This document shows positions 1 through 64,000 of a stretch of 64,000 bases of DNA, piece after piece. The stretch is taken from the NCBI GenBank assembly GCA_963823555.1, contig CAWGMA010000003.1:32001-96000 (forward strand), in the 5' to 3' direction. This DNA comes from Candidatus Eiseniibacteriota bacterium. Lineage in GTDB: Bacteria; Eisenbacteria; RBG-16-71-46; CAVPCR01. A program made the translations under genes and the position numbers. Numbering within the stretch: the first letter of the stretch is position 1; the number at the start of each line of letters is the position of its first letter. The notes beneath the pieces were generated by a model, which saw only the letters and a list, made by a program, of their open reading frames with translations, did not search any database and had not been told where the DNA came from.

Positions 1-2378
1 GCGCAGCTGCTCGCCGCGGCCCGGCGCGACGAGGTCATGTTCATCGATCGCAAGGGCGAGATGGAAGCCGACATGGACATCGTGCGCGTGATCGGCGGCA
101 GCGACTACATCCACAAGACCCTCGGCTTCCTCGGGACCGGGGTCTCCGGCGAGGTCATGGACACCGAGCTCGAGCTCACGCATCCGGAGTGGGCGCATCC
201 GCCGCTCGTGCACCTTCCCGGCGGCGACATCGTGCACGGCACGCGCGTCTTCGGCATCGTCTTCGCGCAGGGACTCAACCCCCGCGCGCGCGGGCTCCTG
301 CCCGACGGGCAGGGGATCTTCGCCTATCGCACGCCGCTGCTCGGCGGCGGGCCGACTCGCTACCAGCACACCGCGGAGCTGGTCGACCCGGCCGGTCCCT
401 ACCGCGCCGTCTTCCAGACCGACAGCACCGGGGATCCGCTCTCGACCGAGTACACGACGATCTCGGCCGAGATGGACGACATCCTCTTCCTCTACGACAT
501 CGTGATCACCCAGTCGCAGAGCAACGACGGCGACCAGGGGTCGCGCCCGCAGGCCTGGGCCAAGAACATCGTCTCCTGCGGCGGCATCAAGCACCACGAC
601 ACGCTCGACCGGAGCGACGACCGCTGGGATGGCTACGCGAGCATCGGGCCGGCCGCCGACGGCCGCATCAAGCCCGACCTCGCGCACTTCTGCGACTATG
701 TCTACACGACGACGGTTGGCGGCGGATACACCGCCACCATGGCGGCACCAGCGCCGCCACGCCGATCATCGGTGGACACTTCGGCCTCTTCTTCCAGATG
801 TGGCACGAGGGAGTCTTCCCGGGGTTCGGCGGCGGCCCCTCGGTGTTCGACGATCGCCCGCACATGACGACGGCCAAGGCGCTCATGGTCAACACCGCCT
901 TCCGCTACGACTGGCACGTTGCGGGGCCGAACGGCGATCTCGATCGCTTCAAGCAGGGCTGGGGCATGGCCGACCTCCAGAAGCTCTACGATGACCGGGA
1001 GCACATCCTGATCATCGACGAGAGCGACATCCTCGCGCCCTTCGAATCACGGGAGTACCAGATCGAGGTCGGCGACACCGACACCGAGCTCCGCGCCACG
1101 CTGGTCTACGCCGATCCGCGCGGCAACGTCGGGTCGACGCAGCACCGGATCAACGATCTCTCGCTCCGCGCCACGAGCCCGCTGGGAACGATCTACTGGG
1201 GCAACGTCGGCCTGATCGACGACAACTGGTCCACTCCCGGCGGCGCCTCGAACACGATCGACACGGTCGAGAACATCTTCATCGCCGATCCGGAGCCCGG
1301 GACGTGGACCGTCGCGGTCATCGCCGACGAGCTGATCGAGGACTCCCACCTCGAGACGCCGGAGCTCGATGCCGACTTCGCGCTGGTGGCGGCGGCGCAT
1401 GGCCCGCCGCCCCCGCCGCCGGTGGTGCCGGTCCTCTGGGACAACGGTCCCCTCGTGACCCATCCCGGCCAGGGCGCCGGCGGCGCCGATGCCAGCGCGA
1501 GAGAGAGCGTGACCCTCGGGGAAGCGATCATGGGCTACAGCCACCATGTCGCCACCGGGGCGCGTGTGGCCGATGACTTCACCGCGGATGACGCATGGAC
1601 CATCGAGCAGATCGAGTTCTTCGCCTATCAGACCGGAGCCGGCCCCGGGAACCCGACCATCCACCACGCCAACGTCCGCATCTGGGAAGGCTCGCCGCTC
1701 GAACCAGGTAGCCGCGTGGTGTACGGGGACTCGCTCACCAATCTGCTCACCGGAGCGGTCTGGGACACGCTCTATCGCACCGACGAGACGACGGTCCCCA
1801 CCGCCACCGACCGCGCGGTCTACCGGCTCAGGTGCGAGGTCGAGGGCTGGACGCTCCCGCCCGGCACCTACTGGATCGACTGGCAGGTGGACGGGACGCT
1901 CAGCTCCGGACCCTTCGTGCCGCCGATCACGATCCCTGGACAGACGAACCCGCCCGGCGCCAACGCCATCCAGTACTCGGACGCGAGCTGGCATCCGGTC
2001 ATGGACACCGGAAGCCTCACGCCGGATGATTTCAAGTTCGTGCTCCGCGGCAAGATCGAGAACACCCCGGCGAGCGCCGGCGGATCGAGCCCGGATGTGG
2101 CGCGGGCGATCGTGTCGCTCCGGCCCAACCCCTTCAATCCACTGCTGACGATCGAGCTCTCGTTCGCGCGCGCGGGAGTGGCCAGCCTCCGCCTCTACGA
2201 TGTGAGAGGACGGCTCATGCGCTCGCTCCTCGACGGCCGGGTCGCGGCCGGAACCAGCACCATCGAGTGGGACGGGCGTGACGCGGCGGGAGCCGCGCTG
2301 CCTTCCGGCGCCTACCTCTACGAGCTGCGGATCGATGGCCGCGTGCGCGATCGCGGCAAGGCCGTTCTCCTCCGGTAG
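1..2378 (+). CDS. Secreted S8 (subtilisin-family) serine peptidase with C-terminal FlgD-Ig/T9SS-like domain; 5' end outside window; one frameshift at ~740
   Basis: Frame of ORF 37..867 has VMDTE (Asp), HGT (His) and SIGPAADGRIKPD; frame of ORF 189..2378 continues with GGTSAATP (Ser) and ends PNPFNP...WDGRD...GKAVLLR. Adding one G to accatggcggc joins them. Confidence 0.85.
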   Translation, partial: AAARRGPARRGHVHRSQGRDGSRHGHRARDRRQRLHPQDPRLPRDRGLRRGHGHRARAHASGVGASAARAPSRRRHRARHARLRHRLRAGTQPPRARAPARRAGDLRLSHAAARRRADSLPAHRGAGRPGRSLPRRLPDRQHRGSALDRVHDDLGRDGRHPLPLRHRDHPVAEQRRRPGVAPAGLGQEHRLLRRHQAPRHARPERRPLGWLREHRAGRRRPHQARPRALLRLCLHDDGWRRIHRHHGGTSAATPIIGGHFGLFFQMWHEGVFPGFGGGPSVFDDRPHMTTAKALMVNTAFRYDWHVAGPNGDLDRFKQGWGMADLQKLYDDREHILIIDESDILAPFESREYQIEVGDTDTELRATLVYADPRGNVGSTQHRINDLSLRATSPLGTIYWGNVGLIDDNWSTPGGASNTIDTVENIFIADPEPGTWTVAVIADELIEDSHLETPELDADFALVAAAHGPPPPPPVVPVLWDNGPLVTHPGQGAGGADASARESVTLGEAIMGYSHHVATGARVADDFTADDAWTIEQIEFFAYQTGAGPGNPTIHHANVRIWEGSPLEPGSRVVYGDSLTNLLTGAVWDTLYRTDETTVPTATDRAVYRLRCEVEGWTLPPGTYWIDWQVDGTLSSGPFVPPITIPGQTNPPGANAIQYSDASWHPVMDTGSLTPDDFKFVLRGKIENTPASAGGSSPDVARAIVSLRPNPFNPLLTIELSFARAGVASLRLYDVRGRLMRSLLDGRVAAGTSTIEWDGRDAAGAALPSGAYLYELRIDGRVRDRGKAVLLR

Positions 2379-2461
2379 CCCGCGGGTTCGCCACAGGTCA
2401 ATGGTAGACTCCGGCCATCGCTCCGAGCACGGGGCTCATTCCATCCCCGGGAGGTCATCGC

Positions 2462-2524
2462 ATGATCGGGCGGACGCTGGCCCACTACAAGATCCTGTCG
2501 AAGCTCGGCGCGGGCGGAACATGA
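2462..2524 (+). pseudogene. N-terminal remnant of a Hanks-type Ser/Thr protein kinase
   Basis: Translates MIGRTLAHYKILSKLGAGGT*, the typical start of bacterial Ser/Thr kinases up to the Gly-rich loop; preceded by RBS GGGAGG. Confidence 0.75.
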
Positions 2525-2550
2525 CGGAGCCTGGAACATGACCGACGACC

Positions 2551-3819
2551 GTGACACGCCTCGAGATGGAGGAGGGGTTCGACCTCCCCGCCGTCCCCGC
2601 GACACCGCATGAGATCGGCCGCGCCTACCGTGAGGTGCTGACGCTGGGGACGGGCGGACTCATCCTCGCCCGCAAGGATCATCTGCTCTCCCTCTTCGCC
2701 GCCGGCGGGGATCTCGTTCATCTCGATCTCGAAGGCCGCTTGCATCGCGCCTGGATCGGCGGCGACTCCTACCAGCGTGGGTTCGATGGGCGCGTGCGCC
2801 GGGTGGTGATCGAACGCGATGATGCGTTCCGTTCGCTCGCGATCGAGCTCATCGCCGAGGAGCGCGCCGAGGAGCTGATGGAGAATGCGGGCGCTCTCGT
2901 GCGAGCGGCCGCGCGGGCGCTGCCGGCGGCGGCGCCGGCCACGATCGCGGGACCGCTGGCCCGGGCCGGACGCTGGGATCCGGCTCGTTACCGCGCGGAG
3001 ATCGAACGCTTCCGCACGATCTACGACCCCATCCCCATCCTGCCGCCGGCTGAGAACCGCTCGCTCGTCGTCCAGCTCACCTCCGGCTGCTCGTGGAACC
3101 GCTGCACGTTCTGCCACCTCTACCGCGACGCCACCTTCACGCTCAAGACACCAGAGCTCCTGCGCAGCCACGTCGAGGCGGTGCTGGCGCTCGTCGGCCG
3201 CGCGCTGCCGCTCCGCCGCGGCATCTTCCTGGGTCAGGCCAATGCGCTCTGCGTGGCGCAGGAGAAGCTCCTCCCGCTCATCGAGATCGTGCGCGAGGAG
3301 CTGGCCCGGGTCGGCGCTCCTGCGGGATTCGACCGGCTGGCCGCGTTCGTCGACGCCTTCTCGGCGCCGAAAACCGCGGATGACTATCGAGAATTGCGAG
3401 CGCGAGGACTCGAGAGCGTGGCCCTCGGGCTCGAGAGCGGCAACGCCGATGTGCTGGCGCAGCTCGGGAAGCCCGCCGAGGCGGAGCAGGCGATCGCGCT
3501 GGCCGCGGCGACGCGCGCCGCGGCTGTCCGGCTCGGGATCATCGTCCTCGTCGGCGCCGGCGGCGCCGGCCTGGCTCGCGCCCACGTCGCGGACACGGTG
3601 CGCACGATCGTTGCGATGCAGGCAACGCGGCGCGATCGGATCTACCTGTCACCCCTCGTCATCCACCCCGGCTCGGTGTACGAGGAGCGTGGCACCGGGG
3701 CGGACCGCCTCGATGCCGCTGGTCTCGCGGCCCAGGCGGCGGAGATCCGCGACGGGCTGCGCGCGGCGGGGGTCGCGGCGCCGATCGCGCTCTACGACAT
3801 CCGGCGCTTCATCTACTGA
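2551..3819 (+). CDS. Radical SAM protein with uncharacterised N-terminal extension (start uncertain)
   Basis: CxxxCxxC motif GCSWNRCTFC; GLESG motif. Confidence 0.85.
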   Translation: MTRLEMEEGFDLPAVPATPHEIGRAYREVLTLGTGGLILARKDHLLSLFAAGGDLVHLDLEGRLHRAWIGGDSYQRGFDGRVRRVVIERDDAFRSLAIELIAEERAEELMENAGALVRAAARALPAAAPATIAGPLARAGRWDPARYRAEIERFRTIYDPIPILPPAENRSLVVQLTSGCSWNRCTFCHLYRDATFTLKTPELLRSHVEAVLALVGRALPLRRGIFLGQANALCVAQEKLLPLIEIVREELARVGAPAGFDRLAAFVDAFSAPKTADDYRELRARGLESVALGLESGNADVLAQLGKPAEAEQAIALAAATRAAAVRLGIIVLVGAGGAGLARAHVADTVRTIVAMQATRRDRIYLSPLVIHPGSVYEERGTGADRLDAAGLAAQAAEIRDGLRAAGVAAPIALYDIRRFIY

Positions 3820-3872
3820 AGCTTCGCTGCCACCGGTCTCTGCTGCGGCAGGGGATCACGGCACAGCGAGAG

Positions 3873-4271
3873 TCAAGGCGCGCCCGCGATCACCGCATCG
3901 ACCTCGATCTCGACCAGCATGTCGGGGCTCACGAGCCGCTTCACCTCGACCATGGTCGCCGCCGGGCGGATATCCCGGAAGAACTCGGCATGCGCCCGCC
4001 CGATGGCCTCCCAGTCGTCGATGTTGGTGACGTACATGCGGGTGCGCACCACGTCGGACATTCGCGCCCCGGCCGCGGAGAGCGCCGCCTCGATGTTGCG
4101 GAGCGCCTGCACGGCCTGGGCGTAGGCATCGCCGGCGCCCACGAGCCGCCCGGCGGCGTCGGTGGCGGTGGTTCCGGCGACATGAACCTGGTTGCCGACG
4201 CGCACGGCGCGCGAGTAGCCGACGATGGGTTCCCAGGGGGCCCCGCTCGAGATGTTCTTCCGCTCGATCAT
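3873..4271 (-). CDS. RidA/YjgF family protein
   Basis: [29 protein letters not shown]...LVEIEVDA. Confidence 0.9.
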
Positions 4272-4281
4272 CGCCCGGCCG

Positions 4282-4884
4282 CTAGCGCCCCGCGGCCGGG
4301 GTCTCGCTCCCGGCGAAGGTGAATACCGAGCGCAGGAACTTCACCATCCGCGACAGGAACCATATCGAGACCAGGACGAGGGCCATGACGACGAAGAACG
4401 CGATCACCGGATGCGCGACCGCGAGCCAGAGGAGGCCGAGAACCAGGCCGTCGCCGGCGAGGCTCGCCGTCCAGTTCGAGAACGGCTCGGGCGAGGCGTT
4501 GATGGCCGCCCGTGAGGTCGCCTTGGTGAGATGCGAATTGAGAGCCACCGTGCCGCCGAGGAGCGCCGCCATCACCTGAAAGATCGGAGAGGTGTCACCG
4601 ACCGCCATGTAGGCGAGCGCCGCTCCCCCGAGCGGACGGATGAAGGTATGGATCGTATCCCACACCGAATCGACCGCCGGGATCTTGTCGGCCACGAACT
4701 CGATCACGTAGAAGAGACCCGCAGTCACGAGGACGACCACGCTGCTCAAGGGATCGAGCGAGCTGGGGAGATCGATCCATCCCAGGCGATGGGTGAGCCC
4801 GAGGACGAACACGACGGCATAGAGATTGATGCCCGTGGCCCAGCTCGTGCCGAGCATGAGACCCAGAGTCGCCAGGGTTTCCAT
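4282..4884 (-). CDS. DUF4126 family membrane protein
   Basis: [33 protein letters not shown]; several hydrophobic helices. Confidence 0.85.
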
Positions 4885-4918
4885 CTCTTGTTACCTGCTG
4901 GGGGGGGCCGCGCCGAGC

Positions 4919-5428
4919 CTATTCCAGCTCGTACATGGCTGCCTTGGGTGTCGCCTTGGCCCTGACCGAATCCGGCATGGTCGCGGCCGAGTCCGGGCTC
5001 GCCGACGCGGCTACCAGGTGGCGCAAGTAGTTGATGACATCCCAGCGCTGTTCGGGCTCGAGGTCCTTCTCGAAGCTGGGCATGGGCCGCCTGCCTTCGG
5101 TGATCTTCCAGAAGAGCTCCCCATCGCTCTGCGCAGGGATTCGATGGACGATGTCGGCCGGCTTCCTCGAGAGCCCCTTGGCCATCTTGCCGTCACCGTG
5201 ACCGTCGGCGCCGTGGCAACCCAGACAGGTGCTCCGGTAGATAGCCGCTCCCCGCGCCACGGATTCCTCGCCCGCCGCGATCGGGTTCGGAACCCCACGT
5301 GCTTCTTCAGGGGCGCGCCACCCCCCCAGCTCGGTGGCCGCCGGGGCCGGCTTGTCCTCGGCCCAGGAGCCAGCACCCATGAGAAGCGCCACCCCGGCCG
5401 CCACGGTGAGAATCGATATCGCTCGCAT
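4919..5428 (-). CDS. Periplasmic monoheme cytochrome c
   Basis: Signal peptide, NPI...G..IY...CLGCHG, GELFWKITEGR..MPSF (axial Met). Confidence 0.85.
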   Translation of the reverse strand: MRAISILTVAAGVALLMGAGSWAEDKPAPAATELGGWRAPEEARGVPNPIAAGEESVARGAAIYRSTCLGCHGADGHGDGKMAKGLSRKPADIVHRIPAQSDGELFWKITEGRRPMPSFEKDLEPEQRWDVINYLRHLVAASASPDSAATMPDSVRAKATPKAAMYELE

Positions 5429-5670
5429 GGCCAATCCTTGATCGATGTGACAACGCCCCACGGACCGGGGCTTCGGGACAACAGATCCGCTGCCGGCCGG
5501 CCCCGCCGGGCTCGAGGGCCCATAGAGGTTACCGTCTCGACGGCCGCGGTGCCAGATCCTGTCCCGGCCTTCTGGACCTCGGAGTCTACAGGCCCCGGAG
5601 TGGGTGCGGATCATCTTCCACGAAGCCGGTACAATGCCGGAACCCACTCTTTCACGATGCAGGAGGCGTC

Positions 5671-6330
5671 ATGAAGATCAATCGCTCGATGAGTATCGCG
5701 ATCATCCTCGCGGGTGCGATCTCGATCATCGGTTGCTCGGACCGTGGGGCGCGCAGCCCCGAGCCATCCCCCGCGGCCCGGCCCGAGGCCGCGGCCCCGG
5801 CACCGGCCGCGGAGCCGGAGGCCGCAGCGGCCGGCACCGCGGCTTCTCCGGCGGAGCTCCCGGCAGCGGCGGAGGAGACATCGGCGCCCGCTCCGACCGA
5901 AGCGACGAGCCAGCCTGTGCCTGCCGCGACGAGCGAGCCCGCGGCCGTCGCCGCCGAGCCGGCGGTACGATCCGCGCCGGAGTCGACGCCGGCGTCCCCG
6001 CCCGCCCCGGAAGCCGCCGCGGCGCGGATCGAGGTTCGGGCGACCAAGGCCGGCTTGACGCGCATCGGTGCCGAGAAGTGCAAGATGTGCCACAAGCTCC
6101 AGTACGACTCCTGGGCGGCGACGAAGCACGCGGCCGAAAGCCCGGCGCTCGACTGCGAGTCGTGCCATGGACCGGGGAGCGAGTACAAGGTGATGGCGAT
6201 CATGAAGGACCCGGCGCAGGCCAAGGCGGCCGGCCTCGTCATGCCGGGAAAGGAGTTCTGCGTGAAATGCCACCAGGACAACTGGTCGGACGACATGATC
6301 GCCAAGGTGCACGCGCACAAGAAGAAATGA
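5671..6330 (+). CDS. Triheme c-type cytochrome lipoprotein with Pro/Ala-rich linker
   Basis: Lipobox IIGC; CKMCH, CESCH, CVKCH; RBS AGGAGG; TACAAT upstream. Confidence 0.85.
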   Translation: MKINRSMSIAIILAGAISIIGCSDRGARSPEPSPAARPEAAAPAPAAEPEAAAAGTAASPAELPAAAEETSAPAPTEATSQPVPAATSEPAAVAAEPAVRSAPESTPASPPAPEAAAARIEVRATKAGLTRIGAEKCKMCHKLQYDSWAATKHAAESPALDCESCHGPGSEYKVMAIMKDPAQAKAAGLVMPGKEFCVKCHQDNWSDDMIAKVHAHKKK

Positions 6331-6456
6331 GACCGCTCGAGACGCGGGCCATGACGACGCCATGCGCGCCGGGTCGATGCCCGCCATGAGTCGTCAGCGA
6401 TGTGCTATAAGCCGGGGCATCGGACCATGAGCGTGATGAAAGGAAGCGAGAGAAAT

Positions 6457-7793
6457 ATGATCGCTAGGACCCGAGCAGATCGCTTGACGATGCTGTTGCT
6501 GATGCTTCCTGTCCTCATCGTGGTCCCGACCCTGTCCGTTGCCGAGGACACACCGGACGCCGAAGTGCCAGCAGCATCCACGGCGCCGGAAGCGCCGGCA
6601 GGACCGGCTGTCCCGCCATCGACTCCGCTCGATCAGATGAGTCTCCGGCTCTCACCGCTCACCGAGGCTGATCTCGCCGCCGAGGCCGACGCCTGGCTGG
6701 CTCTCGCCAAGGCCGAGACCCAGAAGGTCGTCGACGCCCGACTCAGGCTAGGAAGAGCCAGCGAAGCCGAGACGGCCGCTGCAGGCGAGGCCGTCATGGC
6801 CGTCCGAGCCGAACGACGCGAGATCTTCGAGCGCTTCTCAGCCGTGCTCTCCGCCTGGGAGGGCAAGGGCGGCGATCCAGCGAAGATCGCCACCTACCGC
6901 CAGTACATGAGCGCCGTGGCCAAGAGGGGCTCAAGTCGACCCAGATCTCGACCCTCTGGGCCCTGGCCAAGAGGTGGCTCACTTCCCGTGACGGCGGCAT
7001 CCGCTGGGCCATCCGGATCGTGCTCTTCGTGATCGCACTGATGCTCCTGGGCGCGGTGGCGAAGATCGTGTTCGCCTTGACCGGAAGGGCCCTCGGCCGC
7101 GTGCCGGACATCTCCAAGCTGCTCAAGGACTTTCTGGTCCGCGCTGCCTACTGGCTCACGCTGATCATCGGACTCGCCATCGTCGCCTCGCTCCTCGGTG
7201 TCAACATGTCGCCCGTGTTGGCCATGATCGGCGGCGCCAGCTTCATCATCGCCTTTGCGATGCAGAGCACGCTCTCGAACTTCGCGGCCGGTCTCCTGAT
7301 CATGATCTACAAGCCGTTCGATGTCGGGAACGTCGTCACCCTGGCCGGGACCACGGGCACGGTCAAGGAGGTCAGCCTGGTCTCGACGACCCTGGTCACC
7401 GGCGACAACCAGGTGATCGTCATTCCCAACGGCAATGTCTGGAGCAGTGTCATCACGAACATCACGGTGAACGACCAGCGCCGCGTGGATCTCATCTTCG
7501 GAATCGGGTATGACGACGACGCCGATCTTGCTCGCAAGATCCTCGAAGAGGTGGTCGCCGCCCATCCGCTGGTGCTCAAGGAACCGGCCCCGGTCGTGCG
7601 CCTGAACGAGCTCGGCGATTCCTCGGTGAACTTCATCTGCCGGCCGTGGGCCAAGACCGCCGACTACTGGACCGTCTACTGGGATGTCACCCAGCAGGTC
7701 AAGCAGCGCTTCGACGCGGCGAGCATCTCGATTCCGTTCCCGCAGCGCGACGTCCATGTCTACACGCACGGCACCGCCCCGGCGACACCTTGA
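6457..7793 (+). CDS. mscS: MscS-family mechanosensitive channel with N-terminal extension; frameshift at ~6925
   Basis: C-terminal ORF has FAMQSTLSNFAAG, KPFDVG, IPNG, RRVDL, IPFPQRDVH; the N-terminal ORF joins it if one G is added in gccaagaggggctc. Confidence 0.85.
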
Positions 7794-7802
7794 GATCTGG
7801 AG

Positions 7803-9623
7803 ATGGAAGCCTATCCGCCCATCGAGAACCATGGCATCATCGGCGATCTCCACACGGTCGCCCTTGTCAGCACGGACGCGACGATCGACTTCCTCTGCTT
7901 CCCCGATTTCGACTCGCCGTCGATCTTCGCCTCGCTGCTGGACGCCCAGCGCGGGGGCTCGTTCGAGCTGGCGCCGAGCCGCGAAGAAGCGACCCGGAAA
8001 CAGATCTATCTACCCGACTCGAACATTCTCCTCACCCGCTTTCTCTCCGCGGAGGGTGTCGCCGAGATATCCGACTTCATGCCGGTCGAGGAGGATGGGG
8101 TCGCCCATAACCTCGTGCGGCGCGTGAAGGCGGTGCGCGGCGAGAGCCATATCCGCATGCGGCTGGCGCCGCGGTTCGACTACGGGAGAGCGCGCCATCA
8201 CATCGAGCGGAATGCTGACGGTGCTGTCGTCTTCATCCCCGAGGGCGGCCCCAACCCGGCGCTTCGTCTCCGCACCGAGGTTCCCGTCGAGATCCGCAAC
8301 GGGGACGCCTGCGCCGAGTTCACGCTGCGCTCGGGGGAGTCCGCCGCGTTCGTGCTCGAACAGGCCACAGCGGGCGAAGAGTCACCCTGCTCGGCAGCGC
8401 ACTACGTTGCCGACTCTTTCAAGCAGACCCTCAACTTCTGGCGCTCCTGGATCGGGCGCTCCACGTACAACGGACGCTGGCGGGAGATGGTCAACCGCTC
8501 GGCGCTCACACTCAAGTTGCTGTTCTCACAGAAGCACGGCTCCATGGTCGCGGCGGCTACCTACGGCCTACCGGAAGAGATCGGAGGAGAGCGCAACTGG
8601 GACTATCGCTACACCTGGATCCGCGACACCTCCTTTGCCGCCTATGCGCTGTTCCGCCTCGGATACACCGATGAGGCGGCGCGGTTCATGGACTGGATCG
8701 GAGCACGATGCGCGGAGATCGAAACCGGGGATGCGCTCGGCATCATGTACGCCGCCGACGGCCACATGGAGCTCAAGGAGGAGGAACTCCGGCACTTCGC
8801 CGGCTATCGGGGTTCGGTCCCGGTGCGGATCGGCAATGCCGCCTACAATCAGCTCCAGCTCGACATCTACGGCGAACTCATGGACGCGGTGTATCTCCAC
8901 GACAAGTACGGATCCCAGATTTCCTATGACCTCTGGTGCCACCTGGTTCCTCTCGTCGACTGGGTCTGTGACAACTGGCAGCTCCCCGACGAAGGCATCT
9001 GGGAAACGCGGGGCCCCCGTCAGGAGTTCCTGTTCTCTCGCCTCATGTGCTGGGTTGCCCTCGACCGAGCCATCCGCCTGGCCCGCAAGCGCTCCCTTCC
9101 CGGGCCGCTTCCCCGCTGGTTCGAGACGAGGGACGAGATCTACCGCGACATCTTCACGAATTTCTGGAACGCGCGGCTGGGGGCCTTCGTGCAGTACAAG
9201 GGCGCGACCGTGCTCGATGCCGGGGCGCTCATCATGCCTCTGGTCCGCTTCATCAGCGCCAAGGATCCGCGCTTTCTCTCGACGCTCAGGGCGATCGAGG
9301 CCGATCTGGTGAGCGACTCGCTCGTCTACCGCTACCACACCGGGGATCACTTCTCGGACGGGCTCGAGGGGCGGGAAGGCACCTTCAGCCTGTGCAGCTT
9401 CTGGTACGTCGAGTGCCTGTCGCGGTCGGGAGATCTCGAGAAGGCACGCTTCTACTTCGAGAAGATGCTCGGCTATGCCAATCACCTCGGGCTCTTCGCC
9501 GAACAGCTCGGCCCGCGCGGGGAACACCTGGGGAACTTCCCCCAGGCGTTCACCCACCTGGCGCTCATCAGTGCGGCCTACGACCTCGACCGGCGACTTT
9601 CGGTGGCGGGCCGGCCGGAGTAG
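7803..9623 (+). CDS. Glycoside hydrolase family 15 (trehalase/glucoamylase-like)
   Basis: IGDLHTVALV, LPEEIGGERNWDYRYTWIRD, QLDIYGE, GNFPQAFTH. Confidence 0.93.
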   Translation: MEAYPPIENHGIIGDLHTVALVSTDATIDFLCFPDFDSPSIFASLLDAQRGGSFELAPSREEATRKQIYLPDSNILLTRFLSAEGVAEISDFMPVEEDGVAHNLVRRVKAVRGESHIRMRLAPRFDYGRARHHIERNADGAVVFIPEGGPNPALRLRTEVPVEIRNGDACAEFTLRSGESAAFVLEQATAGEESPCSAAHYVADSFKQTLNFWRSWIGRSTYNGRWREMVNRSALTLKLLFSQKHGSMVAAATYGLPEEIGGERNWDYRYTWIRDTSFAAYALFRLGYTDEAARFMDWIGARCAEIETGDALGIMYAADGHMELKEEELRHFAGYRGSVPVRIGNAAYNQLQLDIYGELMDAVYLHDKYGSQISYDLWCHLVPLVDWVCDNWQLPDEGIWETRGPRQEFLFSRLMCWVALDRAIRLARKRSLPGPLPRWFETRDEIYRDIFTNFWNARLGAFVQYKGATVLDAGALIMPLVRFISAKDPRFLSTLRAIEADLVSDSLVYRYHTGDHFSDGLEGREGTFSLCSFWYVECLSRSGDLEKARFYFEKMLGYANHLGLFAEQLGPRGEHLGNFPQAFTHLALISAAYDLDRRLSVAGRPE

Positions 9624-9644
9624 CGGCGTCCCGGTTTCGGATCC

Positions 9645-11435
9645 TCACCGGGCGAGCACGATCTTCTCCGAGATACTCCGGCCACCGGCTTCGAGGCGGC
9701 AGATATAGACGCCGGAGCGCACCGCGCGGCCGACCTCGTCCTCCCCATTCCAGGCGATCGCGTGATACCCGGCTTCGCGCCCGCCATCCACCAGGACGCG
9801 GACATTGCGACCACGTACGTCGTAGATCTGCAGGACCACCCGTGCCGGTTCCGGCAGCTCGTAACGGATCAGAGTCGAGGGATTGAAGGGATTGGGGCGG
9901 ATCGGACCGAGAGCGACGCGCTGGGGCGACCCCGCAGACGCCAGAGGATCGTCACCCACCGCGGTCTGCTCGCTGATCTCCGCGGTCGTTGAACAGCAGC
10001 TCACACCATCGCGGTCATCGGTCACACAGAGCGCGACCGTGAAGCTGCCGGTGCCGGCGTACGTGTGCTGCGGGGTCGGACCGGTCCCGGTCGTGCCGTC
10101 GCCGAAATCCCACTGGTACTCGACGATCGTACCGTCGGGGTCCTGCGACCCGCGGCCATCGAAGGTGATGGTCTCCCCGACTTCGCCGGAGTACGGGCCA
10201 CCGGCGTCGCAGAGCGGGAGCGCGTTCACATCGGCGCTGGTCGGGCACGAGCTGAAGCGCCCACTCGCGTCCGTTACCGTCAGGGTGACCGTGTACACGC
10301 CGGGAAGCTCGTAGACGTGGGAAGCAAGGGCTCCGATGCCCAGCAGGCCGTCCCCGAAATCCCAGAAATACGCCACCACGCTGCCACCGGGATCCGGGTC
10401 GTAGGACGCCGAGCCGTCGAACTCGAGCGCGGATCCGGCCTCACCGCTGTAGGGCCCGCCCGCATCGCAGATCGGCTCGACACCGCTGCACGGATCATCC
10501 ATCTGCGTGCCGCAGGTCGAGACCCCGGGCGGCGGCGAACCGTTGATGCCCGCATTCAGCACGCTGGCGAAGTCCACGCTGTGGTCCCCGGCCAGCCCGG
10601 TCCATCGCAGCCGCCCCGGCAACACTCCGGGCCCGATGGGGAAGCCTTCGAGCTTGATCCATGCCGGCGCGGAGTCACTTACGAAGAAGCGGATCTTGCT
10701 GAAGACACGCGGCCCATCGAGGAACACGTTCTGCCCCACGGTGGTCGATGCAGCGTAACTGTAGCGAGGGTAGATATCGAACCGCCCCCACCCCTGGATC
10801 TCACCGCCGTTCGCCATCATCACCTGCTGCCCCGAGATCCAGATGTTCTCGCTGGAAACCACGCCGATCTCCATGAAGGACGCCTGCGAGTAGCCGTCGA
10901 CGACGACATAGAGACTGTCGATCGTACCCGCGCCAATCGTCTTCTCTCGCACGATGGTGGTTGGATCACTGGAGAAGGAAAGGGCCACGCTCCCTTGACA
11001 CTGATCCGGCTGCATGCCGGACGGCGTACCGGGGCAGGCTCGGCGGAAGATCCCCTGCCTGAGCAGTTCCAGATCGATGATGAAGACCGATCCATCGCCG
11101 TTGAGATCGGCACTCAGGCCCGGACCGAAGAGCATCCACTGCCGGCCGAACAGCCCGAAATCGACCGCATCCGAGTAGCAGTCGTGGTTCAACTCGGCGG
11201 CAGCGGTATTGAGGTAGGCGTCCCGGCCGCAGAACTCGGCGTCTTCCCAGAGGCCGTCATGGCAAATGGCGAGCGCGGCTGCGCCCGGCGGCTGATCCGC
11301 GGGGACCACTCCGGGGGGCCATCCCGATGAGAATCCAAACTCGACCCGCGCCGGCGAATCGGCAAGCGCGGCGCCAGGCCAGACCAATGATGCGATACAG
11401 ATGAATAGGTTCGCAGCACATGCTCGCGCCTTCAC
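9645..11435 (-). CDS. Secreted protein with two PKD domains and FlgD-Ig/T9SS-like C-terminus
   Basis: GTG start after GGAGGT; two DAGGPYSG...FDG..S.DPD...WDFGDG repeats; DLNGDG Ca-binding loop; PNPFNP...EKIVLAR. Confidence 0.8.
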   Translation of the reverse strand: MKARACAANLFICIASLVWPGAALADSPARVEFGFSSGWPPGVVPADQPPGAAALAICHDGLWEDAEFCGRDAYLNTAAAELNHDCYSDAVDFGLFGRQWMLFGPGLSADLNGDGSVFIIDLELLRQGIFRRACPGTPSGMQPDQCQGSVALSFSSDPTTIVREKTIGAGTIDSLYVVVDGYSQASFMEIGVVSSENIWISGQQVMMANGGEIQGWGRFDIYPRYSYAASTTVGQNVFLDGPRVFSKIRFFVSDSAPAWIKLEGFPIGPGVLPGRLRWTGLAGDHSVDFASVLNAGINGSPPPGVSTCGTQMDDPCSGVEPICDAGGPYSGEAGSALEFDGSASYDPDPGGSVVAYFWDFGDGLLGIGALASHVYELPGVYTVTLTVTDASGRFSSCPTSADVNALPLCDAGGPYSGEVGETITFDGRGSQDPDGTIVEYQWDFGDGTTGTGPTPQHTYAGTGSFTVALCVTDDRDGVSCCSTTAEISEQTAVGDDPLASAGSPQRVALGPIRPNPFNPSTLIRYELPEPARVVLQIYDVRGRNVRVLVDGGREAGYHAIAWNGEDEVGRAVRSGVYICRLEAGGRSISEKIVLAR

Positions 11436-11564
11436 GGTGCACCTCCAGGCGGTCCAGAGTCCATGGCGGGTGCAGCGCGGTTCCGGTCGACCACCCGCCT
11501 TCACAAGAGGTGACGACGCGGGCGGTCCGACGACGGGGGAAAAGGAGCGAACAAGGGAGGCGAG

Positions 11565-12149
11565 TCAGCTCAGCGCTGGCCGCAGCCGGCGCCGCATGAT
11601 CGGCCGCGTGGGAGAGCGGCGGGCGGCCTCCCTGAATCCCGCGGCGCGATAGAGCGTAGCCGGACCATGATAGGCGAACGCATCCGCGGTCTTGCCGCTC
11701 GCGGGCTCGACGGCGTAGCCCTCGACGATGCAGCCACCTTGTCGTCTGACGAAGTCGACAGCGGCTCGAAGCAGCAACGTCGCCACGCCGCGCCGCCGGT
11801 ACTCCTTCTGGATGAAGAAACAGACCACCGACCACACCGGCTTCGAATCGACCGGGCTCAGGATCTTCGAGCGCGCGAGGCGGGGGAACTCCTCGCGGGG
11901 CGCGACCGAGCACCACCCGACGGGGGTGCCTTCGTGATAGGCGAGAATCCCGGGGATCGCACCCCCGCCGACGATCGCCTTCATCGCGCGCCGGTTCTTC
12001 TCTCCCTTTTGGGCGTTGAACTCCCGGCTGCTCACTCGCCACCACATGCACCAGCAGCCACCGCAAGCGCCGCGCGGCCCGAAGAGCGCGACGAAATCCG
12101 GCCATGTCTCCGGGGTCAGTTCGCGGAAAGTGAGCTTCTGACGGGCCAT
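11565..12149 (-). CDS. GNAT family N-acetyltransferase
   Basis: GCWCMWWR, WSVVCFFI..EYRRRGVA..LL, VEGYAV. Confidence 0.88.
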   Translation of the reverse strand: MARQKLTFRELTPETWPDFVALFGPRGACGGCWCMWWRVSSREFNAQKGEKNRRAMKAIVGGGAIPGILAYHEGTPVGWCSVAPREEFPRLARSKILSPVDSKPVWSVVCFFIQKEYRRRGVATLLLRAAVDFVRRQGGCIVEGYAVEPASGKTADAFAYHGPATLYRAAGFREAARRSPTRPIMRRRLRPALS

Positions 12150-12160
12150 CACATCCCTTC

Positions 12161-13030
12161 TCAGCACGACGCGTCGGCGGGCCGGAGCTCGATCAATCCC
12201 CCGGCCACCCAGGTCGGCGGCGCCGCGCCATAGGCTTCCGATGTGTCTTCCACAACGAGTTCATGGATCGTGGCTGTGAACGGTCCCATGAGGTGCCGGA
12301 CCACTTGACCCACGTCACGGGCATCGCTCTTGTTGTCGACACAGTGCTGATTGTACTCGCGGTAGCGGCCGGCTCCGAGGAGCGCGAACCCCTCGTCGAT
12401 CTTGCGTCGCGCGCGCTCGAGTCCCCCCTGCTCGGGAAGAAGGGCTCGCTCCGCTGGATCCCCGTAACCCACGCCATGGTGGAAGGGGTCGGCCGTGGCC
12501 ACGATGACCGAGTCGCGCGCGCGCTGCTCGAGCTCGCCGATCCCGGGCAGCCGCTCGGGATGGCCCCCCGCGAGATGCGGATAGCGGAGGACGAGCTCCG
12601 GGCCATCGATACCCCGCCGCTGCGTCTCCACGCCCCACAGAAAGAGGAAGTGATCGAGGGAGAACTCCTGCCTCCAGTCCTCGTGGCCCGCGAGCCCCGG
12701 CCCTTGGATGCCCCATGACCGCTCGTTGCTCGGATCGCTGCCCTCCGCGACTCGCCGGCGCGCCGTCTCGAGCTCCGGGGTCAGGGCGTGGAGCACCCCG
12801 ATCACCAGCACCCGCTCGGCATCCGTGTCGAGAGCCGCATGCACCGCCGCCGCGATCAGATGGCCGCAGGTCTCGATGCCGGCGTGCGGAAAGATGACGG
12901 CGCCCCCCGCCTTGAGCGCGGGCGCCAGGCACCATGCCCTACCGGCATCGAGGAGTCGATGGGCACCATCCGGGCCAAGACGGCGCTGCGCCTCGGTCGA
13001 AAGGTGCTTGTAATCGGGCAGGCGGCGCAT
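12161..13030 (-). CDS. Hypothetical protein, distant MEMO1/AmmeMemoRadiSam-B-like
   Basis: IFPHAG, VIGVLH, EFSLD and ATADPFHHG resemble the MEMO motifs PHAG, GPSH, EHS.E and SSDF.H.G in order. Confidence 0.5.
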   Translation of the reverse strand: MRRLPDYKHLSTEAQRRLGPDGAHRLLDAGRAWCLAPALKAGGAVIFPHAGIETCGHLIAAAVHAALDTDAERVLVIGVLHALTPELETARRRVAEGSDPSNERSWGIQGPGLAGHEDWRQEFSLDHFLFLWGVETQRRGIDGPELVLRYPHLAGGHPERLPGIGELEQRARDSVIVATADPFHHGVGYGDPAERALLPEQGGLERARRKIDEGFALLGAGRYREYNQHCVDNKSDARDVGQVVRHLMGPFTATIHELVVEDTSEAYGAAPPTWVAGGLIELRPADASC

Positions 13031-13046
13031 CGGAGTCTCGACGCAC

Positions 13047-14138
13047 TCAGGGGAAGGAATAGCTCACGCCGGTTGTGATCGTGAGATCGTTCTTCGCTGC
13101 ATCCCCTGTCCCTGGCGGCCTGGCATCGTAGGATTCCTGGAGCGTGAGCTCGATATAGAGGTTCTTGATGGTCTCCCAGCGCCCGGTTGCGCTGAAGCTG
13201 AGGCGATAGCGCTCGAGATCGTTGAGGCTCACCGAGGGAGTCAGGTTCACCGTCAGATCGCGCTTCGGCCGTTCGTAGAAGAATCGCTGCAGGTTCAAGG
13301 GGGCGCTCAGTTCCGAGGAGGTTTCGTAATCAGCCCCTCCCACCGAACGCTCTGATACCCCGGATACCGCGAGCGCCAGGCTCAGTATCTGGTGGTTCTC
13401 CTTGACCAGAAACCGGCCCCCGCCGAGCCAGATGGTGAACCGGGGATCGTATCCCTGGTCCGGGTTCTGTTCGCCCTTGAAGCCGCTGACCACCAGCAGC
13501 CGCTCCGGCAGATTCCGGGTGCCTTCGAGCGACACCCAGTTTCTGATCGTCTCCGCGGCATTCTCCTGCGAGGAGAAGAAGCTCGATCCCTGGAGGTTCA
13601 CGGTCCATTTCCGGCTCACGTACGTTACGGTCCCGTTCGCGCTCCACTGCACCACGGTGTTGGCCTGAGAGTATCCAAAGCCCAACCCGGCGTCGCCCGA
13701 GAGGCGAGACCAGAACGTCTTGTTGATAGGGGTGATGCTGACCACATCGAACATCAACAGGCTCTCATCCGCTCCCTCCACACCGCGCACCGTGATCCTG
13801 CCCGCCTCATCGCCCGGCGCCAGGGTCCCGAAGTACCTGAGTCCGTCCTCGTCCTCGACCTCATAGAGATACTTCGAGGTGACCTCGGCCACCCACTCCC
13901 ACTTGAGGTAGATCTTGTCGGGTGAGGGATCGGTGCTCAGCGTGAGCTGGGCGCGGCTCATCCCCTTGATCTCGCCGGTCAGGACATCCCCGTTGGCGAG
14001 CTTGATGACATCGGTCTTGGGGTGGGCGTGGGCGAGCTCGAAGAGCCCGAGCAATGACAACGCAATGACGGCAATCTGGGTGATTGCGACGAGATGGAGT
14101 GAGCGACCGGGCGTTGTGAGCCCTCCGCTGGCAGCCAT
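13047..14138 (-). CDS. DUF481-like outer-membrane beta-barrel protein (start uncertain)
   Basis: KTDVIKLANGDVLTGEIK N-domain, amphipathic strands, C-terminal GVSYSF. Confidence 0.7.
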   Translation of the reverse strand: MAASGGLTTPGRSLHLVAITQIAVIALSLLGLFELAHAHPKTDVIKLANGDVLTGEIKGMSRAQLTLSTDPSPDKIYLKWEWVAEVTSKYLYEVEDEDGLRYFGTLAPGDEAGRITVRGVEGADESLLMFDVVSITPINKTFWSRLSGDAGLGFGYSQANTVVQWSANGTVTYVSRKWTVNLQGSSFFSSQENAAETIRNWVSLEGTRNLPERLLVVSGFKGEQNPDQGYDPRFTIWLGGGRFLVKENHQILSLALAVSGVSERSVGGADYETSSELSAPLNLQRFFYERPKRDLTVNLTPSVSLNDLERYRLSFSATGRWETIKNLYIELTLQESYDARPPGTGDAAKNDLTITTGVSYSFP

Positions 14139-14403
14139 GGCGGGGACTCTACGCCAGCAACGAATACAGGGCAACACGGACGCCCAGCCCCGCACGGAGC
14201 GGCTGTCGGCCCGGCTGCCCATGTGCATCATGCATCAGCCTGGTGCAGTCCGCAGCCGTCGGGGAGCTGGGTTCGGGCCGGCATGACCGGCGCAAGCGGC
14301 TGCAGGAAGGCTTCTTCCTCACCCCCTGGGGTCCGGCATCGTCCTTGCTCAGCGCCATACGAACCCCAACCCGTCATTCACCAGGTACCAAGAAGGAAGA
14401 ACG

Positions 14404-15156
14404 ATGACTCGAGCACTGATCCTCGTCGCCATCGCCGCCCTGGCCGTGGTTTCAGCGTGCGGCGATAGCAGCCAGCCCAGAACCTCACAGCTCTCCCTCT
14501 CGGCCACCACGCGTCCGCCCGGGAGCCGCCTCGCCGCCGGAGCGCCGCTCCCGGCCGCGGCATCGGACACGCTCTTCGATGGCGAGAACACCCTGATCGT
14601 TACCCGCGCCGAGGTTGTGCTCAAGGAGGTCGAGCTCGAGACCATCGACTCGCCCGACTGCGACGAGGACTCCTCCGGCTGCGACGAATTCACGAGTGGC
14701 CCGATCCTTCTCGACCTGCCGCTCGACGGCGGAACAGAGCAGGTGGTGGCGATCGCGGTCACACCGGGGAGCTATGACGAGGTCGAGTTCGACATCCACA
14801 AAGTGAGCGGTGACGACCCGGCGGAGGCCGTCTTCCGCCAGGCTCACCCCCAGATGGAGGACGCGAGCATCCGTGTCGAGGGCACGTTCAACGGTGAGGC
14901 GTTCACGTTCGTGACCGATCTCGACGAGGAGCAGGAGCGGGAACTATCGCCCCCACTAGTCATCGCCGATGATTCGGACCCTGCCAATGTCACCTTGCGC
15001 TTCGACATGTCGCGCTGGTTCCGCGACTCGTCGGGCACGCTCATCGACCCGCGGACCGCCACCACCGGCGAGCCGAACGAGAGCATGGTCGAGGAGAATA
15101 TCAAGAACTCGATCAAGGCCTTCGAGGACGACGACCACGACGGCGAGGAAGACTGA
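14404..15156 (+). CDS. Hypothetical lipoprotein (DUF4382-like)
   Basis: Lipobox VSAC; acidic beta-rich body; RBS AAGGAAG. Confidence 0.65.
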   Translation: MTRALILVAIAALAVVSACGDSSQPRTSQLSLSATTRPPGSRLAAGAPLPAAASDTLFDGENTLIVTRAEVVLKEVELETIDSPDCDEDSSGCDEFTSGPILLDLPLDGGTEQVVAIAVTPGSYDEVEFDIHKVSGDDPAEAVFRQAHPQMEDASIRVEGTFNGEAFTFVTDLDEEQERELSPPLVIADDSDPANVTLRFDMSRWFRDSSGTLIDPRTATTGEPNESMVEENIKNSIKAFEDDDHDGEED

Positions 15157-15272
15157 TCCCGACTGTCATCCGCCCTTGACGGCCAGGCCCACCAGGGACT
15201 GGCCGTTCGCGTCCCGATGTCGTAGGATTCGCCCCGTCAAGGTCCCAGACTGGCAACCCGACGGGAGTGATC

Positions 15273-16022
15273 ATGAAGAGAATCAGCCTGATCCCATGTG
15301 CCGTAGCCTGCCTGCTCGCCGCATTCCTGATGGCGGGTGGCGCCCAGGCCCAGGTCCCCGACCAGTTCACGAACCTCAAGGTCTTCCCCAAGGACGTCGG
15401 CAAGCGCGAGCTGGTGGACGCGATGAAGGACTTCTCGGCGGCGCTCGGCGTGCGCTGCACCCACTGCCACGTCCAGAAGGCTCCAGGGGACTTCTCCTCG
15501 ATCGACTGGGCCACGGATGAACTGGATCACAAGAAGGTCGCCCGCGGCATGATGGCCATGGTGGGGGAGATCAACAAGAAGCTGCTCCCCGCCGCGGGCG
15601 AGAAGAATGCCCAGGTGAGCTGCATCACCTGCCATCGCGGTCTCACGGACCCCGCCACCCTTGATCAGGTGCTGCTCGAGGTCACCGAGAAGGAAGGCGC
15701 GCCGGCCGCCGCGGCCAAGTACAAGGAGCTGCGCCAGGACTACTACGGCACCGGGTCCTACGATTTCAGCCCCGAGACCCTGGGCCAGGTGGCACAGGTC
15801 CTCGCCCAGGAGAAGGGCGACATGAACGCCGCCATGACCATGGTCGACCTCAATCTCGAGATGAATCCCAAGGATGCCGAGAGCCACCTGATGAAGGCGC
15901 ACATGCTGCAAGCCAAGGGTGACACCGCCGGCGCCCTGGCGAGCGTGAACAAGGCGCTCGAGCTGGATCCGGAGAACGAGCAGGCCAAGAAGATGCTCGA
16001 GCAGTTGCAGCAGGCGAAGTAG
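15273..16022 (+). CDS. Diheme c-type cytochrome (reaction-centre cytochrome c-like fold) with C-terminal TPR
   Basis: Signal peptide; NLKVFP, ALGVRCTHCH, VSCITCHRG; TPR-like KALELDPEN. Confidence 0.82.
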   Translation: MKRISLIPCAVACLLAAFLMAGGAQAQVPDQFTNLKVFPKDVGKRELVDAMKDFSAALGVRCTHCHVQKAPGDFSSIDWATDELDHKKVARGMMAMVGEINKKLLPAAGEKNAQVSCITCHRGLTDPATLDQVLLEVTEKEGAPAAAAKYKELRQDYYGTGSYDFSPETLGQVAQVLAQEKGDMNAAMTMVDLNLEMNPKDAESHLMKAHMLQAKGDTAGALASVNKALELDPENEQAKKMLEQLQQAK

Positions 16023-16060
16023 CAGATCGGTTCGGCCTCTGGTCCCTGGGAGAGTGAATC

Positions 16061-16495
16061 GTGCGCGGAAGGAAGCTCTTGTGGAGGAGCGCGGCCGTCG
16101 TGGCCGCGCTCCTCGTGTTGATCCAGTTCTGGCCGGTGAAACGCACCAACCCGCCGGTGACGTCGGACGTGGTTGCCTCCACCGAGGTCAAGGCGCTCCT
16201 GCGCCGCGCCTGCTACGACTGCCATTCGAACGAGACCCGCTGGCCGTGGTACAGCCGCGTGGCGCCGGTCTCGTGGCTCCTTGCGGATCACGTCAAGGAC
16301 GGACGCAAGGACTTGAACTTCTCCGAGTGGCCCGTTCTCGATTTCGAGGCCCAGCAGGAGGCGTTCGAGGACATCACCAAGCAGCTCCAAGAGGGCAAGA
16401 TGCCGCTTCTGAGCTACAAGCTCGGACACCCCGAATCCTGGCTCAACGCCGAGGAGCGAGCGGTCCTTCTCGACTGGGCGCGCCCGGGGGACTAG
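16061..16495 (+). CDS. Haem-binding domain (Haem_bd) cytochrome
   Basis: ACYDCHSNET.WPWYS..AP.SW, LNFSEW, MP..Y...H. Confidence 0.88.
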   Translation: MRGRKLLWRSAAVVAALLVLIQFWPVKRTNPPVTSDVVASTEVKALLRRACYDCHSNETRWPWYSRVAPVSWLLADHVKDGRKDLNFSEWPVLDFEAQQEAFEDITKQLQEGKMPLLSYKLGHPESWLNAEERAVLLDWARPGD

Positions 16496-16507
16496 GCCGC
16501 TCCGACC

Positions 16508-17230
16508 CTACGGCTGCGTCAGCTCCACGAGCTCGACGCGCTCGCCACCGACCTCGAGCACGACACCGATCCCCGAAGCGTAGTACTTGTTCTCATGAGC
16601 GCCGGACTCGAGGCCGTTCCACTCCTCGATCTGGACACATCCGGTGAAGTCGCCGTAGGGGACCGTGGCGGACTGATCGACGGCGATGACCTTCCCCCAG
16701 TCCTCCGCCTCATCCTCGTAGTACTCCTGCCGGTACTCCTCCCCGATATGCGCGCCGGGATTGCTCCACATGATGATCCCGGGGAGCGCGCCATCGACGC
16801 CCCACTCCCAGGAACCCTCGGTGCTCACGACCTGGCCGTCCTCGATCTCCTTCGAATCCTCCCCCAGATACCAGACGTTGCCCTCGATGTCCTGGGCGAA
16901 CCAATCGAATGTCGCTTCGATCAGACCTCCATCGAGGTAGACGCTGTCGCTGACGGCCGTGGCCGTGACGCCGTTCACCACCCGCGGCGCCGAGAGGACC
17001 TCGACCACGATCCTCTCGTGGCCCTCATCGGTGTCGGCTTCGAAGACCGCCCGCGTCCCCGGGACGAGCGGGAAGAAGGCGTTGGTCACGGCGCCGGCCC
17101 ATTCGGTCGGGAGCTCCGGGTGGTAGGGCGGGCTCATTGGATTGTCGTCGCAGCCTGCGGCCGAGAAGACGCACGCCACGAGCACCAGGACTGCGAACGC
17201 CCGATGGCAGGCAACGAAACATGAACGCAT
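16508..17230 (-). CDS. Hypothetical lipoprotein
   Basis: Lipobox AAGC; DWFAQD..GNVWYLGE and YRQEYY...AED motifs; RBS AAAGGGG. Confidence 0.7.
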   Translation of the reverse strand: MRSCFVACHRAFAVLVLVACVFSAAGCDDNPMSPPYHPELPTEWAGAVTNAFFPLVPGTRAVFEADTDEGHERIVVEVLSAPRVVNGVTATAVSDSVYLDGGLIEATFDWFAQDIEGNVWYLGEDSKEIEDGQVVSTEGSWEWGVDGALPGIIMWSNPGAHIGEEYRQEYYEDEAEDWGKVIAVDQSATVPYGDFTGCVQIEEWNGLESGAHENKYYASGIGVVLEVGGERVELVELTQP

Positions 17231-17276
17231 GGCATTCCCCTTTCCGGTCCGCTCGGACCCGCTGGTGATCACGGAG

Positions 17277-17305
17277 GGAGCAAGCGAGACGTTGGATTTG
17301 TGACA
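17277..17305 (-). promoter_or_regulatory. Putative ECF-sigma promoter TGTCACA-N17-GCTCC
   Basis: Shares TGTCACAAATCC and the 17-nt spacing with the element upstream of the ECF sigma gene. Confidence 0.6.
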
Positions 17306-17323
17306 GCCGCCCCGGCCGCGATC

Positions 17324-18097
17324 CTAGGGTTCGAGCGGGAGCAAGTACGATCCGCGGAGGTCTGCCGCTTCGGTGAGGACGCGCGCGCCTTCCTTGAGAA
17401 AGACCTGCCTTCCGGCCACCCGGATCTCGACCCGGGGTGCCGCGCGCGGGATCTGGATCTCGAAGCTGGCCCCCGAACCCGTGTTGTCGACAACGAGTCG
17501 ATCCACCTCCGAGGTGAAGGTCGCCGCCCCTTGCGCGGTGCGGACGAGCACGTCGTCGCCGGCGGTGAGCAGCACTTCGATCGCGCCAGCGGACTGGGTT
17601 TGCACGAACTCGATCGAGAGGTTCGGCCCCGGCGCGACGGCGATGCCACCGCTCGCCGGCGGCGCGACGGCCGGACCCGGCGTCACCTCCGGGGCAATGG
17701 GGATCGAAGGACGCGTGAGCGATCCGATGCGCTCCACGACCGCATCCACCCATCCGGGCACGGGAGATCCGGGAAGGGCATACGCCGCACCGGCGATGCC
17801 GAGCGCCACGAGGAGGCCGGCCGCTCGCCGGCGCCACTGGGATCGCGCTCCGCGCGGCGCCGAGGCCGAGATTGTGGCGCTCCGCGCCCTCGCCATCACG
17901 TCTCCGGCGGCCACAAGAGGCGGCTCGTGGTCGAGCTCCTGGAGCAGCCTGAGCACCGCGGCCTCTTCCCGTTCTGCCACGGCCACGCGCTCACGACAAG
18001 CGCCACAGTCCCTCATGTGCATGCGGGCAGGAGCATCCGCCGCGACGGGCAGCTCGCTGTGCAAGAGGCGTTCTATCCGTTCGTCATCGAGGTGCAT
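17324..18097 (-). CDS. Zinc-binding (ZAS) transmembrane anti-sigma factor
   Basis: HLDDE...HMRDCGAC (HxxxCxxC), one TM helix, overlaps the sigma gene stop. Confidence 0.82.
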   Translation of the reverse strand: MHLDDERIERLLHSELPVAADAPARMHMRDCGACRERVAVAEREEAAVLRLLQELDHEPPLVAAGDVMARARSATISASAPRGARSQWRRRAAGLLVALGIAGAAYALPGSPVPGWVDAVVERIGSLTRPSIPIAPEVTPGPAVAPPASGGIAVAPGPNLSIEFVQTQSAGAIEVLLTAGDDVLVRTAQGAATFTSEVDRLVVDNTGSGASFEIQIPRAAPRVEIRVAGRQVFLKEGARVLTEAADLRGSYLLPLEP

Positions 18098-18617
18098 CGC
18101 AAGCACCCTCCGTCCTCGCGTAGATCTCGCGGAATGCGCGCTTGGCGCGCGCCAGGAGCACCCCCACACTCGCTTCGTTCAGCTCGAGGGCCGCCGCGAT
18201 ATCGCGGTAGCGGTAGCCCTCGGCCATGAGCAGCAGCATCGCCCGTTCGCGCTCCGGCAGTTGCTCGAGCGCTCGCCGCACGGCCCGGCGGGAATCCTCC
18301 GCCATCGCCGTCTCATCCGGAGCTGGAGACGGCGGGGCGTGCATGCTCTCCGCTCCCTCCCTGGCCAAGAGACTCAGCCGCCGCCTGCGCGTCGTCATCT
18401 GGTTCCGGAAGAGGTTCAAGGCCACGGTGATGAGCCAGGCTTCCGGCGTCTCCGGCATCGCCCCCCTCTGATAGAGCTTGATGAACGCCTCCTGCACCAG
18501 GTCCGACGCCAGCTCCGGCTCGCCCGAGAGACGATCCATGACGCGCCACAGCCGCTGAAAGTGGCTATCGAAAAGCTCCACGAATCGATCGTGGAACGAT
18601 GTGGTTCCCGCGTTCAG
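18084..18617 (-). CDS. ECF (sigma-70 group 4) sigma factor; start uncertain, CTG at 18617 proposed
   Basis: Region 2 DLVQEAFIKL..WLITVALN; region 4 LPERER..LLL..EGYRYRDIA..L..SVGVLLARA. Confidence 0.88.
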   Translation of the reverse strand: MNAGTTSFHDRFVELFDSHFQRLWRVMDRLSGEPELASDLVQEAFIKLYQRGAMPETPEAWLITVALNLFRNQMTTRRRRLSLLAREGAESMHAPPSPAPDETAMAEDSRRAVRRALEQLPERERAMLLLMAEGYRYRDIAAALELNEASVGVLLARAKRAFREIYARTEGACDAPR

Positions 18618-18698
18618 TGGACCTCGCTCCTGTGGCGACCGTGATTCGACCGCGCCGCACTGAGGCCGCGCACCGGCAGCCCAATGGGCCTCATCATA

Positions 18699-18727
18699 GG
18701 AACCCCAGGCCCGGGGGATTTGTGACA
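18699..18727 (-). promoter_or_regulatory. Putative autoregulated ECF promoter TGTCACA-N17-GTTCC
   Basis: Directly upstream of the sigma gene; second copy at 17277-17305. Confidence 0.6.
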
Positions 18728-18767
18728 CTCCGGGGTGGATCCGGCGCTGTCCCGGACCGGCCGGGAC

Positions 18768-21059
18768 TCAGAAGCGCCAGTCGATCCCGAGAACCAGCGG
18801 CGCCAGCGGGCGCATCTCGATCGCGGCCACCTCGCCGGTCTCCGGATCGCGGAGATAGGTCAAGGTGTTCCGCCGGCCGAGGAGGTTCGTGACCGTCCCG
18901 AACAGCGCCACCTCCGCATCCCGTCCCCCAGCCGTGAGGTGCCAGTGCTTGCGCACCCCGAAGTCCACGCGCGAGTAGGCGGGAAGCGCGGCTGCGCCGA
19001 GCGACCCGCCGTCGAGCTCGGGGTTGCCGGCGAACTCGCAGCCGAGGTCGAGGAGATTGCAGGCCTCCCACTCGAGACTGCCGGATGCGATCGTGGTGCG
19101 GCGCCCGAAAGCTGCTTCCGCGCCCACCCGGAACGAGAGCGTGGAGGTCGGGAAGACTGTCACGCCGCCCTCGAGGCGGTGGACGGCGCCGTGAGAGGGG
19201 ACATAGCTCCCGTCCTCGCTCGTGAGGCGCACGCGCTGGAGACCGTAGCTCGCAACGACGCCGTAGCGAACCCCGCTCGCCGCGAGGTCGACCGCGATGC
19301 CCTGCGCCGATCCCGAACCGACGGCGAACTCACCGGTCGCGAAAGGAGCGCTCGATTCGGGTGCGGCGAGCAGGAGGCCGCGCGCTCGGCGCGCGTAGGC
19401 CTGCAGGCCGAGGCGCACGCCGGCCCGGGGGCGATATTCGGCGGCGAGGACTCCCAGATCGCTCGCCGCGATCGGCACGCCGGGGGCAGCGGTACCGATA
19501 TAGAGCTCGGCAGGGAAGACGTTCCCCACCACCGACTCCGCATTGCGGAGCGACTGCGCGAACTGGTGCGCCCGCGCGTAACGGGCGGAAAGTGTGGTCC
19601 TGGTCGAGGGCGCCCACCGGATCTCGGTGCCGGGCGCCGCGCGCCATTCCGCTCCCGTCGTGGCCAGGGAGAGGGAAAAGGTGGCTTCCGTGCGCGGTGC
19701 GAGATGACGGATGTGACGGCCGGCCAAGGTCACGACCGGCGTCAGGACCTCGAGCCCGAACGAGGGCACGGCGTCGCTGTCGGACCCGACCCGATAGGAA
19801 GTCGTGATGGTCTCGACCCGGAGTTCCCCGGCCGAGGTGGCCTGTGGGGATGAGTGCTCGAGAGCGGCGAAAAACCCCGCGTCGCGGCGGGTGGAAGACA
19901 GCGCGAGCCCGGCCTTCGCCGTCGCCCAGACCGCGCTGGCCTCGCCCGCCGCGTGGTAGCCGCGCATGAGGAGCGCGACCCGCGAGTACTCGCGGCGCCA
20001 CTCGGCGCCAAGGGACTGGCTGTGCCACTCGATGTCGTTGCGTGGCGAATCGGCGCCAGCCTCGGTTTCCGCCGCCGCAGCACCCGATGCACCGATCTCG
20101 TTCCCGTTGTCGTAGCCGAGCACTCGCAACCGCCCGCCGAACACGGGCGTCTCCAGCTTGGCGAGCCAGTCGACCGCCTGGCTCTCGACGTAGGAAGGCT
20201 CGCCCGCCGGGGCGATCAGATCGTGGAGGCCCGAGCGCAGGCTCAAGACGTAGCCCGCGCCGCCCGTGCCGAGAGGACCATCGACCGTCACCCGACCCTG
20301 AGTCGTGCTGAGCGATCCCTGGGCACGAAGCCGCGGCCCAGGTGTCCGCGTGACGGCATCGACCGCAGCGGAGAGCGCGTGCGCGCGGGCGAGTGCGGGA
20401 GCGGTCGATGCGATTGACAGACTGGACAGCGCATCGGGGTTGAAGGCGCTCGACATCCCCGTCGTGTGATACGGGTTCAGGACCGGGATCCCATCCAGCG
20501 AATAGGCGGTTTCACCCGCTTCGCCACCGCGAACGTGGAGCGCGTGCGGCGTCTCGGCCTCGAGCACGACCTCGCCGCCGCCGAGCGCGGGAAAGACATC
20601 CGGTTCGGCGAGCAGTGGATGGTGGCGCACCGCAGCGATCGAGGACTCGCGGTCCGGGTACTCGGCGCTCTCACCCGTATCGGCGCCACGAACGAAGATC
20701 GGCGCGCGGACATTCTGGGCCTCGACCGGCAGCGGCTCGGGAGGAAGGGAGACGTTGATCTCGAGCTCTCCCTCCCGGGGCACGAGCGCATGGAGGGAAC
20801 GCGGGGCATAGCCGATGCGGCGAATCGTGATGTGCCGCGGTCCGGGTGGGACACGGGCGAGGATGTACCGCCCCCCGGCATCGGTGATCGTGGTGCGCGC
20901 GAGATCGGGGAGAGAGATCACCGCCCCGGCCAGCGGTGCCGAGGTCTCCGCATCGCGAACGATCCCGACGAGTGCGGTCTCGGCGGCCAGAGCGACGACA
21001 GGTATCGCCGCCATGACTGCGAGCAGGAGCAGGATCGTCAGGTGATGGGAACGGCTCAT
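18768..21059 (-). CDS. TonB-dependent receptor-like protein with carboxypeptidase-regulatory-like N-domain
   Basis: Signal peptide; G.VRDAET..PL.GA, plug VRGG....LDGIPVLNPYH; C-terminal WRF. Confidence 0.82.
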   Translation of the reverse strand: MSRSHHLTILLLLAVMAAIPVVALAAETALVGIVRDAETSAPLAGAVISLPDLARTTITDAGGRYILARVPPGPRHITIRRIGYAPRSLHALVPREGELEINVSLPPEPLPVEAQNVRAPIFVRGADTGESAEYPDRESSIAAVRHHPLLAEPDVFPALGGGEVVLEAETPHALHVRGGEAGETAYSLDGIPVLNPYHTTGMSSAFNPDALSSLSIASTAPALARAHALSAAVDAVTRTPGPRLRAQGSLSTTQGRVTVDGPLGTGGAGYVLSLRSGLHDLIAPAGEPSYVESQAVDWLAKLETPVFGGRLRVLGYDNGNEIGASGAAAAETEAGADSPRNDIEWHSQSLGAEWRREYSRVALLMRGYHAAGEASAVWATAKAGLALSSTRRDAGFFAALEHSSPQATSAGELRVETITTSYRVGSDSDAVPSFGLEVLTPVVTLAGRHIRHLAPRTEATFSLSLATTGAEWRAAPGTEIRWAPSTRTTLSARYARAHQFAQSLRNAESVVGNVFPAELYIGTAAPGVPIAASDLGVLAAEYRPRAGVRLGLQAYARRARGLLLAAPESSAPFATGEFAVGSGSAQGIAVDLAASGVRYGVVASYGLQRVRLTSEDGSYVPSHGAVHRLEGGVTVFPTSTLSFRVGAEAAFGRRTTIASGSLEWEACNLLDLGCEFAGNPELDGGSLGAAALPAYSRVDFGVRKHWHLTAGGRDAEVALFGTVTNLLGRRNTLTYLRDPETGEVAAIEMRPLAPLVLGIDWRF

Positions 21060-21170
21060 GATCGATTCTCGCCGGGTCGGTTGATCGCCGTCCCCTCGAT
21101 TCTATCATGAGCCGCCCCGCGAGCGCAGGATCAGTTCGATCGACTTCGCGGCCGACCGCCTCGCCGCCTC

Positions 21171-22451
21171 TCAGAAGAAGAGCTCGATGTTCATCATGAA
21201 GACCGGTCCGTTGGAACCGACCAGGAGCGGATAGCTCAGGTAGCCCACGGGAGAGCTGTCGACATAGATGAGCTCCGGATTGAAGCGCAGGATCCGCGTC
21301 TTGAATGGGTAGTAGTTGATGCCGCCGCCGGCATCCCAAGGGATCCCGTACTCGCCGAAGATGCGCGAGGTGAACCCGTAGAGCATGAGGGTCTGCGGAA
21401 TCACCATCGCGGATGCCTGGGCCTGGAAGCCGTGATCATAGAGGTCGTCCACCGGCAAGGGGCCGTTGGCCTTCAGGTTCTGCACCCACCGGATGTAGTA
21501 GTCCCCCTCGAGCGCGTAGCCGCGGTACTTGAGCGCCCCATCGAAGGCCGACATGCGGTAGTCCGCCTGCTCGACCAGGAGCCCCTCGCCGAAGGCACCG
21601 GGCTGGAAGATCCCCGTGCCGTTGGACAGCCGGATCTGGGTGTTCTCGGGATCCTCCGTGCGCGGCTGGTTCTGCCTCGTCTCGCGGCTGGCGGTGAAGG
21701 CGGTACCCAGGTTCGTGGCCAGCGCCTCATGCCCGTCGAAGTCACCGAAGCCCTCGTAGGTGCCGAAACCTCCCCCCGTCCACCACAGCGCTCCCGATAG
21801 GGTGTTCATGCCCGGGGCGAGCTGGCCCGCATCCACGCCGAGCTGGCTCAGGTTGTCGCCCAGCATGCCCTTGTAGTGGAGGCCATCGGTGATGTCGCCC
21901 TCGGCCCAGATGCCGCTCGTGTAGGAACCGCGGAAGAACTCATCGCCGATCGTGCGATTGTCTTGCTTCGCCCAGAACGGAAAGGTGCCGCGCGTCGTCC
22001 GCGTCGTCGGCAGGCCGCCGATGCCGCCTCCCACCGTGACGTGCTCGTTGAACCGGTAGGTGAGATTCCCGGCGAGAACCACCTGGGCGCCGAGCCCCTG
22101 GCTCGTGTTGGAGGTCCAGACATACGACAGGTAGCGGAACTTGGGCGTGCCCAGCCAGCCCTTGAAGTAGAGGATCCCCTTCTGGAACTGGAGATCGTCG
22201 CGCTGGTCCAGCTCCACGGTCTCGCCGGCCGCGTTGATGTAGGTGTCATCGAGCCCGCGCTGGTTCAGGTAGCGAAGGTAGGTGTAGAAGCTGAAGTCCA
22301 CGCGGCCGCGGTCACCGTCGTAGAGGTTGAAGCCCTTGGCGGGGGTGAGATCCCGCTTCGACTCCTCCTCGGCGAGTGATCCCGTGACCAGCATGCTCAC
22401 GAGCAGAACCGCGACCCAAGTTCCCAGAATTGCCTTCTGCCACTGATTCAT
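21171..22451 (-). CDS. Hypothetical outer-membrane porin-like protein
   Basis: Signal peptide, aromatic/Gly-rich amphipathic strands, terminal Phe; RBS AGGAGG. Confidence 0.65.
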   Translation of the reverse strand: MNQWQKAILGTWVAVLLVSMLVTGSLAEEESKRDLTPAKGFNLYDGDRGRVDFSFYTYLRYLNQRGLDDTYINAAGETVELDQRDDLQFQKGILYFKGWLGTPKFRYLSYVWTSNTSQGLGAQVVLAGNLTYRFNEHVTVGGGIGGLPTTRTTRGTFPFWAKQDNRTIGDEFFRGSYTSGIWAEGDITDGLHYKGMLGDNLSQLGVDAGQLAPGMNTLSGALWWTGGGFGTYEGFGDFDGHEALATNLGTAFTASRETRQNQPRTEDPENTQIRLSNGTGIFQPGAFGEGLLVEQADYRMSAFDGALKYRGYALEGDYYIRWVQNLKANGPLPVDDLYDHGFQAQASAMVIPQTLMLYGFTSRIFGEYGIPWDAGGGINYYPFKTRILRFNPELIYVDSSPVGYLSYPLLVGSNGPVFMMNIELFF

Positions 22452-22704
22452 CAAGTTCGCCCTCCTGACTCGCCTGGCGGTCCTGCGCATCCGATACAGC
22501 CTGTTCCTTGCAGCAAGGAGACGACCGCGAGAAACCCGCCGCATCATAGATCATCCCGGCCGGCGGCGGGAGGCCGTGTCAACAGGGTCTGCACTGTGGT
22601 CAACGTGGTGGCCGGCGGCTACGACAGGGTCTTCCAGGGAAGGCAGGCCTTCGTGCTGCGAAGTCACGGGGTTGTCACCCCGCACCTGCCGCCCGCAGGA
22701 CGGC

Positions 22705-25700
22705 ATGACCCTTGCGCGTCCCGGCTTCATGGGCTGCCGAAGTCACATCGCACACGCGGTGCTCGTGCTCGCCGCGGCCGCGATCGCAACGCCCGGCCCC
22801 GGCATCGCTCGCGCCACGGACCTGGACGGGAACGGGATCGAGGACGAGCGCGAGCTTCCGCTCGCTCGCCGCTTCGCGCCCACGCTCGCGCTGCACGCCC
22901 CTGATATCGAGCGGAACGGCATCCGCGTGCCGGTCTATCCGGTGCCGGTCGAGATCATGGGGCTCGCCGGTGCCGCGCCCGGCGAGGGCTTGCCTGCCGA
23001 TCGCCTCTTCGTCCTCTGGAGACAGCAGCCCCTCGACTATCCCTACGGCGATCACTGGGTCGCGGCCGCGGGCTGGGCGCCTCCGCTCGCCGAGAGCGAT
23101 CCGCAGCATGATTACTCGGCGCTCAGCGATGATCCGATCCTCCGCCAGATCGCGCCGCCGGCGATGCTGTTCGGTCCCTACTCGCTTCGCTTTCACTGGG
23201 AGTACGGCAACCCGGCCGTCGACGAGCCGGCCGAGTGGTATCAGGTCTGGGAATCAGGGAACGAGTGGACGCGGCCCGGGGCGGATTTTCCGCCCACCGC
23301 CTACGCTCACCTCCGCCGCTGCGAGGAGGCGGGCTGCGCGCCCGGCCGTGTTCTCATCCAGTACTGGTTCTTCTTTCCCTTCAACGACTGGATCAACAAT
23401 CACGAGGGCGACTGGGAGGGTATGAATGTCATCGTCTCGAGCGACGATCCCGATTCGGCTACCGCGCTCGACATCGAGTACTTCGCCCACCGGATCCACC
23501 TCGTCCGCCCGCCCGGGATGCCGCTCGCGGAGCATTGCATCATCACGGAGGCGACGCATCCCGTGGCGTTCGTCGGCGGACACGGCCGGCTCACGGGCTG
23601 CATCGGCGGCACCGGCGAGGGCGAGGCGTCGCACGGCTTCTATCCGACACCGGGGCGCTTCGCCGAGGTGAGCGAGGGCGATCCCCTCGGGTGCTTCGAG
23701 CGCGCCGACGAAGAGATCTCGACTCGAGCCGGGCCCACCGTCCACTGGTCCGACCTCGCGGTCGAGGTGATCCCCGCTCCCGAGGCCATCGACACCGGCG
23801 CCGAGCCCGAGCGCGGCTGGCTCGTGGCCGATCTCCTGTGGGGAACGCGGCGCGTGCCCTCGGTGGGCGGCGCCCTGTGGCACGATGTGGGCAACTACGC
23901 GCCGCACGGCCCCGCGCACAATCCCGCGCAGCGCTTCGGAAGGGTGGCGGCGCTGACCTCGACCCGGCCCTACTCGAGCCCGGGAGATCCGCATGCACTG
24001 CCGTACGCGGCCGATGAAGCGGGGTGGGTGCCGTTCGCGTTCTTCCTCGATGCGTTCACCGGCATGACGAGCCTGGAGCCGGGAAGCCTTGCGACGTGGA
24101 CGGTCGGCACCGGAACATGGGAGCTGGCCTCGGGCTCCCTCCTGGGCACGGGCGACGGCGACCAGCGGGCGACGAATCGCGCGTTCTTCCGGAGCCAGTG
24201 GCCGCCGGACTGGTACACGCTGCCATTTGCCGAGTGGAATTCACGCGCCGCGCGCTTCGCGGCGGATGTGGCGCTGCTCTCGCCTCTCGTCTCCGGCGAC
24301 GCCGCGGGCCTTGCCGTTTCCGGAGCAGCCGGGTCCGGTGAAGGTGACGGCCAGGTGCGGGTGGTCCTCGGTCGCGGCTCGGCCGGCGCGTACGAGCTGC
24401 AGATGCGGGTGTGGGCGAGCACCGGGGACAGCCTCGTCAGCGCCGTGACCGTTCCCGATCCGGGAAGCGCGACCCATCGCCTCGAGGTCCTGACCTTCGC
24501 CCCCGATGGCGGCGGGCTCTTCCATGATGTCTGGCTCGATGGCGCGCTCGTCCTCGGCTCGGTTGCCACCCCAGGCGAGCGCGACGACACGCGCGGGCTC
24601 GTCGCCGACGGCGGGGCGCACGCGCGCTTCGATCGCGTGGCCTTCTCGGGGCTCCGCCTCGAGTCGAGGTGGCGCCATGCACCGTTCGCTTCCATCACGA
24701 CGCCGGCCGCTGGCGCAATCATCTACTCATGTCCGCAAGAGATTGCCTGGCGGGCGGCCGACGAGAAGGCGGACGACGGCATCGCCACGCAGCGGCTGGC
24801 CCTCTCGATCGACGGCGGGGCGACCTGGGAGGAGATCGCGAGCCTCGGCGGCGAGGAGCGGAGCCTGGTCTGGCAGCCGCCGGCCGCGGCCGCCGACTCG
24901 GCCCTGATCGCCCTCACGGTCACGGATGTCGAGGGCGACTCCCGCACCGTGCGGAGCGGGATCTTTCGCCTCGCGAGCGGCGAGCCGCCGGCTTCCGTGC
25001 TCTCGCCCGCCGGCGGCGAGAGCTGGATGCGCGGCACGACGCACTGGGTGCGCTGGGCGGCACCTTGCCGGGACACGGTCGATCTCGCGCTCTCGACCGA
25101 CGGCGGGGCCACGTTCCCCGTGCCGATCGCGGCGCGGGTGCCGAACGGCGGCGCGTTCGCATGGGCGATCCCCTCCTGGCTTCCGGTGGGGCAACCATGC
25201 CGGGTGCGGATCATAGGAGGCGGGCTTCCGGCGGCAACGAGCCCCGACTTCACTCTCGCCTGGGATGGGATGATCGCCGGCGGCGACTTCGAGATCGAGA
25301 GCCCCTGGTCGCTCTCGATCGTCGCGGAGGCGATGCGCGGCGAGGCCGCCTCCTCGCACGGCATCGGCGACCCGCCGCTCGGCGCACCGATTGGCATGCA
25401 GTCATCCCTCCACGTCAATGTCCGCGCCTCCGGACTGACTGCGCCCGCCGAGCCGCCCGGCGCCCCGGATCCCGACCCGCCGTGGCCGGCGCGCTCGCAA
25501 CTCGCGATCGCGGCCGAATCGGAGGCGATCCCGCTCGCCGAGCCGGCTGCCCTGCAGGCGGTGCACATCGCGCTCCGGGCCATCGCCATCATCGGCGCCA
25601 CCCCCGGGGCGGCGGCCTCGGCCCGCGCCACCCTTTCGGCTTCCTACCGAGGTGCTTCCGGCGGCGAGCTCGAGCGTCACGATCTCGCCACCCTCTCGAT

Positions 25701-26178
25701 CGCCCGCACCGAGCCCGGCTGTCACGAGGAATTTCTGGACGAGATCCTCCCCCTCCATGAAGCCCCTCTCGGCGCCACACGGCTCCGCTTCGTGATCCGC
25801 CTCGAGGGCGCGGCCCACGCCATGGGGCCGGGTGTTTCAGCGGAAACCGAGGTGGTCGCCGACGACCTCCATCTGGTCGAGGCGGTGGATCTCCCGGCGC
25901 CGCGGCCGCTGGAGGCTCAACCCTCCCTCACCGTCCATCCCGATCCCACCGGCGGCCCGGTACGCCTCGAGATCTTCCTGGGGAGCGAATCCATCGTTTC
26001 ACTTTCCATCTTCACCGCCGCCGGCCGCAAGGTCGCGCGCGTCATCTCATCACGCCCCCATCCTCCTGGAACCCACGCCTTCACCTGGGACCCGGGGGAG
26101 CTCCCAAGCGGCACCTACTTCTTCCTTCTCGAGACCGGCAATGCAACGTGCACGCGCAAGTGGGTGCGATTGCGCTGA
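22705..26178 (+). CDS. Large secreted multidomain protein (Vps62/NPP1-like N-domain, Ig-like domains, FlgD/T9SS-like C-terminus)
   Basis: Signal peptide; LARRFAPTL, IQYWFFFPFND...HEGDWE; two LSxDGGATW/F Ig-like modules; ends SGTYF...RKWVRLR. Confidence 0.7.
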   Translation: MTLARPGFMGCRSHIAHAVLVLAAAAIATPGPGIARATDLDGNGIEDERELPLARRFAPTLALHAPDIERNGIRVPVYPVPVEIMGLAGAAPGEGLPADRLFVLWRQQPLDYPYGDHWVAAAGWAPPLAESDPQHDYSALSDDPILRQIAPPAMLFGPYSLRFHWEYGNPAVDEPAEWYQVWESGNEWTRPGADFPPTAYAHLRRCEEAGCAPGRVLIQYWFFFPFNDWINNHEGDWEGMNVIVSSDDPDSATALDIEYFAHRIHLVRPPGMPLAEHCIITEATHPVAFVGGHGRLTGCIGGTGEGEASHGFYPTPGRFAEVSEGDPLGCFERADEEISTRAGPTVHWSDLAVEVIPAPEAIDTGAEPERGWLVADLLWGTRRVPSVGGALWHDVGNYAPHGPAHNPAQRFGRVAALTSTRPYSSPGDPHALPYAADEAGWVPFAFFLDAFTGMTSLEPGSLATWTVGTGTWELASGSLLGTGDGDQRATNRAFFRSQWPPDWYTLPFAEWNSRAARFAADVALLSPLVSGDAAGLAVSGAAGSGEGDGQVRVVLGRGSAGAYELQMRVWASTGDSLVSAVTVPDPGSATHRLEVLTFAPDGGGLFHDVWLDGALVLGSVATPGERDDTRGLVADGGAHARFDRVAFSGLRLESRWRHAPFASITTPAAGAIIYSCPQEIAWRAADEKADDGIATQRLALSIDGGATWEEIASLGGEERSLVWQPPAAAADSALIALTVTDVEGDSRTVRSGIFRLASGEPPASVLSPAGGESWMRGTTHWVRWAAPCRDTVDLALSTDGGATFPVPIAARVPNGGAFAWAIPSWLPVGQPCRVRIIGGGLPAATSPDFTLAWDGMIAGGDFEIESPWSLSIVAEAMRGEAASSHGIGDPPLGAPIGMQSSLHVNVRASGLTAPAEPPGAPDPDPPWPARSQLAIAAESEAIPLAEPAALQAVHIALRAIAIIGATPGAAASARATLSASYRGASGGELERHDLATLSIARTEPGCHEEFLDEILPLHEAPLGATRLRFVIRLEGAAHAMGPGVSAETEVVADDLHLVEAVDLPAPRPLEAQPSLTVHPDPTGGPVRLEIFLGSESIVSLSIFTAAGRKVARVISSRPHPPGTHAFTWDPGELPSGTYFFLLETGNATCTRKWVRLR

Positions 26179-26194
26179 ACGAACGGCCTGCCCC

Positions 26195-26219
26195 GCCCGG
26201 CGCGAGCGCCGCGCCGGGC
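26195..26219 (+). terminator. GC-rich hairpin after stop codon (possible terminator, no U-tract)
   Basis: GCCCGGCGCG-agcgc-CGCGCCGGGC perfect 10-bp stem. Confidence 0.45.
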
Positions 26220-26261
26220 AACCCACCCCGAACACCCGCTAAGCTCCCGCCGCGCATCATC

Positions 26262-26291
26262 TTGAGTCGCCTGTAAGGCGCATGCTATAAT
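26262..26291 (+). promoter_or_regulatory. Sigma-70-type promoter
   Basis: TTGAGT-N18-TATAAT with extended -10 TG, upstream of the CotH gene. Confidence 0.6.
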
Positions 26292-26432
26292 ACCGTGGTC
26301 GCTGCCGCCGAGCTTCCCTCGGCCGCCACACGCCGACCGCGTCGCCCACCACGCGGCTGGTGACGTCCTGACCTGGCTGCGGGAGGCCGCCCAGGATGGA
26401 GCGCCCCCCCTAAGACTTCGAGGACATCGCGC

Positions 26433-29400
26433 ATGCGCTCTTCACGAACGGTTCGCGCGCTCGTTCCCGGCATCCCGGCTGCCGCGCTCTTGACCCTGAT
26501 CACAGCCCTCTCCGCGCTGCCGGCCGCCGCCTACGAGATGCACATCAACTGCGGTTCGGTGAACTACACCGCCCAGAACGGAACGCTCTTCGTGGCGGAC
26601 CGCGTCTACGTTGCCGGTGATGCGGGCTACATCGCGGGCTGGGACAACTACACCTGGAATGCGGTTGGCGGCACGCCGGATCCCCTGCTCTACGCCTATA
26701 CGCGCAACAGCTTCATTCCCAATCCGCTCGAGTATCGCTTCGACGTCCCGAACGGCGACTACCTCGTCCGCCTCCGCATGATCGACAACTTCAAGCACTC
26801 GACGGGCGAGAACCAGTTCGATGTTCGCATCGAGGGTCAGGAGGTCGCTGCCAACATCGACCTCTATGCGCTCGTCGAGCGCACGTATGCCATCGACTTC
26901 ACCTTCGCCGCCACGGTGACCGACGGCGTCCTCAACGTCGTCCTCCAGCCCGATTTCGGCTTCGCGTCACTGGCCGGGATCTCGGTCGTCTCACGTGCAC
27001 CCGACTCGACGCCGCCGGCGCTGCCGACCGGCCTCACCGCCGCCGACAACTACGAGGCGGTCGCCCTCGACTGGGACCCGAACCCGGAGGACGACATCGC
27101 CGCCTACCAGGTCGAGCGGGCAACGAGCGCCGGCGGGCCCTTCACTCCGGTCGCCACCGTCGACCGCGTCTCCCGCCGCATGGATCGCCTTCCCCCCGGC
27201 GGCCCCTTCCACTACCGGGTGCGCGCCGTCGACGCCTACGGCAACGCCTCCGATCCAACCGACCCGGTGAGCGCGAGCTCGCTCGCGCAGACCGCGACCA
27301 CGCTCCCCGCGGTGCACGTGATCATCGCTCCTGACAGCCTCGAGCGGCTGGACGACAACCCAACGCTTGACACCTACTACCAGTGCGATGTCGCCTTCGA
27401 CCAGGACCTCTACACCGACGCCACCTGCCGCTACCGGGGCAACGTCTCGCGCTCCCTCCTCAAGAAATCCTGGAAGGTCAAGCTCGGCACGGGCCTCTTC
27501 GAGGGGCGCGAGAACTTCAACCTCAACTCGGAGTACATCGACAAGTCGCTCCTCCGCGAGCGCCTCTCCTATGATCTCTTCGCGCGAAACGGCTGCCCGG
27601 CGCCGCGCTCGCGCTTCGTCCACATGATCGTGAACGGCAAGTGGATGGGGGTACGGAACGACGTCGAGAACGTCGACGTCGAATCGCTCACGCGCCTGGG
27701 GCTCGCCACCGTCAACGCCACCATGTACAAGCCGGTGAGCTCGCCACCGCCCGGGGTCCATAGCAACCTGATCCCGCTCGCCACACCCGGGGATTACATG
27801 CTCGCCTACGAGAAGGAGCTGGGCGACCCCGGCGACTATTCGGATCTCATCAGCTTCATCGAGGGTCTCAACTTCGCGAGCGCGGATTCGGCCTTCCACT
27901 TCATCGCCCGGAAGATGGATCTCAATCGCTTCCTCGACTTCTACTCGACCCAGGTCGTGTTGCAGAACACGGACATCACCTTCAAGAACTGGTTCTTCCA
28001 TCACGATCTCACCACCGACCGCTGGACCATGATCCCCTTCGACACCGACCTCACCTTCGGTGTCGTCTGGCCCTTCAGCGATGTTTTCGCCTACAACGAG
28101 TCGGTGTTCCTGGGTGCCGGCAACCGCCTCTTCGGGAAGGTGCAATCGGATCCCATGCTCCGCCAGCTCCATCTGGATCGGGTGCGGCAGATCCTCGCCA
28201 CCACGTTCTCCGGTCCGGCCACCGATGGTCTCATCGACTCGGTCCATGCCGAGGTCGAGGTGGATGCGAGGCGCGACTGGTGGAAGTGGGGCTGGGAGAA
28301 GAACGACTGGTTCGAGGCGAGCCCGGCCGAGCTCCGCACCTTCGTCTCCGGGCGCACGACTTCACTCCTCAACGAGATCGCGGTCGTCGAGGCCCCGTCC
28401 GACCTCGTCATCAACGAGCTCATGGCCTCGAACGCCACCACCGTCACCGACGAGTGGGGCGATCACGACGACTGGATCGAGATCTTGAATCGCGGCGGCG
28501 CGCCGGTCAGCACCCTCGGGCTCTACCTGACCGACGACCTCGGCCTGCCCGGGCGCTTCGCGCTACCCGACACCACGCTCCAGCCCGGCGATCACCTCAT
28601 CATCTGGGCCGACTCGGAGCCCGCCGAGGGGCCGTGGCACGCGCCCTTCAAGCTCGAGAAGAAGGGCGAGGCGGTCGGCCTCTTCTCGGGTCCGCTCGCC
28701 ACCTCGGCCCCGATCGACGTCCGCGTCTTCGATCGCCAGCTCACCGATGTGAGCTACGGGCGCCTCCCGGACGGCAGCCCCTACTGGCAGCTCCTGCCGA
28801 CTCCGACCCCCGGGGCGGCGAACGTCGGCGGCGGCAACATCAAGCCGCAGATCGACGATGTCGTCCACTTCCCGCCCGCGCCCGGTGCCAACGCGCCGGT
28901 GCGGGTGACCGCGACCTTCTGGGACGAGGGCGGGCTCGCGCTGACGCAGCTCAAGTACGACGCCGGAGCGGGCTACGTCACCGAGACGATGTACGATGAC
29001 GGCCTGCACGGGGACGGCGACGCGGGCGATGGCACCTTCGGCGCCGAGATCCCGGGACAGCCGCCGCTCACCACCGTCCACTACTACCTGCGCGCGGTCG
29101 ACGACCTCGGTGCGGTCACCAACGATCCCCCCGACGCGCCGCTCCTCACCTACAGCTATCTCACCGGCTACGAGGCCCCGCCCGCCTACTTGAACGAGTT
29201 CATGGCCTCGAACGCCGCCACCATCCAGGACGAGTTCGGCGACTACGACGACTGGGTCGAGATCTGGAACGCGGGGCAGGACACGCTCCGTCTCGGCGGC
29301 AAGCACCTGACCGACAACCTCACCAACCCCACCAAGTGGGTGTTCCCGCCGGACGTGAACCTGCCGCCGGGCGAGTACCTGATCGTGTGGTGCGACGGCG

Positions 29401-29930
29401 AGCCGTTCGAGGGACCGCTCCACACCACCTTCAGGCTCGATGCCGCGGGTGAGCAGCTCGGCTTCTTCGATTCGGTCGTGCTCGGCGTGGGGATCATCGA
29501 CAGTCTCACCTTCGGACCGCAGGCGACCGACGTCTCCTACGGCCGGCTCCCCGATGGCGGCACCTGGCGGATCCTCCCGACCCCGACTCCCGGCGCCACC
29601 AACGGCACCGACATCGGGATCGGTGATGACGGCGCTCCCGGGACGCTCCCGCGCGCGCTTGCGATCCGCGGCCCCTATCCCAACCCCTTCAACCCGCGCG
29701 CGGTCTTCGTCCTCGAGGTACCGGAGCAGGGCCAGGTGCGCGCCGTGATCCACGATGTCCAGGGCCGGCGCCTCCGCGTGCTCCTCGACGCGCCGCTCGC
29801 GCCCGGACGGCACCGCCTCGAGTGGGACGGCCGCGATGGGCAGGGCCGCTCGGTGGCGAGCGGCGTCTACTGGCTCCGCCTCGAGGCCGGCGGCAAGACC
29901 CGCGACGCGCGCGCCGTGCTCCTGCGGTGA
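26433..29930 (+). CDS. Secreted CotH-kinase protein: malectin + FN3 + CotH + two lamin-tail domains + FlgD/T9SS-like C-terminus
   Basis: INCG...F.AD malectin start; RYRGN.SR...KKSWKVK, KNWFF, IPFDTDLTFG (CotH); two NE.MASN...DDW.EI (LTD); MYDDG.HGD; PNPFNP. Confidence 0.85.
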   Translation: MRSSRTVRALVPGIPAAALLTLITALSALPAAAYEMHINCGSVNYTAQNGTLFVADRVYVAGDAGYIAGWDNYTWNAVGGTPDPLLYAYTRNSFIPNPLEYRFDVPNGDYLVRLRMIDNFKHSTGENQFDVRIEGQEVAANIDLYALVERTYAIDFTFAATVTDGVLNVVLQPDFGFASLAGISVVSRAPDSTPPALPTGLTAADNYEAVALDWDPNPEDDIAAYQVERATSAGGPFTPVATVDRVSRRMDRLPPGGPFHYRVRAVDAYGNASDPTDPVSASSLAQTATTLPAVHVIIAPDSLERLDDNPTLDTYYQCDVAFDQDLYTDATCRYRGNVSRSLLKKSWKVKLGTGLFEGRENFNLNSEYIDKSLLRERLSYDLFARNGCPAPRSRFVHMIVNGKWMGVRNDVENVDVESLTRLGLATVNATMYKPVSSPPPGVHSNLIPLATPGDYMLAYEKELGDPGDYSDLISFIEGLNFASADSAFHFIARKMDLNRFLDFYSTQVVLQNTDITFKNWFFHHDLTTDRWTMIPFDTDLTFGVVWPFSDVFAYNESVFLGAGNRLFGKVQSDPMLRQLHLDRVRQILATTFSGPATDGLIDSVHAEVEVDARRDWWKWGWEKNDWFEASPAELRTFVSGRTTSLLNEIAVVEAPSDLVINELMASNATTVTDEWGDHDDWIEILNRGGAPVSTLGLYLTDDLGLPGRFALPDTTLQPGDHLIIWADSEPAEGPWHAPFKLEKKGEAVGLFSGPLATSAPIDVRVFDRQLTDVSYGRLPDGSPYWQLLPTPTPGAANVGGGNIKPQIDDVVHFPPAPGANAPVRVTATFWDEGGLALTQLKYDAGAGYVTETMYDDGLHGDGDAGDGTFGAEIPGQPPLTTVHYYLRAVDDLGAVTNDPPDAPLLTYSYLTGYEAPPAYLNEFMASNAATIQDEFGDYDDWVEIWNAGQDTLRLGGKHLTDNLTNPTKWVFPPDVNLPPGEYLIVWCDGEPFEGPLHTTFRLDAAGEQLGFFDSVVLGVGIIDSLTFGPQATDVSYGRLPDGGTWRILPTPTPGATNGTDIGIGDDGAPGTLPRALAIRGPYPNPFNPRAVFVLEVPEQGQVRAVIHDVQGRRLRVLLDAPLAPGRHRLEWDGRDGQGRSVASGVYWLRLEAGGKTRDARAVLLR

Positions 29931-29965
29931 GGCCGCGGCTAGAGCAGGGTCGGCGGGGGCCGCTC

Positions 29966-30078
29966 GCGAGGGGGGCGCTCCGGCTCGGACAGTCCTCGCG
30001 CGCCTGCGGATCGCGTGCCACCGGGACGAAGCTCATTGCCGCTGGCGCGCTGCGGAACTCGCCGTCGGCCCCCCTCGC
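29966..30078 (-). repeat. 113-bp MITE/REP-like element, copy 1
   Basis: 11-bp perfect terminal inverted repeats GCGAGGGGGGC/GCCCCCCTCGC; its reverse complement aligns with 34537-34650. Confidence 0.8.
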
Positions 30079-30099
30079 ATCGCGCCCTACCTGACGAGA

Positions 30100-30734
30100 C
30101 TACCGGCCCCAGTCGAACTCCGCGCGCTCGGGGATAATGGTCACGGCCTGGCCGCCATCGGTGATGAAGCCGTGGACTCGCGCGCCATCCCGGAAATGCA
30201 CGCGCTGGCTGTCGATGGAGCTGGAAGGTCTGGATCACGCCGGGCCGAGTTCCCGTCCCAGGGTGAGCTCACGGCATGCGAGGCCCGACCGGTGAAGCGG
30301 AAGGTCACCCACTCGCTCGCGAGCGCGCCATGCGCGAGCAGATCGCGATCGAGGGGATGGAACATGATGGCGGCATCGAGCCCCGCGAAGGCGTCGGCCT
30401 CGAGGAGCTTGATCTTGCCGCCGCCGCCCTCCTCGGCCGGCGTGCCGAGAAGGATGACCTCGCCAGGAAGCTCGTTCGCGACTGACGCGAGCCCGATGAA
30501 AGGCCCCGAGCGCACCGCCGGCAATGAGGTTGTGACCGCAGGCGTGCCCGATCTCGGGGAGCGCATCGTACTCGGCGAGGACCGCGATGCGCGGCCCGCC
30601 GCCTCGCTCAACCAGGCCGAGGCTTTCGTCTCGGCGAAGCGGAGCTCAGGGTTCGCGTGGATCCGGCGCGCCAGACCGGCCAGCGCCAGCGCCTCCTTCT
30701 CGATGGCGCCGAGGATACGATCGCGCGTGGTCAT
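30100..30734 (-). pseudogene. M20 family amidohydrolase pseudogene
   Basis: IHANPEL.F.E, EYDALPEIGHACGHN (other frame), GTPAEEGGGGK, FTGRASHA; internal deletion, several frameshifts, truncated next to the repeat element. Confidence 0.85.
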
Positions 30735-30777
30735 GCTGCCTCCATCTTCCAGCTCGCTTCGCGCTCCGGGATTCCTC

Positions 30778-31950
30778 TCAAGTTGCGAACTCGCCGCCCC
30801 ACAGATCTTCCAGGAACTGACGAACGGGGAGAATGGTCACGCCCTCGAGCCGACGCCGCCTGGGCTCGAGGCTCACGCAGAGGAATCGCCGGAGCTTCTT
30901 CTCCTCAGCCAGAGCCCTGAGTGGCCTCAATTCCTGAGATGAGACGTTCTCCTTCGCCTTGACCTCGATGGCGGTGTGGTCGCCGAGGATGAAATCGACC
31001 TCGAACCCGGACGCCGATCGCCAGTGGCTCACGGTCTCACCTGAAACGTAGTCACGATAACAGGCAAGCTCGTGGAACAACCACGTCTCGAACGCCGGTC
31101 CGAATTCAGGCGTCCCCGGTTTCACCAGGCGCCCCTGGAGCGCCGAGACCACCCCCACGTCAAAGAAGTAGTACTTGGAGGACACGAGCGGCTTTCTCTT
31201 CTTCGACTGCCGCCACGCGGGCACTTCATGCAGGAGCAGCGTGTCCTTGAGGATCTCGAAGTACTCGTAGACGGTCGTTCGAGGCACCTGGGCATCGCTC
31301 GCCACATTGGTGTAATTCACGATCGTGGCGTTGCACAGGGCGGCCATCTGCAGGAACCGGCTGAATGCCGGCACATTGCGTGTGGCACCCTCGGCGACGA
31401 TCTCCTGCTGGAGATAGGTCCCGCAATAGGCTTTGAGATCGGCGGCGGGGTCTGCGGAGAAGTAGATCGATGGCAAGAGGCCGCGCTCGATCGCCCGTCG
31501 CAGGTCGAAGTGCTCCCCGAGCTCCCGGAAGCAGAGCGGGTGAAGGTAGCGGGTGCGGGCCCGGCCGCCGAGGAGGTTCACCCCGCCCCGCCGGAGCTTG
31601 CGGGCGCTCGATCCGGTCAGGAGGAAGCGGACACCGCGATCCTCGATCAGCCGATGGACCTCGTTGAGAAGCTCCGGCAGCCGCTGGATCTCGTCGATGA
31701 CTATGAGCCGATCGCCCGCCGACAGCTCCTCGGCCAGACGCGAGGGACGCTGGCTCAGGGCGAGGTAGACCGACGTATCCAGCAGGTCATAAACCCGCGC
31801 CCTTGGCAGCGAACGCCGCAGGAGGAACGTCTTCCCCGTCTGCCGCGGGCCGAAGAGAAAGTGAGACTTCTTCGCCAGCCAGCCGTCGAGGTCGGCGATG
31901 CGCGCGATGGCAGGGGGTGGGGTGGGCAGCCGTGTCGCCATAGTCGTCAT
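30778..31950 (-). CDS. AAA_14 + DUF4143 ATP-binding protein
   Basis: GPRQTGKT, IDEIQ, LTGSSARKL, KYYFFDVGV, FE, EVDFI...IEVK. Confidence 0.88.
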   Translation of the reverse strand: MTTMATRLPTPPPAIARIADLDGWLAKKSHFLFGPRQTGKTFLLRRSLPRARVYDLLDTSVYLALSQRPSRLAEELSAGDRLIVIDEIQRLPELLNEVHRLIEDRGVRFLLTGSSARKLRRGGVNLLGGRARTRYLHPLCFRELGEHFDLRRAIERGLLPSIYFSADPAADLKAYCGTYLQQEIVAEGATRNVPAFSRFLQMAALCNATIVNYTNVASDAQVPRTTVYEYFEILKDTLLLHEVPAWRQSKKRKPLVSSKYYFFDVGVVSALQGRLVKPGTPEFGPAFETWLFHELACYRDYVSGETVSHWRSASGFEVDFILGDHTAIEVKAKENVSSQELRPLRALAEEKKLRRFLCVSLEPRRRRLEGVTILPVRQFLEDLWGGEFAT

Positions 31951-32011
31951 TTATCATGACAAATGACGAGACCGTCGTCAAGAGCCGACGGCACCTGGCA
32001 GGGCGACTGGC

Positions 32012-32164
32012 CCCGGGCGGCGAGGCGCGAAGCGAGGGGGGCCGACGGCGAGTTCCGCAGCGCGCCGGTTGCGAACAAGCTACTTCCAGGTGGTACGCCA
32101 TCCCGCGTCGCGCCGTCGCGCCGTCGGCGCCGTTCTTCGCTATGAGCGCCGTCGTCCGCGAGAG
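32012..32164 (+). repeat. Truncated copy of the 113-bp element fused to a 47-bp duplicate of the acyl-CoA dehydrogenase 3' region
   Basis: 32012-~32105 matches 34517-~34610; 32118-32164 matches 34814-34860 at 45/47 bases. Confidence 0.8.
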
Positions 32165-32242
32165 CTCCCGGAACCGACGAACGGGGTGCTCGCACCCTCG
32201 AGCTGGCGTCAACAGGCGTGTTCCCTTCCCTCCGCTTCCATG

Positions 32243-33554
32243 TCACCGCAGAACAACGACCTTCTGCACGGCTCGTTGGCGACCGTGGCTAGCCACCAGG
32301 AAATAGACACCCCGACGAGGCGACACGTCGAGCCCTTCGCTCAAGCTGTACGAGCTGATTCCGGTCCGCACCGGCAGGGTACGCCGGCCCTCCAGTCGTC
32401 CCGCGCTGTCATAGAGCTCGAGCAACACCGGGATCGGCTCCTTCGCCGTCAGGAAGATGGTCCCACCCTGCCCAACCGGGTTCGGTACCACCTCCAGCTG
32501 GAGTGGGGGTACCGAGGCCTCAGCTCCAGGGATTCCCGATGGGATCCCACATCCTACACCCAGAGCTCCTATCGTCGTCCCGCCTTGCCCCGCGCCGATG
32601 CATGGCGAAGCCCAATCGAGCTCCAGGTCCTCGAGCTCGATCTCGCCCCAGTATCGAGGATTGCAGAAGAGCGGGTCCGCGATAATGTTCGTGCTATCCG
32701 GCGAACCGCAAGCAGTCTGCGGGGCGGGGTGCCAGGCATTGTACTGCACCGTAGCCTCAGCACCGTTCAAACATCCGATTCCTTGACGGGCATCGGGATC
32801 GGCATAGAAGATGTTGTTGATGAAACGCACGGCTGGAGGGGGCACCGGATACCCGTCTACATATAGGCTCATTCCCTCATCCGAATAGAAGGTGTTATCG
32901 ATGATATCGACGGAAGTGATCGGAGGCCCGAAGTTCTGGATCGCGATTAGCCGGTAGGCAAGAGGCACTGCCATCACGCAGCTGCGCATCGAGAATGCTC
33001 CTCCAGTGATGCGAACGTACTCGTTGAGTTCGTGCGTCACATAGCAGCGAATGAACGAATCCTCCACGGTCAATCCGCCGCGGCAGTTGATCACCAGAGC
33101 GTGTGGCCAGCCTGGATCCCAGGTCGCAAAGAAACAACCGCGGACGACGGCCAGTGGATTGTCGCTGAACACGTAGCCCGCCAAACATCCACAGGTCCTG
33201 AACGATCGCTGGACCGGAGCCGGCTGGGAAGGTGAGCGGGACGCCGAAGAGAATCGTCCCACCAAGCGGGTACTCCCATCCAGCTCCAATGACTGTCACT
33301 CCTGGGCTGACGGTGGCTGCTTCCCCAGACTCAAAGTAGAGCCCGGCGGAGACGAGCAGCGTGTCGCCCGAGCTGGTAGCACCGAGCCCCCCCCTGAATG
33401 TCGGGTAGTCCTCCGGCACTCTGATGAGGCCGGCCTGACAGGGAACGGCTAGCGTCCACACGAGGCCTGCTAGTGCACAACAGCACCAGGCAAGGAACAG
33501 CCTCCGCTTCCCTTGCCCTTTGCGAAGCTGTTCATCTTCGTCTCCTCTCGCCAT
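32243..33554 (-). CDS. Secreted beta-helix (pectin-lyase-like) protein with T9SS-like C-terminus; frameshift at ~33180
   Basis: IRVPEDYPT...GDTLLVSAG.Y.E start; NIIADPLFC...SPCIGAG...IGALGVGC; PNP...GVYF...KVVVLR; removing one G in ggcgggctac joins the frames. Confidence 0.7.
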
Positions 33555-34175
33555 TCAGCGCAAGAGCAGCATCTTCCGGCTGCTTCTCGACCTTCCAAGC
33601 TCAAGCTCGTAGAAGTACACGCCCGAGGAAACCGGCCGACCGTCTCCATCGAGGCCATCCCACGTCGCCTCGTGCACTCCCGGCTCAACCGGCCCATCAA
33701 CCAGCGTTCGCACCAACCGCCCGGATACACCAAAGATCCGGAGGCGGGCCTCCTGCTTCACTCCGCTATGGAACACAATGCGGGTCGAGGTTGCGGGTCG
33801 GGCACTGGGTGGCTGCGCCCAGTGACTGCCGCCCCACCCTCGAGCCCCGTCGAGTCCACGTCCGACTGCCAGAGATGAAGCGTGCCACCCCGATCCAGGA
33901 CCAGGAGATCGAGCTTTCCCGCGATTGGTCAGGCTCCCGATCACCGGGGAGCCGACGATCGATTCCGTGACCTGGATCGGCCACCCTGGATTGGGCGCGC
34001 CTGCATCGAGGTCCACGGCGAAGATGCCGCCGAGGGTGGTCGTGTAGAGCATCTCGATTGTTGCGGTGCCCAGACGCAGATCCTCGGGATGAAAGGAGAT
34101 CAGGAAGTGCAGGTCACCGAAAGAAGTGACTTCGGGGCGGGCGTCAGCGCGAGGTGTGAGGAAGAGCATCCCCAT
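33555..34175 (-). pseudogene. Degenerate FG-GAP-repeat/FlgD-Ig protein fragment
   Basis: PGWP...IVGSPVIG, then GKLDLLVLDRGGTLHLW in another frame; intact C-terminal WDGLDGDGRPVSSGVYFY...KMLLLR; no signal peptide. Confidence 0.55.
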
Positions 34176-34226
34176 GGCTGATGAAGGCCAGCAGCGGTAA
34201 GAGCGCGCAAGTCCCTACCACATTCA

Positions 34227-34274
34227 GCGTGCGGCGTGCGGCGTGCGGCGTGCGGCGTGCGGCGTGCGGCGTGC
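34227..34274. repeat. Heptanucleotide tandem repeat (GCGTGCG)x6 plus a partial unit
   Basis: Read directly from the sequence. Confidence 0.95.
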
Positions 34275-34536
34275 ATCCCGACCTCCAGCCGCTGCCCCGA
34301 CCCGCTCCGGGACTCGCTGGGTCCGAGCAGGGCAGTTGCGTCCAGCCCGCCTCGGCTGGGATCCGAGGCTCAAGCCTCGCCTGGGCGATGGAGGTCTCTT
34401 CTACGGCCTCAGTGCCCCGCGGCGAGGCACTCACGGCTGACTTTAGCAGCAGCCAGAACAGGCTGCAAGCCCTCTGCCAGACGCGCTTACCAGCGGCCGC
34501 TCTTCAAGAGAGCAGACCCGGGCGGCGAGGGGCGAA

Positions 34537-34650
34537 GCGAGGGGGGCCGACGGCGAGTTCCGCAGCGCGCCAGTTGCTGCAGACCCTCGTCCTGGTGGCA
34601 CGCACTCCGCAGGCGCGCGAGGACTGTTCGAGCCGGAGCGCCCCCCTCGC
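34537..34650 (+). repeat. 114-bp MITE/REP-like element, copy 3
   Basis: Same 11-bp terminal inverted repeats; just downstream of the acyl-CoA dehydrogenase stop. Confidence 0.8.
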
Positions 34651-34674
34651 AAGCGACCGAAGCCGCCGCCGCAC

Positions 34675-36451
34675 CTACGCGAGATCGGCGCAGGTCCGAT
34701 CCGACACCCGGCGCACGAGCTCGTCCGAGTTCGACTCCGTCGCCGCGAGCGCGCGGTCGATCCGCCGCCGGGCCTCGGCGCAGAAGAGCCGCGTCAAATC
34801 GATCTCGCGCGCGGCGCCGTCGGCGCCGTTCTTCGCGATGAGCGCCGTCGTCCGTGAGAGGCACGCGGTCATGGCGTAGATGTCGCTCGCCGCATCGGCG
34901 AGCCGCGCCATCGCGAGCTGACGCTGCGGCAACGCCTCGCGGTGACGGCAAGAGCATCGCCTCGCTCGCCGCCGCCAGCGCGCGCACTCCCTCCTCCACC
35001 ATCCCCGCCTCGGTCTTGAGCTCGGCCGCCACGTGCTCGAAGCGCTCGCGGATCACCTCCCGGGTGACGAGCCGCCTGGCGAAGCTCGCGAAGGCGCTGA
35101 GCTCGCCCATCTTCTGCCTGGCGGCCTCCTCGCGGAGCGCCTGGGTGGGCGCCTTGAGGCCGGTGCCGGCGATGTTCAAGCGCTGGATCTCGTTCGTACC
35201 CTCGAAGATCATGTTGACGCGGCAGTCACGGAGGAAGCGCTCGTAGGGATACTCGGTGATGAAGCCGTTCCCGCCGTTGATCTGGACGGCGTGGTTGACG
35301 ATGGTCCAGAGCCCCTCGGAGCAGAAGGTCTTGGTCATCGCCGACTCGACGGCGAAGTCGGCGCCGCCGCGGTCGGCGATCCCCGCCGTGAGATAGACGA
35401 CGCTCTCCATGGCATAGGTCAGGCTCGCCATCTCGGCGATCATCTGCTGGATGAGCTCGAAGTCCTTGAGATACGTGTCGAACTGCTGGCGCTCGGCGGC
35501 GTGGGCCACGGCGGCCGCGAGCATGCGCCTGGCCGCGCCGACGCAGCAGGCGCCGATCGAGAGCCGGCCGGTGTTCAGGATCGTGAGCGCGATCTTCAGG
35601 CCCTCGCCCTTCTTCCCGAGCACGTTCGCCGCCGGCACGCTGGCGTTCTGGAAGAGGATGTCGGTGGTCGACGAGCCGCGGATCCCCATCTTGTGCTCTT
35701 CCTTGCCACGCTCGACGCCGGGGGTGGTCATCTCGACCAGGAAGGCGGTGATGTCGCGACCCTTCTTGACCGGGCCGAGATCGGGCGTGCGCGCGAAGAC
35801 GAGGAGGAGATCGCAGTAGCCGCCGTTCGTGCACCACTGCTTGGTGCCATTGAGGACGTAGACCTGCTCCGCGGGATCCCAGGTCGCGACCGTACGCAGT
35901 GCGGCGGCATCGGAGCCCGCTCCCGACTCGCTGAGCGAGAAGGCGCCGACGAGCTCTCCCGAGGCCATCCGCGGCAGGAAGCGCTTTCTCTGCTCGTCGG
36001 TGCCGAAGAGGATGACGCCCTTGGCGGCGAGCGACTGGTGGCCACCGATGAGTGTCGCCGTGGCCCCACAGTGGCCCGCCACCTGCTCCATGAACCGGCA
36101 GTAGGCGCTCGTCGACATGCCGAACCCGTCCTGCTCCTCGGGAATGGTGAGCCCGAGCGCCCCCATCTCGGCCAGGCCCCGGATCACCTCGTCCGGGATC
36201 CGGGCCGCGGCATCGATCGCGACCGCATCGATCTTGTCCTCGGCGAAGCGGCGGAAGGCGCCGAGCACGAGATCGAGCTCGCTTGCCTCGCCGGCATCCA
36301 TCTCGGGGTACGGGAACACGATGTCCTCGAGGAGGGCGCCGATGAAGAGCCCCTTCATGAATCCATCGACCCCGCCGTCGGGCGGCCCCGCCGGCTTCCC
36401 GCCGCCGGCCGCGGGCGCACCGCTCGTCTGCTTCCCTGCTGCGTGCTCCAT
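34675..36451 (-). CDS. fadE: Acyl-CoA dehydrogenase (ACAD9/VLCAD-like); frameshift at ~34948
   Basis: FSLSESGAGSD, NGTKQWCTNG, KMGIRGS, RQQF, GGNGF, IFEGTNEI (catalytic Glu present); C-terminus continues in ORF 34675..34932. Confidence 0.9.
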
Positions 36452-36465
36452 GACCTCCCCCCTCC

Positions 36466-38688
36466 TCACCGGTCGGGATGGAACTTCTTTCCTTGCCGCG
36501 CCAGGTCCGCGAGGAGCGGAGCCGGCAGGTAACGATCGCGGCCTTCGCTGGCGAGAACGTGCATGCGCTCGACGAGGATCACGAGATCGAGCGAGTCGGC
36601 GTAGCGCAGGATCCCGCCCCGGAAGGACGGGAATCCGGCGCCCAGCACCATCGCCAAGTCGACGAGCTCCGGTCCTTGGACCGCGCCCTCGGCGAGCGCC
36701 CGGGCGGCCTCGTTGATCATCGGGAGCACCAGCCGCTCCTGGACGTTGGCGGTGAACTCGGGCGTGCCCGCCCCCTCGCTCGCCGTCCCCGCCGGCAACG
36801 ACTCGATGAGCCCGAGCACATCGGCATCCACCCGCTTCACGCTTCCGGTCGTGCGGTAGAAGCCGAGCCCCGCCTTCCGTCCGAGGCGACCCTGGGCGAC
36901 GAGCGCCGTGAGAAGCGGCGACGGCGTGATCCCGGTCGCCCGCCTGAGGTTCTCCCCGGCCCTCACCGCCACGTCGAGGCCGATCTCGTCCAGGAGCTCG
37001 AGCGGGCCCAGTGGCATGCCGAAGTTTCGCATCGCGCGATCGACGACATCGATGGCGAGCCCTTCCTCGACCAGGATCGTGGCCTCGTTCAGATAGGGCG
37101 CGAGGATGCGATGGACGAGGAAGCCGGGCCGATCGGCGACCACGATCGGGACCTTGCCGAGGCGTTTGGCGAGCGCGAAGGCGGTGGCCACGGCCTCGTC
37201 CTCGGTCTGCTCGCCGCGGACGATCTCGACGAGGCGGTTCCCCCTCACCGGAGGGAAGAAGTGCATGCCCAGGAACCGGGACGGCCGCCACAGGGCGGCG
37301 CCGAGCGCCGTGATCGAGAGTGAGGAGGTGTTCGAGGCGATGATCGCGTCCTCGCGCACCTCCGGCTCGAGCTCGCGGAGGAGCGCGAGCTTGGTCTCCA
37401 GGTCCTCGACCACCGACTCGATCACGAGATCGGAACGGCGGAACCCCTTGAGCTCGAGGGTCGGGGCGATGAGCGCCATTCGCCGCTCGACCTCGGCCGG
37501 GGTCACCTCCTCGCGCTCGACCTGGGGCCGGTAGAGCTCGCGCACCTGGTTCAGGGCGCGGGCGTTGGCCTCGTGCTTGATGTCGCGCATCCGGACCGGG
37601 ATCTCGGCCCGCGTCGCCACGTAGGCGATACCGCTCCCCATCGTGCCCGCGCCCACGACCCCGATGTCGCGCACCGGCCTCGCCTCGACGCGACTATCGG
37701 CGACTCCCCGCGACTTCTTGATGGCCGCGGCCGTGAAATGGAGCGCCAGCATGTTGCGGGTGGCCGACGAGATCAGGAGCTCGCTCGCCCCCCGTGCCTC
37801 GACGACATAGCCGGCGCGGTTCCCGAGCTCGGTCCCGACGCGCACCGCGGCGAGGACCGCGGGCGGCGCGGGATAGAGCCCGTGGGTGCGCGCGTAGAGC
37901 TCCTCGTGAGCCCGATCGAAGATCTTGGTGCGGCCGAGCCGCGTGTGCTCGATGAGCCGCTCCCAGCCGCTGAGCCGGGGCAGCGCGCGGCGCGGGCCGC
38001 GCTTCTCGGCCACCACCCGCCGCGCATAGGCGAGCGCCTGATCGGCGAAGAGCTCGGCCGGATACACCTCGTCGGCGAGCCCCTTCGCCCGCGCCTCCTC
38101 CGGGCCGAGAACGCGGCCCGAGAGGAGGAGCCCGAGCGCGCGGCGGATGCCGATCACCTGCGGCAGGCGCTGCGTCCCGCCCCAGGCCGGCATCAGGCCG
38201 AGCTCGAGCCCGGGGAACCCGATCGCGGTCGATGGCCGATCGCTCAGCAGGCGATAGTGGCACGCGAGCGCGAACTCGGCGCCGCCGCCGAGACAGGCGC
38301 CGTCGATGGCGGCGATCACCGGGAGGCGCAGCGTCTCGACCTTGGCGAAGACTCGCTGCCCCAGGCGCACCGCCTCGAACGCGTCGCGCTTGGTGCGGAG
38401 GCGCGCGATCTCATCGAGGTCGGCGCCGGAGAGGAAGGCGTCCCGCTTGAAGCTGCGCGCGATGACCGCGCTCGCCTCGGTCGCTCGCGCCAGGTCATCG
38501 AGGAGCTGATCGAGCGTTTCGAGCACCTCACGGGTGAAGAGATTGACCGGACGCTCCGGATCATCGAACGTGAGATAGAGGATGTTGTCCGGGCCGCGGT
38601 CGATCCGCACCGGGGGTCCGGGCTGCCGTCCGAGCTCGAGCTGTCCACCGCCCGCGGCGTCTCTGTCCGGTCGCTCTTCGTCGTTCAC
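36466..38688 (-). CDS. fadJ: Fatty-acid oxidation complex alpha subunit (enoyl-CoA hydratase/3-hydroxyacyl-CoA dehydrogenase) with altered active-site residues
   Basis: GADL, GACLGGGAEFALAC, GGTQRL, GAGTMGSGIA, ASNTSSL, GMHFF, GFPSFRGG. Confidence 0.9.
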   Translation of the reverse strand: MNDEERPDRDAAGGGQLELGRQPGPPVRIDRGPDNILYLTFDDPERPVNLFTREVLETLDQLLDDLARATEASAVIARSFKRDAFLSGADLDEIARLRTKRDAFEAVRLGQRVFAKVETLRLPVIAAIDGACLGGGAEFALACHYRLLSDRPSTAIGFPGLELGLMPAWGGTQRLPQVIGIRRALGLLLSGRVLGPEEARAKGLADEVYPAELFADQALAYARRVVAEKRGPRRALPRLSGWERLIEHTRLGRTKIFDRAHEELYARTHGLYPAPPAVLAAVRVGTELGNRAGYVVEARGASELLISSATRNMLALHFTAAAIKKSRGVADSRVEARPVRDIGVVGAGTMGSGIAYVATRAEIPVRMRDIKHEANARALNQVRELYRPQVEREEVTPAEVERRMALIAPTLELKGFRRSDLVIESVVEDLETKLALLRELEPEVREDAIIASNTSSLSITALGAALWRPSRFLGMHFFPPVRGNRLVEIVRGEQTEDEAVATAFALAKRLGKVPIVVADRPGFLVHRILAPYLNEATILVEEGLAIDVVDRAMRNFGMPLGPLELLDEIGLDVAVRAGENLRRATGITPSPLLTALVAQGRLGRKAGLGFYRTTGSVKRVDADVLGLIESLPAGTASEGAGTPEFTANVQERLVLPMINEAARALAEGAVQGPELVDLAMVLGAGFPSFRGGILRYADSLDLVILVERMHVLASEGRDRYLPAPLLADLARQGKKFHPDR

Positions 38689-38702
38689 GTCCCTCTTCCC
38701 CC

Positions 38703-39977
38703 CTACCGTTCGAGGACCATGGCGGCGCCCTGCCCGCCGCCGACGCTCACGGTCACGAGCCCGAGGTTCACGTCACGCCGGTCCATCTCCCTGATCAGCG
38801 TGAGAACGAGGCGCGCGCCGGAGGCGCCCACCGGGTGGCCGAGCGCGATCGCGCCGCCGTTCACGTTCAAGCGATCCCGATCGATCTCCCCGATCGCCGT
38901 CCCTCGTCCCAGATTCGCCGCGGCGAAGGTCCGCGAGGCGAAGGCCGCCTCGTTGGCAAGAACGAAGGCGGCGAAGGCCTCGTGCATCTCGATGAGCTGG
39001 ATGTCGCGAAAGTCGACCCGCCCCAGGTCGAGGGCCCGGGGCGTAGCGTGGGCGGGGCCGAGGCCCATGCGCGCGGGCTCCACCCCCACCACGGCATGGG
39101 ACCGGATGCGGGCGAGCGGATGGAGACCCAGCTCGCGCGCCCGCCGGACGCTCGTGACGAGGCAGATCGCCGCTCCGTCGGCGATCCCGGCGGCGTTGCC
39201 GGCCGTCACCGTGCCATAGCGCCCATCGAAGATCGGCTCGCGCCCGGCCAGATCCTCGGCGGTCAGGGCACTGTCGGGACCCTCGTCCTCGGCCACCACC
39301 GGCGTCTCCCCGCTGTGAGGATAGACGGGCACGATCTCGGCCGCGAGCCTGGGCCGCGCGGCCACCGCCCGGCGGTGGCTCAGGAGCGCCAGATCGTCCT
39401 GCGCCTCCCGCGAGATCTTCCATTCCTTCGCCAGCATCTCCGCCGACTCGCCAGGATGAAGGCCGGAGAGCGGATCGACGGCCCCCCGCTCGCGGGCCGC
39501 GGCCACGCGCCCCGCCGGCCGCCGGCCGGTGGCGGTCGAGACCGCCGCTCGCGGGCGGAGCCACGGGATGTCGGCGCGCACCGCCTCGGCGTCATCGACG
39601 AGCAGGAGGGGAGAGCGGCTCATCGATTCCACGCCTCCCGCAACGACGACGCTCGCCGCGCCGGTGGCGACGAGTCGCGTCGCGGCGGCGATGGCCTCGA
39701 GACCGGAAGCACCGTTCAGGTTGATGACGGAGGCGGATACACGGGGCGGGAGGCCGGCCTCGATGGCGATCACGCGGGCCACGTTGGCGGCCTCGTCGGG
39801 AGCGGAGACATTCCCGATCACGACATGATCGATGAGCGCGGGATCGAGAGCGGTGCGATCGATGAGCTCACGGAGCGCGATCCGCGCCATCTGCGCGGCG
39901 GGAACGCCACGCAGGAGCTTCCCCGCCCGCGAGAACGGGGTGCGCACTCCATCGACGATGGCGATCTCGCCGACCAC
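38703..39977 (-). CDS. fadI: Thiolase-fold protein (FadI-like) lacking both catalytic cysteines
   Basis: GVRTPF, GGVESMS, GTVTAGNA, HEAFA, NVNGGAIALGHPVGASGAR, GGGQG. Confidence 0.88.
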   Translation of the reverse strand: MVGEIAIVDGVRTPFSRAGKLLRGVPAAQMARIALRELIDRTALDPALIDHVVIGNVSAPDEAANVARVIAIEAGLPPRVSASVINLNGASGLEAIAAATRLVATGAASVVVAGGVESMSRSPLLLVDDAEAVRADIPWLRPRAAVSTATGRRPAGRVAAARERGAVDPLSGLHPGESAEMLAKEWKISREAQDDLALLSHRRAVAARPRLAAEIVPVYPHSGETPVVAEDEGPDSALTAEDLAGREPIFDGRYGTVTAGNAAGIADGAAICLVTSVRRARELGLHPLARIRSHAVVGVEPARMGLGPAHATPRALDLGRVDFRDIQLIEMHEAFAAFVLANEAAFASRTFAAANLGRGTAIGEIDRDRLNVNGGAIALGHPVGASGARLVLTLIREMDRRDVNLGLVTVSVGGGQGAAMVLER

Positions 39978-39980
39978 GGG

Positions 39981-41453
39981 CTAGGGGGCCTCCTCCGTCT
40001 CGGGGGTGCGCGCTCCAGCTGAATCGACGCCGCCAGCGACCACCGCTCTCACCCCCATCTGGGGTCCAGAGGGACCGGGCGCGGAGGGCGCATGCTCGGT
40101 GCGCCGCACGAAGTAGTTCTTGCGCACCCCGGCGAGCCACTCCTCGGTGAGAACCACGGCGCGTTCCTCGAGCATGCGCATCCGGAGTCGCTCCTGGACC
40201 TCCTCGTAGCTGTACTCGCCGCCGCCTTCCCGCTTGAGCACCTTGAAGATGTGATATCCGGCGTCCGAGCTCACGCCCTCGCTGATCTGGCCGGCAGCGA
40301 GCCCGCGCACGGCCGCTGCGATCACGGGATTCAGCTCGGCCTCATCGAAATCGCCGAGGCTGCCGCCCTTCTCGGCGCTCTCGAGATCATCCGAGTGCTC
40401 GCGGGCGAGAGCGGCAAAGTCGGCGCCGTCCTTGGCCAGCTTGTGCACCTTCTCGGCTTCCGTGCGCGCGCGCTGGCGATCGGCTTCACTGAGCTCGATC
40501 GCCACCCTGATGTGGGCGAGATGAGCCCGTTCCCCCTCGCGCTCGATGAGCCGGATGATCTCGACGCCCTGCGGCACCTGGAAGGGCGGGGAGATGTCGC
40601 CCGGCGCGAGCTTCTGGACCTCGGCGGCAATCCGCGGGTCGATGTCGCCCGGCGCGAACCAGCCGAGGTCCCCCGCGTTCTGGCGGCTCGCGGCGTCATC
40701 CGACTCCTCGCGAGCGATGGTTGCGAAGTCCTCACCGGCCGTGAGACGGCCCTCGATGCGATCGAGCTTGGCCTGGGCGCGAGCGATGGCCTCCTCGTTG
40801 GCCTTGAGCGCGATGAAGATGTGGGCCAGCGTGAGCTTGCCCGGCTTCTTGGGCAGCTCGGAACGGTGCTCCTCGTAGTAGGCCTTGAGCTCCGTCTCGG
40901 GGATCTCGATCTTCGAGTAGACCTCGCGCTGCATGAGCCGCGAGGTCAGGATCTCCCGCCGCGCATCCTCGCGGTAGCGCGCGCGCAGGTCCTCCTCGGT
41001 GAGACCTTCCTTCTTGAGCTCCTGCTGGAAGACCTCATCGCCCCCCATCTGCTGCTTGACCGAGTCGAGATGCTGGCTGACGGCCTGCTCGACCTCGACG
41101 TCGGTGACCGTGATGCCCCGGGCGCGCGCTTCCTGCACCACGATCTTCTCGTCGATGAGGCTCTGCAAGATCTCCTCGCGGGCGCGGGCGATGCTGGTGT
41201 CGGGGAGGTTGGCGCGCATGCGGAGGAAGGCGAGCTGCTCCTCGACCTCGCTCGAGAGCACCACCTCGTCGCCGACCTGGGCGGCAACCCCCTCGACCAT
41301 GCTCGGCTCGCCGGCCCCGGAGCGCGGCGCCACGATCACGAGACCAGCGAGGATCGCCGTCAGGAATGCGCTGGACACAAGGGTGGCTCGACCCTGATGC
41401 GGCTTCGAATCCGCCGCGGATCGGGCCTCGATCGAATCGTCATGGATGGACAA
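39981..41453 (-). CDS. surA: SurA-like peptidyl-prolyl isomerase/chaperone (two parvulin domains); start uncertain
   Basis: VAAQVGDEVVLSSEV, two HI...F..A.E.SDD...GDLG motifs; TTG start after AAAGGA. In the ORF track it is artefactually fused to the mfd N-terminus. Confidence 0.82.
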   Translation of the reverse strand: MSIHDDSIEARSAADSKPHQGRATLVSSAFLTAILAGLVIVAPRSGAGEPSMVEGVAAQVGDEVVLSSEVEEQLAFLRMRANLPDTSIARAREEILQSLIDEKIVVQEARARGITVTDVEVEQAVSQHLDSVKQQMGGDEVFQQELKKEGLTEEDLRARYREDARREILTSRLMQREVYSKIEIPETELKAYYEEHRSELPKKPGKLTLAHIFIALKANEEAIARAQAKLDRIEGRLTAGEDFATIAREESDDAASRQNAGDLGWFAPGDIDPRIAAEVQKLAPGDISPPFQVPQGVEIIRLIEREGERAHLAHIRVAIELSEADRQRARTEAEKVHKLAKDGADFAALAREHSDDLESAEKGGSLGDFDEAELNPVIAAAVRGLAAGQISEGVSSDAGYHIFKVLKREGGGEYSYEEVQERLRMRMLEERAVVLTEEWLAGVRKNYFVRRTEHAPSAPGPSGPQMGVRAVVAGGVDSAGARTPETEEAP

Positions 41454-41554
41454 GGGAACCCGTCCTTTGCGGGAGGCAAGAGGCTGCCGATCGCAGTGAT
41501 CTGGCGCCGCGAATGGAGGCCGATCCGAGACTGTGACATTCCCCCAAGCCAAGG

Positions 41555-45218
<3,664 letters not shown>

Positions 45219-45498
45219 GGAACTTCCAGGCTGTGGGGCCAGGGCGGACCCTTCCGGTGGTTCGGGCTCGAGAGCTCCCGGGTCATGATCGCCGTGCGTC
45301 CTTCGGCTTGCCTCTTGGAGGTGACACGCTGGCGTGGCAACATGGGCTCGATGTGCGTGGCCCGGGCCGAGCCTCGAGAGGCGAAGCGATTGAGTCTACC
45401 CGGGCGGGCAAGACCGGCGCAATTTCGAGTCGGCGCACCATCATGTCCAGGCTCAGCCGGAGTGCCGGCGATCCGTGGCTGGATCGATGGAGGTCGGA

Positions 45499-46350
45499 AT
45501 GGACGGCGGATGGGACGATCGCGACCTGAGAAACGACCCGGACCAGGACCGAGAAGCGGGCGAGACGGGCAGCGGCACGGGACAGCCGCCCCGTGAGGCC
45601 TCACCTCCACGCGAGGAGCCACCCACCACCGGAGGAACACCGCCGGGCGGGCCGCCCCTCGGCGCGCCCCCGGGCTACGGATCGCCGCCTCCTCCCTCCG
45701 GGCCCGGCGGCATTCCCTGGGAACAGCGCGATCGGATCGGCTTCTTCCCGGCTCTGATCGAGACCATCAAGCAGTCTCTCTTCCAGCCCTCGACTTTCTT
45801 CTCGCGGCTCCCTCCGCAGGGACCCGTGCCGCCACCGCCGCTCGGCGCCGTCGGCAGCCCGCTCCTGTTCGCGATCCTCGTCGGCGTGCCGGCCGTCATC
45901 ATGAGCATCTACTGGCAGTCGCTGCTGAGCTCGCTCGGCCTCTATCAGGGCGGCGATGCGGCCGAGGCCTTCTTCAGCATCGGCACCACCGTCCTAGTGG
46001 CCGCGCTCTCCCCCGTCTGGATCCCGATCAGCATCCTGATCACGGCCGCTGTCATCCATCTCTTCCTCATGCTGGTCGGCGGAGCTCGGGAGGGATTCCT
46101 CGCCACCTTCCGTGTCCTCTGCTACGCCTCGGCGCCCGAGCTGTTCCAGCTCGTCCCTGTCTGCGGCGGGCTCGTGAGCACCGTCTGGTGGCTCGTCATC
46201 GCCGTGATCGGATTGAAGGAAGTGCATCGGACCACCCTTGGCCGCTCGCTCGCCGCCGTCCTCCTGCCGGCGCTCGTCTGCTGTGGAATCGTCCTCTACA
46301 TGCTGATGCTGGCGGGAGTCGCGGGCTGGCTGGGGCTGCAATCGCTCTGA
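45499..46350 (+). CDS. YIP1-family membrane protein
   Basis: Pro-rich N-terminus, PWEQR..IGF, ~5 TM helices, F.ATFRV.CY. Confidence 0.8.
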   Translation: MDGGWDDRDLRNDPDQDREAGETGSGTGQPPREASPPREEPPTTGGTPPGGPPLGAPPGYGSPPPPSGPGGIPWEQRDRIGFFPALIETIKQSLFQPSTFFSRLPPQGPVPPPPLGAVGSPLLFAILVGVPAVIMSIYWQSLLSSLGLYQGGDAAEAFFSIGTTVLVAALSPVWIPISILITAAVIHLFLMLVGGAREGFLATFRVLCYASAPELFQLVPVCGGLVSTVWWLVIAVIGLKEVHRTTLGRSLAAVLLPALVCCGIVLYMLMLAGVAGWLGLQSL

Positions 46351-46358
46351 GTCGGGCC

Positions 46359-46784
46359 ATGGACCCTGAGACCGCGAGAAGAAGGGCCGATCGCCGCACG
46401 CTCGCCCTCCTCGGAGGCGTCGCTGCGGCGATGCTGCTCTTCCTGTTGAGCCTGCCGCCGGCGGGCGCGCTACTCGGGGCCCTATCGGGGGCCGGCCTCA
46501 TCGCCTGCCCATTCCACGCGCTCACCGGGATTCCCTGCCCCGGGTGCGGCGGCACGCGCGCCCTCGTCCGCCTGGCCAGCGCGGACCCGAGCGGTGCTTT
46601 CGCCCTGAACCCGCTCGTCTCGATGGCCGTACTTGGTGCGCTGTCGATCGCCGCGCTGGCACTCCTGGCGCCGTCGACCTGTGACCGCGTCCTCGATCGC
46701 GGCGGGCGTTTCCTGTCGACCCGCGCCGGCCGCCTGCTCCTGGGCGGAATGCTCCTGGCGGAGGTGGTCTTCGCGGCTCGCTGA
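46359..46784 (+). CDS. DUF2752 membrane protein
   Basis: CPFHALTGIPCPGCGGTRA...AF.LNPL. Confidence 0.85.
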   Translation: MDPETARRRADRRTLALLGGVAAAMLLFLLSLPPAGALLGALSGAGLIACPFHALTGIPCPGCGGTRALVRLASADPSGAFALNPLVSMAVLGALSIAALALLAPSTCDRVLDRGGRFLSTRAGRLLLGGMLLAEVVFAAR

Positions 46785-46826
46785 AGCGACGAGGGTGAGG
46801 GGGAATGGCTGCCGCGGCGGCCGGGC

Positions 46827-48938
46827 TCAGCTGGCCGCCGGAGTGAACGCCCCCTTGCCCCGCGAGAGGAGCACCTCGACCACCAGCATGGCGAGCGCGA
46901 GGAGGAGAATCGGCCGCCACAGCTCGCGCCCCTGCCTGATCTCCCGCACATTCGCCTCGACGTCTCGATCGGCGCTCACATAGGCGAATGGATGATCCGC
47001 GAAGAGACCCTTGAGCTCATCCACGTCCGCGACCGTGAGGTCGCTCTCACGGGTATCGGTGTTGACGGCGGTGAGAGCCACGTCGGCGCCCGAGTCGTCG
47101 ACGATTGGATAGATGCCAGGTCGCTCGATGGGCGGCGTGCGCAGGAGGAGAAACGCCCCGCGATCGACCGCCTCGACCGGGATCTCGCTCCCATCCGGGG
47201 CCACGGCACGATAGCGGGTCGGCGACTCCGGAACGGCCACGAGGCGCTCGATCCGATCCCCGGCCAGGACGACAGCCGCATCCCCCGTGGCGCGGGTCAG
47301 GTACCTGACCGCCTGATGCAGCATGGGCACGAAGGCGCCGCTCGTCGGCAGGTCGTTCCAGGCGCGATCGACCGAGGAGGCGAAGAACAGCACGCCTTCA
47401 CCCTCGACCATCGCCGGCAGATCGGGACGGAACTCAGCGATCACGCGCGCCCCGTTCGGCACCACCTTCACCACCCGCGTGAAGCGGGCATGCGTCAGGC
47501 GCTCGCCGGGTTCGGCACCGAATCCAGTGAACACCGGATGGCCGATCACCGTGGGCGTGAGCTGGAAGGTCCCCCTGGCCGCGGCACCGGCTGCTCCCCC
47601 TCCTGACTCGATGACGCCGGCGAGCTTGATCGGCAGGAAGCCCGGAAGGACGCGGTCGCTGTAGAAGCGGAGGTCGCTCGCCTCACCAGGGAAGATGAGA
47701 AGGCCGCCGCCATTGCGCACGAAGGCGCGCAGGCGCTCGATCGCGTCCTGGTCGAGCCGACCCGGGCCGGCCAGGATGAGGACACTCATCTCGCGCAGAT
47801 CGGTCCGCCCGAGATCCGTCGCGACAATGGGTCGCGCCTCGTACGGACCCCGGCCGGGATCCGGCTCGAGGCCGAGCCGGACAAAGGACCCTGCCATGCT
47901 GCCCTGATCCGCCACCACGCCGATGATCGGCCTCCCCTCGTCACCGAGGACGAAGTAGCGGACATCGTCGATCGAGAGCCCATCCTCGGGAATGCTCACC
48001 CGTCCGGACCGCTCGGGCCAGGGACCCGGGCCGAGATCGATCCGCACCCGGGAGCTCGCTCCGGCGGGGAGCGAGGCGAACACCTCCGCCACCCGGCTCT
48101 CGCCGACGAGGGCCCGCACCGGAACGGCGGCCTGCTCGCGAGCGCTGTGATTGGTGAGCTGGACATCGAGCGCCACGTCGGTCCCGCGCAGGCGATCGTG
48201 CTCCACCCGGACATCATCGATCGAGATGTTCTCCACCTGCTCGTCGCCGAGCCCGAGGAGGCACACCGTGGCCCCGTCCGGCAGGTCCACACCCGTGGTG
48301 GCCGAATCGGCCGGTGACGGCCACCCCGAGCGCTGGAGGTCGGAGATCACGAAGAGCTCGCGGTTCAGGTTCTTGCTGGACTTGAGGAGTCGGCTGGCCA
48401 GCATGAGCCCCTCGCGCATCGACCCCGCGCGGTAGGTCGGCTCGATCTTCTCGGCCTGATCGCGAAGCAAGCCGAGATCCTCGACCGCGTAGGGCGTCAT
48501 GCTCTCGGCGCCGGCATCCGCCGTGATCAGGTAGGCCTCGTCCTCGTCGGCGAGCAACGAGAGCACCTCGGCCGCCCGCTCCCGGGCCGCGACGAAGACC
48601 GGCTCGCCCTCCCGAGCGGCCCGCATCGACCCGCTGGTGTCGAGCACGATGGCGACCGTGCTGGGCGCCTTGCCCCCGGCGCGGAGGCTGCCGGTCAGGG
48701 CCGGGCGTCCCATGGCCAGCGCGAAGAGAACGATGGCGAGAACCCGGAGAACGAGCAGCAGGAGCTGGCGGAGCTTGACGCGGCGAATACGCTGGCGGTT
48801 CAGCTCACGCAGGAAGCGTGTCGAGCTCCACAGGATACGCCGCGCCCGCCGGCGGCTGAACAGGTGGATCAGGATCGGCAGGGCAGCGGCGGCGATCCCC
48901 GCCAGGAAGATTGCATTGAGGAAGCTCAAGCCCGGCAT
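46827..48938 (-). CDS. BatA + vWA domain membrane protein
   Basis: FLN..FL...PILIHL BatA motif; DTSGSM MIDAS; ISDLQ; C-terminal ELW TM helix. Confidence 0.88.
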   Translation of the reverse strand: MPGLSFLNAIFLAGIAAAALPILIHLFSRRRARRILWSSTRFLRELNRQRIRRVKLRQLLLLVLRVLAIVLFALAMGRPALTGSLRAGGKAPSTVAIVLDTSGSMRAAREGEPVFVAARERAAEVLSLLADEDEAYLITADAGAESMTPYAVEDLGLLRDQAEKIEPTYRAGSMREGLMLASRLLKSSKNLNRELFVISDLQRSGWPSPADSATTGVDLPDGATVCLLGLGDEQVENISIDDVRVEHDRLRGTDVALDVQLTNHSAREQAAVPVRALVGESRVAEVFASLPAGASSRVRIDLGPGPWPERSGRVSIPEDGLSIDDVRYFVLGDEGRPIIGVVADQGSMAGSFVRLGLEPDPGRGPYEARPIVATDLGRTDLREMSVLILAGPGRLDQDAIERLRAFVRNGGGLLIFPGEASDLRFYSDRVLPGFLPIKLAGVIESGGGAAGAAARGTFQLTPTVIGHPVFTGFGAEPGERLTHARFTRVVKVVPNGARVIAEFRPDLPAMVEGEGVLFFASSVDRAWNDLPTSGAFVPMLHQAVRYLTRATGDAAVVLAGDRIERLVAVPESPTRYRAVAPDGSEIPVEAVDRGAFLLLRTPPIERPGIYPIVDDSGADVALTAVNTDTRESDLTVADVDELKGLFADHPFAYVSADRDVEANVREIRQGRELWRPILLLALAMLVVEVLLSRGKGAFTPAAS

Positions 48939-48962
48939 CGCCGCCCGTCCCCGCCCCCGGCC

Positions 48963-49865
48963 CTAGTGCAGCCGCGCCCGCTTCTCGATGAAACGGAGAA
49001 GCGCCCGGTCGAAAGGGGTCTTGTTGGTGATCGGTACGAACTCGATCTGCTGCTCGCCACAGGCGCGGCGGTAGGCCTCCGTCCAGTCCGCGACCGTCTT
49101 CCGATACTCGTTCGCCACCACCCAGGACTGGGCGACGACCTCCTCCCCGCTCTCGAGATCGACGAACCCGAGCTCGTCGTGGAACGGGAAGGCACACTCG
49201 TCCTCATCGAGGATCTGGAACACGATCACGTCATGCTGCTTGTAGCGAAAGTGCTTGAGCCCCTGCAGGACCTGTTCGGGATCATCGAGGAGATCGGAGA
49301 GCACGATCACGAGACCGCGCCGCCGGATGCGATCGGCGATCTGCGACAGGCAGGTCCCGACATCGGTGGTGACACCCTGCTCGGCCTGCTCGAGCTCCTT
49401 GAGGATGACGCGCAGATGCCTGAGCACCGAGCGCGAGGGAATGTAGCGGCGGATCGAGTCGGCAAAGAGCAGGAGGCCGACCGCGTCCTGCTGGTGGAGC
49501 ATCAGGTAGGCCAGCGCCGCGGCCAGGTGCTTGGCGTATTCGAGCTTGGAGATGGCCCCCGCGCCGGCATAGGTCATGGACCGGCTGACATCGAGCAGGA
49601 TGTGAGCCCTGAGGTTGGTCTCGTCCTCGTACTGCTTGATGTAGAAGCGATCCGACTTGGCGTAGACCTTCCAGTCGAGGTCGCGAATCGGGTCGCCAGG
49701 CATGTACTGGCGATGCTCGGCGAACTCGACCGAGAAGCCGTGGTAGGGACTCCGGTGCAGACCCGTCATGAAGCCCTCGACCACCAGCTTGGCCTTCAGG
49801 TCGAGCTTGCGGAGGCGGGAGATGATGTTCGGATCGAGGTACTGGCGGGTCTCTGGAGCTGCCAT
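48963..49865 (-). CDS. DUF58 protein (MoxR-associated)
   Basis: GLHRSPYHGFSVEFAEHRQY.PGD..R.LDWK, DVSRSM. Confidence 0.92.
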   Translation of the reverse strand: MAAPETRQYLDPNIISRLRKLDLKAKLVVEGFMTGLHRSPYHGFSVEFAEHRQYMPGDPIRDLDWKVYAKSDRFYIKQYEDETNLRAHILLDVSRSMTYAGAGAISKLEYAKHLAAALAYLMLHQQDAVGLLLFADSIRRYIPSRSVLRHLRVILKELEQAEQGVTTDVGTCLSQIADRIRRRGLVIVLSDLLDDPEQVLQGLKHFRYKQHDVIVFQILDEDECAFPFHDELGFVDLESGEEVVAQSWVVANEYRKTVADWTEAYRRACGEQQIEFVPITNKTPFDRALLRFIEKRARLH

Positions 49866-49923
49866 CGGCTTGAGTCCGTTGATCGCTTTCTATTCTTCGG
49901 GTGTTCCTATCGCGGCCGGGATC

Positions 49924-50970
49924 TCACCGCCCCGGGCCCACCGGGACCGGGGTCTCCGCCAGGAGGCGGTCGACGATCTCTCCGGCCCCGATACCTTCCG
50001 ACTCGGCGGTGAAGTTGGTGACGATGCGGTGCCGTAGCACCGAGGGCGCCACGGCGCGCACGTCCTCGATCGTGGGCGAATAGCGGCCGAGGAGAACGGC
50101 GCGGCACTTGGCCCCGAGCACGAGGTACTGGGAGGCTCGCGGGCCCGCCCCCCACCCGACGTAGTCCTTGATGAACTGCGGAGATTCGTCGGCCTTCGGC
50201 CGGGTCAACCGCGCCAGCTTGACCGCGTACTTCACCACGTGCTCGCCCACGGGAACGCGGCGCACGAGCTTCTGCAAGCTCATGATGTCGTCACCCGAGA
50301 GCACTCGCTCGAGCTCGGCCTCGTAGGCGCTCGTGGTCGAGGTGACGATCTCGACCTCCTCGTCCTCCGATGGGTAGTCGACGTGGATGTTGAACATGAA
50401 GCGGTCGAGCTGCGCTTCGGGCAGCGGATAGGTGCCCTCGAGCTCGATCGGATTCTGGGTGGCCAGCACGAAGAACGGGCGCTCGAGCCCGTAGGTCTCC
50501 CCGCCCGCCGTCACCTGGTACTCCTGCATGGCCTGGAGCAGGGCGGCCTGCGTCTTCGGCGGGGTGCGGTTGATCTCGTCGGCCAGGACGATGTTGGCGA
50601 AGACCGGACCGCGGATGAACTTGAAGGCCCGCTTGCCCGTGGTCGAATCCTCCTCGATGATGTCGGTGCCGGTGATGTCGGAGGGCATCAGGTCGGGCGT
50701 GAACTGGATGCGGTTGAAACGGAGATCGAGGACATCGGCCAGGCTGTGAATGAGCAGTGTCTTGGCCAGCCCCGGAACGCCGATGAGCAGGCAGTGGCCA
50801 CCGGCGAAGAGGGCGATCAGGAGCTCCTCGATCACGCGCTCCTGCCCGACGATGACCTTGCGGATCTCGGCCAGAATGCGGTCGTGGGCCTGCTTCATGG
50901 TCTCGACGGCGCGGACGTCGTCTTCGTGAGTGGTCGTTGTCGCCGACAAGCGGTCCTCCTTAGGGATCAT
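49924..50970 (-). CDS. moxR: MoxR family AAA+ ATPase
   Basis: GVPGLAKT, RIQFTPDLMPSDITG, DEINRTPPKTQAALL, ATQNPIE.EGTYPLPEAQLDRF. Confidence 0.95.
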   Translation of the reverse strand: MIPKEDRLSATTTTHEDDVRAVETMKQAHDRILAEIRKVIVGQERVIEELLIALFAGGHCLLIGVPGLAKTLLIHSLADVLDLRFNRIQFTPDLMPSDITGTDIIEEDSTTGKRAFKFIRGPVFANIVLADEINRTPPKTQAALLQAMQEYQVTAGGETYGLERPFFVLATQNPIELEGTYPLPEAQLDRFMFNIHVDYPSEDEEVEIVTSTTSAYEAELERVLSGDDIMSLQKLVRRVPVGEHVVKYAVKLARLTRPKADESPQFIKDYVGWGAGPRASQYLVLGAKCRAVLLGRYSPTIEDVRAVAPSVLRHRIVTNFTAESEGIGAGEIVDRLLAETPVPVGPGR

Positions 50971-51126
50971 CGCTTCCGCTGAAGCATCTGAAGCATCGAT
51001 GGAGCAGAGGTCGCGGCCGCTGGCAGGTTGCGGGACCGGTTGAGAAGGGGCTGCGGTCCGGGGTCCAGCTCGAAAGCAAGCTCTTGCAGCTTAGCAGGTT
51101 GCGGTGCCGGAAGCAGCCGAGATCGG

Positions 51127-51135
51127 TTATCCACA
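51127..51135 (+). promoter_or_regulatory. Perfect DnaA box TTATCCACA
   Basis: Exact consensus in the M23-moxR intergenic region, followed by an overlapping degenerate AAATCCACT. Confidence 0.55.
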
Positions 51136-51216
51136 AATCCACTGCGCAGGCCTAGAACCCGGCCCCAGGGGCGGGGTTCCCGGCCGGGAGTCGCGACTCC
51201 GGACCACCTGGGGCTG

Positions 51217-51270
51217 GGCCGTCCTACCGGATCACCAGGCGCAAGGCCGTCCTACCGGGTCACCAGGCGC
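51217..51270. repeat. 26-bp tandem duplication covering the M23 gene stop codon
   Basis: GGCCGTCCTACCGG(A/G)TCACCAGGCGC at 51217-51242 and 51245-51270. Confidence 0.9.
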
Positions 51271-52223
51271 CGGGGATCCACCGGACGCCCGCCGCGCCGG
51301 ATCTCGAAGTGGACGTGCGGTGCCGTGCTCTCCCCGGTCGATCCGACCTTGGCGATCTCCTGACCGGCTCGAACCGAGTCGCCCATCCCGACCATGATCC
51401 GCGAGTTGTGACCGTAGAGACTCTGCAACCTGCCTCCGTGATCGATCACCACCATGTACCCGAACACGCTGTCGATCCCGACGCTCGCCACGACCCCAGG
51501 CGCCGCCGCCAGCACGGGAGTGCCATGAGGCGCGGCGATGTCGACGCCGTGATGCTCGCGTGCCGGAGTGGTGTTGACCTGGAAGCCCTTGGAGACAACC
51601 CCCTCAACCGGCCAGCGGAAGGCAGGCGCGCCCGATGCCTGTACTGCCGCTTCGGTCGGGCGGGCCCCCCCTGCCTGATGGCTCGGCTCGGCAGGGCGGG
51701 CGCCGGGCGGGAGTAACGGAATCGGAATGGCCGGCACGTTTCGGCGCGCCGTCTCATCGGAACCGCTTCCGGACTCGCGAGTCCCCTCCGCCGCAACGAC
51801 GCTACCAGCCGTCGCAGCCGACGATCGCTTGCTCGGCGGGGGCTTCGTCCCGGAGCCGCCTACAGCTTCATCGTTCCCGGAGCCGGCGCCTGCCAGGAAG
51901 AGAATCTGCTCGCGTAATCCATCCAGCTCTTCGAGCTCGCTGGCCAGCACTTCGACCTTCCGGTTCTCGATACGGAGCGCGGCGTTTTCCTCTTCGATCT
52001 CGTGCAGGCGCCTGAGCTCCGCGCCCATGCGCGCGGTGAGCACACCTCCGCCGACGACGAGCACCGCCAGCGCCGCCGCGCTGGCGAGCGCCGCATTGAA
52101 GAGCCAGTCGGGAACGCTCAGTACGATAGGCCGCCCGGCTCCGTCGCGGGTGACCGAGATCTGGACGCGCCGGCCAGTTGGCGGGCGGTCCTCGTGACCG
52201 GAGTGTTCGCCGGAGTCAGTCAT
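51252..52223 (-). CDS. M23 family metallopeptidase (TM + coiled coil + LytM)
   Basis: HHGVDIAAP (HxxxD), YGHNS, GSTGESTAPHVHFEIR (HxH). Confidence 0.92.
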   Translation of the reverse strand: MTDSGEHSGHEDRPPTGRRVQISVTRDGAGRPIVLSVPDWLFNAALASAAALAVLVVGGGVLTARMGAELRRLHEIEEENAALRIENRKVEVLASELEELDGLREQILFLAGAGSGNDEAVGGSGTKPPPSKRSSAATAGSVVAAEGTRESGSGSDETARRNVPAIPIPLLPPGARPAEPSHQAGGARPTEAAVQASGAPAFRWPVEGVVSKGFQVNTTPAREHHGVDIAAPHGTPVLAAAPGVVASVGIDSVFGYMVVIDHGGRLQSLYGHNSRIMVGMGDSVRAGQEIAKVGSTGESTAPHVHFEIRRGGRPVDPRRLVTR

Positions 52224-52240
52224 GACCAGAGCCAGCCAGA

Positions 52241-53434
52241 TCAGCCGTCGCGGAGCGCGCCGAGCTCCTCCAGGATCCGCTCGAGATCGTCCGCGTTGTA
52301 GAACTCGATTTCAATCCGGCCGCGCCCGTTGCGACGGTGGATGTGAACCTGCGTGGCGAAGCGCCGGCGCAGCCGCTCCTCGAAGGGGTACAGCTCCGCG
52401 TCCTGTTCCTTGGCGCGGGCCACGCCCCGCCGGCGCGGGGTCGACTGCACCAGGCGTTCGACGCTTCGCACCGGGAGCCCCTGCTTGACCGTGCGCTCGG
52501 CCAGGGCGATGCAGCGCTTGGAGTCCTCGACGCCAAGGAGCGCGCGGGCATGCCCCATCGAAAGGCGCTTCTCCTGGATCAGGGTCTGCACCTTCTCCGG
52601 AAGCTTGAGAAGTCTGATGAGATTGCTCACCGTCGAGCGATCGCGACCGAGAACATCGGCGAGCTCGACCTGCGAGAGCTGGAACTCCTCGAGAATGCGG
52701 ACATAGCTGCGCGCGGACTCGATGGGCGTGAGATCGACTCGTTGCTCGTTCTCAATGAGCGCGAGCTCGACGACCTCGCGGTCGGACGCATCGCGCACGA
52801 TCGCCGGGACCGACGTCAGACCCGCCCGCCGCGCTGCACGCAGGCGGCGCTCGCCGGCGATGAGCTCGTATCCGACGCCCTGGCGGCGGAGAAGCACCGG
52901 CTGCAACAGGCCCTTGGACCGGATCGAGGCGGCGAGCTCATCGGTCTCCGCGTCGTCGAAACGCTCTCGCGGCTGGAACGGGTTCGGCTTGATGCGATCG
53001 AGCGCGATGTCGATCACCACGCTGGCGCGCCCGGAGGCGAGAGCGCGCTTGGAATCCGGGGCGGGGCCGAAGGCGTACGATCCAGGCACGGGTGCCGTCT
53101 TGGCTGTGGGTGCCGGCGGCGGGGATGCCTGCGGGGCGTCGACGCCCGTGTTGGCAGCCGATCCATCGCCTGGCACCGCCGGAGTTCGCAGTGGTGCGGG
53201 TCCAGCTTCCATGGGGGGACGTTGTGCTTCGCCGGCGCGATCAGGCACCGGCCTTTCGGCCGGTTCACGCGCCGGCTCCGGCGCCGGCTGCACCGCGATG
53301 CCGGGTGCCGCGCCGGGAGTCGGGGACTTCTCGCGATGATCCTCCGCACCGGGCTGCTCACTCGGAGCTTCGAGAAGCTCGCGAGCGTTGGGGATGAGGG
53401 CTTCCAGTCCGCGTCCAAGCGCTTTCCTAACCAT
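52241..53434 (-). CDS. parB: Chromosome partitioning CTPase ParB/Spo0J with long Pro/Ala-rich N-terminal insert
   Basis: KALGRGLEALI, PNPFQPR..F, IAGERRLRAA, ALIENEQR.DL, HTH RSTVSNLIRLL, SMGHARAL. Confidence 0.96.
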   Translation of the reverse strand: MVRKALGRGLEALIPNARELLEAPSEQPGAEDHREKSPTPGAAPGIAVQPAPEPAREPAERPVPDRAGEAQRPPMEAGPAPLRTPAVPGDGSAANTGVDAPQASPPPAPTAKTAPVPGSYAFGPAPDSKRALASGRASVVIDIALDRIKPNPFQPRERFDDAETDELAASIRSKGLLQPVLLRRQGVGYELIAGERRLRAARRAGLTSVPAIVRDASDREVVELALIENEQRVDLTPIESARSYVRILEEFQLSQVELADVLGRDRSTVSNLIRLLKLPEKVQTLIQEKRLSMGHARALLGVEDSKRCIALAERTVKQGLPVRSVERLVQSTPRRRGVARAKEQDAELYPFEERLRRRFATQVHIHRRNGRGRIEIEFYNADDLERILEELGALRDG

Positions 53435-54218
53435 TGGCGATCACTTCCTGTGCAAGGTTGAGATAGCTCTCCGAGCCGGCACAACTGCGGTCGTAGAGCA
53501 CGGCCGGCTTACCGAAGCTGGGGGCTTCGCTAAGCCGCACATTCCGCGGGATGAGGGTCTTGTAGACCCTCTCGGCAAAGAACCGCCGGGCTTCCTCCAC
53601 GATCTGCTGCGAGAGGTTGAGACGACCGTCGTACATGGTGAGCACGACTCCCTCGATACGCAGATCGGGATTCAGATTCTGCTGCACGAGCCGGATCGCG
53701 TTGAGCAACTGGCTCAATCCCTCGAGCGCGTAGTACTCGCACTGCAACGGAATCATGACCGAGTCCGCCGCCGTCAGGCCGTTGACCGTTAGAAGCCCGA
53801 GAGAAGGTGGGCAATCGAGGAGAACGTAGTCGTACTCGCCGCGAACCGGGGCCAGCGCGCGGCGCAGGATGAACTCACGCTCCGGGACCGGCACGAGTTC
53901 AACCTCCGCTCCACCGAGACGCTGCCCGGACGCCACGGCATCAAGACCGTTGACCTCCGTGGCAATCCGTGCCTCGGCCAGGGGCTGCCCATCGATCAAG
54001 ACCTCGTAGATTCCGACGGGCTCGGTTTCGGGACTCACCCCCACGCCACTCGAGGCGTTGCCCTGGGGATCCAGATCGATGAGAAGGACCTTCTTCCCCG
54101 CCAGGGCCAGGGAAGCCCCAAGGTTGACGGCTGTGGTGGTCTTGCCAACGCCGCCCTTCTGGTTGGCGATGGCTACGACTCGACCCCGCTGAGAACCGCC
54201 AGCTGCATTGTAAACCAT
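53427..54218 (-). CDS. parA: Chromosome partitioning ATPase ParA/Soj (start uncertain)
   Basis: ANQKGGVGKTTT, DLDPQGNAS, DCPPSLG, QCEYYALEGL, IPRNVRLSEAPSFG. Confidence 0.96.
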   Translation of the reverse strand: MVYNAAGGSQRGRVVAIANQKGGVGKTTTAVNLGASLALAGKKVLLIDLDPQGNASSGVGVSPETEPVGIYEVLIDGQPLAEARIATEVNGLDAVASGQRLGGAEVELVPVPEREFILRRALAPVRGEYDYVLLDCPPSLGLLTVNGLTAADSVMIPLQCEYYALEGLSQLLNAIRLVQQNLNPDLRIEGVVLTMYDGRLNLSQQIVEEARRFFAERVYKTLIPRNVRLSEAPSFGKPAVLYDRSCAGSESYLNLAQEVIANG

Positions 54219-54450
54219 TGTCACATAACTACTTAAGTGTTTGTCGGGGCCGTCCTGATGGCCTGACGCGCGGGGCACGCTCCGATCCGTCCTTGTAGCT
54301 GATTCCTGGGGTGTGGGTCCAGGGTGTTCTGTATATCCTTTATGTAAAACATGTTAGGAGCCTAGAGCGAACACCCTCAAGCAGACCGTGCGGAGGAAGC
54401 AAGTACCAGCCTTTGGCCATAAAGACATCCTCTCGATGATCTTGGCGGGG

Positions 54451-56622
54451 TGTTCCACGTGGAACATCTTGCCCGATGGCCCCCGAAGGACCCGGGTGAC
54501 GGCCAGCGCGGAATCACCGGGATCACTCCCTGCGCCGGTTCGAGCTCGAGTGGCAAGAGCGGTGGACCAGGCGTCGGGGCGGAAGATTCTAGCCTGTGGT
54601 GTTCCACGTGGAACACCTCCGAAGAGGCGGTTGGGCAGCCTGGGACGCGGGGACCCGGTTACGAGATGTTTCCGCTGAAACATCGGGCACTCCTCCTTGA
54701 CCCCCGACTCCGATGTTCCACGTGGAACATCTTGCCCAATGGCCTCCAAAGGGCCTGGGTGACGGGCAGCGCAGAAGCACCGGTGATCGCTCCCTGCCGC
54801 CGGCTCGAGCTCTGGGTGGCAAGGGCGGTGGACCAGGTACCTGTGGTGTTCCACGTGGAACACCTCCGAGAGGCGGTTGGGAAGCCTGGGACGCGGGGCC
54901 CGGTTACGAGATGTTTCCGCTGAAACATCGGGCACTCCCCCTTGGCCCCGACTCCGATGTTCCACGTGGAACACCTCCAAGAGGGGGTGGGCAGGCTGGT
55001 ATGCGGGGTCCGGATACGAGATGTTTCCGCTGAAACATCGGGCACTCCCCCTTGGCCCCGACTCCGATGTTCCACGTGGAACATCTTGCCCAATGGCCTC
55101 CAAAGGGCCTGGGTGACGGGCAGCGCAGAAGCACCGGTGATCGCTCCCTGCCGCCGCCGGCTCGAGCTCTGGGTGGGAAGGGCGGTGGACCAGGCATCGG
55201 GCGGAAGGTTCTAGCCTGGGGTGTTCCACGTGGAACACCCCCGAGTGGGTCGGGCAGCCTGGGTGCTGGGTCCAGATCCGAGATGTTTCCGCTGGAACAT
55301 CGGGCACTCCCCCTTGACCCCCGACTCCGATGTTCCACGTGGAACATCTTGCCCATCGGCCTCCGAAGGACCCGGGTGACGGGCAGCGTGGATGCACCGG
55401 TGATCGCTCCCTGCCCCTCCGGCTCGAGCTCTGGGTGGGAAGGGCGACGACCAGGCATCGGGGCGGGAGGTTCTAGCCTGGGGTGTTCCACGTGGAACAC
55501 CTACGAAGAGAGGGTTGGGCAGCCTGGGTACGCGGGGCCCGGGTTCCGAGATGTTTCCGCTGAAACATCGGGCGCTCCCCCTTGCCCCCAAGTCCGATGT
55601 TCCACGTGGAACATCTTGCCCATCGGCCTTCGAAGGACCCGGGTGACGGGCAGCGTGGATGCACCGGTGATCGCTCCCTGCCTCCGGCTCGAGCTCTGGG
55701 CGGGGGGAGCGGTGGACCAGGCATTGCAGGCTGGGTGCGCGGGGTCCAGATCCGAGATGTTTTCGCTGGAACATCGGGCACTCCCCCTTTGACACCCGAC
55801 TCCGATGTTCCACGTGGAACATCTTGCCCAATGGCCTCCAAAGGACCTGGGTGACGGGCAGCGCAGAAGCACCGGTGATCGCTCCCTGCCGCCGCCGGCT
55901 CGAGCTCTGGGGGGGGAGCGGTGGACCAGGGATCGGGGCGGAAGGGTTCTAGCCTGGGGTGTTCCACGTGGAACACCCCCGAGTGGGTTGGGCAGCCTGG
56001 GTACGCGGGGACCCGGCTACGAGATGTTTCCGCTGAAACATCGGGCACTCCGTCTTGACACCCGACTCCGATGTTCCACGTGGAACATCTTGCCCAATGG
56101 CCTCCGAAGGACCCGGGTGACGGGCAGCGCAGAAGCACCGGTGATTGCTCCCTGCCGCCGGCTCGAGCTCGAGTGGCAAGGGCGGTGGACCAGGCATTGC
56201 AGGCTGGGTGTGCGAGGCCCAGGTCCGAGATGTCTCCGCTGGAACATCGGGCACTCTCCCTTGGCCCCGACTCCAATGTTCCACGTGGAACACCCCCGAG
56301 GGAGTTGGTCAGACGGGGCGCGCGGGTCCGGTTCCAGGATGTTTCCGCTGAAACATCATTAGGACCGTCAACCCTCCGCTTGAATCACTGATGTTCCACG
56401 TGGAACATCACCGTGTCCTTGATTGTGCGATCAGAACGCAGGTGGCGGTGCAGCACGGGAACGTGTCCTTGTGGAGACAGGGACTCGAGAGCATTGAGGT
56501 TGGCTCTCGATGATCAGCGACCAGGACCTGGCGTTGGCAGGTTGTGACTGCAGTGAGGGACGAACTCTGGACACCAGCCGCTCTTGAGAACCAGACCGAC
56601 CACCGGTGTTCCACGTGGAACG
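54451..56622. repeat. parS: Composite tandem array carrying 16 parS sites and 9 parS-variant palindromes
   Basis: TGTTCCACGTGGAACA starts at 54451, 54600, 54714, 54847, 54958, 55068, 55222, 55331, 55484, 55598, 55806, 55960, 56072, 56277 and 56392, with 15/16 at 56607; directly upstream of parAB. Confidence 0.95.
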
Positions 56623-56678
56623 TTGGGGGCATCAACTCATAAAGCTAATAATAGCAATTGTTTACAATTGAACTCGGG

Positions 56679-57626
56679 CTAGCGACGCAATCCTGGCGGT
56701 ACTTCCTCCGGCAGCACCCACGGGCTCATGTAGGTCGTCATGCCGTCGCTCAGAACCAGAACCTTGTCTAGCCGATAGGTCCGCTCCTCCTCCACATCGA
56801 GATCCCAGCCCACAAGGTAGCGCTCCCCATCCAGGCGCTCTGGCCGCACGCGCCGCTCGATGCCTGGGGCCCCGGGACGGACCGCATACACGATGTCGAC
56901 GATGGCCCCGCTCCCCACCACGCGCGACACCAGGTCGAGAAGCATGCTGGATGGTCGCTCGGCGAAGAGATGCGCCGGGCCCGCCATGCGCCCCCGCACG
57001 ACATCGTTCACCGTGTGGATACCGCGCAACTCGAGGTAGGGGACCAGCGCATGGTAGGCGAGCGCGGTGACGCGGGCATCATCGGCGGCGCGGTGGGATC
57101 GCCCTCGCTCGATACCGTAACGTTCTGCGGTTTGCCGCAAAGAATTGCCCTCGCGATTTCGGTCCAGGAAGCGCGCCATCAATAGCGTGTCCAGTGCGAG
57201 ATTGCCGAGGGGTGGATGGCCGGCGGCAGCCATACCATCCTGCAAGAAGTGCAGGTCGAAGGGGGCGTTGTGCATGACGATCGGCTTGCTGCCGATCACG
57301 CGCCGCATCTCTGGGATCACGTCGTTCAGTCTGGGGGCCCCGACCAGATCCGCATCGGCAATCCCGGTGAGCTGCCTCGTCATCTCGGAGAGCCGACGGC
57401 CCGGATCGATCAGTGTGGAGAGAGCGACTTCGGTGTGATCGCCACACGCGGCAACAAGAGCCACTTCGCACACCGCATCGCCACGCTGCGCTGCAAGCCC
57501 CGTGGTCTCGAAATCGAGCGCTACGATCGGCAACCGATAGAGTCTCGCTTCCGGCGATAGGCCTGCTAATGGATCGGCTTCAGGCGCCGGATTTCCCGCA
57601 TCACTCGTGGCGGCCCCGTCGCTCAT
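56679..57626 (-). CDS. DEDDh (DnaQ-like) 3'-5' exonuclease fused to a C-terminal WYL domain
   Basis: ExoI LDFETTG, ExoII HNAPFD, ExoIII HRAADD; C-terminal I.Y...RRVRP..L...YLVGWD...RTYRLDKV. Confidence 0.85.
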   Translation of the reverse strand: MSDGAATSDAGNPAPEADPLAGLSPEARLYRLPIVALDFETTGLAAQRGDAVCEVALVAACGDHTEVALSTLIDPGRRLSEMTRQLTGIADADLVGAPRLNDVIPEMRRVIGSKPIVMHNAPFDLHFLQDGMAAAGHPPLGNLALDTLLMARFLDRNREGNSLRQTAERYGIERGRSHRAADDARVTALAYHALVPYLELRGIHTVNDVVRGRMAGPAHLFAERPSSMLLDLVSRVVGSGAIVDIVYAVRPGAPGIERRVRPERLDGERYLVGWDLDVEEERTYRLDKVLVLSDGMTTYMSPWVLPEEVPPGLRR

Positions 57627-58048
57627 CGGTCGTCGGCTCCGATGCGCTCGTGTAGCTCGTCGAGCGCTGCTCTGACTCCGGCGAACGGTATCAGATGGCG
57701 AGCTTCCGGGTACTCCACCCAGCGGTGCTCGTCATGCTCGGACGACAGCCTCACATCCTCGTCGCGCACCTCGACCCCGAAGCATGGTTCGAGGTGAATC
57801 GCCTCGATGGGGGCGTTGTAGAAGACATTCACTTTCTCGAGGAGAATGACCGTGATCGGGGTGAGACCCGTCTCCTCGCTCACTTCGCGCCGCGCAGCAG
57901 CCTCGGCCTTCTCGCCGGGCTCGATGCGCCCGGACACCGACTGCCAGAATCCGCCGCGCGAGGGAATGCGGTGCAGGAGGAGGAACTCGACCTGCCGGCC
58001 ACGACGCCGGAAGACGAAGACGCAGACACTCTCGCTCGTCACCTGCAC
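57623..58048 (-). CDS. NUDIX hydrolase (NudB-like)
   Basis: WQSVSGRIEPGE...AARREVSEETG Nudix box; LSSEH...W. Confidence 0.9.
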   Translation of the reverse strand: MQVTSESVCVFVFRRRGRQVEFLLLHRIPSRGGFWQSVSGRIEPGEKAEAAARREVSEETGLTPITVILLEKVNVFYNAPIEAIHLEPCFGVEVRDEDVRLSSEHDEHRWVEYPEARHLIPFAGVRAALDELHERIGADDR

Positions 58049-58051
58049 TGC

Positions 58052-58741
58052 CTAGCCCCGTCGCTTGATGATCACCATGCGGCCCTCGCCCCAGCGCATC
58101 GGCACGATATCGACGAGAACGAATCTCTGGTCGCGGAACGCGGGCAGTGCATCTCGGATCTCGTCCTCCGGTGCGCTGCCCTTGAAGGCGACAAGAAGCC
58201 CATCAGGCGCCACGAGCGCCCCGCAGTCTCGCACTGCCTTGGAGAGAGGCCCGAACCCTCGCAGCGTCACCACCGAGTACGCGCCGCGGTGCTGGGGCAT
58301 GGCGCCGAGAACCTCGGCCCTCTCAGCGGCCACGCGCACTCGAGGCCCAAGCCCCAGCTCCGCCGTGATCGCCTCGAGGAATCGCGCCTTCTTGCGCACC
58401 GATTCGATGAGCAGCACTTCGAGGTCGGGGAGGAGCACGGCCAGAGGCAGGCCCGGGAACCCGGCGCCGCTTCCGACATCGGCCAGGCGCTGGTTCTCGA
58501 GCGGTATCGAGCACGCTCGCACGTTGAAGCTCTCGAGAAGATGGCGGCGACCGAGGCGCTCGACATCGGCCGCCGAAACGAGATTGATGCGCTCGTTCCA
58601 CTGGCGAATGCGCCGCAAGTAGAGAGCAAGCGCCTGGACCGCCGCGGCGGTTACTTCGAGCCCGAGCGTGCTGATCTCGCGGCCCACCACCTCCGCCTCG
58701 CGGAGCTCGAACTCCCGCGGGGGGCCCGCCGGCAGGGGCAT
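58052..58741 (-). CDS. rsmG: 16S rRNA m7G527 methyltransferase
   Basis: WNERINLVS, RHLLES, DVGSGAGFPGLPLA, LIES..KK..FL, RAE. Confidence 0.93.
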   Translation of the reverse strand: MPLPAGPPREFELREAEVVGREISTLGLEVTAAAVQALALYLRRIRQWNERINLVSAADVERLGRRHLLESFNVRACSIPLENQRLADVGSGAGFPGLPLAVLLPDLEVLLIESVRKKARFLEAITAELGLGPRVRVAAERAEVLGAMPQHRGAYSVVTLRGFGPLSKAVRDCGALVAPDGLLVAFKGSAPEDEIRDALPAFRDQRFVLVDIVPMRWGEGRMVIIKRRG

Positions 58742-58816
58742 CGGGCTGCGGAGGGGCGGCCTCGCGGTGGAGTCGAAATGCCGGTCGATCGCCGTGGCTC
58801 CCCTCGGTGACCCGCT

Positions 58817-59779
58817 CTAGCGCCGATCACCGTAGCTGCTGCCCGACCGGTCGCCGCGGCCGCCACCGCCCGAGCGGCCGCGGTCACCGCGAGCGCCGTT
58901 GCGATCCCGGCCACCGGACCCGCCGCGGCCCCCGACCCGACCGCCATGGCCTCCGCCCCGACCGCGATCCGATCCCGAACCATGATCCCTGTGCCCCTGC
59001 TCGCGGCGCGGGCGATCCTCGCCACGCCCCCGCTCCCGATCCCTGCCTCGTCCTTCCCGACCGCCACGGAACCGGCGGTCGGCCGGCCGCCGCTCCTCGG
59101 GTGGGGGAGCCTGATCGATCGGCGCGATGGCAATCTGCTTCACTAGCCCGTCGCCGATGGCAAAGGTCGTAATGTCGGGATCCTCGTTGAGCGCGAGGTG
59201 AATCACGCGGCGCTCGCCGGCTCCGAGGGGGTTGGTCAGGATCTTCTCGCCCGTTTCACGGACCTCGTCCGCGAGCCGGTAGGCCATGTCGCGAAGCTCT
59301 CGCTCCCGGCGCTCGCGATATCCGCCGAGATCGACCGAGACCAGCTGGCGGCTTGCGCTCTGCTTCGAGACGATCCGGCTCACCAGATGCTGAAGCGCAT
59401 CCAGCGGCTCTCCGTCCTCGATGAGGAGCACATCTTCCAGGTTATCGCCCTGCACCTGCACCTGGATATGATCCGGACGGCTCTCGACCTGGATCCGCGC
59501 CTCGAGACCTACGCGCTTCAGGAGCTCGGCGGTCACCTCCTTGGCCAGGGCGAAGGCATCTCCTGTCTTGCGGTGGAGCCGCACGCGGGCCACGCTGGAA
59601 CTTACCCAGGCGCTGCGCGCACCCGAATCCAGCACCTCGATCGTAACCTGGTCTCGGGCCCAGCCGGTGGCGATGAGCGCCTTCCGCACTGCCTCGTCGA
59701 CGGTCTTTCCCTCGGCTACAGCCTCGTCGACGGCTTTCCCCTCGGCTTCTGCTGACAGCGGCTTTGCGTCCTCGAACAT
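58817..59779 (-). CDS. jag: Jag/KhpB (EloR) RNA-binding protein with RG-rich tail
   Basis: GKTVDEAV Jag_N, KH-like G..LDALQHL, R3H ERRVIHLAL; position after yidC. Confidence 0.9.
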   Translation of the reverse strand: MFEDAKPLSAEAEGKAVDEAVAEGKTVDEAVRKALIATGWARDQVTIEVLDSGARSAWVSSSVARVRLHRKTGDAFALAKEVTAELLKRVGLEARIQVESRPDHIQVQVQGDNLEDVLLIEDGEPLDALQHLVSRIVSKQSASRQLVSVDLGGYRERRERELRDMAYRLADEVRETGEKILTNPLGAGERRVIHLALNEDPDITTFAIGDGLVKQIAIAPIDQAPPPEERRPADRRFRGGREGRGRDRERGRGEDRPRREQGHRDHGSGSDRGRGGGHGGRVGGRGGSGGRDRNGARGDRGRSGGGGRGDRSGSSYGDRR

Positions 59780-59807
59780 GCTCACTCCTGCGCTGCTTGA
59801 CTGCCGG

Positions 59808-61580
59808 CTAACCGCCGGCCGGGCGCGCCCGGACCTCTTTGGGTCCCGGCTCGCCGGGAGGTGAAGTCGTGGCATCCGCGCTCACAACCGGGACCGGCTG
59901 CATTCCGTCGGCGCGGTTCATGATGACCTGCTGCACCCAGGTCACGAGGTTGGTCACGGTCCAGTAGAGGACCAGTCCTGACGGCATCCCGTAGAAGAAG
60001 ACCAGAAGCATGATGGGCATGAGGGTGGTCATCGCCTTCTGCCGCGGATCGGTCGGCGTCGAACGCGCCTGCAGGAGCGAGACCCCGGTCATGATCAATG
60101 GAAGAACATGAATGGGGAACCCGGAGATGTGGGCCACGGTGTCCGGTGCCGAGAGATCGTGGATCCAGGCCACGAAGGGCGCCAACCTCAGATCGATGGC
60201 GAACATGAACGAGAAGTACAGGGCGAACAGCACCGGCATCTGAAGAACCATGGGCAGGCAGCCGCCTACCGGGTTCACCTTGTGCTTCTTGTACAGCTCC
60301 ATGAGCTGCTTGTTCATCTCCTGGGGCTTGTCGGCGTACTTCTTGCGCAGGGCCTCCATCTCGGGCTGCACCCGCTGCATCGCCTTCATCGAGCGCATGC
60401 TCGATCGGTTGAGCGGGTACAGGATCACGCGGATCAACACCGAGAGCACGATGATCACCAGCCCATAGTTGGGGATGAGGCGATAGGTGAACTTGAGGAC
60501 CGAGAGCGTCGGCAGGGTCAGCGGGCGCATCCAGCGGTAGCCCAGGCTCACGGCGTCGCTGAGCGCGGGGTCGACTGCCTTGACGCGGGCGAGGTCCTTG
60601 GGCCCGAGATAGAGCTTCACGTCGGCCCGGGCCGCGTCGGTGGCCGCTGCCGGCATACGGAGCCAGACCGAGTTGCGGTGGGACGACGCGTCGCCATCGG
60701 CGCCAGCGGCGATGGCGGTCCCGGCGGCGGGAACCAGGGCAGCCAGGAAGTACTTGTTGCTGGCCGCTGCCCAGCGCACCGCGCCCTCCACGACGCGCGG
60801 GCCGTTCTTGAACTTGCCGGGAGCCCAGCTCGAAACCTCGTCCCCGACGCGGATCAGGCTTGCGAAGTGCTGCTCGTTGGAGCTGCGGTCGCCCTCCGTG
60901 TAAGGAATGCCCGTGCGCCAGCCCACGACCATCTCCGGGGACTCGAGATCACCGCTGAGCCCGGTGATATCGATCTGGTGGTCCACCTCGTAGACGCCAT
61001 CCCGGAACCTATAGATGCGCCTGACGACGAGCCCGTCCGTACGGCGAGCGGTTAGGGTCACCAGCTGCAACTTGACCCCATCGACGACGCGTGCCTCACG
61101 CTCGGCTGCATAGAGGGCATTCGCCAGGGACAGCCTTCTCGCCTCGGGCTGGCCCCAGGCCAGCTGGACGTCGAGGGCTTCCTGGCCGGCGCGAACGAGA
61201 TCCACGACCGTGCCGGGTTCGAATCCGCTCGGGTAGTCCTTGAGCTCGACCAGGAGGAGCCCCGCCCCATGGGTATGGATGCGCACTCTGAGCAGGTTGG
61301 TCTCGACCTCGACCGAATCGACCGGCTGCGGCTCCCAGGTGGGCGCCCCGGGGGACCCTGCGACACCCCCCTCCAGCGGGGCTTCCGCAGGGACCGCATC
61401 CCCAGTGCCGGACATGACGCTGGATGGCTGCTCATCATCTGCAATGGAGGCCAACCCCGGCGCGGACGCGACGTCCTGCGCCTGCTCTGATGCCGGCTTC
61501 CGCGGCGTGGGGAAGAGGATGCTCCAGCCAATGAGCACCACCCCCGCCAGGAGGAACGCGAGGAGAGTTCTTCTATCCAT
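59808..61580 (-). CDS. yidC: Membrane protein insertase YidC
   Basis: MDRRTLLA, YLGPK, NYGLVII, NPVGGCLP..LQMPV, WIHDLSAPD, PSGLVLYW. Confidence 0.96.
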   Translation of the reverse strand: MDRRTLLAFLLAGVVLIGWSILFPTPRKPASEQAQDVASAPGLASIADDEQPSSVMSGTGDAVPAEAPLEGGVAGSPGAPTWEPQPVDSVEVETNLLRVRIHTHGAGLLLVELKDYPSGFEPGTVVDLVRAGQEALDVQLAWGQPEARRLSLANALYAAEREARVVDGVKLQLVTLTARRTDGLVVRRIYRFRDGVYEVDHQIDITGLSGDLESPEMVVGWRTGIPYTEGDRSSNEQHFASLIRVGDEVSSWAPGKFKNGPRVVEGAVRWAAASNKYFLAALVPAAGTAIAAGADGDASSHRNSVWLRMPAAATDAARADVKLYLGPKDLARVKAVDPALSDAVSLGYRWMRPLTLPTLSVLKFTYRLIPNYGLVIIVLSVLIRVILYPLNRSSMRSMKAMQRVQPEMEALRKKYADKPQEMNKQLMELYKKHKVNPVGGCLPMVLQMPVLFALYFSFMFAIDLRLAPFVAWIHDLSAPDTVAHISGFPIHVLPLIMTGVSLLQARSTPTDPRQKAMTTLMPIMLLVFFYGMPSGLVLYWTVTNLVTWVQQVIMNRADGMQPVPVVSADATTSPPGEPGPKEVRARPAGG

Positions 61581-61637
61581 GAGTCCTAGTTCGGGTGGTC
61601 CGTGAAGGAATCGCGGTGCTGCTCAAATCGCGAAGTG

Positions 61638-61847
61638 TCAGCGAACGGGATCGTAGCCCCCCTCGTGCCAGGGATGACAGCGAAGAAGCCGGCGCGCCGC
61701 GAGCCAGCCGCCATACCAGGCACCGTAGCGATCGATGGCCTCCTCGGCATACGCCGAGCAGCTCGGAGCGAATCGACACGCCACGGGCAGCGTAGGGGAG
61801 ATGAAACGGCGATAGACGCCGAGCACCATGAGCACCAAGGCCTTCAT
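61638..61847 (-). CDS. yidD: Membrane protein insertion efficiency factor YidD
   Basis: YRRFISP...[13 protein letters not shown]...[14 protein letters not shown]. Confidence 0.95.
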
Positions 61848-62308
61848 CCCTGCGCCTCGGTCGAAGGTGGAAGCACGGCGCCGAGACATCGTAGCTTCGC
61901 CAGGACGGAAATCAAGTCGGCATCGACCTCGCTCCGCCTGGCCCGCACGCAGCCGGAGCGCGCGATCAGCGCCATATGGCAAGGAGCCGCGAGCCGGTGC
62001 TGATTGAGCCGGTATGCCTCCCTTAGAAGGCGCTTTGCGCGATTGCGCTCCACTGCTCCCCCGACCCGCCGGCTGGCCACAACGCCGAACTTGTGCTCGG
62101 CAGTGTTCCGGAGCACGCAGACGACGACCAGCCGACCCGCCATTCGCTCACCCGACTCGAAGATGGCGCGGAACTCGCTACGTAGCTTGAGCTTGATTCT
62201 TGCAGGAATGCGCGAGCGCGGCGTGCGGATCGAACGCGGCCCTTCGGGCTCAGACGCAGAGGCGATGCCGACCCTTGGCGCGACGACGGGAGAGGATCGC
62301 TCGTCCAT
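61844..62308 (-). CDS. rnpA: Ribonuclease P protein component (start uncertain)
   Basis: [24 protein letters not shown] (RNR motif); position after rpmH. Confidence 0.92.
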
Positions 62309-62384
62309 TCTTGGTGCTCATCCGCTTGCGAAACCCGTGCGTCCGCTTGCGGCTCTTCTTGTGCGGCTGGTACGTGCGCTTCAC
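62250..62384 (-). CDS. rpmH: 50S ribosomal protein L34
   Basis: Not in the ORF track; translated by hand from [47 protein letters not shown]. Confidence 0.96.
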
Positions 62385-62399
62385 TTCTGGAGTACCCCT

Positions 62400-62870
62400 T
62401 GCTCACTCGGTTGAGGCTGAACAGCTTAACGGCTGCTCAGAGATCTCGCCTGCATCGCGCGGTGGTGCGCCGGCCGCGCATATCCCCCTTGTGTGCATAA
62501 TCCGGTGGATATTATTGATGCTCCGCGACCTCGTCAAGCGGAAAAAACCTCTTGATTGCGTCACCTACGCGGTGATAGATTGCCCTTCGCCCAAGGGAAA
62601 AGCCCGAGACCTGAGGCCGGTGGATTCCGCGAGCCATCCCTTCCACGGGCGGCTGATTCTCCCAAGCCCTGTGGATTGCTCGAAGTGATCGGGCTCCTGC
62701 CGGGGCCGCTGTAATCTGCACCCGCATCATCTGCATAGCTTCGCATCAAGCTGGTCACGCATGTGGCGGAGGGTGGTTTTTTGCCCCTTCGCCAAACGGC
62801 CCCGCTCGCCTTGGCGCTTCTTCATTCTTGCAGTAATGGCGGCCACAACCAACCAGCGCCCGAGGGTCAT
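62400..62870. promoter_or_regulatory. rpmH-dnaA divergent intergenic region with DnaA boxes (dnaA promoter, possible part of oriC)
   Basis: TGTGCATAA at 62492-62500 (TTATGCACA, fits TTWTNCACA); degenerate TGTGGATTG at 62670-62678; locally more AT-rich. Confidence 0.55.
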
Positions 62871-62874
62871 AGAG

Positions 62875-64000
62875 GTGACGATAGCCAACGGGAGTTTGGA
62901 GTCCCACGAGGACTCGGTGTGGGACCGGGTGCAGGAGCAGTTGCGGATTCTCGTTCCAGGTCGAAGCTTCGACACCTGGATTCGCCCGCTTCAGCTTCTC
63001 GCCTTCGATGGAAGCCAGCTCGTCATCGGAGTGCGCGACTCGTTCATCAAGGACTGGGTCGACGAGCACTACCGCAGCCTGATCGAAAGCAGCGTCGAGT
63101 CCGTGCTCGGACTCAAAGCCAAAATCTCCTTCTCGATTCAGCGTCAACCCGCTGAGGCCGCCGCCAAGAGCCCCGAGCCGGTCACTTTGGAGCCGCGCCT
63201 CCGGCATGCATGGGGGCTCAATCACCGTCATACCTTCGAGACCTTCGTCGTCGGCGCATGCAATCAGTTTGCCAATGCGGCGGCCCAAGCCGTCGCGGAG
63301 CGCCCCGGCAAGGTCTACAACCCGCTGTTCGTCTACGGCGGGGTCGGCCTAGGAAAAACTCACATCCTCCATGCAATTGGCACGCGAGTGTTGGCGCTCA
63401 ACTCCGATGCACACGTGTGCTACGCAACCGGTGAGAAGTTCATGACCGAGATGATCAACGCCATCCAGCGCGGGCGGACGATCGAATTCAAGCGCCGCTA
63501 CCGCTCGATGGACGTCCTGCTCATCGACGATGTCCAGTTCCTCGCCGGTAAGGACTCCACCCAGGAGGAGTTCTTCCATACCTTCAACGCCCTCCACGAG
63601 GCCCACCGGCAGATCGTGATCTCCTGCGACTGTCCACCCAAGGAAATCGACGGCCTCGAGGATCGCCTCATCTCGCGCTTCGGCTGGGGACTCGTCACCG
63701 ATATCCAGGCGCCCGATCTCGAAACCCGCATCGCCATCCTGCGCAAGCATGCGGAGTTCAAGGGGGTCTCGCTCCGGGACGACGTGGCTCTCCTCATCGC
63801 TCAGAACATCAGGAGCAACATCCGGGAGCTGGAGGGGTGCCTCACCCGTCTCTTCGCCTTGGCCCGGAACATGAACCGCAAGGTGGACGTTGCATTCGCG
63901 GAGCAAGTGCTCAGCGATCTCTTTCGCGGGCAGCGACGGGCTCTGAGCCCGCGCCGCATCATGGAAGCCACAGCCCAGGTTTTCGGCATCGAGCTGGAGC
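62875..64000 (+). CDS. dnaA: Chromosomal replication initiator DnaA (runs off window; start uncertain)
   Basis: Absent from the ORF track (no stop in window); hand translation gives SFDTWIRP, YTFETFVVG, YNPLFVYGGVGLGKTH, LLIDDVQFLAGKDSTQEEFFHTFN. Confidence 0.97.
   Translation, partial: MTIANGSLESHEDSVWDRVQEQLRILVPGRSFDTWIRPLQLLAFDGSQLVIGVRDSFIKDWVDEHYRSLIESSVESVLGLKAKISFSIQRQPAEAAAKSPEPVTLEPRLRHAWGLNHRHTFETFVVGACNQFANAAAQAVAERPGKVYNPLFVYGGVGLGKTHILHAIGTRVLALNSDAHVCYATGEKFMTEMINAIQRGRTIEFKRRYRSMDVLLIDDVQFLAGKDSTQEEFFHTFNALHEAHRQIVISCDCPPKEIDGLEDRLISRFGWGLVTDIQAPDLETRIAILRKHAEFKGVSLRDDVALLIAQNIRSNIRELEGCLTRLFALARNMNRKVDVAFAEQVLSDLFRGQRRALSPRRIMEATAQVFGIELE

Follow-up and report, generated by a model that had tools for sequence, protein, structure and literature searches.

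The chromosome of the Candidatus Eiseniibacteriota bacterium analysed here carries, close to its replication origin, a compact series of parS palindromes. Why the number of parS sites varies between bacteria, though one often suffices, and what drives their clustering are named as open questions in the accessible part of a review (PMC7333895). We examined a stretch of 64,000 nucleotides, called the window below, in which a first-pass annotation made from the letters alone had proposed a satellite-like centromere of 16 parS sites in a 2.2-kb higher-order repeat.

Scanning the window for the parS 16-mer with up to two mismatches returned 16 matches, 15 exact and one with a single mismatch, all between positions 54451 and 56622, against a mean of 0.01 in shuffled windows. 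The count of 15 perfect copies and one 15/16 copy is thereby confirmed. Cores 1 to 15 start at 54451, 54600, 54714, 54847, 54958, 55068, 55222, 55331, 55484, 55598, 55806, 55960, 56072, 56277 and 56392. Cutting at the cores reproduced the proposed order, A B A B B A B A B C A B C B, as 14 monomers followed by closing core 15 (54451..56407, unstranded), and the proposed lengths, namely 133-154 bp for A, 109-115 bp for B, and 208 and 205 bp for the two C monomers. Alignment of the monomers showed that their spacers are homologous, with identities of 83-96% among A and 59-97% among B, the low B values being due to edge monomer 14, which has a unique 3' part. Both C monomers share the same A/B deletion junction. 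The AB pair occurs five times with a length of 244-267 bp, in agreement with the unit of about 263 bp initially claimed. A second level of organization had been missed: an ABC unit occurs twice in succession at 55331..56276 (475 and 471 bp; TRF period 474; identity 0.87-0.90), the two blocks being about 88% identical. The repeated DNA stops inside monomer 14, at about 56360, and core 16, the 15/16 copy at 56607..56622 (unstranded), lies in unique DNA 215 bp beyond core 15. The repeat is therefore 1.96 kb long and 14 cores head monomers, so that the 16 sites of the original description stand and its 2.2-kb repeat length does not. Distinct monomers arranged head to tail, in multi-monomer blocks that are themselves repeated, give the array the structure by which a satellite-like higher-order repeat is defined. 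A CRISPR array is ruled out, since the array spacers are homologous to one another. No sigma-70 promoter was found within the array, terminator-like sites are at chance level, and Rfam gave a single weak match (E 0.27), far under threshold.

The array lies between a gene for a DEDDh exonuclease with a C-terminal WYL-like domain (56679..57626, minus strand) and the parAB genes, about 170 bp from the start of the longest parA open reading frame and about 6 kb from dnaA (62761..63999, plus strand, running off the window), which marks the replication-origin region. The genes rnpA, yidD, yidC, jag and rsmG stand between dnaA and the array, and the sign of the GC skew switches in this region of the contig. 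The parA gene (53427..54278, minus strand; start codon uncertain) encodes a Soj-type ATPase (Pfam AAA_31, E 2e-64) and is followed by parB (52241..53434, minus strand). The exonuclease gene, whose WYL domain is weak, forms a conserved flank: it directly adjoins the parS array in three relatives (G001, G003 and L215) as well. A NUDIX gene (57623-58048, minus strand), located between rsmG and the exonuclease gene, had no tblastn match at either the G001 or the G003 locus. Across the 4.6-Mb assembly (92.5% complete), every one of the 16 sites that come within one mismatch of the parS variants lies at this locus, and two isolated sites with two mismatches lie elsewhere. The genome-wide scan thus makes it the only parS cluster of the assembly.

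Profile searches of the same 92.5% complete assembly gave one ParB_N and one HTH_ParB match over cut-off, which indicates a single ParB. This protein carries the GERRxRA motif as GERRLRA. Its specificity residues R173, L179, K184 and G201, in Caulobacter numbering set by register with the conserved Q162, G170, N178 and R204, correspond to the RXXG parS type as given in the accessible part of PMC7383237. The core 16-mer differs only at base 16 from the ParB-bound Myxococcus xanthus consensus reported there for that species (PMC3899335, accessible part). A consensus palindrome, an origin-proximal position near parAB and a cognate ParB with the CTPase motif and R173/G201 are thus found together, and they bear out the identification of the 16-mer as a chromosomal parS.

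The cores are invariant and the spacers are not. When the columns of the second palindrome described below are excluded, variable columns number 0/32 in cores and 68/210 in spacers, in line with the initial claim of invariant cores under selection; the associated Fisher p of 2e-5 overstates the contrast because the units are defined by their cores and the columns share a history, so that they are not independent. Core variation in relatives, collected at up to two mismatches, is more telling. Among the 34 cores of G001, of the same genus, positions 1 and 16 vary freely and two changes fall in the inner 14; among the 22 cores of G003, of the same order, most of the variation is at positions 1 and 5. 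The asymmetry of these changes fits tolerance in protein binding better than self-repair of a palindrome. We consider this variation stronger evidence for constraint than the column count in this array.

The comparison of copy number across related genomes gave a sharp picture. Among 206 genomes of the phylum, 201 have 0-5 exact 14-mer sites, most often 2. The others are this genome (G000, 16 sites), G001 (32), G003 (20), G066 (10) and G021 (9), so that arrays of 16-34 sites were found in one order, against 0-5 sites in 201/206 genomes. G001, G003 and the metagenome locus L215 (ParA 87% identical; L210 is the same DNA) contain 17-34 parS in the interval between the exonuclease gene and parA. 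Their architectures differ: in G001, monomers of four types, 44-84 bp long, follow one another in a shuffled order; in G003, A and B alternate almost regularly; and in L215, a block of four spacers is duplicated once within the array of 17 parS. The parS repeat of G066 is a tandem of 7 units of 77 bp. Similarity of spacers across the G000, G001, G003 and L215 arrays is no higher than in shuffles, and apart from the second palindrome no homology of the array spacers was found to other species or other places of the genome. Locus and cores persist and the spacers are unrelated; the spacers have therefore been wholly replaced, even between species whose ParA proteins are 93% identical. The other two genomes of the order, G002 and G004, show no parS and are uninformative because the parA orthologue is also missing from these fragmented assemblies (450 and 560 contigs). 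Orthologous arrays with unrelated spacers, together with the few sites in 201/206 genomes, therefore support tandem growth with spacer turnover. The tandem amplification proposed in the first-pass annotation holds on two grounds, the homologous spacers within the array and the unrelated spacers of the orthologous ones. In the G003 array (L028 7888-9451), the spacers of most units hold an imperfect palindrome whose arms resemble those of parS and whose centre has an odd number of bases.

We thus read the array as the likely chromosomal centromere on which ParB would load, grown in tandem, with cores held by a binding constraint and spacers free to change. We give this reading a probability of about 0.8; it draws on the observed position, unit structure and core invariance of the array and on the unrelated spacers of the three orthologous arrays. 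Repeated tandem duplication would have produced the AB dimer, a deletion would then have created C, and the ABC block would have been duplicated last. The shared C junction and the ABC ABC block point to this order, one deletion followed by a larger duplication. Copying may have proceeded by unequal recombination or by slippage, with selection keeping the cores while spacers would drift and be replaced between species. By analogy with established ParABS biology (PMC7333895, accessible part), ParB-CTP clamps would load at the cores and spread, ParA would move the origin and SMC would be recruited. One feature counts against this reading: the two C units have lost a core, which suggests that the number of sites is not strictly held.

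That loss would be expected of a neutral minisatellite that merely happens to include parS, in which extra copies have no effect and core conservation reflects ascertainment or palindrome self-correction. The sites were indeed found by their own sequence and, since a single parS often suffices (PMC7333895, accessible part), the extra copies may be neutral. We nevertheless hold this alternative to be improbable, given that the cores of relatives vary asymmetrically, mostly at outer or degenerate positions, and that arrays with unrelated spacers have been rebuilt at the same locus in four genomes. Amplification could be neutral even with constrained cores.

The array is unlikely to be an artefact of assembly: no two monomers are the same, and exact repeats reach 101 bp at most. 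In contigs of run X1, which may be the source sample itself, pieces of parB showed no differences (the comparison covered window 52200-54713), and the 30 letters at 56196-56225, the junction of C monomer 13, were recovered between two sides of one contig; runs X2-X4, which have small shares, yielded nothing on the array. An artefact or a coding repeat (MFHVEH-type peptides), which the overlap of several open reading frames of 100-350 aa with the array might suggest, is very hard to reconcile with these distinct monomers, the X1 junction, the arrays at the same place in independent assemblies of relatives, monomer lengths that break the frame so that no open reading frame spans the array, and the negligible Rfam match.

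To see how common such arrays are, the GTDB genomes were scanned for three parS spaced 49-79 bp, a limit under which the array of the window would itself be missed. About 1300 stretches are estimated from 6/64 parts, and 120 loci were sampled, 40 of them with short flanks. In 18/120 loci at least three and at least half of the spacers are homologous, while shuffled controls never reached two; 6 of these 18 contain at least 8 sites. Bacilli, Hyphomicrobiales, Myxococcota and Paceibacterota are among the groups represented, and two-monomer arrays occur among the 18. In a comparison with 120 named loci, the closest ParA and ParB (64% and 48% identical) were those of a contig labelled Candidatus Eiseniibacteriota. 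Extrapolation gives at least about 200 tandem stretches among 185,579 species. Tandem chromosomal parS arrays are sporadic in many phyla, recurrent but uncommon. No description of tandem or satellite-like chromosomal parS arrays was found in the literature searched, which holds few subscription papers and does not prove absence from print. The 18/120 loci make the array less surprising than it first seemed. Two cases among the sampled loci deserve mention. In uncultured Bacilli (L081 2245-2750, also L042 and L051), 64-bp tandem units each contain one parS and one Noc-type site, and a single Hyphomicrobiales chromosome carries two near-perfect parS tandem arrays of 50-bp and 49-bp units (L114 2500-2915 and L149 300-660) about 1.76 Mb apart.

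The closest described chromosomal case is that of M. xanthus, with 22 parS in 3 kb located about 4 kb upstream of parA (PMC3899335, accessible part). It resembles the present locus in three respects: the 16-bp site is the same, the sites are gathered upstream of parAB in one dense group close to the origin, and their number is comparable. Sixteen sites in 2-3 kb fall inside the published range, and species with 20-23 parS sites are also known (PMC7333895, accessible part). In contrast to the two related monomer families and two-level repeat found here, no repeated spacers are described in the accessible part of the M. xanthus paper. In one Myxococcus sp. locus, 8/13 spacers proved weakly homologous, and that cluster may therefore be an older, decayed form. 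Tandem organization is well known from the F-plasmid centromere sopC, with 12 repeats of 43 bp each carrying a 16-bp SopB site and 3-17 repeats in relatives; the same source, in its accessible part, describes chromosomal parS as scattered or clustered rather than tandem (PMC3177203). Both systems consist of tandem units with one ParB-family palindrome each, a variable copy number and degenerate edge units. As described there, however, sopC is on a plasmid and has one monomer type, a fixed short period and a spacer conserved across species. A sopC-type plasmid centromere was rejected for the present array in view of its chromosomal origin context, its several monomer types and the unrelated spacers of its relatives.

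The array holds a second repeated palindrome, absent from the first-pass annotation. This GC-centred, parS-like word of 16 bp occurs nine times (54667..56355, unstranded; at 54667, 54912, 55022, 55284, 55552, 55758, 56025, 56231 and 56340), in 7/7 B and 2/2 C monomers and in no A monomer. Six copies are identical, one has one change and two have two changes. The word differs from parS at three central bases, and its arms match the T/A form of parS. It varies less than its surroundings (3/20 variable columns against 34/74 in the rest of B, p 0.019), and the diverged edge monomer 14 retains a perfect copy. Genome-wide there are 45 matches, against 0 in the control: 7 in the array and 38 outside it, almost all far from the origin. 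In L215, 4 exact words and one near word stand among the 17 parS, in unrelated DNA; the G001 and G003 arrays contain none, and the word was found within 300 bp of 0/150 other parS loci (GTDB and relatives). A metagenome scan for the pair of parS and word, run with no chance control, returned 19 stretches, 13 of which have a full parS within about 70 bp; they belong to about five unrelated groups, several lying beside parA, jag or other origin genes. In a set of related metagenome contigs (L207, L216, L218, L219, L224 and L225), a GC-centred look-alike about 50-60 bp from parS adjoins homologues of genes that this genome carries some 10 kb beyond dnaA.

Several candidate functions for the word were tried and rejected. 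No second ParB or Noc that might read it was found in the 92.5% complete assembly. A Noc-NBS system is excluded by the single ParB, which scores 221 on TIGR04285, below the cut-off of 315, and by the word itself, which is not an NBS according to the pattern that we take to define that site. The 44 open reading frames neighbouring dispersed words have unrelated Pfam families or none, which discards a regulon or a shared neighbour, except that five Pfam-less ones are copies of a nuclease gene. A terminus-organising site like matS was also considered; few words occur in the right arm close to the origin, but their spread is too wide to support this role. One locus on C2 (583902-584025, L170 3003-3125) has five tandem words with a period of 27 bp, away from any nuclease copy.

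The nuclease gene is present in five near-full copies, 85-99% identical, each of which (5/5) ends in one to four words. Three of the five give split hits and may therefore be broken. The protein itself has no Pfam match, and its homologues carry DUF222 (PF02720) and HNH (PF01844). In each of G001-G004 the best homologue contains the word at its 3' end or is closely followed by it; the G009 homologue has it inside and upstream of the gene rather than at the 3' end, and two further G001 homologues lack it by the pattern used. The translated word falls in the last 150 residues in 41/120 homologues against the first 150 in 1. These sequence associations show it, as far as they go, to be a terminal word of the DUF222-HNH family, and the gene is likely a mobile nuclease gene. 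A cognate palindrome for DUF222-HNH proteins was not found in the literature searched (titles and abstract openings). Close homologues exist in 7/206 phylum genomes, namely every one of the 5 genomes of the order, as well as G009 and G169, and this order is home to all three arrays with 16 or more sites among the 206 genomes. The variant of the word found in the array is the one that ends this genome's DUF222-HNH copies, and the homology of the B unit to the element end is limited to about 20 bp. One copy is directly adjoined by a gene with intein, LAGLIDADG and HATPase domains (L166 1-2856, minus strand). On contig C1 of G003, about 30 weak matches to the DUF222-HNH query, in open reading frames of 440-940 aa, suggest further multi-copy HNH families.

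A structural model of the protein (pLDDT 77) was compared with known folds. Residues 37-147 have as their top match the ParB DNA-binding domain 6s6h (Z 9.8, rmsd 2.4 A over 96 residues), and the next VIA matches are Spo0J (Z 8.7) and KorB (Z 8.1), so that the top three all belong to the ParB family; for helical domains, a Z under about 13 can be generic. Foldseek gave no match at E 0.001 or better, while listing ParB chains with probabilities up to 0.99. The model is thus suggestive of a front end with a ParB-like DNA-binding fold. The HNH part matches the TagI and IscB folds.

Three explanations of the word in the array have to be weighed. The most likely option, which we put a little below even odds, is that it is a passenger: it would have come to lie beside a single parS before the array was amplified, and would then have been duplicated along with the B unit. 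Against this, the word varies less than the rest of B, is perfect in monomer 14 and recurs among parS in the unrelated DNA of L215.

An alternative that we regard as unlikely, though deserving real weight, is a weak or decayed ParB site kept through slight ParB binding. The arms of the word would suit it, as would the permissive K at position 184 of this ParB (PMC7383237, accessible part), the binding of half-sites by some ParBs (PMC7022226, accessible part) and the look-alike within about 70 bp of a full parS in 13/19 metagenome matches from about five unrelated groups, a scan that has no chance control. The distribution of the word points the other way: 38/45 copies in the genome lie outside the array, tracking the nuclease gene and not parB, and the word accompanies 0/150 other parS loci.

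Somewhat less likely again is a two-word centromere, in which the DUF222-HNH protein would bind the word in alternate monomers through its ParB-like domain. It might then nick at the word, with repair by unequal recombination expanding and reshuffling the array, or it might act as a second centromere-binding protein in the manner of CENP-B. The model of residues 37-147 would fit such a role, as would the presence of the word in 9/9 B and C units with a conservation above that of its surroundings, the variant shared with element ends, its mixture with parS in L215 and its local multiplication elsewhere, such as the five copies at 27-bp spacing on C2. Element homologues also occur in all 5 genomes of the order that holds all arrays of at least 16 sites. 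Their overlap with the arrays is however that of one clade, and thus one event, and it has exceptions in both directions: G066 has a 77-bp parS tandem without a close element homologue, G009 and G169 have a homologue but only 2 and 1 parS, and the G001 and G003 arrays lack the word. The role of the nuclease as a driver is therefore unproven. The generic range of the Z score, the empty Foldseek result at that threshold, the split state of three of the five copies, and the homologues in which the word is missing (two in G001) or not 3'-terminal (G009) further weaken this explanation.

The ParB and Noc pair with their parS and NBS sites (PMC7383237, accessible part), together with the 64-bp Bacilli units described above, offers a parallel, as two related palindromes of ParB-fold type are interleaved in an origin-proximal repeat. 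In contrast, no Noc or second ParB exists here, and the candidate reader of the word would be the DUF222-HNH protein. A further parallel, by analogy only, is alpha-satellite DNA, whose dimers carry the CENP-B box in alternate monomers and whose CENP-B derives from a pogo-like transposase (PMC8122249, accessible part). Both show dimeric and higher-order units, fast spacer evolution and a word linked to a mobile element in alternate monomers. They differ in that the present array measures 2 kb against megabases, is a sequence-defined ParB centromere, has no homology to alpha-satellite and lacks the word in the arrays of two relatives. Pushed to its end, this analogy would make the centromere of the order a true satellite rebuilt in each species and colonised by a DUF222-HNH nuclease that writes and binds the word and, by nicking, drives amplification and turnover. 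We consider this full scenario doubtful; if true, bacteria would have their own equivalent of the alpha-satellite CENP-B box, and the variation in parS number would have a concrete cause.

Dense clusters, as in Myxococcus, and tandem plasmid centromeres, as in sopC, were already known. What the present locus adds is a series at the level of an order with complete spacer turnover, and a word of a mobile nuclease in alternate monomers. The arrays make one mechanism for parS number visible, tandem duplication with full spacer turnover. They also form a natural series, whose members range from about 2 sites across most of the phylum up to 16-34 in a single order, and model bacteria could serve to test synthetic arrays derived from them. 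Should the nuclease word prove active in the array, this bacterial centromere would be shaped by a selfish element, much as eukaryotic ones are by proteins of mobile elements.

Elsewhere in the window, a helicase-like gene at 39981-45218 and 41555-43555 (minus strand), which we take to be mfd from its motifs, is broken across two frames and continues into a SurA-like open reading frame, probably through a frameshift or a sequencing error.
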